Origin: Gammaproteobacteria bacterium
GTDB taxonomy: Bacteria; Pseudomonadota; Gammaproteobacteria; GCA-002705445; GCA-002716945
NCBI GenBank assembly: GCA_038142325.1
Contig: JAYQJW010000002.1
Coordinates: 747,328-811,327 of the forward strand
Length of the DNA stretch: 64,000 bases
Direction of reading: 5' to 3'
The position numbers and the translations under genes were made by a program. Under the pieces are notes generated by a model, which was not told the DNA's origin, searched no databases, and saw nothing but the letters and a program-made list of their open reading frames with translations. Positions 1 through 64,000 of this stretch are shown piece after piece (position 1 is the stretch's first letter; every line of letters begins with the position of its first letter).

Positions 1-60
1 GTTTTTATCAAGGAAGGTGATGACTAATCTAGACAATGATATGAATATACAGGAGATACT

Positions 61-609
61 ATGACAAAGTTTAACTTACATACAATAGAGACAGCACCAG
101 CTGAATCAAAAGATATCTTACAAAAAATCAGTGATAAATGGGGCTTTATACCAAATTTCATGGCTGTTATAGCAGAATCTCCAGCTATGCTAGAAAGTTA
201 CATGGCATTGAATGATATCTTTGACAAAACATCATTAACAGAAACCGAAAGACAGATTATCCTCATGACCAATGCAAATAAACACGAGTGTACCTATTGC
301 ATGGCTGCACATACAACTGTATCACAAATGGCAAAAGTTCCTGATGATGTAATTGAGTCTTTAAGGGACAATAAGCCGATTAAAGATAAAAAATTAGAAG
401 CTTTGCGTAAATTTACTTCTATCATAAATGAAACTCGAGGCTGGCCAAGTGAAAATGAAGTAAATGATTTTCTTGCTGCTGGTTATAGCAAAGAAGTAAT
501 ATTAGATATTATTGTAGGAACTTCAATGAAAGTTATGTCTAATTATACTAACCATATAACAAATACAAAGGTTGATGAAGTATTTGAAACAAATGCATGG
601 AGTAAATAA
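61..609 (+). CDS. Carboxymuconolactone decarboxylase / AhpD-like peroxidase-related protein
   Basis: GFIPN..AESP N-terminal motif, ECTYCMAAH CxxC motif, NYTNH C-terminal motif; SD AGGAG at 51-55. Confidence 0.85.
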   Translation: MTKFNLHTIETAPAESKDILQKISDKWGFIPNFMAVIAESPAMLESYMALNDIFDKTSLTETERQIILMTNANKHECTYCMAAHTTVSQMAKVPDDVIESLRDNKPIKDKKLEALRKFTSIINETRGWPSENEVNDFLAAGYSKEVILDIIVGTSMKVMSNYTNHITNTKVDEVFETNAWSK

Positions 610-710
610 TTATTTTACAAGAAGACTATAGTCTGATACTTTTTAAATAACGTTAGTTGTATCACATTATTGCGTAATATCTCTAGCAGATTAACCTACT
701 GGAGATAATT

Positions 711-788
711 ATGAAATCTATGAAAGATATAGCTGTAACAGTGATTATATTAGTTGCTTTTCTAGCATTTATAAAATATTTCGCTTAA
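711..788 (+). CDS. Small 25-aa single-pass membrane peptide (MKSMKDIAVTVIILVAFLAFIKYFA)
   Basis: GGAGA SD at 701-705, ATG 711, one hydrophobic stretch, TAA 786-788; below the ORF-track cutoff. Confidence 0.55.
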   Translation: MKSMKDIAVTVIILVAFLAFIKYFA

Positions 789-866
789 TAAAGTAAAAGC
801 ACATGTCTACTTGAACGTTATTTGTAATTAGCAAACAAATTCTATTATTGCTTTATTTATAAAACG

Positions 867-1025
867 ATGCGTAATAAAAAAATAGTAAATTTTTGGAAAG
901 ATACGAATACTTGGCGTGACGAACCAGATTTTTGGAGAAAAGGTATAATGAAAAAATTACCCGTACTTGCCTCCTTATCATTTGTATTATTCTCCGGTAT
1001 CATCTTAACTCTACTGCTAAAGTAA
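867..1025 (+). CDS. Small 52-aa protein with C-terminal transmembrane helix
   Basis: Translated by hand: MRNKKIVNFWKDTNTWRDEPDFWRKGIMKKLPVLASLSFVLFSGIILTLLLK; fills the gap before the lipoprotein gene. Confidence 0.5.
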   Translation: MRNKKIVNFWKDTNTWRDEPDFWRKGIMKKLPVLASLSFVLFSGIILTLLLK

Positions 1026-1036
1026 CTTCTTCTGGC

Positions 1037-1495
1037 ATGAGGCTATTTCAAATAATTTTCCTTTCATTTTTTTTATTTAGCTGTACTAGTAAAAATAATA
1101 CTAATGAAGTTAGCGAATTATTATGTACTTTTAAAACATCAACATCAAACAATGTAGACTTTTCTATTAAATTTAATGATGACTATGCAGAAATTAAATC
1201 ATGGTGGATAGATCGAGGCTATAAAGATTTGATTATTGATTATCATGAAGGTGAAAATGATATATTTCGTAAATATGAAATTAAAGAAAATATTAAAATC
1301 TTCGATAAATCTAATAATAAAAAAGTATTTATAAAAATAAATAGAAAAACTCTAGATGGGACAATATTAGATGAATCAATCACAAGATCAAAACTTAAAT
1401 GTAATCTTGATCCAAAAGCTACCTATAAAATGAGTTTAAAAATTGCTATTGGTAAAAAGAATTATGAGGCTTATAGAAAACAAAAAGGTTATTGA
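1037..1495 (+). CDS. Hypothetical lipoprotein
   Basis: Start at ATG 1037 gives MRLFQIIFLSFFLFSC (signal peptide II, lipobox LFSC); the TTG start at 932 overlaps the 52-aa ORF. Confidence 0.65.
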   Translation: MRLFQIIFLSFFLFSCTSKNNTNEVSELLCTFKTSTSNNVDFSIKFNDDYAEIKSWWIDRGYKDLIIDYHEGENDIFRKYEIKENIKIFDKSNNKKVFIKINRKTLDGTILDESITRSKLKCNLDPKATYKMSLKIAIGKKNYEAYRKQKGY

Positions 1496-1496
1496 G

Positions 1497-2638
1497 CTAA
1501 GAAAATAAATCCTTAGTATTATTAATTTTTTTGATTATATCTGGAATATTTTTCTTAAAGTTAAAAAAGCCTTTTTTTGAAAATTGCCAACAGGTTAAGT
1601 CATGTTCATGATAGATAAAATTAATATCACCAGTTTTAGAATGAGAATTGATGTAAGTGAGATTATCACCAATATTAGGATAAATTATATCGATAGATTT
1701 ACTATCTAAGAGAGAAATACACTCATGACCATCAAGTATTACAGATCCTTCGAACTTTGATGAGATATCATCTATTATTGATTTTTTAAATGATATGACA
1801 TTTTCAGATAAAGAAATACTACGATGATCGTTTGATAAAAAAATAAAATATAATTTGTCATAATTATTTTTTATATCATTGATGAATTGATAATCTAGAT
1901 TATCGTCAAAAATAAGAAGAGTATTATTATCTGACTTTTGATTTGAAAAATATATTTCATTAATATCATATGTTTTTTGTACTGGAATTGGTTCTGCATC
2001 TTCTATTAAATTATTAGGTCTAAGTCTTCCACTAGTATATTTTGCGATATTCGCACTGGTAGCAAGATAGTTTTTACCAATAGTTTGTAGTCCAGCTACC
2101 CAACGCCAACTTAAGGTGTTAGATGCTGAATCACCATCATATAAGTGATGCAAAAAAAAGTTTGCGCCTAATTGCCAAGGTAATTTTAAAGTAAAAATCC
2201 AGACGCTCGCAAACCACATTCTAGTATGATTATGTAAGTAGTTTGTTGTTTTAAGTTCACTGACCCAATCGTTAAAACAATCTATATCTGTACAACCTGA
2301 ATATGCTTTTTCTAAATCATCTTTATTTACATTTGAGTTATCATAACGTACGTAGTCATGCCATACGTCTGGTCTATGTTCTAGCCATCCTTTCCAATAG
2401 ACTCTCCAAAATACTTCCTGAATAAATTTTTCTACTTTATTGAATTTATGTTTCTCTAGAACTTTTTTACAACATCATATTCATTTAATACCCTGTGTGA
2501 GATATATTTCGATAACATAGAGACATTTTTGCGATTTTGTGGACCAAAATCATAGTTTCTATCTTTTGAATATGAGGAAAGGTCTTTGTCTATATATTCA
2601 TCTAATTCATTTAAGGCTGTATCGTAATAATTATCCAT
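1497..2638 (-). CDS. Short DNA photolyase with N-terminal FAD-binding domain (NewPHL-like); one apparent frameshift near 2463
   Basis: Joining frames gives SMLSKYISHR..KFIQEVFWRVYWKGWLE..YLHNHTRMWFASVW..LYDGDSASNTLSWRWVAGLQT, about 380 aa; one A missing in an A6 run. Confidence 0.85.
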
Positions 2639-2712
2639 AGAATTACATTATAAGTATTAAAAAGTAATTATAACTTAAATATTAAAGTAAATTATAAATG
2701 GTACTGATACAC

Positions 2713-3009
2713 CTAGGCTGATACCACCGAAAAAGAAAAAGCAAAATGAGATACCCATACTGCTGAGATAAATTTTCTAAAGATAGGGCTCGAGTCTTTG
2801 AGCTTATCGTCAACAGATTCTTTTCCAAAAATATACTCGTAATTTGAATTTACATATTTACAATAATAAACATAGATAATTGATACTATTGAAAATATAA
2901 ATAAATTCAAAAAAAGTAAATCATTAAAAAAGGATAACCAATACAAAGTAGAAACAAGTATTGGTAATAGAATATCTCTTAAAAAAACTGGCATTGGACT
3001 ATCATACAT
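2713..3009 (-). CDS. Hypothetical membrane protein
   Basis: 98-aa ORF with hydrophobic segments; no recognisable motif. Confidence 0.5.
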   Translation of the reverse strand: MYDSPMPVFLRDILLPILVSTLYWLSFFNDLLFLNLFIFSIVSIIYVYYCKYVNSNYEYIFGKESVDDKLKDSSPIFRKFISAVWVSHFAFSFSVVSA

Positions 3010-3058
3010 GAATATAAAATTGAAAGAAGAATAATATTAGTTATTTATTAAATTAATA

Positions 3059-3440
3059 TTAAATAACTGTTTGAAGCAGTTCTGCAAACTTAAATATTAT
3101 TATAAACATTGCAACTAATGCACAAAAGAAAAGAAATGAAATTACAGGAAGAACAAGATGTTGTGCGTTATTTCCAAGAAAAGCCATCACTCCTTTCTCT
3201 ATGATCTTTTGGAGAAAAAACATGATATTGCCGAATATAATTGAGGCCACAACAGGTCCCACTATAAAGTAAATAAATGGTTTTAGAGAATATACATCAG
3301 AAAAGCCTGCATCATTAGAATAAATATATAGGCTTGATAAGAACCAAAAAACTGCGGCAATAATATATTTATTTTTTTTTAGCCTTATGCTCTTGAATTT
3401 CTTGCTGTGCCGCTTTTCTTCTTTCTTCTGCTTTACTCAT
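3059..3440 (-). CDS. Hypothetical membrane protein (~126 aa); apparent frameshift in A9 run at 3372-3380
   Basis: MSKAEERRKAAQQEIQEHKAKK joins NKYIIAAVFWFLSS...GPVVASIIFGN if one A is removed; starts 1 nt after the efp stop. Confidence 0.6.
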
Positions 3441-3441
3441 T

Positions 3442-3999
3442 TTATGCTCTCGATGAATATTCACCTGTAGTTGGGTTAACCTTAATTTCCTCATCCTGTT
3501 TAATAAAAGCTGGAACTTTAATAGTAATTCCATTATCAAGTTCAGCATCTTTAAGAGTTGTAGATACAGTATCACCTTTTGCAACACTTTCAGTAGACGT
3601 TACCTTGCAAGTAATAAGATTTGGTAGAGTTACGTCTATTATTGCATCATTCCAAAGAGTAACATCACACTCATCACCATCATTGAGCCATCTAGGGTCA
3701 AAATCAACTGAAGATGCAGCTAACTCTAATTGTTCATAAGATTCTAAATTCATAAAAAAAAGATTATTTGACTCTTGATATAGGAACTGCATTGATGTGT
3801 TTAAGACATCAGCTTCGTCTACCTCCTCTCCAATCTTTATAGTTTTTTCAATTGTTTTTTTATTTAGTAGATTTTTAATTTTAATTTTAGTAAAGGCCTG
3901 CCCTTTACCAGGATTAACAAAATCTGTTTCAATTATCAGATAAGGCTGTTTGTCGACAAGTATCTTGTTGCCGCTTTTAAGTAGCGAATGATCTACCAT
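3442..3999 (-). CDS. efp: Elongation factor P
   Basis: PGKGQAF loop, QFLY, GDT, VPAFI..G EY motifs. Confidence 0.95.
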   Translation of the reverse strand: MVDHSLLKSGNKILVDKQPYLIIETDFVNPGKGQAFTKIKIKNLLNKKTIEKTIKIGEEVDEADVLNTSMQFLYQESNNLFFMNLESYEQLELAASSVDFDPRWLNDGDECDVTLWNDAIIDVTLPNLITCKVTSTESVAKGDTVSTTLKDAELDNGITIKVPAFIKQDEEIKVNPTTGEYSSRA

Positions 4000-4913
4000 T
4001 AACTTAGCTGTTCTTGACTAGAAGATTCAATTTGCGCATTTTCTAGTGCTTCAATTCTCTTTCTAAGTGGCGGATGAGTTGAAAACAATTTTTGTAATGT
4101 GCTAGATTGTCCTTTATTTGATATTCCAAAAGCGAGCATTTGATCTGGAAGAGGTGCAGCTACTTGTCTTTCAAGTGCTTTTAGTGCATCAATCATTTTA
4201 GCTTTGGAAGTTAATTGAGCACCGCCTATATCTGCTCTGAATTCTCTCATTCTAGAGAACCAGCAGACTATAGTTGAAGCTAATATGCCAAGGATCACTT
4301 GTGCAAATATTACTGTGAAGAAATATCCAATACCAAAACCTATTTCATTTTTTCAAATAACACGGGCAACGACATGTCCAATTACTCGAGAGAAAAATAT
4401 AACAAAAGCATTTACAATACCTTGTATCAAAGTAAGTGTGACCATATCACCATTTGCAACATGACTCATCTCATGCCCAATTACAGCTTCAATTTCATCT
4501 CTATTCATTGCACTGATAAGACCTGTACTTAATGCAACAAGAGAACTATTTTTAGAAGAACCGGTAGCAAAAGCGTTTGGTTGAGGTGAGTTGAAAATAC
4601 CTACCTCTGGCATTTTAAGACCTAGCTGGTCTGATTGTTTTTTAACTATATCAAGATACCATCTTTCAAATTCATTCGATGGAGAGTTAATTAATTTAAC
4701 ACCAGCCATAGATTTAGCCATCCATTTTGACATGTATAGCGAAATGAATGAGCCGCCCATACCAAAGACTAGAGAAAATAGCATTAAGGAATCATAATCG
4801 AGATCAACACCGTTTGATTGAAGTATTCCTGTAAAACCTGTAAGAGATAAAAATATGCTCAGTACGAAGAGTATGGCTATGTTTACAACGATAAAATAGA
4901 AAATTCTTTTCAT
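3999..4913 (-). CDS. htpX: Protease HtpX; apparent frameshift near 4348-4357
   Basis: [20 protein letters not shown] zinc motif, [17 protein letters not shown]; split into two track ORFs. Confidence 0.93.
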
Positions 4914-7168
4914 TTTGTACCTATATTATAAGTTAATTTCTCATTCTTGTGGATAAATTTGTTTTCGATTTTCTTTCCACGCCTTGTTCTATTCATAATA
5001 TATGGTTCCAAATCATCAAATTCAATGAATTTTGACCTTTTATTTTTCGCGCTTACTTCAATGCGCTCACCTTTTTTAATTACCCCAATAAAAATAATTT
5101 TTTCATTATTTTCAGATTTTGGGATATTTATTAATTTAACACCTTTGCCTTTACTTAAAACCGGAGCGTCTGAAACTGAAGATAGAATCATATAGTGGTT
5201 ACTTGTAATAATAATGTAGTAATCATATTCATTTGTATTTACTGATATTGGTTTTATCAAGTTTGATGCTTTATTTTTAAATATGGATTTACCGTTCTTG
5301 TTAGATGAATTTAAATCATCATTTGAACAAAGAAAACCATAACCAGATTCTGAACAAAGTAATGTATGAATAGGTTCAGACGGATTAATCATTCCGACGG
5401 CATGCACTCCATCATTTATATTAAAATATTTTTTTAGAGATTCTCCATATCCTCTGCCAGATGGAATATCATTTACTGCCATTGTATAAACAAAACCTTT
5501 TTGATCAAACAAAGCAATATCTTTGTTGTTATCAATATTTAAATGATCTAAATATGAATCACCTGATTTAAAATTTAAATTATCTAGCGATTCTAATATT
5601 CCCTTATTTGATTTTATCCATCCATTGGCAGATAAAATAACTGACATAGGGTCATTAGATATTTTAATTTCTTTTTTAATTTGTTTTGATGATGATGCTT
5701 GTTCAACTATGCTCGTTTTTCTATCTACAGCATATTCCTCGCTAATAGAATCTAGTTCATCTGAGATAATATTATTAAGTTTTGTTTTTGATTTAAGAAT
5801 TGAATTAATTTCTTTATTTCTTAAGGAAAGTTCTTTGAACTCGCTTTTGATTTTATTTTCCTCAAGTTTAGCAATATTTCGTAATCTCATATTAATGATT
5901 GCTTCATATTGAGCTTGTGTAAACTTACCTATTTTCATAATTTTAGGTTTAGGATTATCTTCATTTCTAAGAATATTTATTATTTTATCAAGGTGCTGGT
6001 AAACTACTAAGAAACCTTCAAGAATATGTAGTCGTTCTAATATTTGAGTGTTTTCGTAATTAAGTTTTCTTTTAACAGTTTCAATTCTAAAATCTAGCCA
6101 TTGCGATAAAATATCTTTAAGATTCATGACGCATGGCTTACCATCAGCTGTAATCATGTTTAGATTGACCCTATAGCTTCTCTCTAAGTCTGTTGTAAAA
6201 TATAGATGATTCATTACATCATCAGAGCTGTGCGTTGTTCCTTTTATTTTAATTAATATTTTAACGGGATTATTTTCATCTGACTGATCTTCAATAGAAC
6301 TGATAAAACCAATTTTCTTATCAATCATCTGGGATTGAATTTGATCAATAATTTTTGTTGTAGAAGCCTGATATGGTAATGTGTAAATAAGAATCTGTTT
6401 ATTTTTAGAAGAATACTCAGCTCTTAATTTTATATTCCCAGTACCTTCATTATAGATAGTTTCAATATCTGATTCATTTTTTAAGAGAGTACCGCCCGTT
6501 GGATAATCAGGGGCAGGAATAAAATCCATCAATTCATCAACATTACATTTAGGTTTTTTAATGAGATGTTGAACTGCAAGAATTACTTCGCCTAAATTAT
6601 GTGGCGGAATGTCAGTTGACATTCCAACAGCAATACCAGAACTTCCATTTACTAATATATTAGGTATTAAGGAGGATAGAAACTTAGGTTCTTTAAGAGA
6701 GCCATCAAAATTGTCTATCCATTCAACTGTACCATTTTTTAAATCTTGTAATAGAAGATCAGAATATTTAGTTAGTTTTGATTCGGTGTACCTCATGGCT
6801 GCAAAAGATTTAGGATCATCTTGTGTGCCCCAATTACCCTGTCCGTCAATCAATGGTGCGTTGTAATTGAATGATTGAGCCATCATTACCATAGCTTCAT
6901 AACAGGCTGAATCACCATGAGGATGAAACTTACCCAAGACATCACCAACAGTTCTTGCAGATTTTTTATACTTTGAATTATATTTCAAACCTAACTCACT
7001 CATAGCATAAATGATTCTTCTTTGAACGGGTTTTAGACCATCTAAAAGACTCGGGAGGGCCCGATCAAGGATTACATACATAGAATAATTTAGATATGCA
7101 TCTTCACTGAATCTTCCGATGGATACTCTATCTATACTTGATGAAAATAAATCTTTATTATTTGACAT
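4910..7168 (-). CDS. parC: DNA topoisomerase IV subunit A
   Basis: [44 protein letters not shown] catalytic Tyr; follows parE. Confidence 0.95.
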
Positions 7169-9062
7169 TAGTTTGTTTGAGCAAGATTACCTTTTTTTCT
7201 AACCATTTTTTTCTATCCAGTGATGTTTTCTTTGATAACATCATATCCAATATTTTCATATCTTTAGCTTTGTTCTCAAGTGACAACAATAGTAGCTTGC
7301 GAGAAACAGGGCTCAATGTTGTCTCACGCAATTGAGATGGGTTCATCTCTCCTAAACCCTTAAATCTAGTTATGCTTACACCTGTATCAGTATTTTTAAT
7401 TTTATTTTTTTTAAATACATCATTCATGTTTTCTTCTGAAATTGCATAAAAGATATCTTTCTTATAATCAATTCGATACAGAGGCGGTAATGCAACGTAT
7501 ATGTGCTCATTGATTACAAGATCTGGATAATGTTTAACGAATAATGCAATCAGAAGTGTAGCAATGTGCAGACCATCTGAATCGGCATCCGCTAATATAC
7601 AAATTTTACCGTAGCGTAAATTAGAAATATCTGAGTTACCAGGTTGAACACCAATAGAGGTACTGATATCTTGAACTTCTTTTGATTCTAAAATTTTGCT
7701 TGATGTGACTTCCCAGGTATTAAGAATTTTTCCACGTAGGGGAAGAATTGCTTGAAAGTTTCTATCTCGTGCTTTTTTTGCTGAACCTCCAGCAGAATCG
7801 CCCTCAACTAAAAAAAGTTCATTATTAAGTACATCTTTACTTGAGCAGTCAGATAAGCGGCTGGGCATGATTACATTCTTAGAGATTGTTTTTGTTTTTT
7901 TTGATGTTGAAGACAATCTAGATTGCGCATTACTTATAGCAATGTTACAAATTTCTTCTGATATCTCAGTATGGTTGTTTAACCATATTTCTAAACGATC
8001 CTTGAGTTGACTGGTAAGTTTTGATGCAATAGATGTTGATTGCAATTTATTTTTTGTTTGTCCTACAAATTGTGGATCCGATATTTTTAGCGAGATAAGA
8101 TATGAAGTATTTCTCCAAACATCATCAGGTATTATTTTAATATTTTTAGGTACGATATTATGGGAAGTCATGAAATCACGCACTGATTCAGTTACAGCTG
8201 ATTTCAAAGAATTTACATGCGTTCCACCATCTGAAGTTGGTATAAGATTCACATAACTGTCTTGGATTACAAAATCAGATTCTTTTGTCCAAGAAAGTGC
8301 TGATGATACCTCAAACAAATCTGTCTCTAACTCAATTAGGATAGGTTGTTTTGGTATAAGCTCAGGAGATTCATGTACTGATTTTAAATAATCATCCAGT
8401 GATCCTTTATGACAATATACTTTTTTTATATTATTTTTTTTATCTAAAATCTTAAGTGCTAGTCCTGGTTTAAGAATTGACTTAGCTTCTAAAAGCTTGT
8501 GTAGTCGAGCTGTATCAATATTTGAATTATCAAAGTACTTTGAGTTTGGTTTAAATGTAATCTTCGTCCCATGAGAATTCTTTGTAGACTTTGATATCGT
8601 TTTTAATTTGTCTTTTACGAGACCATTTTTAAAAGTAATTCGATGTACATCGGTATCTCCGTTGCGCTCAATATCAACTGTTAAATATTCTGAAAGCGCA
8701 CTGACTACAGATACACCAACACCATGCAGGCCTCCCGAGTACTTATAATTTTTATTACTAAATTTTGCTCCAGAATGTAAATTAGTCATAATTACTTCTA
8801 CACCAGATTTTTTATACTCAGGATGAATATCTACAGGCATCCCTCTTCCATCATCTTTAACCGTAAATGATTCATCTTCATTGAGAGTAATGTCAATATT
8901 GTTACAATATCCTGCAATTGATTCGTCAACACAGTTATCTATCACCTCTTGAAGCAAATGATTCGGGTTAGTTGTATCTGTATACATGCCAGGTCTTTTT
9001 TGAACAGGCTCGATACCTTTTAAGATTTCAATATCTGATGCAGTGTATGTTTTTTTTACCAT
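7158..9062 (-). CDS. parE: DNA topoisomerase IV subunit B (true end probably 7168)
   Basis: [54 protein letters not shown]; adding one A near 7192 gives [12 protein letters not shown] with a TAATG overlap into parC. Confidence 0.95.
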
Positions 9063-9104
9063 CGTTGTGTATAATAAGATTACACTATCCCGCAGTTAAT
9101 ATAA

Positions 9105-10523
9105 ATGAATTATGTATTTTATGATTTTGAAACATCCGGATTAAATTTTTATTTTGATCAACCTATTCAGCTCGCAGCTAAATTAGTTGATGATCAATTC
9201 AACGTACTAGATCAAATAAATGAAAAGTGTAGATTGAGAGATGGTGTAATTCCCTCTCCTGCTGCCATGCTTATTACAAAAACAGATCTTGAGGATTTAG
9301 ATAATAGGCAATCATTTTATGAATTTATGGATAAAGTCCATAATAAATTTTCATCATGGTCGCCTGCAGTGTTTATAGGCTACAATAATATTAATTTTGA
9401 TGAAAAGTTTTTAAGATCTAGTTTTTTTCAATCTTTACACGCACCATATTTAACCAATACAAACAATAATTCGCGATCAGATTTATTTAAAATAATTCTA
9501 GCAATTTGTAATTTAGAAAAGCCTTATTTAAATATACCTATTGATGGTGAAAAAGGTCGTAAAATCTTAAAACTTGAAAATTTAGCAGCGAATAACAACA
9601 TTAGTCATGAATTTGCACATGATGCAATGAGTGATGTAGATGCAACTATTGGTATAGCTGAAATTATCAAGAAAAATGATGATGATTTATGGAAACATTT
9701 GATGACATTTACAAATCATAAAGACGTAAGTAAATTCATTGGCGATAATAAAATTTTTATTATACCTCCAACAACCTCACATGGTGATTACACCCCAGTT
9801 TGTTACTTGACAAGTAACCCAGATAATCAAAAGGAGATGATATTTTTTAACTTAAAAGAAGAGGTAACAGATGAAATTATTAACTCTAGAACAAGAAATA
9901 TTGGGGCATTGTTTAAGAATAAAACATTAAAAAAGATAAAAAGTAATGACTATCCTGTTCTATTGCTTCAAGAAAACTTATCTGGTGATATTAAAGATGA
10001 TTTCGATAAGAATTTAAATCTATATGAGAGTAAATCAAATTTAATAACCTCATCAAGTAATTTTGTCATGAATGTGAATCAATACTTAGTTGACCAACTT
10101 GCAGACTATCAGGTTGACAGCAGAGACTATATCTCTGCATCTGAGCATGTAGATGAAATGTTATATAGTGGATTCACAGGTCCAAGTGACTGGAAGATAT
10201 TGGAAGAAATTAAAATACTAGATGATTCAAATAATATTTTAACAAATCTTGAAAGATTAGAGGATAAAAGACTAATTGAGTTATATAAAAGAAAATTGTA
10301 TTCCGATAATAAAAATCTTTTGACAGAAGGGATAATTGAAAATCAAAAAAAATATATACGTGAAAAAATATTCAATGAATCAGAAAAAGTAACATGGACA
10401 ACTCTTGCTAAGGCTAGATCTGAGCTTAATAAAATCTCACAAGATGAGAGATTTAAAAGCATGGGCAATGAGATTAAAAAAATTGAGAAATATTTAGATA
10501 AAATCGAGAAGAATTTTAGTTAG
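9105..10523 (+). CDS. sbcB: Exodeoxyribonuclease I (DEDDh 3'-5' exonuclease)
   Basis: FYDFETSG, GYNNINFDE, LKLENLA..N.I.H..AHDAMSDVDATI; 472 aa. Confidence 0.8.
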   Translation: MNYVFYDFETSGLNFYFDQPIQLAAKLVDDQFNVLDQINEKCRLRDGVIPSPAAMLITKTDLEDLDNRQSFYEFMDKVHNKFSSWSPAVFIGYNNINFDEKFLRSSFFQSLHAPYLTNTNNNSRSDLFKIILAICNLEKPYLNIPIDGEKGRKILKLENLAANNNISHEFAHDAMSDVDATIGIAEIIKKNDDDLWKHLMTFTNHKDVSKFIGDNKIFIIPPTTSHGDYTPVCYLTSNPDNQKEMIFFNLKEEVTDEIINSRTRNIGALFKNKTLKKIKSNDYPVLLLQENLSGDIKDDFDKNLNLYESKSNLITSSSNFVMNVNQYLVDQLADYQVDSRDYISASEHVDEMLYSGFTGPSDWKILEEIKILDDSNNILTNLERLEDKRLIELYKRKLYSDNKNLLTEGIIENQKKYIREKIFNESEKVTWTTLAKARSELNKISQDERFKSMGNEIKKIEKYLDKIEKNFS

Positions 10524-11247
10524 CTTGATTGATGAATGCTAATATTTTTTTATAATTTTGATATCCCGGTATTATTCTACCATCATCTAAAAAGATAGTT
10601 GGCGTGCCCTCTACAGATAATATTCCAGCATATTCAAAGTTTTTATCAAGCGGGTTATCACAACCGTTACTTTCATCGAGTAATTCTCCTTGAAACAGAT
10701 CTTCAACAGAACTTACTCTGTCTTCAGAGCACCATGCAGATAGTAACTGCTGATAAGCATCGACAGTATTACCATTTCTAGAGAATAATACATATCTCAC
10801 TTCTACATTGTTTTCCAGCAAATCTGGAATCTCATTATGGAGTTTTTGACAATAAGGACATGATGAATCTGTAAATACAGTCATAATATGATTTGATTTT
10901 TGTGGCTTATAAATAATCATATTATTAGGGTCTATAGATTCTATTACTGCTATTCTTTGTTTCATCTTTGTATTTTCAGTAATGCTTTCTTTTGTATCTA
11001 GATTAATGACGTTTCCTACAATTAAATATTTACCATCATTAGTTGCATAATATATTTGATTGTTGATTATGATTTCATGAAAGTTTTCATCTATTTTTTT
11101 TATATTTTCAATATTTACATTAGGATAAGCTTCAGATACAACTTTTTTAATATCAGCATCTTCTATGCCTTTTTTAATATCAGCATCTTCTTTTTTTGCA
11201 CATGAAAAAAGAACTGACAGAGCTATGAATATAAAAAGATTTTTCAT
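10516..11247 (-). CDS. dsbC: Thiol:disulfide isomerase DsbC family
   Basis: VFTDSSCPYCQKLH, GTPT; downstream of xerD as in E. coli. Confidence 0.9.
   Translation of the reverse strand: MKNLFIFIALSVLFSCAKKEDADIKKGIEDADIKKVVSEAYPNVNIENIKKIDENFHEIIINNQIYYATNDGKYLIVGNVINLDTKESITENTKMKQRIAVIESIDPNNMIIYKPQKSNHIMTVFTDSSCPYCQKLHNEIPDLLENNVEVRYVLFSRNGNTVDAYQQLLSAWCSEDRVSSVEDLFQGELLDESNGCDNPLDKNFEYAGILSVEGTPTIFLDDGRIIPGYQNYKKILAFINQAN
11142..11191. repeat. In-frame tandem duplication: 23 identical bp, 27-bp period
   Basis: cttttttaatatcagcatcttct at 11142-11164 and 11169-11191; encodes EDADIKK twice in DsbC. Confidence 0.9.
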
Positions 11248-11248
11248 A

Positions 11249-12157
11249 TCACCTCCTTGGGTGATATTTTTGATGAAATTTCATCAATCTATCTTTAGCT
11301 ATATGGGTATATATTTGCGTTGTAGATAGACTAGCATGTCCTAATAGCATCTGTACAGTTCTCAAATCAGCTCCATTATTAAGTAAATGTGTTGCAAAAG
11401 CATGTCTTAAATTATGCGGTGATAATTTTTTATCAATCAGAGATAATTTTGCATATTTTTGTATCATCTCCCAGCAGGCTTGTCTTGAAATAACGCTTCC
11501 GTTTGAATTAATAAAAAGAATGTCTGGATGAATAACAGATTTAATGCTTGTGCGATATCCATCAATATATGATATTAATAACTTCATAGCCACAGAGCCA
11601 ATAGGAACTAATCTCTCTTTGTTGCCTTTACCCTTTATTCTCAAGTATGGTTTATCAGTGGCTATCTGATTAATTTTGATTGTAAGTAACTCTGAGATTC
11701 TAAGGCCAGATGAATAGAGTAATTCAAGAATACATTTGTCTCTTAAGCCAGTGGCTGTTTTATCGTCCGGTGCACTTAATAATTTTTCTATCTCACTTTC
11801 AGAAATTATTGTCGGAAGTTTTCTTCTCTTTTTTGGATTTTCTATTAATGTTGAAGGATTATTTTTAATTAACCCATTATCATACAAAAATAAGTAAAAC
11901 GATTTGATACATGTAATAGTTCTCTGAATTGTGCTTACTGATAAACCGCTATCTAATTTGAAAGCAAGATAGTTATTTATAATCTCCCTATCAGCATCAA
12001 GTAGTGAGTATTCATTAGATCTTAACCATTGTAAATAAACCTTTAGATCAGACATATATGCGTCAGTAGTATTTTTTGACAAATTTTTTTTAAATGAGCT
12101 TTCGCTGCAATACTGTCTTATAAAATCAAGTTCTGTTGTATTATCAGATAAAGGCAT
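11249..12157 (-). CDS. xerD: Site-specific tyrosine recombinase XerD
   Basis: LLYSSGLRISEL, GKGNKERLVP, SPHNLRHAFATHLLNNGADLRTVQMLLGHASLSTTQIYTH; xerD-dsbC order. Confidence 0.92.
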   Translation of the reverse strand: MPLSDNTTELDFIRQYCSESSFKKNLSKNTTDAYMSDLKVYLQWLRSNEYSLLDADREIINNYLAFKLDSGLSVSTIQRTITCIKSFYLFLYDNGLIKNNPSTLIENPKKRRKLPTIISESEIEKLLSAPDDKTATGLRDKCILELLYSSGLRISELLTIKINQIATDKPYLRIKGKGNKERLVPIGSVAMKLLISYIDGYRTSIKSVIHPDILFINSNGSVISRQACWEMIQKYAKLSLIDKKLSPHNLRHAFATHLLNNGADLRTVQMLLGHASLSTTQIYTHIAKDRLMKFHQKYHPRR

Positions 12158-12218
12158 AATGTTTGATATAATTAATATAATATAGACTTCATGAAAAAAT
12201 TAAAAGATAACTGTTTTA

Positions 12219-13452
12219 ATGAATTTGATCCCAAATGCTCTAAGTATAGATGAGGCTCTATCGAATATCCTCAAGACAATAAAGGTAAAATCATCAAGTG
12301 AAAATGTACAGCTTAAGAATTCTTGTGATCGCATATTAGCGAAAGATATTCGATCTAAAATTGATGTGCCAAATTATAAAAATTCAGCTATGGATGGGTA
12401 TGCAATTAATATAAAAGATTTCTCAAATCAAAATAAAATCTTCAAGTGTGTAGGAGAATCATTTGCTGGTAATTCTTACACGAAAGCCGTAAAGCCAAAT
12501 CATGCCATAAAAGTTATGACAGGAGGCAATGTACCCAAAAGTTGTAACGCAGTGGTCATGAAGGAGTTAGTTGAAACAAATGAAGATGAAATAAAAGTCT
12601 TAGCGCCTATTGTCAAAGATCAAAACATAAGATTTCCAGGTGAAGATATAAGGAAAAATCAGGTTGTTCTCACCAAAGGAAAGAGGATCAATGAAATTGA
12701 TATAGGAATCTTAGCATCACTGGGCATTGCTACTGTTCCGGTATTTAAGATGCCTTTAATAGGGTTCATATCAACTGGAGACGAATTAGTAAGCATTAAA
12801 AGAAAATTAAAAAGAATCAGGTTTATGACAGTAATAGATATTTACTGCATGGTTTGCTAAGAAAATATCCTGTTGAATTAAAAGATTATGGTGTTGTCAA
12901 AGATAAATTATCGTCTATTGAAAAAAAATTTAGCGATGCATCTCAGAAATGTGATGTTCTCATTACAACAGGAGGTGTGTCAGTAGGTGATGCTGATCAT
13001 GTGAAAACTGCTTTGGATAATCTTGGAAAGATTAAATTTTGGAAGATATCTGTTAAACCTGGAAGACCTCTTGCATATGGTAAAATAAATAAATGTGCAT
13101 TCTTTGGATTGCCAGGAAATCCAGTTTCTGTCATTGTTACATTTAATCTTTTTGTTAATGCTGCAATTAATAAACTATGCGGTAAAAATTATGAGAATCA
13201 TTTATTATTAGAAGCAGAACTTATAGATGATATAAAAAAAGAAAAGGTAGAACGGAATATAAAAGAGGAATATTAATCAACAAAGATAATAAGTTATTTG
13301 TAAAAAAATCAGGTGCGCAAGGGTCTAATATCCTGTCTTCTCTAAAAGATGCAAATTGTTACATTAAGCTTGATTCAGAAATTGATAACTTAAAAAAGGG
13401 AATGAGGGTTAAAGTAATGCCACTAGCCTTATCAAGTAAACATTATGAATAA
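12219..13452 (+). CDS. moeA: Molybdopterin molybdotransferase MoeA; two apparent frameshifts (~12810, ~13235)
   Basis: NSAMDGYA, STGDEL, (Y)DSN, TTGGVSVGDAD, KPGRP, GLPGNPVS; third segment RTEYKRG..QGSNILSSL ends at TAA 13450-13452. Confidence 0.9.
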
Positions 13453-13828
13453 AAAAGTTGGGTTAATAAAAAGATTGTTAGTAAATTTTTATGATTTTAT
13501 ATTACTTTTTGCAGTTTTATACTTTTTTACAATACCGGTAATATTATTAACTGATGGAAATGCAGTACTTAATAGTATCGTCTATCAAATTTATTTAATT
13601 ACTATAATATTTTTTTATTACGCTTGGTTTTGGAAAAAATATAATCAAACTTTGGGTATGAAAATATGGAAAATTAAAATTTATAGTAGATACTCTTTAC
13701 ATGTGAGTTACGTACAATCGATAAAGAGGATTATTATTTCACTACTTGGTGGACATATTTTATTGTTAATTAAAGATGAATCTTTACAAGATATCATATC
13801 AAAAACATATTTAGAAAAAGTAGATTAG
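13445..13828 (+). CDS. RDD family membrane protein
   Basis: KRLLVNFYD, QTLGMKIWKIKI, LQDIISKT; usual neighbour of lptG. Confidence 0.85.
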   Translation: MNKKVGLIKRLLVNFYDFILLFAVLYFFTIPVILLTDGNAVLNSIVYQIYLITIIFFYYAWFWKKYNQTLGMKIWKIKIYSRYSLHVSYVQSIKRIIISLLGGHILLLIKDESLQDIISKTYLEKVD

Positions 13829-14894
13829 ATTGGGATATTTTTCTTAATTAAATTGTTAAAAAGAATTATTCCCGCAGCAATAAAAACAGCAATAGATAAA
13901 ATAACGCTTAAAAATGCAGGTATCCCAATAATTAAAGCAATATTTGTAATTAGACTAGTAATCACAAAGTAAGTAATACCAAATAAAATACCAAATAATA
14001 GTTTCTGGCTTTGATTAGTCGATCTAGTTTTTTGTAAACAAGAATGGCAAGCCTACAAATACAATCACACAACAGGAAAAAGGAAGGAGAATTTTTTTCC
14101 AAAAGATTACTTTATGATTTTCATATGGCAAAGCCTAAGTTATTATGAAAAATTATATTTTCGTAGAGATTTTCTATAGAGATATAACGTCTTTTAGTAA
14201 ATTGACTTGATAAAATTTCAAATGGTACAAATTCTTCACTAGATAAAAAATAAGTAGACATTTTTTCAAAATTAGAGTCTGCTATATCTAGAATCTCAAC
14301 ATCTTTTAAAATCCACTTATCACTATAATTAGCACTTTTAGCTGATAAAATAGAGGAAATACCGCCATCTCTAATGAAGTATATCTTGATGTTACTTAAT
14401 TGTTTATCAGAGATTACCTCGCCAATGTTTGTAACTTGATTCGATGTTCTGAACCATACACTCTTGTCTGAAACACTTTTATTTAAAGAAACATTTTTCA
14501 GCGTTTGCGCATCATTAGCATATTTTGGAGCAATTGAATTAGAAATTATTGTAAAAAAAGTTGAAATAACAAAAGTTTGCAAAAGAATAATTTTAAATAC
14601 CCTTTTGATTCCTATGCCATAAGAATTAATAGCTGTTAACTCAGAATGATAGGCCATTGATCCAAATGCTGTCATGCTTCCAATTAATAAAGCATAGGGA
14701 AATATGTCTAAGAAATTTTGTGGAATGAGAAATGCTATATAGTTAAATAAGATTGGGTAACTATATTCATGGTTTCCAATGTTTTTTAGTTCAGATAAAA
14801 ATATTATTAGTAAATTTATGCCTAATAAAACAATTATAGCTAAAAAGAAACTAACTAAATAATTTTTCAGCATATATCTTGAAATTCTATTCAT
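13825..14894 (-). CDS. lptG: LPS export permease LptG; two apparent frameshifts (~14130, ~14030)
   Basis: SELTAINSYGIG motif, follows lptF; C-terminal TM segments continue in other frames to TAA at 13825. Confidence 0.85.
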
Positions 14895-14903
14895 ACTAAA
14901 GTC

Positions 14904-15935
14904 TTACCTTGATTTACTCGCATACATGTAATAAGCAATAAAAATAAAAAAGGTGTGAGTAATAAATGCGGATATCAATAGAGATATTTCCGTATTAAAT
15001 GATTGTGTCATTATATTGATTAGAACGATATAGCTGAAATATAAAATAGCTCCAATGAAAACGTTTTTATATTTTTCATTTTTTCTAAAAAAACTGCTCA
15101 ATGGAATTGCAATATAAGCAAGTATTATTCCCGAAATAATTACAGAGAATCTATTCAATATTTCTGCAAGTTCAGATAAATTGATACTTCTAAATAATTC
15201 GAATATTGATTTAGATTGTAGATTATTGTTATTTAATTTAGGCATCGTATTAGTAATGAGCATGTTCTGTGATTCATAATCTGTTGAGCTAAAACTTCCA
15301 TCAGAATCAAATGAGTATGCTTTACCATCCTCAAGAATAATTTTTTTATCATCTGAGGATTTAATTCTAGATGATATATCAATTCTAGTTGTTAGATTAG
15401 AAGTAGATTTAATAAATATATTACCTGGCTTAGTTGAATTTTTTTGTGTAATATAAACCACTCTTGAACCATCATTACTAATATTAAAACTTCCCTCGTT
15501 AAGTGTATAAATTTTCTGTTCATGAGTTATTTGATGTTGTACTTGAGTTCTAAGCTCAAGCGCTTTTGGAGATAATATCAATTCTAGTAAACTCATGATA
15601 ATGATAAAAATTAAAATTAGCTTGGTTAATATTTTTGCTAATTCAAAGTTAGAGATACCATTTAACTGCATAATGATCATTTCATTTGATGTGTATAGTC
15701 TGTTAAGAGAGATAATGATTCCAAAAAAAAGACCTAGGGATATTATTAATGGTGAATACTGGACCATTTTTAAAACCAACAATTTGATTAAAAAAATAGA
15801 TGCAATATCTCCATCATTAACATCCTCTACTAATCTCAGACCTGTATTAGCTAGGAGTATTAGAAATAAAATTAAAAATACTGCCAGAGATGTTCTAGCG
15901 CAGTTTTTGTATAAATATTGACTAATTAAATTCAA
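14904..15935 (-). CDS. lptF: LPS export permease LptF
   Basis: RLYTSNEMIIMQLNGIS motif; divergent from pepA as in other gammaproteobacteria. Confidence 0.85.
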   Translation of the reverse strand: MNLISQYLYKNCARTSLAVFLILFLILLANTGLRLVEDVNDGDIASIFLIKLLVLKMVQYSPLIISLGLFFGIIISLNRLYTSNEMIIMQLNGISNFELAKILTKLILIFIIIMSLLELILSPKALELRTQVQHQITHEQKIYTLNEGSFNISNDGSRVVYITQKNSTKPGNIFIKSTSNLTTRIDISSRIKSSDDKKIILEDGKAYSFDSDGSFSSTDYESQNMLITNTMPKLNNNNLQSKSIFELFRSINLSELAEILNRFSVIISGIILAYIAIPLSSFFRKNEKYKNVFIGAILYFSYIVLINIMTQSFNTEISLLISAFITHTFFIFIAYYMYASKSR

Positions 15936-16011
15936 TGTAGCAATTACATGATTAGATAAAAAATGTTAATCTAAAGCTCTAGTTAGTATAACTTTATTAT
16001 AAGGAAATATC

Positions 16012-17454
16012 ATGAAATACATCAAATTTAACAAGAGTAAAAGCAATGATCTTAATATAATTTTCATCTATCAGGATATGCTTTCTGCATTAGACAAATC
16101 TATAGGTAAAGTACCCGTATTAGATGATATTAAATTATCTATTGCAAATAAAGTAACTACAGGAAAAATGGGAACTTGTGATGTATTCAGCAGTAAAGCT
16201 GGCAACTCAAGCTATTGCCTTATAGGTTTGGGCAGTCAAAAGGATCTAAACATCCAGATTTATGAGAAGTGCCTAAAGAATGCGATGAAAAAAATCAAAG
16301 AATTTAAAATGTCTAGCATGTGTGTGGATTTAACAAACATAAAAATTAAAAATTATGATGTTATCAAAGGCTCTATTATAGAAATTGAGAAATCTCAATA
16401 TTCATACAAACAAGAAATCAAAACTAGTTTAAAACAATGTCAATTGATTGTTAATAAGAGCACTGATACCAGAGAATTTAATAAAACAGTAATTGAATCT
16501 CTTGCAATATCAAATGGTATAAACAAGTCAAGAATGTTAGGTGATACACCTTCAAACATATGTAATCCCACATTTCTTGCAAAAGAAGCAAAAAAATTAG
16601 AGCGCATTAATTCAAATATAAAAGTAGAAGTTTTAGATGAAAAGAAAATGCGTTCTTTAAAAATGGGTTCATTATTATCCGTTTCACAAGGTAGTAAGCA
16701 ACCAGCGAAATTAGTAATAATAAAATATACGCCTCTAAAAAATAAACAGCCTATAGTCCTTGTTGGTAAAGGTATCACATTTGATACTGGCGGAATTTCA
16801 ATCAAACCTTCGGCAAATATGGACGAGATGAAATACGATATGTCAGGTGCGGGTTCTGTAATTGGAACGATGCAAGCATGTGCAGAAATGAAATTGAAAA
16901 ATAATGTTATTGGAATACTTGCTTGTGCTGAAAACATGCCGGGTAGTCAAGCCACTAGACCTGGAGATGTTGTGACAAGTATGTCAGGTATAACTATTGA
17001 GATTCTAAATACAGATGCAGAGGGAAGATTAGTCCTTTGTGATGCTCTAACATTCAGTAAAAAATATAAGCCAAGATACATACTAGATATGGCGACATTA
17101 ACAGGAGCGTGTCTTGTTGGGCTTGGTAAATATCCTTCTGGATTATTTTCTAATAGTGATGAACTCAGTGATAAAATTAAAAAATCATCTGACAGAACCG
17201 GTGATCGTGTCTGGCAACTTCCACTATATCAAGATTATTTTGAGGAACTTAAGACAAACTTTGCAGATATTCAAAATATTGGCGGAAGATATGGTGGCGC
17301 TATCACGGCAGCAGCATTTCTAGCTCATTTTACTAAAGATGAAAAATGGGCTCACTTAGATATTGCCGGAACTGCTTGGGAAGTTGGTCCTGATAAAGGC
17401 TCTACTGGAAGACCTGTGAAGCTACTAACTGATTTCGTAATATCAAATAAATAA
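16012..17454 (+). CDS. pepA: Leucyl aminopeptidase
   Basis: VGKGITFDTGG, MKYDMSG, NTDAEGRL, WAHLDIAG. Confidence 0.95.
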   Translation: MKYIKFNKSKSNDLNIIFIYQDMLSALDKSIGKVPVLDDIKLSIANKVTTGKMGTCDVFSSKAGNSSYCLIGLGSQKDLNIQIYEKCLKNAMKKIKEFKMSSMCVDLTNIKIKNYDVIKGSIIEIEKSQYSYKQEIKTSLKQCQLIVNKSTDTREFNKTVIESLAISNGINKSRMLGDTPSNICNPTFLAKEAKKLERINSNIKVEVLDEKKMRSLKMGSLLSVSQGSKQPAKLVIIKYTPLKNKQPIVLVGKGITFDTGGISIKPSANMDEMKYDMSGAGSVIGTMQACAEMKLKNNVIGILACAENMPGSQATRPGDVVTSMSGITIEILNTDAEGRLVLCDALTFSKKYKPRYILDMATLTGACLVGLGKYPSGLFSNSDELSDKIKKSSDRTGDRVWQLPLYQDYFEELKTNFADIQNIGGRYGGAITAAAFLAHFTKDEKWAHLDIAGTAWEVGPDKGSTGRPVKLLTDFVISNK

Positions 17455-17455
17455 C

Positions 17456-17896
17456 TTGAAAAGCACTGCTAATTTTTATTCGCTGAACAAAAGTCAAAAT
17501 CTTCATTTGTCTGTTTGTTTCCTTGCAAGAAAATTATATAAGACTGGGCGTAAAATCGTAATTATTGATGTTGACGATAATCTAGAAAAAATAGATAAAC
17601 TACTTTGGACTTTTGAACAAAACAGTTTTTTACCCCATAAAATCTATAAGTCAGATACTTGTTTTGATACACCAATTATTCTCGTATCAGCAACATATCC
17701 TGATAAACAATCTATACTAGATAAATACGACTCAATAATAAATATTTATGAAAAGCCAGTCATTGATAAAATTGATGATAAATCAATATATGAATTTGTT
17801 GAGAATATTGAGAATAGAAAAGAAATTAGTAGAAAAAAATATACTTTATATAAAAATAATAACTTTGTATTAAACCATAAAGAGTTCAATGAATAA
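17456..17896 (+). CDS. holC: DNA polymerase III chi subunit
   Basis: IDKLLWTFEQNSFLPH motif; between pepA and valS. Confidence 0.88.
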   Translation: MKSTANFYSLNKSQNLHLSVCFLARKLYKTGRKIVIIDVDDNLEKIDKLLWTFEQNSFLPHKIYKSDTCFDTPIILVSATYPDKQSILDKYDSIINIYEKPVIDKIDDKSIYEFVENIENRKEISRKKYTLYKNNNFVLNHKEFNE

Positions 17897-20622
17897 ACAA
17901 TATAAACCACAAGAGATAGAACAAGCCATTTATGATGAATGGGAAAAAAATAAATGTTTTTCTCCAAAACAGTCTTCATCTAAATTTTCCATAGTGCTTC
18001 CCCCACCTAATGTGACAGGTACTCTTCACATGGGTCATGCATTTCAACATACAATCATTGATATTCTTGTAAGATATCATCGAATGCTTGGAAAAAGTGT
18101 ATTATGGCAGCCTGGTACTGACCATGCAGGTATAGCTACTCAGCTTGTTGTTGAAAATAGGATTAAAAATACTGGAAGAGATGTTAAAGCTCTCAGCAGA
18201 GAAGAGTTTATTGATGAAGTTTGGGAATGGAAAGAATTATCTGGCAACACAATCATAAATCAAACAAAAAGAATTGGTTCTTCTGCAGATTGGTCAAGAA
18301 ATAGATTCACGATGGATGATGGATTGTCTAAAATCGTGGAAGATGTTTTCATTTCTTTATACGAAGAAAAGCTAATATATAGAGGAAACCGATTAGTAAA
18401 TTGGGATATTAAATTACAGACTGCTGATTCTGATTTAGAAGTTGTTAATAAAGGCCAGGATGGATATTTATACTACCTAAGATATCAATTAAAAGATTCG
18501 AGTGATTCTATTGTAGTAGCTACTACAAGACCAGAGACATTCTTTGGTGATTCTGCAATCTGTATAAATCCTGAGGATACAAGATATAAACATCTTATAG
18601 GTAAAGAAATTGCCCTGCCAATGATCAAAAGATACATACCGGTTATACAAGATGAATTGGTTGATATGGATTTTGGTACTGGATGTCTAAAGATAACTCC
18701 AGCACATGATTTTAATGATTACAAAGTTGGTAAAAAACATAATCTTAATTTTATTAACATCTTGAATAAAGACGGAACATTAAATGAAAATGTTCATGAA
18801 AAATATATAGGTAAAAATATTCATACAGTTCGCGAGGAACTTGTTAATGATTTAGAAAAAGAACAAATATTAGTTAAAAAAGATAAATATCAGAATACTG
18901 TTCCAATAGGTGAGAGAACAGGTGAAATAATTGAACCTTTACTCACAAATCAATGGTTTATGAGCATGAGTTCTCTAGCAGAAAAAGGCGTAAAAGTTGT
19001 TGAAGATAAAAAGGTAAATTTTGTTCCTAAGCATTGGGAAAAAATCTATTTCAATTGGCTTAGAAATATTGAGGATTGGTGTGTAAGTCGACAAATTTTT
19101 TGGGGACATAGAATACCTGCTTGGTATGATGATGATGCTAATATTTACGTCGGTAAGAACGAAAAGGAAATTAGAAATAAATATAAATTAGCTGATAATA
19201 TAAACTTAACACAAGATTCTGATGTTCTTGATACATGGTTTTCATCTTCACTCTGGCCCTTTTCAACACTAGGATGGAAAGATGATGATAGTGTGTTTGA
19301 AAAATATTTTCCTACAAACCTTTTAGTAACAGGTTTTGATATCATTTTCTTTTGGGTTGCAAGAATGATAATGATGAGCATAAAGTTTACGGATAATATT
19401 CCATTTAATAAGGTTTATATTCATGGATTAGTCAGAGATTCAGAAGGTAAAAAAATGTCTAAATCAATTGGTAATGTAATAGATCCCTTAGATGTGATTG
19501 ATGGTATTTCTCTTGATAAACTTCTTGAAAAAAGGACAGCTAGTTTACTCAATGAAAAGCAAAAAGCAGATGTAATAAAAAAAACTAAAAGAGATTTTCC
19601 CTCTGGAATAAGGGAATATGGTGCTGATGCATTGAGATTTAATTTTTGCGCTATGGCTTCTACTGGTAGGGATATAAACTTCGATTTAAATAGAATAGAA
19701 GGGTACAGGAATTTTTGTAATAAAATTTGGAATGCTTCAAGATATATTCTCATGTCTTGTGAAGGTTTTAATTACCAAGAAAAAATTAATCCCAACGACT
19801 CTAGTATCTTTGATAAATGGATTTTATACAGCCTAGATAATGTTGTGAGTGACTTTAAAAAATATACAACAACTTATAGATTTGATTTAATGGCTAATGG
19901 TATCTACGATTTTGTTTGGAATGAATATTGTGACTGGTATCTTGAAATTTCTAAACATAATATGAATGATGTAACAAAAAATCATCTTATTTTTTCAATA
20001 TTAAGAATTATAAAATTATGTCATCCAATTATACCTTTTATAACAGAAAGTATTTGGAAAGAGTTTTATAAATGTAAATTTGTATCTGAGAAAATGCTCA
20101 TTAATAGTAGCTTTCCATCTCAAATAAGAATTTCTAAAGAAGATGATGTTGAGGCTAGAGTAAATCGTATCAAGAGAAATAATAAAAAAAATTAGAAAAA
20201 CAAGAACAGAGTTAGGTATACATCCTAAACAAATCATTAGTATAAATGTACATATTAAAAAATCAGAAATAAAAAATGATGTTACAGAACATCAAAGCCT
20301 AATTGAGTCGATGACTAATACAAATATTGATATCACAGCTGAGCAATCAGATGTAAATGAATATATTGATTTAATCGATGATAACTATACTCTATATTTA
20401 AAAATTAGAAATTTAATTAATGTTCAGGAAGAAATGAAGAGAATAGATAAAAAGCTAATAGAGCTCGAAGCAATCGTTACAAAGATAAATTCTAAGCTGA
20501 ATAATAAGAGTTTTATAGAAAAAGCTCCAAGTGAAATAATAAATCAGAATATTTCTAACAAAAGCAAGATTGAGAACGACATATTATCTCTTAATAATCT
20601 TCGTAAAACTTTATCTAATTAA
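17889..20622 (+). CDS. valS: Valine--tRNA ligase; apparent frameshift near 20175
   Basis: PPPNVTGTLHMGHA, KMSKS, DVLDTWFSS; C-terminal coiled coil KLNNKSFIEKAP in the downstream frame. Confidence 0.95.
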
Positions 20623-21579
20623 ACTATATAATCTTTCAAGCGTTAGTCTAAAACTCGTTAAATCATTTGTGATGTTAATATTTAACTGATTCGTTAATTG
20701 CTTATACTCATTGCATTCTGAACCAATAAGAATAATATCCTCTGTCTTATCTGCATTTTCACGAATATGTTTAATTTCATATATCTTTCTGGCAATATCT
20801 CTTGGATTATTTATTGCTAAAACAACTAACTGTGCTCTCACATTTGTCGCCGCATATGTTATCTCATCATGGGGTACTCCATTACCAATATATGTGATAT
20901 CCCAGCCAACATTCTGTGCAACAATCAAATGCATTATTGTGTCTAATGATTCGTGTTCAGAGAGTAAAGATGCCAATACTAGGCGTGGGCAGTCCTCTTT
21001 AGACGATCTTAATTTTAAATACAAATTATTTAAACAAGTTCTTATGCTTAATTTGGACATTTTTTCTTGCGCATATCTAATGCTGCCTCTAGAACATTCG
21101 TCATTAATATAATTGCTCAATGGTTTTATAAACTCAATTAGAAAATCATTAGTGTTTAAAATGGCAACTGCATTAGATAATACATTATCTAATTTCCAGC
21201 TATTCATTTCTTTTATACATGAAATTGATTCATCAAATAATTCCATTACAGTACCTGTGCTAGGCCTTTTGTAACCAACAGAGAAATTAGATTCATCACC
21301 CATTACTAATTCAAACAAATCATCGTATGATAAAGATGCAATATCTCCAATGCGCCTTCCTGCAGCAATTGCTCTTTTAAGTAATGTTAGCTTGTCGATA
21401 TCTTTATCTGAGTATAACCTTCTGTTTGTATCATTACGTTGTGATACCACAGCTTGGTATCTCTTCTCCCACACTCTAATTACATCAGAACTTAAACCCG
21501 TTCTTCGATTGACAACTTGTATGAGATGTCTAGGTTTTGCAGATAAATCTTCTTTCATTTGTGAAATATTCAGGGACAT
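20611..21579 (-). CDS. MerR-family regulator with cobalamin-binding-type domain (CarH/LitR-like); start uncertain (21558, 21579 or GTG 21747)
   Basis: MerR HTH IQVVNRRTGLSSDVIRVWEKRY..R...NRRLYS; helical bundle then Rossmann-type segment SEHESL..GWDITYIGNGVP. Confidence 0.8.
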   Translation of the reverse strand: MSLNISQMKEDLSAKPRHLIQVVNRRTGLSSDVIRVWEKRYQAVVSQRNDTNRRLYSDKDIDKLTLLKRAIAAGRRIGDIASLSYDDLFELVMGDESNFSVGYKRPSTGTVMELFDESISCIKEMNSWKLDNVLSNAVAILNTNDFLIEFIKPLSNYINDECSRGSIRYAQEKMSKLSIRTCLNNLYLKLRSSKEDCPRLVLASLLSEHESLDTIMHLIVAQNVGWDITYIGNGVPHDEITYAATNVRAQLVVLAINNPRDIARKIYEIKHIRENADKTEDIILIGSECNEYKQLTNQLNINITNDLTSFRLTLERLYSLIR

Positions 21580-21595
21580 TCCCTTGTTGTTGTTA

Positions 21596-21635
21596 ATTAT
21601 TGCTTTATCCATAGCTTTTGTCAATCCTTTGTCTA
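21596..21635 (-). promoter_or_regulatory. Putative sigma70 promoter of the MerR gene with overlapping 11-bp-spaced repeats
   Basis: Minus strand TTGACA (21619-21624), 17 nt, AATAAT (21596-21601); TAGACA (21630-21635) exactly 11 bp upstream of the -35. Confidence 0.55.
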
Positions 21636-21695
21636 TTATTAGACGAACAGTATCACTATTTAATCTGTTTGTATATATTTTGTTCATTTTTTTTA

Positions 21696-21724
21696 TTGAC
21701 ATGTCTATATTATTCAGATATTGT
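21696..21724 (+). promoter_or_regulatory. Putative sigma70 promoter driving a divergent small transcript
   Basis: TTGACA 21696-21701, 17-nt spacer, TATTGT 21719-21724; T-rich tract upstream. Confidence 0.6.
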
Positions 21725-21729
21725 CTTAG

Positions 21730-21803
21730 ACAGGATGTAGACAACACGTCATATCCCCACCCCTTTAATGAAAGGCCGAATTTACCCCCTTCGGCCTTTT
21801 TTT
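21730..21803 (+). ncRNA. Candidate small regulatory RNA (~73 nt)
   Basis: Bounded by the promoter above and an intrinsic terminator; 5' hairpin GAUGU/ACGUC, single-stranded CCCCACCCC, no protein ORF. Confidence 0.5.
21771..21803 (+). terminator. Intrinsic terminator; strong on + strand, weaker on - strand after dinB
   Basis: AAAGGCCGAA-tttaccccc-TTCGGCC-TTTTTTT; only three U follow the stem on the minus strand. Confidence 0.85.
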
Positions 21804-23016
21804 ATACTGATTTTCTGTAGCCGTTAGGACGCCAAGCGGGCGCAATAACATCAGTGCTCTCATAAAGGTCAAGTTTTAAACGTGCTAACTCAATAGTATC
21901 TTTACCAAATTTTTTATTAATATTGTCTACAACTCTTAAACATTTGTTTTGATTAGTTGCTCTGTCAAAAAAATCACCTTGTATGTTTTTTTGAACAGGA
22001 CGTATTGTCGTTACCTGGACTTGATAAATGCCCACATTTTTATCAAGCATGTTTAAAACATGCTCGCACAATTGAAAGATTTTTCGCTGATCAGATGTAG
22101 CATATTCGAGTTTAATCTTTTTTTGAATCCAGCCAGCTTTTATTTTTATACCAATCATAAATTTTTTTGATTCATGATTACATTCTCTTAATCGCTTGGA
22201 TAGTTTTACAGATATTTTTAAAAATATTTTTTTTATCAGATTTCTATCCTTTGTATTTGGCATTACAACTTTTCCATGACCTAGGCTTTTTGGATACATT
22301 GGATCTAATGTAAGTCCTTCAAAGTCTTCTCCATTTGCCATCAACCATATCTTTTTTCCAATATTTCCAAATCTATTCGAAAGTATACTAATAGGTATTT
22401 TCTTCATATCGGAACATTTATACACTCCATGTTCATTGAGAAATCTCGTTATACCCTTGGATACGCCGCATAGTTTGTCAACATCTGCATTGCTTAAATA
22501 TTGATCACGATTATTTTTATTAATAAAAGTAATACCATCAGGTTTGTTAACTTTGGAGGCAAATTTAGCTAATGATTTGCTATATGAAACTCCTATTGAG
22601 CATTTAAGATTTTCAGACGAATATATCAAGTCCTTAACATGATAGATGATTGTATCTATATTTTTATATATTCTCATACAGTTTGTTAATTCTAAAAAAG
22701 CCTCGTCTACAGAATAAACCTGAATATCAGGAGTGACATTTTTCAAGATATTCATGATGTTAGTAGATACAGCAGTATATATATTTGGTCTTGATGGTCG
22801 CTGAATTAAATAGGGACAGATTCTTTTTGCTTCATAAAGCCTCATGCCTGTTTTTACCCCAAAGGCTCTTGCTTCGTAAGATGAAGTGATAACGCATGAT
22901 CCTTTTATTCCATTAGTTACTGCTATAGGTTTTCCTGCTAGTTCTGGAAAATCTCTCTGTTCTATGGATGCAAAAAAAGCATTCATATCAACATGAAGAT
23001 ATATTTTTGGATTCAT
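21802..23016 (-). CDS. dinB: Y-family DNA polymerase IV
   Basis: LHVDMNAFFASIEQ, SYEARAFGVKTGM, YSVDEAFL, AKFASKVNKPDG. Confidence 0.9.
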   Translation of the reverse strand: MNPKIYLHVDMNAFFASIEQRDFPELAGKPIAVTNGIKGSCVITSSYEARAFGVKTGMRLYEAKRICPYLIQRPSRPNIYTAVSTNIMNILKNVTPDIQVYSVDEAFLELTNCMRIYKNIDTIIYHVKDLIYSSENLKCSIGVSYSKSLAKFASKVNKPDGITFINKNNRDQYLSNADVDKLCGVSKGITRFLNEHGVYKCSDMKKIPISILSNRFGNIGKKIWLMANGEDFEGLTLDPMYPKSLGHGKVVMPNTKDRNLIKKIFLKISVKLSKRLRECNHESKKFMIGIKIKAGWIQKKIKLEYATSDQRKIFQLCEHVLNMLDKNVGIYQVQVTTIRPVQKNIQGDFFDRATNQNKCLRVVDNINKKFGKDTIELARLKLDLYESTDVIAPAWRPNGYRKSV

Positions 23017-23018
23017 GG

Positions 23019-23618
23019 CTAGTAAATTCTTACTTGCCCAATTACATGACCTTGTATTGAAATTCTTTCAACAGGATAAATTATTTCTTTAAATTTATTA
23101 TTAGCAGGAATGAGCTTTATTTCATCAGAATTAATTTTTTCTATATATTTTAATGTTACATCTTGATTGTCGATTAAGACGACATGAACCTTTGACTTAT
23201 GCGTCTTATTACTTTCTTCAATTATTACCCAATCTCCATCATTAATACCAGCGTCAATCATAGAATCACCTTTAACTTTTAAAGCATATGATTTTTTATT
23301 AGTAAATAAGTACTCGAGCTCAATCTTTTGTTGATCTGTTATTGCTTCTATTGCCCCACCGGCAGCAATTTTTCCTAAAGATTTTAAAAAAATAGGTTCT
23401 TTTTGATGCAGGAGTATCCCTCTATGTTTGTTAGGAATTTTTTTTAACTTGTTGGCCTTCTCAAGAGCTTTTACATATCGATGAGCAACACCCTTTGACT
23501 TGATACCTATTCCTTTTGCAATATCTGTTAATAGAGGATATCTCCCGTATTTTTTAGAATACTTAAGTATAAATTCATAAGCCTTTTGTTCTTTTTCAGT
23601 TAGTACCTGGTAATTCAT
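23019..23618 (-). CDS. lexA: SOS repressor LexA
   Basis: N-terminal winged HTH, IAAG cleavage site, VKGDSMID catalytic Ser, TLK catalytic Lys. Confidence 0.9.
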   Translation of the reverse strand: MNYQVLTEKEQKAYEFILKYSKKYGRYPLLTDIAKGIGIKSKGVAHRYVKALEKANKLKKIPNKHRGILLHQKEPIFLKSLGKIAAGGAIEAITDQQKIELEYLFTNKKSYALKVKGDSMIDAGINDGDWVIIEESNKTHKSKVHVVLIDNQDVTLKYIEKINSDEIKLIPANNKFKEIIYPVERISIQGHVIGQVRIY

Positions 23619-23639
23619 AAGTTCTCATTAAGTTCTCAT
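23619..23639. promoter_or_regulatory. Putative LexA box, GTTC-N7-GTTC direct repeat
   Basis: aagttctcat-t-aagttctcat (GTTC at 23621 and 23632) just upstream of the lexA ATG, downstream of TTGTTC-N17-TATTAT on the minus strand. Confidence 0.75.
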
Positions 23640-23677
23640 ATAATACATGAACTGCTCGAGCGGAACAAGATTAAATT

Positions 23678-24027
23678 TTATATAATTCTCAGAATATCTT
23701 CAGGAGGACATCCAATAATTGCATTATTATTGTAAACAAGAATTGATCGTTGAAGTAATTTAGGATGCTTAACAATAACCTCAAGAATCTCATCTAGAGT
23801 AAGATTAAGATTGTCTAAGTTATTTTCTTTATACTCCTTTTCATTACTTCTAATAATATCTCTAACCGATAACTCAGATAAATCAAGTATTTGTTTAAGC
23901 ATGTTTTTAGTGAGTTTATCTTTAAGATAAAGTATTACTTTAGTATTAATATTTTGGTTTTCAATTATTTCAAGAGCTTTTCTTGATTTACTACATCTAG
24001 GGTTGTGATAAAAATTCCTTCTGACAT
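23678..24027 (-). CDS. ArsC-family (glutaredoxin-type arsenate reductase-like) protein
   Basis: YHNPRCSKSR, HPKLLQR; probable start ATG 24027 (MSEGIFYHNP) with one T missing near 24010. Confidence 0.85.
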
Positions 24028-24087
24028 TCAATAAGAATAATATTTTCTAACTAATTCTGCAAAAGTTATCATTAACAGTGTTTTATG

Positions 24088-25632
24088 TCACTCCCACTCA
24101 ATCGTACCTGGTGGTTTTGAAGTAATGTCATAAACAACTCTAGCTACACCCTCAACTTCGTTAATAATACGAGTTGATATCATGTTCAAAATATTATGTG
24201 GGATAATACTGGCAGTTGCTGTCATAAAATCTGTTGTATTAACAGCTCTGAGAGCGATTACAAATCCATATTGTCTCTTATCACCTACTACTCCAACTGA
24301 TTTTAATGGTATTAATACTGAGAGAGCTTGATCAACTTTATTATATAAATTGTTAGAGCGAAGTTCTTCAATAAATATATAATCTACTTCTTGTAATATT
24401 TTTATTTTTATATGGTTTACCTCACCAAGTATTCTGACAGCAAGTCCAGGGCCAGGAAATGGATGTCTTTCAATAAGCTTACTAGGCAAACCTAACTGTT
24501 TACCAATTTTCCTAACTTCATCTTTAAAAAGATTTCGAATTGGCTCAACTAAATTAAATTTCATATTTTTTGGAAGTCCTCCAACATTATGATGAGACTT
24601 GATAACATCAGATTTAGATTTTTTTGATGACGACTCAATAACATCTGGATAAATGGTGCCCTGTCCTAGATACTTTACATTTTTGATTTTCTTCGCTTCT
24701 CTATCAAATATTTCTATAAAGCATTTACCGATAATTTTTCGTTTTTTTTTCAGGATCATTTACTCCTCTGAGAGATAAGAGAAATTTTCTTGAAGCATCT
24801 ACCACTTTTAGGTTAATGTTAAGTGCTCTCGTAATATTAATAACCTCTTCAACTTCATTTTTTCTAAGTAGTCCAGTATTAATAAAGATACAAATTAGAT
24901 TTTTGCCAATTGCAGTGTTTAGAATTGCAGCAACCACTGAAGAATCTACACCGCCAGATAATGCTAGGATAACTTTTTCTTCTCTTACTTCATCTCTTAT
25001 TTTGTTTATCATATCTTGGCTGATGTTTTTTGGTGTCCATGTCTTTCTACACCTACATATCTTTGCAAAGTTTTGTAATATTTTTTTTCCAATTTTCGTA
25101 TGTGTTACTTCAGGATGAAATTGAAGTCCATAAATATGTTTCTGTTCATTCTCTAGTGCGGATATTTTTGAATTACTACTATTACCTAATGAAATGAAAT
25201 TGCTAGGTAATTTCTCTACTTTATCAGCATGACTCATCCATACGTCATGTGTATTGTCTTTATCACAACCATCGAATAATTGTGACTTTTTATTTATATT
25301 GAATGTTGAATGACCAAACTCTTTTTTTAATGATTTAACTACTTTCCCACCAAACTCTCTTGCTATAAGTTGCATTCCATAGCATATACCTAATATTGGA
25401 ATACCAAGTGAAAATATTTTTTTATTTGGTTTCAACATTTTTCTTGTGTTGACAGAGTTTGGGCCACCACTAAAAATAATACCTTTTGGCGCTAATCTAA
25501 TAATTTCTGTTATTGAAATATTGTGTGGTTTGACAAGACTATACACTCCAATCTCTCTAATACGTCGTGCAATCAGTTGAGTGTATTGAGAGCCAAAATC
25601 TAAGATTATGATTAAATCTTTAGATGCTTGCA

Positions 25633-25633
<1 letters not shown>
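24088..25633 (-). CDS. guaA: GMP synthase; apparent frameshift near 24745
   Basis: [52 protein letters not shown]. Confidence 0.95.
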
Positions 25634-27131
<1,498 letters not shown>

Positions 27132-27169
27132 TTATACATATAAAATGCTTTTACTGAAAGTTTTAAAAA

Positions 27170-28507
27170 ATGAAAATATACAATGTATCTGAGCTAAACA
27201 TTGAGGCCAGAGAGGCGATACTAGCTTCTTTTGAATATCCTGTTTCTGTAAAAGGAGAAATTACTGATTACAGAGCATCTAGAGGGCATCAATATTTTAA
27301 GCTAAGAGACCCTTCAAGCGGTTCAACGGTTAGTTGTGTTATATGGAAAAGTAGCACTGCCTCATTAGAAGTATCAACTTATATTAATATGGAAGTTATT
27401 GTTACAGCTAGAGTAGATTTTTATACTGGATTTGGTCAGTTCCAATTAAACGTCATGGAAGTATCAGAATATGGTGATGGCTTTCTTAAAAAAGAAATTG
27501 AAAGGCTAAAAAAGAAATTATCAGAAGAAGGAGTATTTGATAACAAAAAAGAAATACCTAAATTTCCGAAAAATGTAGGTATATTGACAGCAAACAATAG
27601 TCACGCAATGATGGATGTTTGTTCTAAACTTAATGAAAAATATCCATTAGCATGTCTACACGTGTATCCCACATTAGTTCAGGGAAATAATGCTCCAGCA
27701 AATCTTATAAAACAAATAAAAAAAATAAATTCGGATCAAGTGGTTGATGTAATACTAATCGTTAGAGGTGGAGGATCTCTTCAAGATTTGATGGCATTTA
27801 ATGATGAATCATTTGTAAGAGAAATATCAAAATCTTCAATACCAACAATAACTGGAATTGGTCATGAACCAGATATTACCTTATCAGATTATGCCTCTGA
27901 TTTGAAGAAAGAAACTCCTACTGCTGCAGCAATAGCAGCTGTTCCAGATATTCAGGTCATTAAATCAAACTTACTTCAATTAGATTTGTCACTTGGCAGA
28001 GTTATCTCTAAAAAAATTGAGTCTTTGACAGAGAGATTATCTAACCTTTCATCATTAATTAAAGTTAATGCACCATATAAAAAGGTAATTTCGTTTGCTA
28101 GAAACTTCAAACTGTATACTGTGCAATTAAAAAACGCTATGAATTTAACTTTAAAGAAGAACCAAGTTGTCTACGATAATGAATTAAATAATCAAACAAA
28201 AGCCCTAAAGTATATAAAGGTACAAAATATTAACTCAATGAATAATTTAAAAATATACAAAAATATGATTTTTAACACTCTATCAAATAGACTAATTCAA
28301 CTTGAGGAGTTAGTTAAACTAAAATCTCATCATATACAACAAATTAATCCTAAGAATATTCTCAAAAAAGGTTATGCAATCATAAGAGATAAACAAGATA
28401 AAATTATCAAAAATTCAAAGAATGCCAAACATCATAGATCTCTTACCATAGAGATGTTTGATGGACGCATTGAAGTAGAAAGAAAGAAGAAAAAAGGCTT
28501 GCTATAG
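27170..28507 (+). CDS. xseA: Exodeoxyribonuclease VII large subunit
   Basis: GEI..GHQYFKL, RGGGSLQDL.AFN, GIGHEPD, TPTAAA, LKKGYA; divergent from guaB. Confidence 0.92.
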   Translation: MKIYNVSELNIEAREAILASFEYPVSVKGEITDYRASRGHQYFKLRDPSSGSTVSCVIWKSSTASLEVSTYINMEVIVTARVDFYTGFGQFQLNVMEVSEYGDGFLKKEIERLKKKLSEEGVFDNKKEIPKFPKNVGILTANNSHAMMDVCSKLNEKYPLACLHVYPTLVQGNNAPANLIKQIKKINSDQVVDVILIVRGGGSLQDLMAFNDESFVREISKSSIPTITGIGHEPDITLSDYASDLKKETPTAAAIAAVPDIQVIKSNLLQLDLSLGRVISKKIESLTERLSNLSSLIKVNAPYKKVISFARNFKLYTVQLKNAMNLTLKKNQVVYDNELNNQTKALKYIKVQNINSMNNLKIYKNMIFNTLSNRLIQLEELVKLKSHHIQQINPKNILKKGYAIIRDKQDKIIKNSKNAKHHRSLTIEMFDGRIEVERKKKKGLL

Positions 28508-28539
28508 TAATAAAGTAATTGCAAAATATCTAATCTGAT

Positions 28540-28968
28540 ATGTCATCTAATCTTGAAAAATATCTCGATTTTAAGCCTTATAAACTAAAGAAAGGTGAGG
28601 AGTATATGTCTGCTCCCCAAATTGAACACTTTAAAAATATATTACATTCATGGAAGAAAATGCTTATGGTAGAAGCTGAAAAAACAATGGATCATATGAA
28701 ACAAGATTCATCAAAATTGTCAGATCCCAATGACGCTGCCACACAGGAAGAAGAATTTAGATTGGAGTTAAGAGCCAGAGATAGAGAGAGGAAGTTAATA
28801 ACAAAAATTGACCAAGCTCTCAGCAGAATAGATGATGGGTCATATGGATATTGTGAAGATACTGGTGAGCCTATAGGTATTAAAAGGTTAGAAGCAAGAC
28901 CAATCGCTACTTTGTCTATAGAGGCTCAAGAAAGGCACGAGAGGTTGGAAAAAACTCAAATTGACTAG
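28540..28968 (+). CDS. dksA: RNA polymerase-binding factor DksA
   Basis: [10 protein letters not shown] coiled-coil tip, [24 protein letters not shown]. Confidence 0.93.
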
Positions 28969-31040
28969 CTGTCCTGACTAACCCCTTTCATAGTTAATTT
29001 AACTCTTCCTTGTTTATCTACTTCAAGGACTTTAACTTTTACATTATCACCCTCAGAGAGAACATCTTTTACATCTTTAACTCTGTCTTCGCTTATTTGC
29101 GATATATGAACAAGTCCATCTTTATTTGGAGTTATTGCTACAAATGCACCAAAGTCCATAATTTTTGCAACTTTACCTTCATAAATCTTGTCAACCTGTG
29201 GTCCCATTGTAATTTCTTCTATAATTGATTTTGCATGGTCACTTTTGGATTGATCTGATGCAGCAATTTTAATAATGCCATCATCATTTATATCTATTAC
29301 TGCTCCTGTTTGTTCAACTATAGATTTGATTACTGCGCCACCTTTACCTATTACCTCTGCAATTTTGGATTGATCAACTTTCATGGTTGTATATCTTGGA
29401 GCAAACTCTGAGACATCCTCACGAGGCGCACTCAATTCTTTATTCATCTCATTGAGAATATGTATTCTTGCGTCTTTAGCCTGATTTAAAGCAGTTTCCA
29501 TAATTTCAGATGTTATACCATCAATTTTGATATCCATTTGAAGTGCATTGATACCTGTTGAGGTACCAGCTACTTTAAAATCCATATCACCTAAATGATC
29601 CTCATCACCAAGAATATCAGTTAGTACTACATGTCTATCACCATCTTTAACTAGACCCATTGCAATACCAGCTACTGGCGCTTTTAAAGGCACGCCTGCA
29701 TCCATCATTGATAAGCTTGAACCGCATACAGATGCCATAGAACTAGAACCATTCGATTCAGTTATTTCTGACACCACCCTTACTGTATAGGGGAAATCAT
29801 CTTGTGAGGGCATTACAGCCTGTACGCCTCTTCGAGCCAGTTTACCATGGCCAATTTCTCTTCTCTTGGGCGAACCAATCATTCCAATCTCACCAACAGA
29901 ATATGGAGGAAAATTGTAATGAAAAATAAATGAATCTTCAATTCTTCCTTTCAATGAATCTATAATTTGTGCATCCTTATTAGTTCCAAGTGTAGTTACA
30001 ACTAGCGCTTGTGTCTCACCCCTGGTGAAAAGAGCAGAACCATGAGTACGAGGTAGAACACCTGTTTGTACACTTATAGGTCTGACAGTCATAGTATCTC
30101 TGCCATCTATTCTTTTCTCTCCAGATAGAATCCTCTCTCTCACAATATCTTTTTTAAGAGAATCAAATACTTTTGAGATTTTATCTTCGTTATCTTCTTC
30201 AGTGTTGCATTCTTTGGAAATTACATCATCTTTAAGAGTAGATAATTTCTCATACCTTTCTTGTTTATTTGTTATTTGATATACAGAGGATATTTGATCT
30301 CCATAAGATGATTTTATTAAATTATACAATTCAGAATTGTCTTCTGCTATTGGTGCCTCTTGTTGAGTAATACCAACTTCTGCAACTAGCTCATCGATGG
30401 CATTGATAATGACTTGCATTTTTTGATGTCCATAATTAACAGCATCGAGCATTTGTTCTTCAGTCAACTGATCAGCTTCAGATTCAACCATGAGAACAGC
30501 ATTACTAGTACCAGCTACAGTTAAATCAAGTTTAGATGTTGAAAGTTCACTAGAAGATGGATTCAGGATGTACTGATCATTTATGAAACCAACTTTCACA
30601 GCACCTAGTGTTCCATTAAATGGTAGTCCAGCAAGTTTAACCACTGCAGACGCTGCAATCATTGCAGGGATTTCTGAATCAACTTCCGGGTTGAGAGAAA
30701 CTAATGTAAGAACAATTTGAACCTCCTGATTGTATGTAGATGCAAATAATGGACGTAGAGGTCTATCAATTAGACGGCTTATTAGCGTTTCATTTTCTGT
30801 TGGTCTACCTTCTCGTTTAAAAAATCCTCCAGGAATTTTACCAGCAGCATATGTTTTTTCATTATAATTTACTGTTAATGGGAAAAAATCCCTCTCATTG
30901 GGTTCTGATGATGCAACTAATGTAGCTAAAATAACTGTGCCATCAATATCGACTGTTACTGATGAGTTTGCTTGTTTTGCGATGAGGCCTGTCTCAATTT
31001 TTACAGATTGAGAGCCTAAATCAAATTTTTTTTTGTGCAT
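28965..31040 (-). CDS. pnp: Polyribonucleotide nucleotidyltransferase
   Basis: [38 protein letters not shown]; KH and S1 domains. Confidence 0.97.
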
Positions 31041-31309
31041 TATTTTCTGAGTCCTAGTTCTTTGATTAGCGATTCGTATGATTCAATATCAGTTTTTTTA
31101 AGATATTTAATAAGAGATCTTCTTTTCATAATCATTTTAAGCAAACCTTGTCTAGAGTGATTATCTTTTTTATTCTCTTTAAAGTGATTAGTAAGCTTAT
31201 TAATATTTTCTGTAAGAAGAGCTATTTGTACTGCACTTGATCCGCAATCTTTCTCAGAAGTTTTATGTTTTTCTATAATTCCTGCTTTTGTATTACTATC
31301 TAACGCCAT
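31040..31309 (-). CDS. rpsO: 30S ribosomal protein S15
   Basis: [26 protein letters not shown]. Confidence 0.95.
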
Positions 31310-31376
31310 TATATTTTCTTACTTAATTGTTAACGTTGCGATTTTATCATGTCCAACAAGTAATACAAACTAAATA

Positions 31377-32255
31377 TCACCTTTTCATCATTCTTTTAGG
31401 ACATAAATGATCATCTTTAAAAAATCCAACACCATGAAAAATATTTCTACCACAAATAATCTTATAATATTGGTGTATTTTGATATTTTCTTTTCTTACT
31501 ATTAATCCATGGTGTAGTTTTTCAACCTCTTCGTCACTACATATAATTTCAGGTAAATCATCAAGCATTGTTGAAATATCGATTATGTTTTTTTGATTAC
31601 TTAGATTTCCAATATCGTCAATTTCAATTGATTTAAATTTCTGAAACGGCTCAACACTCAATCTTTTAAGATTAAAAAGGCAAGAATGAATTCCCCATTG
31701 GTGACTAATATCCTGTATTAAAGTTCTTATATAAGTCCCAGATGAACATTTTACATTAAATTTTAAAATATCATTATCTAAAGAATTGAACTTAATGTCA
31801 TATAAATACCTCTTCTTTTCATTTCTTTTGACTATTACATTGTTTCTAGCATATACATACAATGGTTTACCTTTATACTTACTTGCACTATACATCGGTG
31901 GCGCTTGAAGATAATCACCAAGGAAATTATTAAGTGTTTTCCTGATGATATCTTTAGTTAGTTTTTTAATTTTTTTTTGCTCATTTCTATACACTTTTGG
32001 CTCTATCTCATAATCACCACAATCACTAAAGACACCCAGTTTAGATTCAATGCTGTAAGTTTTTTTGTCATTTAATAGATAAGGAATATATTTTGTTGCT
32101 TGTCCAAAAATTATTGGCAATACACCACTTGCCAACGGATCAAGAATGCCAAAAATACCCGCTTTCTTAATGCTAGTCTTATTCTTGAATAAAGAAAGTA
32201 CTTTATTTGAAGTAATATATTTTTTCTTATTAATTAGAATTGCGCCGTCAAACAC
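31377..32255 (-). CDS. truB: tRNA pseudouridine(55) synthase
   Basis: GILDPLASGVL, PPMYSA, CSSGTYIRTL. Confidence 0.9.
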   Translation of the reverse strand: MFDGAILINKKKYITSNKVLSLFKNKTSIKKAGIFGILDPLASGVLPIIFGQATKYIPYLLNDKKTYSIESKLGVFSDCGDYEIEPKVYRNEQKKIKKLTKDIIRKTLNNFLGDYLQAPPMYSASKYKGKPLYVYARNNVIVKRNEKKRYLYDIKFNSLDNDILKFNVKCSSGTYIRTLIQDISHQWGIHSCLFNLKRLSVEPFQKFKSIEIDDIGNLSNQKNIIDISTMLDDLPEIICSDEEVEKLHHGLIVRKENIKIHQYYKIICGRNIFHGVGFFKDDHLCPKRMMKR

Positions 32256-32261
32256 AAGTTA

Positions 32262-32591
32262 TTAGTTTAGTGAATCAATTAATTTGTTAATTTTCTGAGC
32301 TTTAATATTAGTATCATCATGGATAAACTTTATATCTGGAATGCGCTTGAGGTGAACATTCCTCGATAAGTGATATTTGATAATAGGTTTAAGAGAATTT
32401 ATTGTTTTCTCAATTTTTTTATAGTCATCATTTAATGTTGTAAAATAAACAATTCCACTTCTAATATCTTTTGATACTTTAATGTCCGTAATTGTGACAG
32501 TATTTTTAATCTCTGGATTATCGATTCGTGTAAGGATGATGTTTGCAATTTCTTTGTGAAGAAGATCTTCAATTTTATTCATCCTGTTCAT
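32262..32591 (-). CDS. rbfA: Ribosome-binding factor A
   Basis: VTITDIKVSKD, LKRIPDIKFIHD; between infB and truB. Confidence 0.9.
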   Translation of the reverse strand: MNRMNKIEDLLHKEIANIILTRIDNPEIKNTVTITDIKVSKDIRSGIVYFTTLNDDYKKIEKTINSLKPIIKYHLSRNVHLKRIPDIKFIHDDTNIKAQKINKLIDSLN

Positions 32592-34740
32592 CTATACAGA
32601 GCGTTTAATTTCCGTTCTTTTATACACTTCTATTTGATCACCTGCTTTAATATCATTATAGTCTTTAACCCCTATTCCACATTCTGTGCCACTTTTTACT
32701 TCTTTCACGTCCTCTTTAAATCTTCTCAAAGATTCAAGTTCACCCTCATATATAACAGTATTATCACGCAAAACTCTAATAGGTTGATCTTTCTGAATTG
32801 TTCCCTCTGAAACAATTGATCCTGCAATAGCACCAAGCTTGGATGAACGAAATACATCTTTTACAGTTGCGAAACCTATAATTTCTTCCTTAATTTCAGG
32901 CTCTAATTCACCTGATAAATCATATTTTACATTATCTATTAAATCGTAAATAATACTGAAATATTTGAGTGGTATTTCATGAGATTCAACAAGTTTTTTA
33001 GCTTTACTATCTGCCCTAACATTAAACCCTATAACATGAGCACCTGCACTTACAGCTAAGTTAATATCTGATTCAGTTATTCCTCCGACTCCACTATATA
33101 CAATATCAAGGCCAACATCAGGATTTTCGATAGACTGGAGACTGCTGATAATCGCTTCACAGCTTCCCTGCACATCAGTTTTAATAAGATAGTTAATAAT
33201 TTTTTTATTGTTGCTGGCATCACCAAAGGACTCTATTGAAAAGTTTTTTTGCTTCGATTGCATATCAATTTCTTTTTGTTTTTCTCTCTCTTGACGATGC
33301 AATGTCTTTGACTTTTTTCTCATCATCTGTAGATACAAGTTGATCCCCAACATTCGGTGTTGCCGAAGGACCTGTTATCACAGCAGGTGTACTCGGACCT
33401 GCGCTCTTTATTGGTTTACCAAATTCATTAAACAAAGCTCTTACTCTACCGAAAGTTTGGCCAACAAGTATGAAATCTTTTTGATTTAAAATACCATTTT
33501 GAATAAGTATCGTCGCTATTGGACCTTTTCCTTTATCAAGAGAAGATTCAATTACTATACCTGTTGCAGGTCCTTGATCATTTGCTTTTAATTCTAATAT
33601 CTCAGCTTGTAATACAACTGAATCAAGTAAATTATCTACGCCCTCACCTGTTAGAGCAGATATAGGTACAAAAATTGTATCGCCACCCCAGTCCTCTGGC
33701 ACAACGTCATTTGCAGCAAGATCATTTTTAACTTTTTCTTGATCTGCATTTTCTTTGTCAATTTTATTTATTGCAACAATCATAGGAACACTAGCAGCTT
33801 TTGAATGCTCTATTGCCTCTTTGGTTTGAGGCATTACGCCGTCATCAGCAGAAACAACTAAAATAACTATATCAGTAACTTGCGCGCCTCTTGCACGCAT
33901 ACTTGTGAAAGCTGCGTGTCCTGGAGTATCTAGAAATGCAATTTCACCATTATTAGTTTTAACTTTATATGCACCGATATGCTGTGTTATCCCTCCAGAT
34001 TCAGATTCAGTTATTTTAGATTTTCTGATGTAGTCAAGCAATGATGTTTTTCCGTGATCAACATGACCCATAATTGTGACAATAGGCGCTCTTGGTTTAC
34101 CCTCAGTAATTTTAATTTTTTGTGTAGTGATTATCTCATCTTCGGACTCTTTTATAATAATTGCTTTATGCCCAAGCTCTTCAGTTATAAGAACAGCAGT
34201 ATCTTGATCCAACGACTGATTAACAGTGGCCATTACTCCTAACCCCATCATTTTTGCAATTAAATCCGAGTTTTTTAATGCCATTTGACCTGCTAACTCG
34301 GCAACAGTCATAGATTGCTTAATTTTTACATCTCTAACAACAGGCTCAGTTGGTTTTTCAAATTTATGAGTTGATTGAATTTCTTGAACTTTAGGTGTAA
34401 TTTTTTTATTTTTATCTTTTTTATTTGGATGCTTTAGATGTAATTCTTTATTTTCCATTTTCTCAATTTTTTCATCCTTATCAACCTTATGTTTTTTTGG
34501 AGTTTTTGCTTCGATAGGTTGAGCTTGAGTAGATGGTTTTAATTTATTAGCTTTTGGTTTAATAGCTGCCTCATTGGCAGATGTTTCTTTCTTTTCAGTA
34601 TTAATGGACGGTTTATTTACTGAAGATGATGTTTTAGCAACTATTCTTCTTTTTCTTTTTACATGAACACCAGAAGACGATGTACTTTTTCTGGAGGATA
34701 AAGTATCTGATTTAAGCTTTATATTATCTTTCTCACTCAT
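32592..34740 (-). CDS. infB: Translation initiation factor IF-2 (short N-terminus); apparent frameshift near 33280
   Basis: [44 protein letters not shown]. Confidence 0.95.
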
Positions 34741-36244
34741 TTTCTTCCTTAAACCAACTTTCTCTCGCCTGCATAATTACTTTACCTGCAGTTTCATTAG
34801 ATATATCAATAAAGTCTAATAGTTCATCTACAGATAAATCAGCTACATCATTGATAGTAAATATATCATTATTTCTGAGTAAAGTTAGTTGATCATCAGT
34901 TAAATTATCTAAGTTTTCTAGAGAATTTTTATCATTGATTTCTTTTTGTTGTTGCTCATACGCTTCTGTTGCTCTTTTTCTAAGCTCCTGAACAAGCTCT
35001 TGATCAAAACCATCAATTTCTTCAAGTTCCTCTAGCTCACAGAGAGCAATTTCTTCTATGCTTGTAAAACCTTCCTCTGCGAGAATCTTCGCAACATCAT
35101 TGTCAACATTAAGGCTGTTCTGGAACTTAATTGCTGTTTCCTCTTCCTCTTTTGCATTCTTATCATCGGCTTCGCTCTTGCTCATCACATTCAAATTCCA
35201 GCCAGAAAGTTCACTTGCTAACCTAACATTCTGCCCGCCTCTTCCAATAGCTTGAGAAAGCTGTTCCTCTGATACAGCTATGTCCATAGATTTACTATTT
35301 TCATCGACAACAATAGACAAAACTTCAGCCGGAGACATTGCATTAATCACAAATTTTGCTGGATCTTCATCCCAAGGAATTATGTCAATCCTCTCTCCAG
35401 CTAGTTCATTAGATACAGACTGTACTCGAGAGCCTCTCATGCCAACACAAGCACCGATTGCGTCAAGTTTTGGGTCATTTGATTTCACAGCAATTTTAGC
35501 CCTCACTCCTGGATCTCTTGATGCGCCAAGGATTTCAATTATTCCTTGACCAACTTCAGGAACTTCTATGCTGAAAAGTTCTATCAAGAATTCTGGACAT
35601 TTTCTTGATATATAAAGCTGCGGACCTCTAGATTCTGATTGAACATCCATTAAATATCCTCGAATCCTATCACCTGGTTTAATAATTTCTCGTGGTATGA
35701 GATTATCTTTAAGTATCATAGCCTCATCAGAGACTCCGCCATTTTCTACAGAACTCAAATCAAGATAAACATTATTTTTATCTACTCTTTTAACAATACC
35801 AAACAAAAGCTCTCCTATACGAGGAGAATATAGATCAACAATTCTGTTTCTCTCTGCAGCCTTTAAACGAGATACAATATTTTGTTTTGCGGTTTGTGCC
35901 ACGATTCTTCCAAACTCAACAGATTCAATTTCTTCCGTTATAAAATCTCCAGACTGAATTTCAGATTTTTTTTCCTGAGCAATTTCAAGAAGCATTTTCA
36001 TTTGATATTCATCGTCAATTTCCATTTTATCGACAACTTCCCATCTTCTATATGTTTTATAAGTACCATCATCTTGATTTATAACTACCTGAACGTCTAT
36101 TTCATCTTGCGTCTTGTTATCAAGTTTATATTTTTTCTTTACAGCAGACGCTAGAGCATGCTCCATTGCGTCAATAATTATTTCTCTATCAACATTTTTT
36201 TCATTAGAAACACTGTCAATTATAAGAAGGATGTCTTTATTCAT
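34733..36244 (-). CDS. nusA: Transcription factor NusA
   Basis: [39 protein letters not shown]. Confidence 0.95.
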
Positions 36245-36696
36245 ATCTTGATCTCCTTTATCAGATTAGCTTTTTTTATATCGCTCATACTTATTTCTAT
36301 AGTCTGTTTCTTGTCAGAAAGTATTATTAATTCATTTTCAATATAATATTTGCCCGTGAATCGTTTTTGATTATTAAGGTTCCTTTTGAGTTCAACGAAC
36401 ACTTTTTCACCTTGATATTTGATAAAATCTTTTAAATTAAACAGCGGACGATTAATACCTGGAGATGATACTTGAATATTAAAATCGTCTTCGAGCATGT
36501 TTTCTAACTTGATAAAATTTTTCACTGTATTTGATGTCTCTGCACAATCATCTAATGAAATACCATTATCAGATTCAATAATAATCTCAATTGATTTTCC
36601 TGATTTTGTTCCAAAAATTTTAACATCAATTGCCTCAATACTTTGATTTAACAATTCGTTCAACCTTTCCATAATTCTTTCTTCAATCTGTCTCAT
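36241..36696 (-). CDS. rimP: Ribosome maturation factor RimP
   Basis: GISLDDC, VSSPGINRPL; first protein gene of the nusA operon. Confidence 0.9.
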   Translation of the reverse strand: MRQIEERIMERLNELLNQSIEAIDVKIFGTKSGKSIEIIIESDNGISLDDCAETSNTVKNFIKLENMLEDDFNIQVSSPGINRPLFNLKDFIKYQGEKVFVELKRNLNNQKRFTGKYYIENELIILSDKKQTIEISMSDIKKANLIKEIKI

Positions 36697-36729
36697 AAAA
36701 AATGCATTAAAATGGCCCCAAATGGAGCC
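36697..36729 (-). terminator. Hairpin between tRNA-fMet and rimP (rimP-leader/terminator-like)
   Basis: Minus strand GGCTCCA-TT-TGGGGCC followed by ATTTTAATGCATTTTTT. Confidence 0.5.
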
Positions 36730-36781
36730 TGTGGCTATTGTATCTCAAAAAACGATATATATGAAATTTATTAGAGGTTTT

Positions 36782-36858
<77 letters not shown>

Positions 36859-36897
36859 TTGAATCGAAGTCTATAATTTATAATGTATTTTTTCAAG

Positions 36898-38328
36898 TTA
36901 AATGCTTATCGGTGATAAGATACTCGTTAAATACTGAGATAAATCAAATATCAAATAAGGGAAAATTCCTAAGCCCAAAAGTAGAAGCACATTGATTGAT
37001 AGGATAATGTTATTTTTTGAATATGTTGCAATCATGTTAACTCGTTCTTCAAAATAAATACTTTTAATCACTTTCAAATAGTAATATGCGGATATAACAG
37101 TCATTAACACTACAATTACGGATAGGAAAACAAGAGATTGATTAACAAGTGTCTGTATTACTATTAGCTTAGCATGAAATCCAATAAATGGAGGTATTCC
37201 AGCAGAAGAGAGCATTGTAAATAAAATTAATATTGCATAGTAAGGATGATTTTTTGATAATCCTGCAATATCCGAGATATTTTCTACACCAGCACTATTT
37301 GATGTAATATGTGTAATCACTCCAAAAGAAGCAAGAGCTGTAAAAGAATACACAATTGTATAGTACAGAGATGCCTGAATTCCTCCATCAGAAACAAGGC
37401 CCAATGATAATAATATAAAACCAATATTCGATATCGCAGAATATGCGAGTAATCTTTTAATGTTTTCTTGCGTTAAAGCAAAAATGCTACCAATAATTAT
37501 TGACAGCACGCCAACAAAAATTAAAATATCAGACCAAATATATTCTAGCTCTAAAAATGGAATATAATAGAGCTTTAAAAATACTATGAAAACTGCAATT
37601 TTAGGTACTGTACTCAAGAGAACAGTTGTGCTGATTAGTGAGCCTTGATATATGTCTGGGACCCACATGTGAAATGGTGCTGCACCAAATTTAAAACATA
37701 GACTTGCAGTAATGAACATAATGCCAAATGTTACTCCAAGATACTCAATGCTAGTGTTGTTCATACTGTTCAATTGGTTTGCAATTTCAAAATAATTTAT
37801 TGAACCTGTGAAACCATAGATTAGAGATATTCCAAAAAGAAGTATCCCGGACGACATAGCGCCAAGTACATAGTATTTGATGGCAGCCTCAGAAGATAAA
37901 CCTGATTTTTTATTAAATCCGATTAAAGCATATAAAGCTAATGATAATAATTCAATTCCTAGATACAGCATTAATAAACTGTAAGCTGAAATCATGACCA
38001 TAGTACCTATTATTCCTAAAATAGATATCGTGAAGTATTCAATTTTAAGAGTCTTTATATAAGCGAGATGCTTATATGAGTAATGAAATACAATTATAGA
38101 GAATACTAAAAGAATAAATTTCAATAAATTAATAAACCTACTTGATTCATAGGCATCATAGTTTATGTATGTAGAGAAATTAATTGAGCAATATGCTGCA
38201 AGAATAAGTAACAGTTGTATTAGAAAGTATGAAAAAAATTTGTTCTTTTGAAGATACAAATCAATGATGATAACAAACATCAGTCCTATAGAAAGGATAA
38301 TTTCGGGCATAAGTAATAAACTCATCAT
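36898..38328 (-). CDS. nuoN: NADH-quinone oxidoreductase subunit N
   Basis: EAAIKYYVLG, FKFGAAPFHMWVPDIY, KRLLAYS. Confidence 0.93.
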   Translation of the reverse strand: MMSLLLMPEIILSIGLMFVIIIDLYLQKNKFFSYFLIQLLLILAAYCSINFSTYINYDAYESSRFINLLKFILLVFSIIVFHYSYKHLAYIKTLKIEYFTISILGIIGTMVMISAYSLLMLYLGIELLSLALYALIGFNKKSGLSSEAAIKYYVLGAMSSGILLFGISLIYGFTGSINYFEIANQLNSMNNTSIEYLGVTFGIMFITASLCFKFGAAPFHMWVPDIYQGSLISTTVLLSTVPKIAVFIVFLKLYYIPFLELEYIWSDILIFVGVLSIIIGSIFALTQENIKRLLAYSAISNIGFILLSLGLVSDGGIQASLYYTIVYSFTALASFGVITHITSNSAGVENISDIAGLSKNHPYYAILILFTMLSSAGIPPFIGFHAKLIVIQTLVNQSLVFLSVIVVLMTVISAYYYLKVIKSIYFEERVNMIATYSKNNIILSINVLLLLGLGIFPYLIFDLSQYLTSILSPISI

Positions 38329-39830
38329 GGCCTTATTCCCATCTGTATTGAATAAATAATGTTATTTGTTGACGAATCAATAAGTTTAAACAGAGGATCA
38401 GGCGAAACACCCAGATATATTACAAAAATAATTAGAATACTTAAGACTATCTTTTCATTAAATCTAAATTCAGAGTAGCCTTGAGTGTTCTTTGGGTTGT
38501 CACCAAACAAAACATTCTTACCTAATTTAAGCGAGTATGATGCAGATAATATTAAAGAAAGTGCTGCTAGTAAACCAAACATGAAGCTTGAGGCCAAAGA
38601 GGAGCTAATTACTAGAAACTCACCCACAAAACCAGATGTGCCTGGTAGCCCTGAGTTAGCCATGAGAAAAAAAATCATCATGAAAGAAAATATTGGCATG
38701 AATTGCGCTGCACCAAAATTATCTTTTATGAGACGAGAATGTGAATGCTTATATAAAATTCCGATACAGAAAAAAAGAGCAGCAGAAATCAAGCCATGGG
38801 AGATCATTTGAATCATAGCTCCTTCAAGACCGATTATTGCAGCAGCTGTATTTGTGCTAAGAAGGTTAAATACTAGAAATATACCCATAGTCACAAAGCC
38901 CATATGAGCAACCGATGAATATGCTATGAGTTTTTTCATATCTTCTTGCGCGTATGCCACAAAACTAATATAGATTATTGCAACTAATGATAGATAGATC
39001 ATATATTCACTATATAAAATACCAGCCTCAGTTACGGTAGGTAACATAAATCTTATCATTCCATAACCACCAACTTTAAGTAAAACAGCAGCCAGAATAA
39101 CTGATCCACTTGTTGGGGCTTCCACATGTGCATCAGGTAGCCATGTGTGAACAGGCCACATAGGAATTTTAATTCCAAAACCAATCAAAAATGCTAGAAG
39201 AATTAAGGTTTGTTCTTGGAGAGATAAATTTAGACTATAAAAATCTTGTATTGCAAATGATTGAGCTAAATTTCCAAGATAAATCAAGGATACGAGCATT
39301 AAAACTGAGCCAAATAAAGTGTATAGAAACAATTTTAAAGTTGCATATTTTCTATTAGGACCACCCCATATGCCGATGATTAAAAAAAGAGGTATCAGTA
39401 GACTTTCAAAAAATATATAAAATAAAATACTATCAAATGCAGAGAATGTGCCCATCAACAAACCTTCCAAAATTAGAAAGTAACCTAAATATGATGATTT
39501 GTTATCGTATTGCTCTGATTGCGTAAAAATCACAATTAAAAAAATTATAAAAGTGGTTAGTATAATTAAAGAAACGGAAATGCCATCAACAGCTAAATAA
39601 TAAAAAATATTGAAGCCAGATATCCACTGAACTTTTTCTACAAATTGTAAATTAATAGAGTCGCTATCATAATATTGAAGAAGTTGTATAGAAATAATTA
39701 AAACTAATATGGTTGTAACTAAAGCAATGGTTGAGGAAGTTGATTTACTTAAGTTATTAAAAGCTACCAGCGCAACCCCTACTATAATTGGGAACCAAAT
39801 TAAAATACTAAGAATAGGATAATCAATCAT
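38325..39830 (-). CDS. nuoM: NADH-quinone oxidoreductase subunit M
   Basis: HTWLPDAHVEAP, KKLIAYSSVAHMG, LPGTSGFVGE. Confidence 0.95.
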   Translation of the reverse strand: MIDYPILSILIWFPIIVGVALVAFNNLSKSTSSTIALVTTILVLIISIQLLQYYDSDSINLQFVEKVQWISGFNIFYYLAVDGISVSLIILTTFIIFLIVIFTQSEQYDNKSSYLGYFLILEGLLMGTFSAFDSILFYIFFESLLIPLFLIIGIWGGPNRKYATLKLFLYTLFGSVLMLVSLIYLGNLAQSFAIQDFYSLNLSLQEQTLILLAFLIGFGIKIPMWPVHTWLPDAHVEAPTSGSVILAAVLLKVGGYGMIRFMLPTVTEAGILYSEYMIYLSLVAIIYISFVAYAQEDMKKLIAYSSVAHMGFVTMGIFLVFNLLSTNTAAAIIGLEGAMIQMISHGLISAALFFCIGILYKHSHSRLIKDNFGAAQFMPIFSFMMIFFLMANSGLPGTSGFVGEFLVISSSLASSFMFGLLAALSLILSASYSLKLGKNVLFGDNPKNTQGYSEFRFNEKIVLSILIIFVIYLGVSPDPLFKLIDSSTNNIIYSIQMGIRP

Positions 39831-39833
39831 TTA

Positions 39834-41752
39834 TTAACTAGCTCGAGAAAGTATTAGTAATAAAATCAAAGCTGAAATGATTACCAATGAATAATGATAT
39901 ATATACCCTGTTTGAATTTTTTTATTTTATTTGAAATCAAACTAAGTAGATTGGAAGTATTATTTACAAGGCCGTTATCAATTGTAGAGTTATCAATATT
40001 CTTCCATAAATATTCTGTAATTTTCTTTTGGTAGTTAGGTACAAGAACTGAAGAGAAATAATTGAAACCATATTCTTGGGTGAGAATTTTTTTTATAGTA
40101 TCAGGTACTCTAAATTCAAATGATTTTTTATAGAAAAAGAAATAACTGAATAGAATAGCAACAAATAATATTAAGAAATTAATTGTCAAAAATGAATGCA
40201 GAAAAAATTCCAATGAATTAATTACATAATCATTATAAAAAGACGACACAAGAGAACTTGAGGCTAATGACGATTGAAAAAGTGAACCATTCATTAGTGG
40301 GTCATAAATGAATAGACCAATAAATACTGAAGGAGCAGTAAGTATGAATAAGGGGTAAATGATTTCTTTATCATTTTCCTCATCACTTGATTTAAACTTA
40401 TCGCTAATTGTACTGTCGCCGAAGAATACTTTAAAAAATATTTTTGATGTATAAAGGGTAGTTGTGAAAATAGACAGTAAAAGTAAAACATATGGTACTG
40501 TATGACCATAATAACCAATAGCATCAATAATAGTCTCTTTTGAATAAAATCCAGAGGTCAGTGGAAAACCAATCAGCGATAAAGAGGCATATAGAAAAGC
40601 TAGATATGTAATGGGCATATATTTTCTCAAACCACCAATCTTTCTTATATCTTGCTCATGATGACATTTAATTATTATAGAACCTGCACATAGAAAGAGC
40701 AGAGCTTTAAAAAAGGCATGTGTTATCAAATGAAACATTGCAAGAGAATACAAAGATGCGCCAAGAGCTGCGGTCATATATCCTAATTGAGATATTGTCG
40801 AGTATGCAATGATTCTTTTTATATCATTTTGCACAAGTGCTACCAGTCCAAGTAAAAATGCAGTTAATGAACCAACGTATAATATAAATAATAAAACGTC
40901 ATCAGTTAATTCGTAGAGTGGAGATAGACGTGCAACCATATATATTCCAGCTGTTACCATAGTAGCAGCATGAATTAATGCGGAAATAGGCGTTGGACCT
41001 TCCATAGAATCTGGTAACCAAAAGTGTAGCGGTATTTGAGCAGATTTTGCCATTGCTCCGATAAACAAAAGAAAACAAACAGCGCTAAGAGTATTAAATG
41101 AATAGCCGAATATATTTAATTGATCAGAAAATATAGAATATTTTAAATTAAATATCTCATTATAATCTGTACTGCCATAAATTAGAAAAATTAAACATAA
41201 ACCTAACAATAGACCAACGTCACCGACTCTATTTACAATGAATGCTTTGTAGTTTGCATTGATAGCTGTATCTTTTTTTAGCCAGAAACCGATCAAAAGA
41301 TAAGACGAGAGCCCTACAAGCTCCCAACCAATAAATAGTTGAAAAAAATTATTTGATAGAACAATTAAAAGCATTGAAAAGGTAAAAAAGTTTGTGTAGA
41401 TGAAGAATCAGTTATAAGAAGAGTCATTTTTCATATAGGCAATAGAGTAAAAGTGAACCAGCAGTGACACTGATGTTACAACAGAACACATGATTATAGA
41501 CAAAGAGTCAATATATAATCCAAAGTGTAATGAGAATTGCTCAACGTCAGCAAAAGTGAATATATTATGTGATATTGCTCCAGAATTAGACGAATAAAAT
41601 GAATATAGAATGTAGATAGATAATAAGAATGCTGCCAATATTGAAGTGTTAGAAATTATTGAGGTCAATTTCTTAGATGAATTCTGAAAGAATAGCAATA
41701 ACAAGGTTCCAAATAATGGAAATAGCAGTAGTAAGCTAGTTAATGTGATCAA
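39834..41752 (-). CDS. nuoL: NADH-quinone oxidoreductase subunit L; in-frame TGA at 41408-41410 and apparent frameshift near 39920
   Basis: [39 protein letters not shown]; the two track ORFs share a frame; true end [11 protein letters not shown] at 39834. Confidence 0.92.
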
Positions 41753-42054
41753 CCTTTAAGCTCCGATAAATCGTCTACATCTATAGATTTCTTACTTCTG
41801 AACAATACTATTAAAAGCGCAAGGCCAATTGCTGACTCAGCTGCAACAACTGTCAAGACAAAAAAAACAAACACTTGTCCAGTTAAATCGCCAAGATAAT
41901 TGCCAAGAGTAATTAAATTAAAATTTACAGATAAAAACATAAGCTCCAAAGACATAAGTAAAACAAGGATATTTTTTCTATTCAGGAATATTCCTGCTAT
42001 AGATAGCGTAAATATTATCGTACTTAGAATTAAATAATAGCTGATGGGGATCAT
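41749..42054 (-). CDS. nuoK: NADH-quinone oxidoreductase subunit K
   Basis: [15 protein letters not shown]. Confidence 0.95.
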
Positions 42055-42055
42055 A

Positions 42056-42651
42056 TTACTCTTTTAATCCTGTAATAACTTTTAATCTATCTTTTTTGAA
42101 ACCTCTATTTGTTTCGATGGATTTTGAAATTTATTATCTGGATTCTTCCGATATGTCAAAACAATAGCAGCAATGATGCCAAGTAAAAGAATCAGTCCCG
42201 CAATTTCGAATTCAAGTATGTACTCTGTAAAGAGTAAATAACCTAAGTTTTCAGTATTGCTCTCACTAATAATGTTTATATTGTTAACAGCATTGTAATT
42301 AATATTTTCGAAGGTATTTACAAAGAAATATATTATTAATAGATTAAAAATTATAAAAACGCCCAATCCTAATGGAAGGTATTTTATATATGCTGCTTTT
42401 TTTCTAGCTATATTTATATCTAACATCATCACAACAAATAAAAACAAGACCATAACTGCTCCAACATAAACTAATATTAATATTATGGATAGGAATTCAG
42501 CTCCTAGAAGTAACCAAAGGACGGCGGATAAAAAAAATGAAAAGACTAAATTAATAGCTGACAAGACTGGATTTGATGATGAAATAACCTTAATTGATGT
42601 GAATATAAGTAAGGCACTGAAAATAAAAAAAGTAATTAACTCTATGTTCAT
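42056..42651 (-). CDS. nuoJ: NADH-quinone oxidoreductase subunit J (C-terminal slip near 42092)
   Basis: [17 protein letters not shown]; adding one A extends the C-terminus to TAA at 42056. Confidence 0.92.
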
Positions 42652-43130
42652 TTGGAATTTATATCTCTATCTATAAGTTCTTGTTTTTCATACATATCAC
42701 CAATTTTTAAAAGGTCGATTTTATTCATTACACCATCTTTCCTTCGTTCAAAATGATATTCAAAAATTCCTGTCTCTACTATGGCATCTACAGGACACGC
42801 CTCCTCACAAAATCCACAATAAATACACTTAAATAAATCAATCTCATATTTAGTGGTCCTTCGTGTTTTATCACTTCTTTCTTCCGTGTCTATAGAGATT
42901 GCTAATGCAGGACAAACTGCTTCACAAAGTTTACAGCCTATACATCTTTCCTCGCCATTAGGATATTTTCTCAGCGCATGCAGTCCCCTAAACCTGGTTG
43001 ATAATGGAGTTTTTTCTTCTGGATATTGCACGGTGATAGGTTTTTTTGAAAGCTTCTTACCGGTAATTGTAAGACCCTTGAGAATCTCAAGGAAAAATAA
43101 ACTTTTGATAAATTTAATTAAATTATTCAT
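42648..43130 (-). CDS. nuoI: NADH-quinone oxidoreductase subunit I
   Basis: Two CxxCxxCxxxCP ferredoxin motifs. Confidence 0.96.
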
Positions 43131-43132
43131 AT

Positions 43133-44146
43133 TTATAACGGCAAATATTTAAAGTATATTAGTATACCTACAACAGTTAGCCAAAAGAATGTTATTGGTA
43201 AAAAAACTTTCCAGCCTAATCTCATAATTTGATCATATCTATATCTTGGAAGGGTAGCTCTCAACCAGAGGAATATAAAAATAAAAATAATTGTCTTTAT
43301 AGATAGCCAAACAAAACCAGGTATGAATGAGAAATATGAATCTAAAAATGTACCTTGAAAAGGAGATAACCAGCCGCCAAAAAACATAATACTTGCTAAA
43401 ATACTAATTAAAATTAAATTCATATATTCAGCAAGAAAGAACATAGCAAATGCCATTCCAGAATATTCAACATGAAAACCAGCAACTATCTCTGATTCAC
43501 CTTCAGAAACATCAAATGGCGCTCGGTTTGTTTCAGCAACACCGGAAATAAAATAAATTAAAAATAATGGAAATAAAGGTAACCAAAACCAATTTAAAAA
43601 TGAACCAGATTGTTCTTGAATTATTATTTGCAAGTTTAGACTACCAGATAACATTAAAACACCAACAAGAGCAAAGCCCATTGCAATTTCATATGCAATA
43701 ATTTGAGCAGCTGATCTCATTGAACCAAGAAAAGCATATTTAGAATTGGAGGCCCAGCCTGCGAGAATAACGCCGTAAACGCTAAGTGATGTAAGAGCTA
43801 AGATAAATAATAAACCAGCATTAATATCTGAAATAATAAAAAATTCAGATAAAGGAATTACAGACCAAACTAATAATGAGGGTACAAGCATAAGCATTGG
43901 AGCAGTGAGAAATATTCCCTTATTAGCCTGTGAGGGAATAATTATTTCTTTAGAAACTAATTTTAAAACATCAGCTATTGGTTGTAAGAGACCTGAAGGG
44001 CCAACTCTGGTAGGACCCATTCTTGATTGCATAAAACCAATTATTTTTCGTTCAGAATATGTAACATATGCCACTATTAAAAAAAGAGGTATTACAACAG
44101 ACAATATTGAAACCAAAGTATTAATAATGTAGAAAACTATATCCAT
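43133..44146 (-). CDS. nuoH: NADH-quinone oxidoreductase subunit H
   Basis: [28 protein letters not shown]. Confidence 0.96.
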
Positions 44147-44147
44147 A

Positions 44148-46388
44148 TTATAGGTCGACTAATGAATTATAAGCTCCAACCTTGTGTGCATGGGTTCCCC
44201 CAATATCTATGAGTAGAGCATTATTTGGTTTATCATGAGTTTTTTGTTTAATTTTGATTTTTAATTTTTTGTCATTTTCCATCATGATAAATTCTTCAGA
44301 TTCATTTGAGATTTTGTTTGATGGTAAACTCATATAATTATCTTTGTCATGGGTTTTAAGGATAGATTCACATCTTCTTAGAGTTGGATTACTAGAATTA
44401 GGGTTTCTTATTATTATTTTCTCTAACATTTCGCTAACATTTGTTTTCTTTAAGTTTTTAGTAAAAACATAATTATTATCGATATTTATAGCTGACAGTA
44501 TTTCTTTTAATTCATTATTGATTAATTCTAGATTAGAACGAATATCAAATTTATTGGCTAATGTGAGCAGAATGCTTGTCCCATCTTTACTATCTCCCAG
44601 AGGTTCTAGTACTTTATTAAAACGTTGATGTGTTTTATTAATGTTTATGTAACTACCAGTAGACTCAATTTGAGTTGCTAATGGAAAAACAACATTAGCA
44701 TACTTTTCTATTGCAGGGGTCATATATGACGAGAAAAATATGTTAACTTTTGATTTTTTGAGTTGTTCAATAATCATGTTATCACTAGAAAAATCATACT
44801 CTGGCTCAAGGTTATAAAATATAAGCAATTCATTGTTATTAGTATAGCTATCACGGTCAATACCAGCAGGATTTGAAACTGGGTTACCTCCTGGTAAACG
44901 ATGTGGTACTACACCCATTGCCCAAGCTCCAGCTGTATTAGCTTGATCGCCTAGTAAAGCAATATTCGCATTAGTAGATTTTGCATAATGACTGATGTTA
45001 TTTAATATAATCGAATAATTTGAAAGATAAGATAATGACGGACCAACAATAATAAGATTATTTTGATTTTTATTAATATCAATAGAGGATAATTCTTCAT
45101 TTTCATCATTAAACAGTTGCTCCAGTTCAGCGCTATTAAGTATGTCAGATTTAACTATTGGAAAATTTTCCTTGAATTCATATGTCGCAAACGAATGTAT
45201 TCTTGTGCCTTTGTTATCAAATGCTTCTTTCAAGAAAACGGAAAGTATAGGAAATTCTCTAGTAATATTTGCTCCAAGAATAATGATATTATCCATATCT
45301 TTAATTTGAGAAAGCTTAATATCGAAAGAGGGAATAATGGGATAGTTATCTTGATATCTAAAATCACATTCTTTTGATCTATGGTCAATATTAAATATGT
45401 TGTTTTCTCTTAATATTTTCTGAAAGAGTAACATCTCTTCACAAGTTGACTGGGCAGAAATAAATCCACTAGATTTTATAGAATGTTTTTTAATACTATC
45501 TACAAAAAAATCACAAGCTGATTCAAATTTAGTTGGAACCAATTTGTCATCTTGCCTAAGAAGTGAACCAAGAACTCTATCTTCAGAAATAATACCTTCG
45601 TAACCATAGCGATCATTATCTGACAGCCAAGAAAGATTAACATCATTGTTTTCTTTAGGAATACATCGTTTAATTTTATTTTCATAGGTATGATAGTAAA
45701 TACTAGATCCTAGGCAATCATTAGATGAGACTGAATATGTTTGCTTAAGATCCCATGTACGAGCACTATACTTATATAAGCTATTATTCAATGCTCCAAC
45801 TGGACACAAATCAATTACGTTTCCAGATAACTGTGATGTCATACTTTTATTGATGAAAGTCTCAATTTTAGTATTTTCTCCTCTTCCAGTCATACCAAGT
45901 TCTTTTATACCGGCTACCTCCTCACCAAAACGAACACATCTACTACAATGAATGCATCTTGTCATCTCAGTGGAAATTAAAGCTCCCATATCTTTGTCTA
46001 TAACGGTTCTTTTTAATTCCTTATATGATGATTTATAATCACCATGCTCTAGTGATACATCTTGAAGCTCACATTCACCTGCCTGATCACATATAGGACA
46101 GTCAAGTGGGTGGTTGATGAGTAAGAATTCCATAGTATTTTTTTGTGCATTTATCGTTTCTGAACTTTTGGTGTTGATCTTCATGTCTTGTGCAACTAAA
46201 GTAGAGCATGCAGGCTGAGGATATTTTGCTCCTTCGACTTCAACCAAGCACATTCTGCAGCTTGCTACAACACTCAATCTTTTGTGATAGCAAAATCTAG
46301 GTATATGAATATTATTTCTATCAGCTACCTGAATAATAGTCTCTTTATCATTGGCATCATATTTTTTATTGTTAATGTATATATCCAC
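44148..46388 (-). CDS. nuoG: NADH-quinone oxidoreductase subunit G
   Basis: [36 protein letters not shown]. Confidence 0.95.
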
Positions 46389-46389
46389 T

Positions 46390-47655
46390 TTACATCACCA
46401 TAGATTGTTTCTTATCAACATAATATTCAAACTCAACCCAAAAATTTTTCAAAAAGCTTATTACAGGCATAGCAGCAGCATCACCTAGTGCACATATGCA
46501 GTGTCCTTCAATTTGACTAGCTATTCGATTTAGTAAATCTAAATCAGATTGTGTACCCTCTCCAGCTCTTATTCTCACTAGAGTTTTATACAACCATCCT
46601 GTTCCTTCCCTACAAGGAGTGCATTGTCCGCATGATTCGGCATAATAAAATCTTGATATCCTCTCGAGGACGGACACCATACAAGTAGTCTCATCCATAA
46701 CAATTATACCGCCGGAACCCAGCATGGTTCCTATTTTCTGTAATGGCTCATAATCCATGGGTGTATCAAGAATATCTTCCCCTTTTACAACGGGTACAGA
46801 TGACCCTCCAGGAATTACAGCTTTTAGCTTATGATCATTTAATACGCCATCACATTCATGAAGTAATTTAGAAAATGGTGTTCCTAAGGGTGCTTCTATG
46901 ACTTTAGGTTTATTTAAATGACCGCTCATACAGAACATTTTCACACCAGAGGAACCGCCAGCTCCTAAATTTTTATACCATTCTGCACCATTTTTTATAA
47001 TGTAAGGAACTGTGGCCAGCGTTTCAGTATTATTTATAATTGTAGGTTTTCCATACAAGCCCTCTACGGCAGGAAATGGAGGTTTGATTCTAGGCATACC
47101 TCTTTTACCTTCTATTGATTCGAGCATAGCGGTTTCCTCACCTACAATATAGGCGCCTGCTCCAATAAGCGGGATTAAATCAATAGATACACCTGAGCTA
47201 AGAATATTTTTACCTACCAAACCAGCATTGTATGCATCTTTAATTGCCAAATTAATAACTTTCCACTGATCACCAATGAATTCACCACGCAAATAGTTAT
47301 ATCCAATAGAAGCTCCTATTGCATAACATGTAATTAGCATTCCTTCGATAATTGAGTGAGGATTGTACCTAAGAAGATCTCTATCTTTACATGTTCCTGG
47401 TTCGCTCTCATCTGAATTACAAACAAGATATTTTTGTGTGTTAGCTGGAACAATAAAAGACCATTTTAATCCAGTTAAAAATCCAGCGCCTCCTTTACCT
47501 TTTAATTCAGCATCTTTAATAGTTTTTATGATTTCAGATTTTGAAATCTTGTCATTAATTATTTTCTTCCATGCTGAATAGCCTCCAAGCTTTAGATAGG
47601 TATCTATGCTGGATGGTTGTGATTGATCAAATGTTTCGGTACAAACCTTAATCAT
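46390..47655 (-). CDS. nuoF: NADH-quinone oxidoreductase subunit F
   Basis: GKGGAGF, DESEPGT, GEETA, ESCGQCTPCREG; likely start ATG 47655 overlapping the nuoE stop. Confidence 0.95.
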   Translation of the reverse strand: MIKVCTETFDQSQPSSIDTYLKLGGYSAWKKIINDKISKSEIIKTIKDAELKGKGGAGFLTGLKWSFIVPANTQKYLVCNSDESEPGTCKDRDLLRYNPHSIIEGMLITCYAIGASIGYNYLRGEFIGDQWKVINLAIKDAYNAGLVGKNILSSGVSIDLIPLIGAGAYIVGEETAMLESIEGKRGMPRIKPPFPAVEGLYGKPTIINNTETLATVPYIIKNGAEWYKNLGAGGSSGVKMFCMSGHLNKPKVIEAPLGTPFSKLLHECDGVLNDHKLKAVIPGGSSVPVVKGEDILDTPMDYEPLQKIGTMLGSGGIIVMDETTCMVSVLERISRFYYAESCGQCTPCREGTGWLYKTLVRIRAGEGTQSDLDLLNRIASQIEGHCICALGDAAAMPVISFLKNFWVEFEYYVDKKQSMVM

Positions 47656-48145
47656 CTTTAATGCCATCTATAATTTTATCAATTTTTTCATAAGTAAGAT
47701 TCTCATAATTAATATGATTTACTTGCATCATCGGAGCTCCATTACATGCCGCAAGACACTCCATCTCATTTTTTAAATAAAATTTATTATCTTTAGTTGA
47801 TTCACCTAATTTAATTTTTAATTTTTTTTCTAAATAATCAACTATATCATCTGATTTTCTTAACATGCATGAAACATTGGTACATACAGAAATAACATTC
47901 TTTCCAACAGGTTTAAGGTTGAACATAGAATAGAAAGTTGCGACTTCATAAACATCAATTTTCTGAACATCTAAATACTTTGCTAACTCTTCAATCAATT
48001 CATCAGTTAGATATCCATTATTATGATGCTGAATAATTAATAAAGATTCTATAATTGGTGACTTTTTTTGAGTTACAGGAAATTTTGATATTACCTGGTT
48101 GATCTCTTCTTGAACCTGATTATCTAAAATATTTTTATTAATCAT
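47648..48145 (-). CDS. nuoE: NADH-quinone oxidoreductase subunit E
   Basis: [22 protein letters not shown]. Confidence 0.95.
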
Positions 48146-49395
48146 CTATCTATTTCTCCAAACACTATATCCTGTGTTCCAATGATAGTCACAACATCGG
48201 ATAACATGTGGCCTTTGGACATTTCATTTAAAGCAGCAAGATGAGGAAAACCTGGTGCTCTTATTTTTAACCTATAAGGTTTATTAGCACCATCAGAAAT
48301 CATATAGACACCAAATTCTCCCTTTGGTGCTTCAACACATGAATAAGTTTCACCAGCTGGTAAACAATATCCCTCACTAAATAATTTAAAGTGATGTATC
48401 AATGATTCCATGCTGTCTTTCATTTCATCTCTATCTGGTGGAGCAATTTTTGAATTAGAAGATATGAAATCTCCATCATCATTTTTTAACCAATCACAGC
48501 ATTGTTTTATAATTTTCGCAGACTCTCTCATTTCTTGTATTCTCACTAAGTATCTATCATATGTGTCACCTTCAGTACCTATGGGTATATCAAATTTAAG
48601 ATTCTTATAGATTTCATAAGGTTGTTTTTTTCTCAAATCCCATTCAACGCCTGAACCTCTTAGCATAGGTCCAGTGAAGCCAAGATCAATGGCTCTCTCA
48701 GGCGATACAACCCCAATGCCGACTGTTCTCTGCTTCCATATTCTATTTTCTGTTAATAAGTTCTCATATTCATCAACATTTTGTGGAAATCTATCCACGA
48801 AACTATCTATAAAATCAAGAAGAGTGCCTTCTCTGTTGTAATTAAGACTTTTGATTTGGTCAAGATTTTGATTTTTGTTAGTCATGAACTTCGGCATAGT
48901 TTTAGGCAGGTCCTTAGCGACACCTCCCGGTCTATAGTAAGTTGCATGCATTCTAGTACCAGAAACTGCTTCATAACAATCCATTAAATCCTCTCTTTCT
49001 CTGAAAGCATAGAGAAATACAGACATTGCTCCAATATCAAGAGCGTGAGCACCCAACCATAGAAGATGATTTAGAATTCGAGTAATTTCATCAAACATTA
49101 CTCTTATGTATTTAGCTCTTTCAGGTATATCAAGCTTCATGATATCTTCAATTGCAAGAACATAAGCATGTTCATTACACATCATTGAGACATAATCCAG
49201 TCTATCCATATAGCCGATGCTTTGGTTGTACGGTTTTGATTCAGCTAACTTCTCTGTTGCGCGATGCAATAAACCTATATGAGGATCTGCGCTACGAATG
49301 ACCTCGCCGTCCATTTCTAAAATTAATCTCAAAACACCATGAGCAGCTGGATGCTGAGGACCGAAATTCATAGTGAAATTTTTATAATCACTCAT
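48142..49395 (-). CDS. nuoD: NADH-quinone oxidoreductase subunit D
   Basis: [29 protein letters not shown]. Confidence 0.97.
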
Positions 49396-50035
49396 CGTTT
49401 TTCCTTATAACTTTTGGAACAAGTGTTCTTGCTTTAATATCAACTGGCTCATTTACTACTTGTTTCTTTTCCGGGTCATATTTAACTTGTGTATATCCCG
49501 TTAATGGGAATTTTTTTCTAAATGGATGGCCTACAAAACCATAATCCGTGAGAATTCTTCTTAAATCATCATGTCCGTCAAAAAGTACACCATAAAGATC
49601 ATAAGCCTCTCTCTCGTACCAATCAGCTGATGCAAATAAATCTGTTACAGACGGTATTATTAGAGAATCTTTCTCTAAAAAACATTTAACTCGTAGTCTT
49701 AGATTTTTATTAAGTGATAACAAATGATATACAACGCACAAATTGTACTCATCTTCATCTGTGTCATCGGCTATATCAATTCTGCTATGTGAAGTTGGAT
49801 TAATTCCTCTATTGTAACCAGTATTTGTAGCTTCTCGTGTTTGCCATTCTGATATACCGTACTCAATATAGTCAACGGCACATAGATCTACAAGCTGAGT
49901 AAATTGTGTATTTATATCTTCTTTAAGAATCTTTAAAACTTTTCTTAAATTTGCGACTGTTACTGTACATGTGATGATATCAAGTTGTTGATAGTCAATA
50001 ACATGCTCTTCTATGAGCTTTTTAATTTCTTGCAT
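49388..50035 (-). CDS. nuoC: NADH-quinone oxidoreductase subunit C
   Basis: [28 protein letters not shown]. Confidence 0.95.
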
Positions 50036-50037
50036 AG

Positions 50038-50517
50038 TTATTTAACTGAAATTCTATTCTTGTTTCTTATTTTGTTTTGAAGTTGAAGTATTCCATACAA
50101 TAATGCTTCAGCCGTTGGCGGGCAACCGGGAACATATACATCTACTGGAACAATTCTATCGCAGCCCCTGACTACAGAATATGAATAATGATAATACCCT
50201 CCGCCATTAGCACATGATCCCATTGATATAACCCATTTAGGATCAGCCATCTGGTCGTAAACTTTTCTTAAAGCAGGAGCCATTTTATTTACTAATGTGC
50301 CTGCAACTATCATTACGTCAGATTGTCTTGGGCTTGGTCTAAAAAGCATTCCAAATCTATCTAAATCATATCGAGACGCGCCTGCATGCATCATCTCGAC
50401 AGCGCAACATGCTAGGCCAAATGTCATTGGCCAAAGTGAACCAGTTCTTGCCCAATCAAAAAGACTATCAGAGTCTGCAAGAACAAAACCATCTCTTTGT
50501 ATATTTTCTAATCCCAC
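50038..50517 (-). CDS. nuoB: NADH-quinone oxidoreductase subunit B
   Basis: [21 protein letters not shown]. Confidence 0.97.
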
Positions 50518-50864
50518 TCAAGAGCTCCTTTTTTCCATTCATAAATAAATCCAATTAAAAGTATGAAAATAAATATACCCATTGCAACATATCCTTCCAT
50601 ACCTATATGATCTAGTACAACTGCCCATGGAAATAGAAATGCTATTTCCAAGTCAAAAATAATAAAAAGAATAGCAACAAGATAAAACCTAACATCAAAT
50701 TTCATGCGAGAGTCATCGAATGGCTCAAATCCACATTCATAAGGGGAGTTCTTCTCGTCGTCAGGATTGCTACCACCGAAAAAAAATCCTGCAGACAACA
50801 TAACGGTTCCAAATAAAATTGCTAATGCCAAAAAAATTAGTATAGGCAGGTATTCATTAATCAT
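50508..50864 (-). CDS. nuoA: NADH-quinone oxidoreductase subunit A
   Basis: [25 protein letters not shown]. Confidence 0.96.
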
Positions 50865-50916
50865 GTCTTATTATATCCTATATATAATGAATTACTAATA
50901 TGCATTATATTAATCA

Positions 50917-51489
50917 ATGGACTCAGAAAATACCTTAAATACACTAGAAAAAGTCAGAGATAATATAAATTACCTCCTTTCTGATGGGGTAAAAAATAGA
51001 AAATCAGATTTTAGGACTTTTACGTTATGTACTTCTGGAGATTACCCTTCCGGCAGAACAGTAGTGCTTAGAGGATATAATTCTGATAATGGTATTCTAA
51101 CCTTTCATTCAAATATTCACGCAGAAAAAATTGAGCAATTAAAAACTAATCCAAATGTTTGTTGTGTTTTTTACAGCAAATCAAAAAAAATCCAAATAAG
51201 AATTTTTGGTCATGCATGTATAAATCATGAAAATGGCAGATCATCTCATTCATGGAATAGAATGAGTGACATGTCAAAAGAATGTTACTTTCAAGAACCA
51301 AACCCAGGAACTGTGCTTAGTAATTACGATAAATATGTAACAGAAATTAAAGAGAAGGAGAGTATTGCGTTTAGTGTTATTGATATAGATATTAAAAAAA
51401 TAGATTGGTTATATCTTAAAAGAGAAGGGCACAGAAGAGCAAACTTATTCTTCAGTATTAAAGAAGATGATGTGTGGGTAAGCCCATAG
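50917..51489 (+). CDS. Pyridoxamine 5'-phosphate oxidase-related FMN-binding protein
   Basis: PSGRTVVLRG, K..Q....P, QIRI.G, DWLYL...GHRRA. Confidence 0.8.
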   Translation: MDSENTLNTLEKVRDNINYLLSDGVKNRKSDFRTFTLCTSGDYPSGRTVVLRGYNSDNGILTFHSNIHAEKIEQLKTNPNVCCVFYSKSKKIQIRIFGHACINHENGRSSHSWNRMSDMSKECYFQEPNPGTVLSNYDKYVTEIKEKESIAFSVIDIDIKKIDWLYLKREGHRRANLFFSIKEDDVWVSP

Positions 51490-51493
51490 ATTT

Positions 51494-51575
51494 TGCCGAT
51501 GGCCGGACTCGAACCGGCACGACTCTCGCCACTGCCCCCTCAAGACAGCGTGTCTACCAATTCCACCACATCGGC
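51494..51575 (-). tRNA. tRNA-Leu (GAG), CCA not encoded
   Basis: GCCGATG acceptor stem, anticodon arm CTGTC-TTGAGGG-GGCAG, long variable arm, GGTTCGAGTCC; leuU position after secG. Confidence 0.95.
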
Positions 51576-51887
51576 TTATGGTTTATCGAATTTTTCTTGC
51601 TCATCAATTACTTTATCTTCAGTTGGTTCTGTAATTAGACTTTTAGAGCCTTGGCTTTTATTAGATGAGATATAGGCCAGGCTTAAACTAGTTACAAAAA
51701 AGCTAAGAGCAATTGCAGTAGTAAGTTTATTAAGGAAAGTCGCGTTCCCACGTGCCCCAAAAACAGTCGATGATGCGCCAGATCCAAATGCAGCACCTGC
51801 ATCAGCACCTTTACCTTGCTGTATGAGAACTAAAACGATTAGTATCACTGCAAGAATAATATGAATTGTTAGTAGCGCTGTTTGCAT
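51576..51887 (-). CDS. secG: Preprotein translocase subunit SecG
   Basis: LIQQGKGADAGAAFGSGASSTVFG. Confidence 0.95.
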   Translation of the reverse strand: MQTALLTIHIILAVILIVLVLIQQGKGADAGAAFGSGASSTVFGARGNATFLNKLTTAIALSFFVTSLSLAYISSNKSQGSKSLITEPTEDKVIDEQEKFDKP

Positions 51888-51899
51888 TGTGTATTTATC

Positions 51900-52658
51900 T
51901 CAGATTGTGGAACAAATATCAATAAATTTTTTAGGCATAAGTGATGCACCACCAATTAAAAGTCCATCCATGTATTGTGTAGTCATCAAAGTGGAAGCAT
52001 TATCAGGAGTTACGCTACCTCCATACAATATTTTGATAGACGAATACTTTTTATTAAATTGATTTATCGTTTCTCTTATGTAATTAAAAATTAATGTCAA
52101 TTCTTCTTGTGTAGGTACCAAGCCGCTGCCTATAGCCCAAACAGGTTCATAAGCAATAATTAAATTATTAGGAGAATTTTTAATTCTATTTCCGTTCTCC
52201 TTAAATAGATGCTTAATTTGATTCTTTAAAATAATTTTAGTTTTTTTATTTTTATATTGATTGAGGGTCTCTCCAATACAATATATTATTTTTATATTTT
52301 TTTCATACAGCCTAGACACCTTATTTGATAATGTAATTTCATCCTCATTCAGGACATGTCTTCTTTCAGAGTGACCGACTAGACAATATTTTATTTTTAA
52401 GTCTTTAAGCATTGAGGAAGATATTTCGCCAGTATATGCTCCATTATTAAATTCTGAAACATTCTGGGAACCAATTTGAACTTTCTTTTTACCAAGCAAT
52501 TCATTTACTTCTGATAAGTATACACTTGGAGGGAAAATTATAATGTCAGCGCTATATTGATTTTTTTGTACTGCGCTCGTTATGCTTTTCGTTAGACTAA
52601 TAGAACTCTTTAGAGTACCGTTTTGCTTCCAGTTACCTGCGATGATTTTCTTTGCCAT
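51900..52658 (-). CDS. tpiA: Triosephosphate isomerase
   Basis: AGNWK, GHSERR, AYEPVWAIG, YGGSV, GGASL. Confidence 0.96.
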   Translation of the reverse strand: MAKKIIAGNWKQNGTLKSSISLTKSITSAVQKNQYSADIIIFPPSVYLSEVNELLGKKKVQIGSQNVSEFNNGAYTGEISSSMLKDLKIKYCLVGHSERRHVLNEDEITLSNKVSRLYEKNIKIIYCIGETLNQYKNKKTKIILKNQIKHLFKENGNRIKNSPNNLIIAYEPVWAIGSGLVPTQEELTLIFNYIRETINQFNKKYSSIKILYGGSVTPDNASTLMTTQYMDGLLIGGASLMPKKFIDICSTI

Positions 52659-53987
52659 TATGATAATGTATCAATTACTTTTTTAGCTTCTTGAAGAAGA
52701 TCTTCAGATTCATGTTCTATTAAAATACGTATCATTGATTGTGTTCCAGATTTTCTAACAAGAATTCTACCATCTTTTTGTAAAATTTTTTCTACTTTAG
52801 TAAATTTTGATTTATTATTGTTAATTAATATATCTGGTGATGATGTCTCAACATTAATTAACATAGATGGTACTTTTAAGCTCTTTGGGTATACCTCATA
52901 AATATTTTTATCTATGTCATACAACAGATGTATGAATTTTATCAAGGTAACAAGTGCATCACCAATAGGAATTTGAATAATGTCGTTACGCACTATATGT
53001 CCTGATGATTCAGTACCAATTAAACAATTATTTTTCTTTACAGCCTCAAGAACATTTTTATCGCCAACATCAGTCTCAACAAACTTAATACCATTCAAAC
53101 TAAGATTTTTTCTTATACCGAAATTTGTCATAACTGTTCCAACAACTTTTTTTATATCATTTGAGTATATTGCGAATAAATATAGTAGATCGTCTCCATC
53201 AAGTATTTCCCCTACAGAATTAATAATAACAGCACGATCTCCATCTCCATCAAAGCAAATGCCAAAATCTATAAGAGTGTTCTCATTATTTTTATTATGA
53301 TTAGAGACTATTTCTGATAACTGTTCAGGACAGACAGCACCGCATTTATCATTAATATTTGAACCATTTGGTGAATTATTGAAAATATTGATATTAATAT
53401 TATTTGTAAAATTTATGGTCGATATCACTTCAGACATTGCTCCGTTTGCACAATCAACAGCAATATTTAATTTATGAGAAGATTTTTTTTTAGAATTAAA
53501 TATTTCTGTTATTTTATTTGAATAAATATCTCTGTATGAATCATCTTGAACCATTTGAATGCTTATGTCTGGATTAATGCTAATAGTTTCAGGTATTTTT
53601 TTCAACTTGAAGCTCTTCAGCTTGCGATAATTTTAAGCCATTACCATTAAATATTTTGATACCATTATCCGTATAAGGATTATGAGATGCTGTGATGATT
53701 ATTCCTACGGTATCTCTTTTATCATTCTCAGATAATATAATGGGTATTGAGGGTGTAGGGAAAATACCTAAGTATTTTATTTCATATTGTCTATCAGATA
53801 ATATACCCTCAAGTAGTTTGGTAATAATTTGAAGTGATGATTCTCTGCCGTCCTGACAAATTACTATTCTTTTGATATTTCCGTTGAAAAACTTAGATAA
53901 AGCAAAACCAATTTTTTGTATAAATGAATCATCTAACGGATAATTTCCATACTTACCTCTTATTCCATCTGTTCCGAATAGATTCAT
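52658..53987 (-). CDS. glmM: Phosphoglucosamine mutase; apparent frameshift near 53600
   Basis: FGTDGIRG, TASHNP..DNGIK, FDGDGDR, RKSGT; folP-glmM order. Confidence 0.9.
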
Positions 53988-54787
53988 AATTCAGATGGTA
54001 TAAGATCAATAAAATTCAATAGCATTTTTGTTTCTTTAACGTCATGTACTCTTAAAATTGAGGCTCCATTTTTAATTGCTATTATTGTTGCAGCAAGTGA
54101 ACCATATAGTCTTTCAGATGCGGGTTTATTTATAACATTTCCAATCATGCTTTTGCGAGAAATACCCGATAAAATTCTGCAGCCTATTTTTGAGAATTTT
54201 GCTAAATTATTTAAGAGTATATAATTATGATTAAGTGTTTTACCAAAACCGAAACCAGGATCGATAATTATTTTTTTTCTAGGAATCTCATAATCTAAAC
54301 ACCTCTTCACTTTTCCCTCTAAATAATGATATATGTCGTCTATAAGGTTGTCATACTTTGGATTATCCTGCATATTTTTTGGTGTACCTTGCATATGCAT
54401 TAGAGAAACATATAGCTGATTCTCTTTTATTACATCATATAAATCTTCATCCTCTAGAGAAGAGATATCATTAACTATATTGATATTATACTTAGTTAGC
54501 TTCTTAATTACCTCAGAGCTTCTAGTATCTATTGATATGGGTATATTAGATATTTCTCGAATAGCTTCGACAACTGGTTCAATTTTTTTTATTTGCAAAG
54601 AGGGGGAAACTGGTTCTGAGCCAGGTTTGGATGATTCAGCGCCAATGTCTATGATATCAGCTCCGTCACTAATCATATTTGATGCGTGTTTAATTGATTT
54701 TTTTAAGTCATTAAACTTTCCACCATCATAAAATGAATTTTCTGTAATATTTAAAACTCCCATTATTTCAATGTTATTCATTTTCAC
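53984..54787 (-). CDS. folP: Dihydropteroate synthase
   Basis: MGVLNIT..SFYDGG, DPGFGFGK, SRKS, RVHDV. Confidence 0.95.
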   Translation of the reverse strand: MKMNNIEIMGVLNITENSFYDGGKFNDLKKSIKHASNMISDGADIIDIGAESSKPGSEPVSPSLQIKKIEPVVEAIREISNIPISIDTRSSEVIKKLTKYNINIVNDISSLEDEDLYDVIKENQLYVSLMHMQGTPKNMQDNPKYDNLIDDIYHYLEGKVKRCLDYEIPRKKIIIDPGFGFGKTLNHNYILLNNLAKFSKIGCRILSGISRKSMIGNVINKPASERLYGSLAATIIAIKNGASILRVHDVKETKMLLNFIDLIPSEL

Positions 54788-55475
54788 CTTTAAATTTTTC
54801 TTTATATTTATCTACTCTTTCTTTAAATTTCTTTTGATACCATAAGAATTCATTATCTTTAATTATAAACTCTTGAAACTCTAAATTAGGCGTACACATT
54901 AGTATAACCCCTTGTTGTATTTTTGTATTATGCTGCAAGTTATGAGCAAGCGCATATGCAGATGTTTGAAGAAAGTAATCACTAATCCATTCCCTTTTTT
55001 TCATTTTTTTTGATGACTTAAAATCAATGATAGATTCACAATTATCATACACCCCACATAGATCGGTTGTTCCAGCGTGTGAGTCTGGATAAAATAAGGG
55101 AATTTCACAACCCCAAATTTCGTTTAACTTCTTTTCAAGAGCATGACTAATGATTGTATCAGACATTTTTTTTTCAATATCATCTGAAAATTCAAAATTC
55201 AAAGACTGTTTTCCATGAAGGGCATCCTCTAAGTTCTTATGCATCTTATCGCCCCTTGATGTTGACTCATTTATAATTCGTGTTTCCTCAACTTGTCCCA
55301 CTCTATCCCTCCATGCGTTTAATGAATCAATATCTTTTTGTGCTTTTGTTTTTTCTAGAATAGTAGTTACAGATGGAACTTTGTTTCCATCAAGACTGTA
55401 ATGGCGCGCTCCTGATTTATCAGTAACTCTTTTTAGAGCGCTATAGATGAATCTTTTATTCCAAAGATGTAGCAA
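54774..55475 (-). CDS. PD-(D/E)XK (RecB-like) exonuclease, phage/MGME1-like
   Basis: PSVTTIL, RG..MH..LE, E.PL, AGTTDL, IIDFKSS, YFLQ..AYA motifs. Confidence 0.8.
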   Translation of the reverse strand: MLHLWNKRFIYSALKRVTDKSGARHYSLDGNKVPSVTTILEKTKAQKDIDSLNAWRDRVGQVEETRIINESTSRGDKMHKNLEDALHGKQSLNFEFSDDIEKKMSDTIISHALEKKLNEIWGCEIPLFYPDSHAGTTDLCGVYDNCESIIDFKSSKKMKKREWISDYFLQTSAYALAHNLQHNTKIQQGVILMCTPNLEFQEFIIKDNEFLWYQKKFKERVDKYKEKFKGENE

Positions 55476-55487
55476 ATAATATGTCCA

Positions 55488-55515
55488 TGCTAGTAATAAT
55501 TTTTATATACTAGCA
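55488..55515. repeat. Inverted repeat TGCTAGTA-N12-TACTAGCA between ftsH and the nuclease gene
   Basis: Perfect 8-bp arms at 55488-55495 and 55508-55515. Confidence 0.75.
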
Positions 55516-55533
55516 CGAACTCTTTTTATTGTC

Positions 55534-57444
55534 TTATGATGCTGGGGATGCTGAAGGGCTGTCTTTTGATGCCACGTCAGATGGCTTGCCAGAAGAGCTG
55601 TTATCATCATCTGACCAACTATCGGGTGCATCTGGAACTTTGCCTTCCATTATCTGATCAATTTGTTCGACATCGATAGTCTCATATTTCATGAGAGCAT
55701 CAGCCATTAGGTGCATCTTATCTAAATTGTCTTTGATAAGTTTAGTAGCTCTAGTGTACTGAGTATCAATAATTTTCCTGATTTCAGTATCAATCGAACT
55801 AACAGTTTCATTAGATATATTTTTGTTATTTTGAGATGCTGATTTTCCTAGAAAAACTTCTTGTTGTTCCTCTCCGTAAGCAAGCGGGCCCATTTTATCA
55901 GAAAGACCCCATTTCGTGACCATATTACGAGCTAAGTCAGTGGCTCTCTCAATGTCATTGGAGGCTCCTGTGGTCACAGCGTCATCACCAAATATAACTT
56001 CTTCTGCGACACGCCCTCCGAACAGAGCAGCAATCATGCTATTGATACGTTGCCTGCTATTACTGTATCTGTCCTCCTCTGGCAGAAACATCGTCACGCC
56101 AAGGGCTCTTCCTCTAGGAATAATACTTACTTTGTATACTGGGTCATGGTCAGGTACGAGCCTTCCAACAATTGCATGTCCTGCTTCATGATAAGCTGTA
56201 AGTTTTTTCTCATCATCATTCATAACCATTGATTTGCGTTCTCCGCCCATGAGAATTTTGTCTTTAGCTTTTTCGAAATCATCCATATCAACGATTTTTT
56301 TATTTGCTCTTGCAGCAAATAAAGCTGCTTCGTTAACCAAATTTGCTAAGTCAGCACCAGAGAATCCTGGTGTACCTCTTGCAAGTATTTTAGGGTTAAC
56401 ATCATTTGCAATTGGTGTTTTTCTCATGTGAACTTTAAGAATTTGCTCTCTGCCACGTATATCAGGAAGAGGTACTGTAACTTGTCTATCAAATCTTCCA
56501 GGTCTTAGAAGTGCAGGATCAAGTACATCAGGTCGGTTAGTTGCCGCAATAACAATAACTCCCTCATTTCCTTCAAACCCGTCCATTTCAACAAGAAGCT
56601 GATTCAAAGTTTGTTCACGTTCATCATGACCTCCACCTAAACCTGCGCCTCTGTGTCTTCCGACAGCATCTATTTCATCAATAAAGATTATGCATGGAGC
56701 ATGTTTTTTAGCTTGTTCAAACATATCTCTAACTCTGGATGCTCCAACACCAACAAACATCTCTACGAAATCTGATCCAGAAATAGTGAAAAAAGGAACT
56801 TTAGCTTCACCTGCGATTGCTCTAGCAAGAAGTGTTTTACCGGTACCAGGTGAACCTGACATTAAAACGCCTCTTGGTATATTACCGCCTAGATTTTGAA
56901 ACTTAGCAGGATCTCTTAGAAAATCTACCAACTCCTTAACTTCTTCTTTTGCTTCTTCAACTCCAGCTACGTCCTTAAAAGTTACTTTGACTTGATCTTC
57001 TGTTTGCATTTTTGCTTTACTTTTACCAAAGGACATTGCTCCTCTACCACCGGCACCACCTTGCATTTGACGCATGAAAAATATCCACACACCTATTAAT
57101 AGAAGGAATGGGAACCAGTGAATAAAAATCTGTGCTAAAAATGATTGTTTTTCTGGTGCTTTGCCGCTTATCCTTACTTTACCTTTTAAAAGCTCACCAA
57201 TAAGCGCTGAGTTATCAGTCTCAGGGCTGTATGTCATAAAAGTTTCACCTGACTTAAAAGAACCTGATATTTCTCTCCCGGAAATTGTTACTTCTTCAAC
57301 TTGTCCAGTTTGGACTTGCTGCATAAAATCAGTGTAGTTATATTCTTGTGAAGCTGTATTTCTTCCACCTACGCCTGTAAACAGTGACATGATCACTACA
57401 GCGATTATCGTCCATATAACTAAATTTTTTACTAGGTCTCCCAT
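55534..57444 (-). CDS. ftsH: ATP-dependent zinc metalloprotease FtsH
   Basis: GSPGTGKT Walker [26 protein letters not shown]; SD AGGGAG. Confidence 0.97.
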
Positions 57445-57505
57445 AATACTCCCTACTTTAGAATCATTCTAAGTTTGACATTGTTAATTAATAATTTCAA
57501 TCATA

Positions 57506-58117
57506 TCAGTCTTTAAATCCATTACAAATGAAGAATATTTCATTACTTTTGCTTCTTGATGATTCTGGCTTGAATGAATTTACCTTATTAAATGAGCCTC
57601 CTAGCTTATTTCTTACCATGTCATAAGATGATCCATTAAAAAACTTCATAACTAAAATCCCTTTTTTCTTAAGAAGAATCGAGCATATTTCAAGTATTGA
57701 CTCAAATATTTCAACAAAATTTGCCTGATCAATATCTTCTATACCTGTAATGTTAGGGGCTATATCTGATAAAACAAGGTCTGCCCTAGTGATTAATTTA
57801 TTGATTTGTTCTCTGCTACAGGGTTCATTTATATCGCCACGTATAAAATTTACGTTATTTATGGGCTTCATCTCTAGCATATCTATGGCAACAATATTTT
57901 TTTTATCATAATTCTTAGATATGTACTCTGACCAAGAACCTGGAGCAGAACCAAGATCAAGTATATTATGGCACGAATTTATAATTTTAAATTTATTGTC
58001 AATTTCAAAAAGTTTGTGGAAAGCTCTCGACCTATAACCTTCAGATTGAGATAGTTTTACATATTTATCTTTTGAATGTTTATTTATCCAAGTTTTTGTA
58101 CTTTTCTTTTTCACCAT
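57506..58117 (-). CDS. rlmE: 23S rRNA Um2552 methyltransferase
   Basis: YRSRA..KL, DLGSAPGSW, SDIAPN.TG, KPESSR..S.E. Confidence 0.92.
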   Translation of the reverse strand: MVKKKSTKTWINKHSKDKYVKLSQSEGYRSRAFHKLFEIDNKFKIINSCHNILDLGSAPGSWSEYISKNYDKKNIVAIDMLEMKPINNVNFIRGDINEPCSREQINKLITRADLVLSDIAPNITGIEDIDQANFVEIFESILEICSILLKKKGILVMKFFNGSSYDMVRNKLGGSFNKVNSFKPESSRSKSNEIFFICNGFKD

Positions 58118-58136
58118 TACGTTATAACCTTACAAC

Positions 58137-58643
58137 ATGGCTAAAGTAACATTGAAAGGTAATGAAGTTAATACTAATTCCGATATTGTTAGCGTGGGTA
58201 CATCAGCGCCAGATTTTACATTAGTTGATTCTGATCTTAATGATATTAGTTTATCGAATTTTGAAGGTAAAAATAAAATTCTAAGTATTGTTCCAAGTTT
58301 AGATACCCCAGTATGCCAAAAATCTACACTAGTCTTTAATGAGAAGGTTAATCAACTGAATGACACTGTTATGTTGATAGTATCAAGTGATTTGCCATTT
58401 GCAATGAAGCGTTTTTGTACAGCTGAATCGTTGAATAATGTTGTTCCAGTGTCCATGATGCGAACACGTAGTTTTGCAAAAGACTATGGCGTTCTTCTTG
58501 TTGATGGGCCTCTCTCAGGCATTACAACAAGAGCTGTTGTAACGATATCAAAAGATAATAAAATTCTTCACTCAGAATTGGTATCAGAGATCGCTAACGA
58601 ACCAAACTACCAAGCTGCGCTAGATTCTATTTCAAATAATTAA
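58137..58643 (+). CDS. tpx: Thiol peroxidase Tpx
   Basis: VPSLDTPVC, SDLPFAMKRFC, EIANEPNY. Confidence 0.93.
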   Translation: MAKVTLKGNEVNTNSDIVSVGTSAPDFTLVDSDLNDISLSNFEGKNKILSIVPSLDTPVCQKSTLVFNEKVNQLNDTVMLIVSSDLPFAMKRFCTAESLNNVVPVSMMRTRSFAKDYGVLLVDGPLSGITTRAVVTISKDNKILHSELVSEIANEPNYQAALDSISNN

Positions 58644-59863
58644 TGTCATTTACTAAAAAAATCATTGTATCAATGATTTTAGGTATTATTTTTGGTGTAC
58701 TTATAAATATGATAGATGTAAGTCAATCTAGTACTCATTCAATTATAATTAATGGTCTCGATCTAGTGTCTCATTTATTTCTCTCGGCACTAAAATTAAT
58801 CATAATACCTCTGATATTCTTCTCTATTGTTTGTGGAATAGTGTCGTTATCTGAAGATGTTTCAATTTCAAGATTAGGAATTAAAACAATATCTTTGTAC
58901 CTAGTTACTACAATCATTGCTATATCACTAGGCTTATTGTTTGCCTCACTAATATCATATGAGCCTGTTCTAGTAACGGATTTAAATAGTGAAATTAATG
59001 TAAAAGATATACAAAGTGAAAATAATTTTTTCCCTAGTAATATTTTTAAATCAATGGTTGATGGAAATATTATTCATTTATTAATTTTTTCAATCTTAAT
59101 TGGAATATCTGCATCAAGAATAAAAGAAAAAATAAAAACCTTCATAAAATATGTTCATGAATTTAATGAGGTTATCAATGAACTTGTTAAGATAATAATA
59201 TCGTTTACTCCATTAGCGGTTTTTTGTATCTTATCAAAAACATTTGCAACGCAAGGTCTAGATACTCTCATGCCTTTAATGGGATATTTTTTGACTGTTG
59301 TTGCCGCACTAATACTTCATTTTTTTATTACATTTTCACTTCTACTGAAAATTTTCACGAGTCTTGATCCATTAATATTTTATCGGAACATTAAAGATGT
59401 TCTGGTGTTTACATTCAGTACATCAAGTAGCAGTGCATCAATCCCATTTACATTGAAGACCGCTAACGAGAAATGTGGTGTAGATACATCAATAAGCACA
59501 TTTAGTATCCCATTAGGTGCAACTATTAATATGGACGGGACTGCTATAATGCAAGGCTGCGCGACTTTCTTTCTTGCAAGCTTGTATGGTATTGATCTTG
59601 GTATAAATGAAATACTTATTATCGTAATAACTGCAACAATTGCATCAATTGGAACGGCAGGAATTCCAAGCGCTGGAATAATAATGCTTACAGTGATTTT
59701 TACTCAAATTGGTATACCTCTAGAAGGTATTACGCTTCTGCTAGGGGTAGACAGGCTTTTGGATATGATGAGAACATCGGTTAACGTAAGCGGAGATCTA
59801 TGTATAAGCTGTATAGTAGCTTCATCAGAAGATAAATTAGATCATAATACTTTTAAGTCTTAA
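58643..59863 (+). CDS. Dicarboxylate/amino acid:cation symporter (DAACS/GltP family)
   Basis: FSTSSSSASIP, PLGATINMDG, DRLLDMMRTSVNV.GD. Confidence 0.92.
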   Translation: MSFTKKIIVSMILGIIFGVLINMIDVSQSSTHSIIINGLDLVSHLFLSALKLIIIPLIFFSIVCGIVSLSEDVSISRLGIKTISLYLVTTIIAISLGLLFASLISYEPVLVTDLNSEINVKDIQSENNFFPSNIFKSMVDGNIIHLLIFSILIGISASRIKEKIKTFIKYVHEFNEVINELVKIIISFTPLAVFCILSKTFATQGLDTLMPLMGYFLTVVAALILHFFITFSLLLKIFTSLDPLIFYRNIKDVLVFTFSTSSSSASIPFTLKTANEKCGVDTSISTFSIPLGATINMDGTAIMQGCATFFLASLYGIDLGINEILIIVITATIASIGTAGIPSAGIIMLTVIFTQIGIPLEGITLLLGVDRLLDMMRTSVNVSGDLCISCIVASSEDKLDHNTFKS

Positions 59864-59866
59864 TAT

Positions 59867-62800
59867 TTATGACAACGACTTATGTCTCTCTTTGAGATCT
59901 TGAACTCCAAAGTCATCTATGAATTTAATCGCTTTACAAAAAGCTTTAGCACCTGACACGGTAGTCGTTAGAGATATCTTATGATTTTGTGCTTCTTTTC
60001 TAATTGAAAATGAGTCTTTAATAGATCTTGCCCCTTCTGTTGTATTAATAATCAAATGTACTTCATTGTTTTTTATCATATCAACAATGTGTGGGTGTCC
60101 GTCTTTAACTTTATTAATTCTAGTACAATCAACACCTGACTCAATGAGATGATTAAAGGTTCCAGAGGTTGCAAAAATCTTAAACCCCATACTAATTAAT
60201 TCAGATGCAACATCACAAATGGGTTTTTTATCATGATCTCTTACGCTTATAAAAACATTCCCAGTTTTGGGAAGTATCACACCAGCAGCCCTCTGAGCTT
60301 TAAAATATGCCTCGCCAAATGTCTTTCCAAATCCCATAACTTCACCTGTTGATTTCATTTCAGGCCCAAGTAATACATCTACCTCAGGAAACTTACTAAA
60401 TGGAAAAACAGCCTCTTTTACAGAAAAGTAAGTTTCGTTTTTAAGATTAGGTAAGTTTAAATCTTTTATCTTAATTCCAGACATTACTAGAGCTCCTAGT
60501 TTAGCGAGCTGCAGGCCGATTGCTTTTGAGACAAATGGTGCTGTTCTTGATGCTCTTGGATTAGCTTCAAGTAAAAATATTTCATCTCCTTTAATTGCAA
60601 ATTGCGCATTCATTAATCCAACTACATTTAATGCTAAAGCTAAACGAGAAGCCTCTCTCTTAACTGATCAACAGTGCTTTGATTTAAAGTATATGGAGGT
60701 AGTGAGCAACCTGAATCGCCTGAATGAATCCCTGCTTCTTCAATATGCTCCATTATTCCAGCAATATAAACATCTTCTCCATCACATATTAAATCAATAT
60801 CAACTTCGATAGCATCATTCAGAAATTTATCGAGAAGAATCGGAGAGTCATCAGATACATCAACTGCCTCTTTCATATACTTTTCCAGATCTGCAGTATT
60901 CGTAACTATTTCCATGGCCCTACCACCAAGAACATATGAAGGTCTAACAACAATTGGATAACCAATTTTTTCTGCTGAATTCTTTGCTTGCGAAATTGTT
61001 GTTACAGTATCATTAAGCGGCTGTTTAAGCTTTAGAGATTCAATTAGTTGCTTAAATCTCTCCCTATCTTCTGCTAAATCAATGGAGTCTGGAGAGGTAC
61101 CTATTATATTTACTCCACATTTCTCAAGTTCATCTGCAAGTTTAAGTGGTGTTTGTCCACCGTATTGAACAATTACGCCCCACGGTTTTTCTATATCTAT
61201 TACGGACATAACATCTTCTACGGTCAACGGCTCAAAATATAGCCTATCGGAGGTGTCATAATCAGTTGATACAGTTTCAGGATTACAATTGATCATAATT
61301 GTTTCATACCCAGCTTGTCTGAGAGCCATCGATGCATGAACACAACAATAATCAAATTCTATTCCTTGTCCTATTCTATTTGGTCCGCCTCCAAGTATCA
61401 TAACCTTCTTATTGTTCGTTGGATTAGCCTCACAAAAATCAGAATAGGTTGAATACATATATGCAGTAGAAGATTCAAATTCAGCAGCACAAGTGTCGAT
61501 ACGTTTAAAAACAGGATGTATTGATTCATTTTTCCTAAAATTACGTATTTCAATTTCTTTAACTTTAAGTAAATGAGCTAACATTTTGTCAGAAAAACCA
61601 TCTGATTTTAATTTTTTTAGTAGAGGTTTAATTGATACAAGTGACTTACCTTTGATTGTTGTCTCAGAATCAACTATTTCTTTTATTTGGGACAGAAACC
61701 AAATATCTATAAAACATAAATTAAAAATTGATTCCATTGACATTCCTTCTCTAAATGCTTGAGCGATATAAAGTATTCTGTTTGAAGATGGGGTAGAAAT
61801 TTCTTTTACGATTAAATCTTGTCTTTCTTTTGGAGATAGTGACTCATCAAACTTTATTTCTGAAAAACCATCTATACCTATTTCCAAGCCTCTTAATGCT
61901 TTTTGTAAAGATTCTTTGAAATTTCCTCCTATCGCCATTACTTCACCAACGGATTTCATTTGTGTTGTTAAATGAGCATCAGCTTCTTTAAATTTTTCAA
62001 ACGCAAATCGTGGTATTTTTGTAACAATATAGTCTATGGATGGTTCAAAAGATGATGGAATTATGTCTCCTGTAATTTCATTTCTAAGTTCATCAAGCGT
62101 ATAACCAATAGCTAACTTTGCAGCAACTTTTGCAATTGGAAACCCAGTAGCCTTAGATGCTAGAGCTGAAGACCTTGATACTCTTGGATTCATCTCTATT
62201 ACATAAATTTTACCATTGCTTGGATTTACAGCAAATTGGACATTAGAGCCTCCGGTATCTACTCCAATTTTTCTGAGGACTTGGATAGATTGATTTCTTA
62301 GATTTTGATATTCCTTGTCTGTTAAAGTTTGAGCTGGCGCAACAGTGATTGAATCACCCGTATGTACACCCATAGGATCAAAATTTTCAATTGAACAAAT
62401 TATGATGCAGTTATCATTTTTGTCTCTTACTACCTCCATCTCAAATTCTTTCCATCCTATGACAGATTCTTCAAGTAATACTTCACTTGTTGGAGAAAGG
62501 TCTAGCCCTCTTTTTACAATTTTCTCAAAATCTTGTTTATTGTAGGCAATACCTCCTCCAGTTCCACCTAATGTAAAAGACGGTCTTATAATTATTGGAT
62601 ATCCTATATCTTTCTGAATATCTAACGCTTGATTGAAATCTTTAGCAACCTTTGCTCTAGGTGTCTCAAGACCTATGTCATCCATGGCTTGTTTGAATAA
62701 CTCTCTATCTTCAGCCATGTCTATTGAATTTATACTCGCTCCAATAATTCGGACATCATATTTTTGGAGAATTTTATGTCTATTAAGATCAAGTGTAGTA

Positions 62801-63090
62801 TTTAATGCTGTTTGTCCTCCCATAGTTGGTAAAATTGCATCAGGTTTCTCAGCCGCTATAATCTTCTCAATATTTCTCCAGTGGATAGGTTCAATATATA
62901 TTCTGTCTGCCATTTCTGGGTCAGTCATGATAGTTGCCGGGTTTGAATTTACAAGAATTGTTTTGATACCTTCTTCTTTTAGAGCTTTACATGCTTGAAC
63001 TCCTGAATAATCAAATTCACATGCTTGCCCAATTATGATTGGGCCAGCTCCAATCACTAAAACACTTTTGATATCATTATTTTTAGGCAT
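59867..63090 (-). CDS. carB: Carbamoyl-phosphate synthase large subunit; apparent frameshift near 60655
   Basis: [51 protein letters not shown]. Confidence 0.96.
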
Positions 63091-64000
63091 TTCTGTTCGT
63101 CATAGATGTAATAAATTTTTCGAATAAATAATAGATGTCTTGAGGTCCCGGGCTTGCTTCAGGATGTCCTTGAAAACCATAAGCCGGAGAATCCAATAAT
63201 TCGATTCCTTGCAATGAATCATCGAATAGAGACTTATGTGTAATTTTATGATTATCCGTTAATGATGATAGTTCAACAGCAAAACCATGATTTTGACTAG
63301 TAATTGAAACTTTCCTTGTTTCTGTATCAATTACAGGATGATTAGCTCCATGATGACCAAATTTCATTTTGTAGGTCTTAGCACCTGATGCTAAACATAA
63401 TAATTGAAAGCCTAAACATATTCCAAATACTGGTATTTTTGATGAAATAATTTTTTTAATATTTTCAATTGCATAACTACATGCCGAAGGATCTCCAGGG
63501 CCATTGGATAAAAAGATGCCATCGGGGTTTTTATTTTCTAGATCCGCAAAAGGATAATTAGCAGGTAAGACCGTAATGTCACAGCCCAAATCATACAAAA
63601 TTCTCAAAATATTTTTCTTTATTCCAAAATCATATGCGTAAACATGAAACCTCTTTTTAATATTATTTCTTTTTTTATTTAGAATAAGATCATGTGTACC
63701 CTCTTTCCATTCATATGTATTTTGAGTGCTCACAACTTTAGCTAAATCTAAGCCATCTAGACCAGAAAAGTCAGATAATAATTTTTTTGCCTCATCAAGT
63801 TTCTCGATGTTGGGAACAAGGCATCCGTTTAGGGATCCTTTTTTTCTCAAAAGTGATGTCAAATGTCTTGTGTCTACTGAACACAAGGCAGCAATATTTC
63901 TATCACGTAAAAAATCTATTAAACTTTTTTCTTTTCGCCAGCTACTGTCCAGAGTTGGGTAGTTGCGAAGAATGACTCCAGAACATCCATCCTTATCGGA
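63083..64000 (-). CDS. carA: Carbamoyl-phosphate synthase small subunit (5' end outside the window)
   Basis: [33 protein letters not shown]; frame is open to the window edge. Confidence 0.95.

Follow-up and report, generated by a model that had tools for sequence, protein, structure and literature searches.

A conserved candidate small RNA gene divergent from a B12-less CarH/LitR-type regulator in a family of tiny marine gammaproteobacterial genomes

C-rich hairpin loops are found in S. aureus RNAIII, and the small RNAs CcsR1-4 carry a C-rich motif in loops and are induced by stress (light/oxygen). For the AdoCbl-dependent (class I) B12 photoreceptors of the CarH/LitR family, PMC9304148 names an RxWERRY DNA-recognition helix and defines the motifs Wx9EH and D/ExHx2G/P, the His of the latter being the lower axial ligand. 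The CarH operator published there is composed of tandem 11-bp units, 5'-nnnnTnnACAn-3', and the -35 box lies within one of them. B12-independent LitR classes (II-V) exist as well, with Pseudomonas PplR/PmlR as examples given in PMC9758184. Here we analyzed one locus in a 64,000-nucleotide stretch of DNA (the window), which is part of a 1.1 Mb, 32% G+C and 98.5%-complete genome; the host family is one of tiny marine gammaproteobacterial genomes, and its order consists of this one family. At this locus, a CarH/LitR-family regulator lies divergent from a predicted sRNA of ~74 nt. We conclude that the latter is a real, strongly selected and family-specific sRNA gene candidate, which is probably wired, together with a desaturase, to the B12-less CarH/LitR-type regulator.

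The regulator is a MerR-type protein of 315 aa without the B12 signature residues; it is encoded on the - strand (20611..21558) and was assigned by its MerR_1 domain (Pfam, E 1.5e-11) and by its fold. Its start codon is most likely the ATG at 21558; the GTG start at 21747 in the list of open reading frames is an over-extension, because the relatives in all genera begin at MK(E/G)DLS. In the Pfam search, only the MerR HTH was detected and the B12 domains fell short of E = 10; the best NCBIfam model was CarH, with a score of 65 bits that is below the 400-bit cut-off. The best PDB sequence matches are T. thermophilus LitR/CarH. The recognition helix reads RVWEKRY, of which R, W, E, R and Y are invariant in 22 sequences. 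The two B12-binding Pfam domains, PF02607 and PF02310, are present in homologues that are 33-38% identical across at least 94% of the length, and one source names a 66%-identity orthologue a light-induced transcriptional regulator. The AlphaFold model of the regulator has a pLDDT of 87.3; with this model, the top 10 Foldseek matches in the PDB are all T. thermophilus CarH (E 4e-13 to 6e-12; best 5C8E/5C8D). Compared to the solved CarH/LitR cobalamin-binding domains, the C-terminal part gives target-normalised TM values of 0.67-0.83, with most rmsd values at 3.0-3.9 Å. The regulator is thereby predicted to have the four-helix bundle and the Rossmann-type fold of a cobalamin-binding domain.

Wx9EH is absent from the regulator and its family; C occupies the W column, and EK or ER stands at EH. 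D/ExHx2G/P is absent from the regulator as well: the corresponding segment is E-H/Y/F-E-S/N-L-D, with E in the His column and D in the G column, and other genera have Y or F in place of the H that the window protein carries beside the motif His column. The aligned B12-type homologues do show both W...EH and the His-containing motif. The regulator is therefore a CarH-fold, LitR-family protein that most likely does not bind AdoCbl. The original prediction had called it CarH/LitR-like and linked it to a light or cofactor signal; the first part is upheld by the fold and the full-length homology, whereas a B12 or light signal is not established, since Wx9EH and the His ligand are missing. The host genome encodes a rhodopsin and a photolyase, so light matters to the organism; this is context only and is no evidence for the signal of the regulator. 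No adjacent LOV gene was seen in the 64-kb window.

The predicted sRNA promoter is located on the + strand (21696..21724); it contains the -35 box TTGACA (21696-21701), one 17-nt spacer and the -10 box TATTGT (21719-21724), with 10/12 matches. It was found as originally described; taken alone, the match is not significant, as the scan, which spanned 4 kb, gave 20 promoter-like sites compared to 23.4 +/- 4.0 in shuffles. The TTGACA and TAnTGT boxes are invariant in 23/23 aligned loci (6 genera). The best site of the 4-kb scan is the predicted regulator promoter on the - strand (21596..21639), which has 11/12 matches, with the -35 box TTGACA at 21624-21619 and the -10 box AATAAT at 21601-21596.

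By sequence match, the locus contains three pairs of CarH-type repeats (21618-21639, 21669-21690 and 21723-21744), to which binding is only predicted. The two tandem 11-bp repeats GTCTTAGACAG and GATGTAGACAA (21723..21744, + strand) fit the CarH operator unit and lie over the predicted RNA start site; they are a putative binding site of the LitR-like regulator. At the regulator promoter, the tandem repeats are ATAATAGACAA and AGGATTGACAA (21639-21618, - strand). The second one contains the -35 TTGACA of the regulator itself, which is the arrangement described for CarH in PMC9304148. Two further tandem TnnACA repeats, AAAATGAACAA and AATATATACAA (21669..21690, - strand), are located between both promoters and have a presumptive role; members of the genus share their 11-nt ACA spacing, which other genera retain in part only. 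With repeats covering both the start site and the -35 box, and with a spacer of 17 nt, repression seems likelier than MerR-style activation.

The predicted sRNA (21730..21803, + strand) is ~74 nt in length; the -10 box was used to place its 5' end and the U-tract to place its 3' end. The fold of the 77-nt RNA has an energy of -24.6 kcal/mol (z = -6.5), and 0/200 shuffles were as good. The 5' hairpin (21733..21756), in which GGAUGU.GAC pairs with GUC.AUAUCC, is present in the minimum-energy fold and, apart from one U-A pair, in the consensus fold of the 23 loci. One of its pairs alternates (GC in 11, AU in 5, GU in 4 and UU in 3 of the 23 loci) and the other pairs are almost invariant; its 5' arm overlaps the DNA repeats. 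The hairpin is followed by the C-rich linker CCACCCCUUUAAUG (21757..21770), candidate seed 1, which is unpaired in both the minimum-energy and the consensus folds. A 5' hairpin and an unpaired segment had both been predicted and both are present, but AUAUCC is paired, so that the unpaired part is shorter than claimed. Within the linker, CCACCC and the next TT are invariant in 23/23 loci; at least 90% of the 23 loci also have the fourth C of the run and the TA that comes next.

The intrinsic terminator (21771..21803) contains one 10-bp stem, formed by AAAGGCCGAA (21771-21780) and TTCGGCCTTT (21790-21799), one 9-nt loop UUUACCCCC (= TTTACCCCC; 21781-21789) with a C5 run, which is candidate seed 2, and one run of seven T (21797-21803), giving the U7 tail. 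The GC-rich terminator with its C5 loop and its + strand U7 tail thus agrees with what had been predicted. The consensus terminator scanner missed it, as the 9-nt loop exceeds the scanner limit of 8. The T-run (7-9) and the loop C-run are kept in 23/23 loci. In the terminator stem of one locus (L021), a compensatory change is present, GGTCGA with TCGACC, and the same pair is U-G in two loci. A covariation check on aligned relatives had been suggested along with the original prediction; it gave one pair with a compensatory change in each alignment (23 loci; metagenome set), and the covariation score of the metagenome set was reached by 16/500 shuffles. With so little variation in the sequence, support from covariation is minimal. 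Rfam 15 searched over the whole window gave two tRNAs only, and in a permissive Rfam scan of 21400-22000 the best match had 18.8 bits, compared to a threshold of 77 bits; the RNA, which had been described as unannotated, matches no Rfam family.

As had been claimed, there is no nearby + strand gene that could explain this terminator. Both dinB and the MerR-type gene are on the - strand, and the C-terminal piece of valS ends at 20622. The dinB gene (Y-family polymerase; 21802-23016, - strand; Pfam IMS E 9e-44) is convergent on the sRNA terminator, and lexA is located at 23019-23618 on the - strand. In 17 of the 23 loci dinB adjoins the element, in five it is replaced by other convergent genes, and one locus is cut at the contig end. 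The five loci contain three other kinds of gene, all convergent, and keep the element including the A/T-run. Since the neighbour is always convergent, no co-directional gene follows the terminator; since the element is kept where dinB is replaced, it travels with the regulator and not with dinB. dinB is a neighbour that lies outside the sRNA unit.

The RNA element is the best-conserved part of the locus. Compared to five other genera, the nucleotide identity of the own locus is 79-85% for the RNA, 65-70% for the regulator coding sequence, 52-60% for the flank past the terminator (3' end of dinB or of the other convergent gene) and 45-51% for the rest of the intergenic region. Orthologues of the regulator were found in 22/24 other genomes of the family, and the element in all 23 loci examined. 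The -35 box, TAnTGT, the CCACCC linker core, the loop C-run and the stems are invariant in the alignment of the 23 sequences; the conservation, which the original prediction had proposed to check, therefore covers the promoter and the C-rich core and not the hairpin alone. It can partly be explained otherwise, as the 5' 15 nt overlap the DNA operator and the stem may be a two-way terminator.

A covariance model, R1, was built from the 23-locus alignment. It gave a single match in the own genome (99 bits) and matched 34/37 genomes of the order, with one copy each, including 16/17 high-quality genomes; the RNA is present in all six genera. Among 80 loci around LitR-like genes, R1 matched only in the 7 that belong to the host family, and beside the 73 LitR-like genes of other lineages no match was obtained at E <= 0.01. 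A pattern scan of metagenomes gave 80 readable loci, 32 being true matches and 48 chance matches. In 24/24 true matches whose promoter side extends for at least 263 nt, the regulator is divergent; the remaining 8 of the 32 end at the contig edge. The strong conservation and the constant divergence from the regulator speak for the stand-alone + strand RNA unit of the original prediction, the transcription of which we infer. In public data, 11 RNA runs had 5-11% of the sampled words of 21000-22600. Metatranscriptome contigs came from 4 runs of 4 studies; three are over the regulator coding part (21367-21595), ending at 21567-21595, and one is over part of dinB. The sRNA lies outside those assembled contigs; as the libraries were not made for small RNAs, this has no bearing on its expression.

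The regulator of the nearest outgroup (35-39% identity) has an orthologous fatty-acid desaturase gene as its divergent partner and is followed by fabA; GACA-type repeats (GACAAA, GACA and AACAAA) are present in the regulator/desaturase intergenic region. The own genome encodes two desaturase paralogues, A and B, and the search for fabA gave no match in it. Upstream of desaturase A (contig C7, C7:52131), we found TTGACA-N17-TATTGT-N4-GACAG-N6-GACA, which is the design of the sRNA promoter. In the 1.1-Mb genome, TAnTGT-N3-8-GACA-N7-GACA occurs exactly twice, at the sRNA and at desaturase A, both times behind TTGACA-N17. TTGACA-N16-18-TAnTGT occurs three times, including the sRNA and desaturase A promoters, and GACAAA-N5-GACAAA occurs four times, once at the regulator -35 and once in the desaturase A leader. 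The bare two-repeat pattern has 52 matches genome-wide, 9 of them non-coding; here the promoter design was found only at desaturase A. The crude coding mask of this search hid the sRNA locus itself.

Genera g1, g2 and g6, the only ones in which desaturase A was found, keep the design upstream of this gene in 17 loci: 12 pass the strict pattern, in four the first repeat carries TACA, and in one the -35 is a variant. Upstream of paralogue B, the design is absent in all 14 regions (13 loci). An sRNA promoter whose CarH-type repeats are common to a desaturase gene fits the sRNA as the divergent regulated unit. As the same promoter design points into desaturase A, it also fixes the direction of transcription of the RNA.

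The 98.5%-complete genome has no match to Hfq (PF17209), in a search whose control was positive in 5/14 named control genomes, E. coli included, and ProQ was not found in it either. Anti-SD action of the RNA had been predicted from its C-rich segment; the C-rich motifs are indeed unpaired and such action is plausible, but no target stands out statistically. Ribosome-binding sites rich in G are in the minority: GGGG is present in 30 and GGGGG in 6 of the SD-like starts of a crude set (n=396), and the genome has ~5 genuine ribosome-binding sites with a G5 run. Four copies of the loop-complementary 9-mer are present in the genome: at the sRNA locus, at the csrA site, at the site of one GST-like gene, which is two genes after desaturase B, and at one coding site. 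A run of at least 4 G is kept at csrA in 27/27 loci, and G5 is kept at the GST-like gene in 23/23 loci; wherever both partners were available in a genome, the duplex energy was -10 to -17 kcal/mol. The cofold gain is -8.3 kcal/mol for csrA, with 7.2% of 250 background gene starts reaching -8 or better, and only -3.6 kcal/mol for the GST-like gene; cofold is blind to loop-loop contacts. Any C-rich RNA would find matches in ribosome-binding sites of this G-rich kind. As targets, csrA and the GST-like gene are leads only. Given the weak cofold gain and a calculation that does not model loop-loop contacts, anti-SD pairing is kept as the most likely mechanism, with predicted base-pairing and candidate targets.

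Several other candidates were tried. The gene of one 130-aa secreted protein (C7:16152) gives the best linker match; it was rejected, because the site is absent in 8/9 orthologous loci. No notable pairing was obtained with the leaders of the two desaturases, A and B, or with that of the regulator (-6.5 to -9.3 kcal/mol), and a 16S rRNA 3'-end motif had no match in the assembly. A sponge of the Csr/Rsm type was rejected too: there is a single GGA in the own genus, the column is AGA or UGA in 8/23 loci of other genera, and the CsrB and RsmZ models have no match in the genome.

Taken together, we regard it as reasonably probable that the locus contains a stand-alone sRNA gene in a small LitR-like regulon, with a proposed anti-SD action. 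The sequence features and their conservation, the linkage to the regulator, the promoter-operator design common to the RNA and desaturase A and the fold of the regulator are what we show, whereas transcription of the RNA, regulator binding, direction of regulation, signal, base-pairing and targets are what we infer. The sigma-70-type promoter of the RNA itself would drive one ~74-nt + strand transcript (~21730-21803), which the intrinsic terminator would end. The regulator most likely binds the tandem 11-bp TnnACA repeats across the RNA start site, the repeats over the -35 of its own promoter and the repeats at the distant desaturase promoter, and would repress all three promoters until a signal releases it. 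The sRNA most likely acts without Hfq; its invariant unpaired CCACCCCUUUA linker and ACCCCC terminator loop would be offered to the G-rich ribosome-binding sites of a few mRNAs, and pairing at these sites would lower the translation of those mRNAs. A bolder version seems unlikely to us: a B12-less CarH-fold sensor, in Hfq-less 1-Mb marine gammaproteobacteria, would have the RNA, derived from the ancestral desaturase promoter and leader, as its main divergent output; the RNA would throttle CsrA and a few other G5-site genes via the C5 loop and the linker, in a cascade tied to light or oxidative stress.

The same RNA could also be functional on the + strand without anti-SD pairing, either with a C-rich-binding protein as partner or as a cis-antisense RNA to dinB/lexA by read-through (SOS-LitR coupling). 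We consider this rather unlikely, even though no target stands out and neither Hfq nor ProQ was found. A candidate C-rich-binding protein was not identified, and a protein sponge would not be of the Csr type, as the one GGA of the own genus is AGA/UGA in other genera. Convergence of dinB on the hairpin in 17/23 loci and the weak - strand U-tract make read-through plausible; however, the element is unchanged where dinB is absent (5/23 loci). Quite unlikely, in our opinion, is a relic promoter with a shared terminator: the ancestral desaturase would have moved away and the promoter/operator stayed, giving a transcript without function, while the operator was kept for regulator binding (e.g. autoregulation, titration) and the hairpin as a two-way terminator of the convergent gene. 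Such a history would account for the desaturase at the sRNA position in the outgroup, for the first ~15 nt of the RNA being DNA repeats common to the desaturase A promoter, for the convergent gene that always abuts the hairpin and for the near absence of covariation. However, termination requires no invariance of the ACCCCC loop or of the unpaired CCACCCCUUUA linker, and these are among the best-conserved bases, whereas identity in neutral intergenic DNA is only 45-51%. Outside the DNA repeats, the GUC.AUAUC arm on the 3' side of the 5' hairpin is kept too, and the element stays whichever gene is its convergent neighbour (dinB or any of the three others).

Both of these readings place the transcript on the + strand. 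If the - strand were the functional one, the hairpin would terminate dinB, and the ATG-containing G-rich stretch would serve as a leader, a small ORF or a cis-element of the regulator. This possibility arises from AAAGGGGUGGGGAUAUG on the - strand, which is followed by an 8-codon frame, and from the wobble-pair test, whose result is mixed: canonical pairs are 305/315 on the + strand versus 297/315 on the - strand, and seven own-genus rows of the alignment favour the - strand at one wobble position. The SD-like run plus start codon that had been read on the opposite strand amounts to this 8-codon frame only, and it is not kept by relatives: a 1-nt deletion shifts the frame in loci L004 and L007, and the ATG is absent in other genera, so that the small ORF was rejected. 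The best regulator promoter (21624-21596, 11/12) is downstream of the element, and the - strand fold is unremarkable (z = -2.65). Moreover, the U7-9 tract is on the + strand in 23/23 loci, with only UUU after the hairpin on the - strand; read there, it is an A-run before the hairpin, which is useless in that position and is still kept at 7-9 in every locus. We therefore regard function of the - strand as highly improbable and retain the stand-alone + strand sRNA gene as the best explanation.

Regulators are very scarce in streamlined marine bacteria, and of the regulatory RNAs of such organisms hardly anything is known. The present RNA is a well-defined sRNA family outside Rfam, with a clear candidate transcription factor and one putatively co-regulated enzyme gene; the RNA, regulator and desaturase operators offer three natural candidate binding sites for biochemistry. 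If confirmed, the locus would extend the CarH/LitR outputs from protein operons to riboregulation and would provide a testable example of the wiring of a B12-less CarH fold. If the throttling of CsrA were true, one transcription factor in a minimal genome would gain a post-transcriptional cascade. Among the papers listed by full-text literature searches, none was found to describe an sRNA under the control of a CarH/LitR-family protein. The parts, a C-rich sRNA and a CarH-type operator, are known; judged by Rfam and by the literature searches, both their combination and the RNA family are new.

Like the CarH/LitR photoreceptor-repressors (T. thermophilus CarH, 5C8D/5C8E; B. megaterium LitR), the regulator has the RxWE(R/K)RY HTH and, in its model, the four-helix bundle and the Rossmann domain. 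As far as those systems are described in the source cited, the tandem 11-bp TnnACA repeats, one with the -35 TTGACA, and the divergent regulator/target layout are also alike. Different from them, the Trp and His of Wx9EH and the His ligand of the B12 motif are replaced here, the divergent target is a predicted 74-nt non-coding RNA instead of a carotenoid/photolyase operon, and the repeats at the RNA and desaturase promoters come right behind the -10 box and cover the start site. With the LitR classes II-V, as presented in PMC9758184, the regulator has in common that B12 binding is unlikely; the P. putida LitR regulon reported there includes lipid-modifying enzymes such as UfaM, a loose parallel to the desaturase. 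Class II LitR is described in PMC9758184 as a helical-bundle domain only, whereas the regulator here is predicted to keep a Rossmann-like domain too.

Among small RNAs, RsaE/RoxS of Firmicutes (PMC6158497) are similar in being short, with unpaired C-rich motifs, an expected pairing to G-rich ribosome-binding sites and independence of Hfq, to the extent that the source covers these points. There is no sequence or Rfam kinship between them and the present RNA, whose host is a gammaproteobacterium, whose regulator is of another kind and whose targets are leads. As in C-rich anti-Shine-Dalgarno sRNAs, one of the C-rich motifs is the terminator loop. CcsR1-4 of Rhodobacter sphaeroides (PMC8034643) are likewise small RNAs of a light-exposed bacterium; according to the account given there, alternative sigma factors govern the DUF1127 mRNA from whose 3' end they are processed. 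Compared to CcsR, the sRNA candidate described here is a single stand-alone gene, with a predicted sigma-70-type promoter and a putative operator of the repressor type.

The regulator gene, which encodes the CarH/LitR-family MerR-type protein and lies on the minus strand (20611–21558), is covered over its 5' part by metatranscriptome contigs from three studies (window 21367–21595). All of these contigs end between 21567 and 21595, near the position where the promoter at 21624–21596 is predicted to start transcription; because the contigs are assembled, their ends are only a weak hint of the predicted start.

In the predicted sRNA (21730–21803, plus strand), the complement of the C-rich linker (21745–21770, minus strand) is rich in G and resembles one conserved internal stretch of the 16S rRNA of the same genome (contig C8, 16641–16669). 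The calculated duplex between the linker and this stretch has an energy of −22.4 kcal/mol. As the likeness is weaker in other genera, it is probably coincidental.

Two further observations were made outside the window, on contig C2 of the same genome. Desaturase paralogue B, the fatty-acid desaturase gene lacking the sRNA-like promoter-operator, carries a conserved, structured leader of ∼110 nt (389385–389484), with hairpins located downstream of a TTGACA/TAATAT promoter. In this genome the leader, which may act as a cis-regulatory RNA, folds at −31 kcal/mol, and its conservation spans genera (L141 and 12 other paralogue-B loci); searched against Rfam, it gave no match, the top score being 18 bits. 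The csrA gene (region 583240–583440) comes after lysC and before a tRNA-like sequence; its ribosome-binding site, GGAGGGGG, is unusually rich in G, and this holds at every one of the 27 orthologous loci. Searches of this genome detected no homologue of CsrB or RsmZ.

Within the window, the ORF list gives two overlapping or adjacent frames each for valS (768 and 103 aa), guaA (302 and 223 aa) and guaB (426 and 101 aa), in the regions 17889–20622, 24088–25633 and 25633–27125. The apparently split genes point to frameshifts, which may be assembly errors or reflect genuine pseudogenisation.

In the nearest outgroup, one LitR-like gene without the B12 signature is divergent from a fatty-acid desaturase gene (loci L068, L069, L073, L074 and L122); fabA lies downstream of the LitR-like gene at the same five loci, and also at L072 and L084. 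This flanking by desaturase and fabA suggests that control of unsaturated-lipid genes is the primary role of the B12-signature-less LitR branch.
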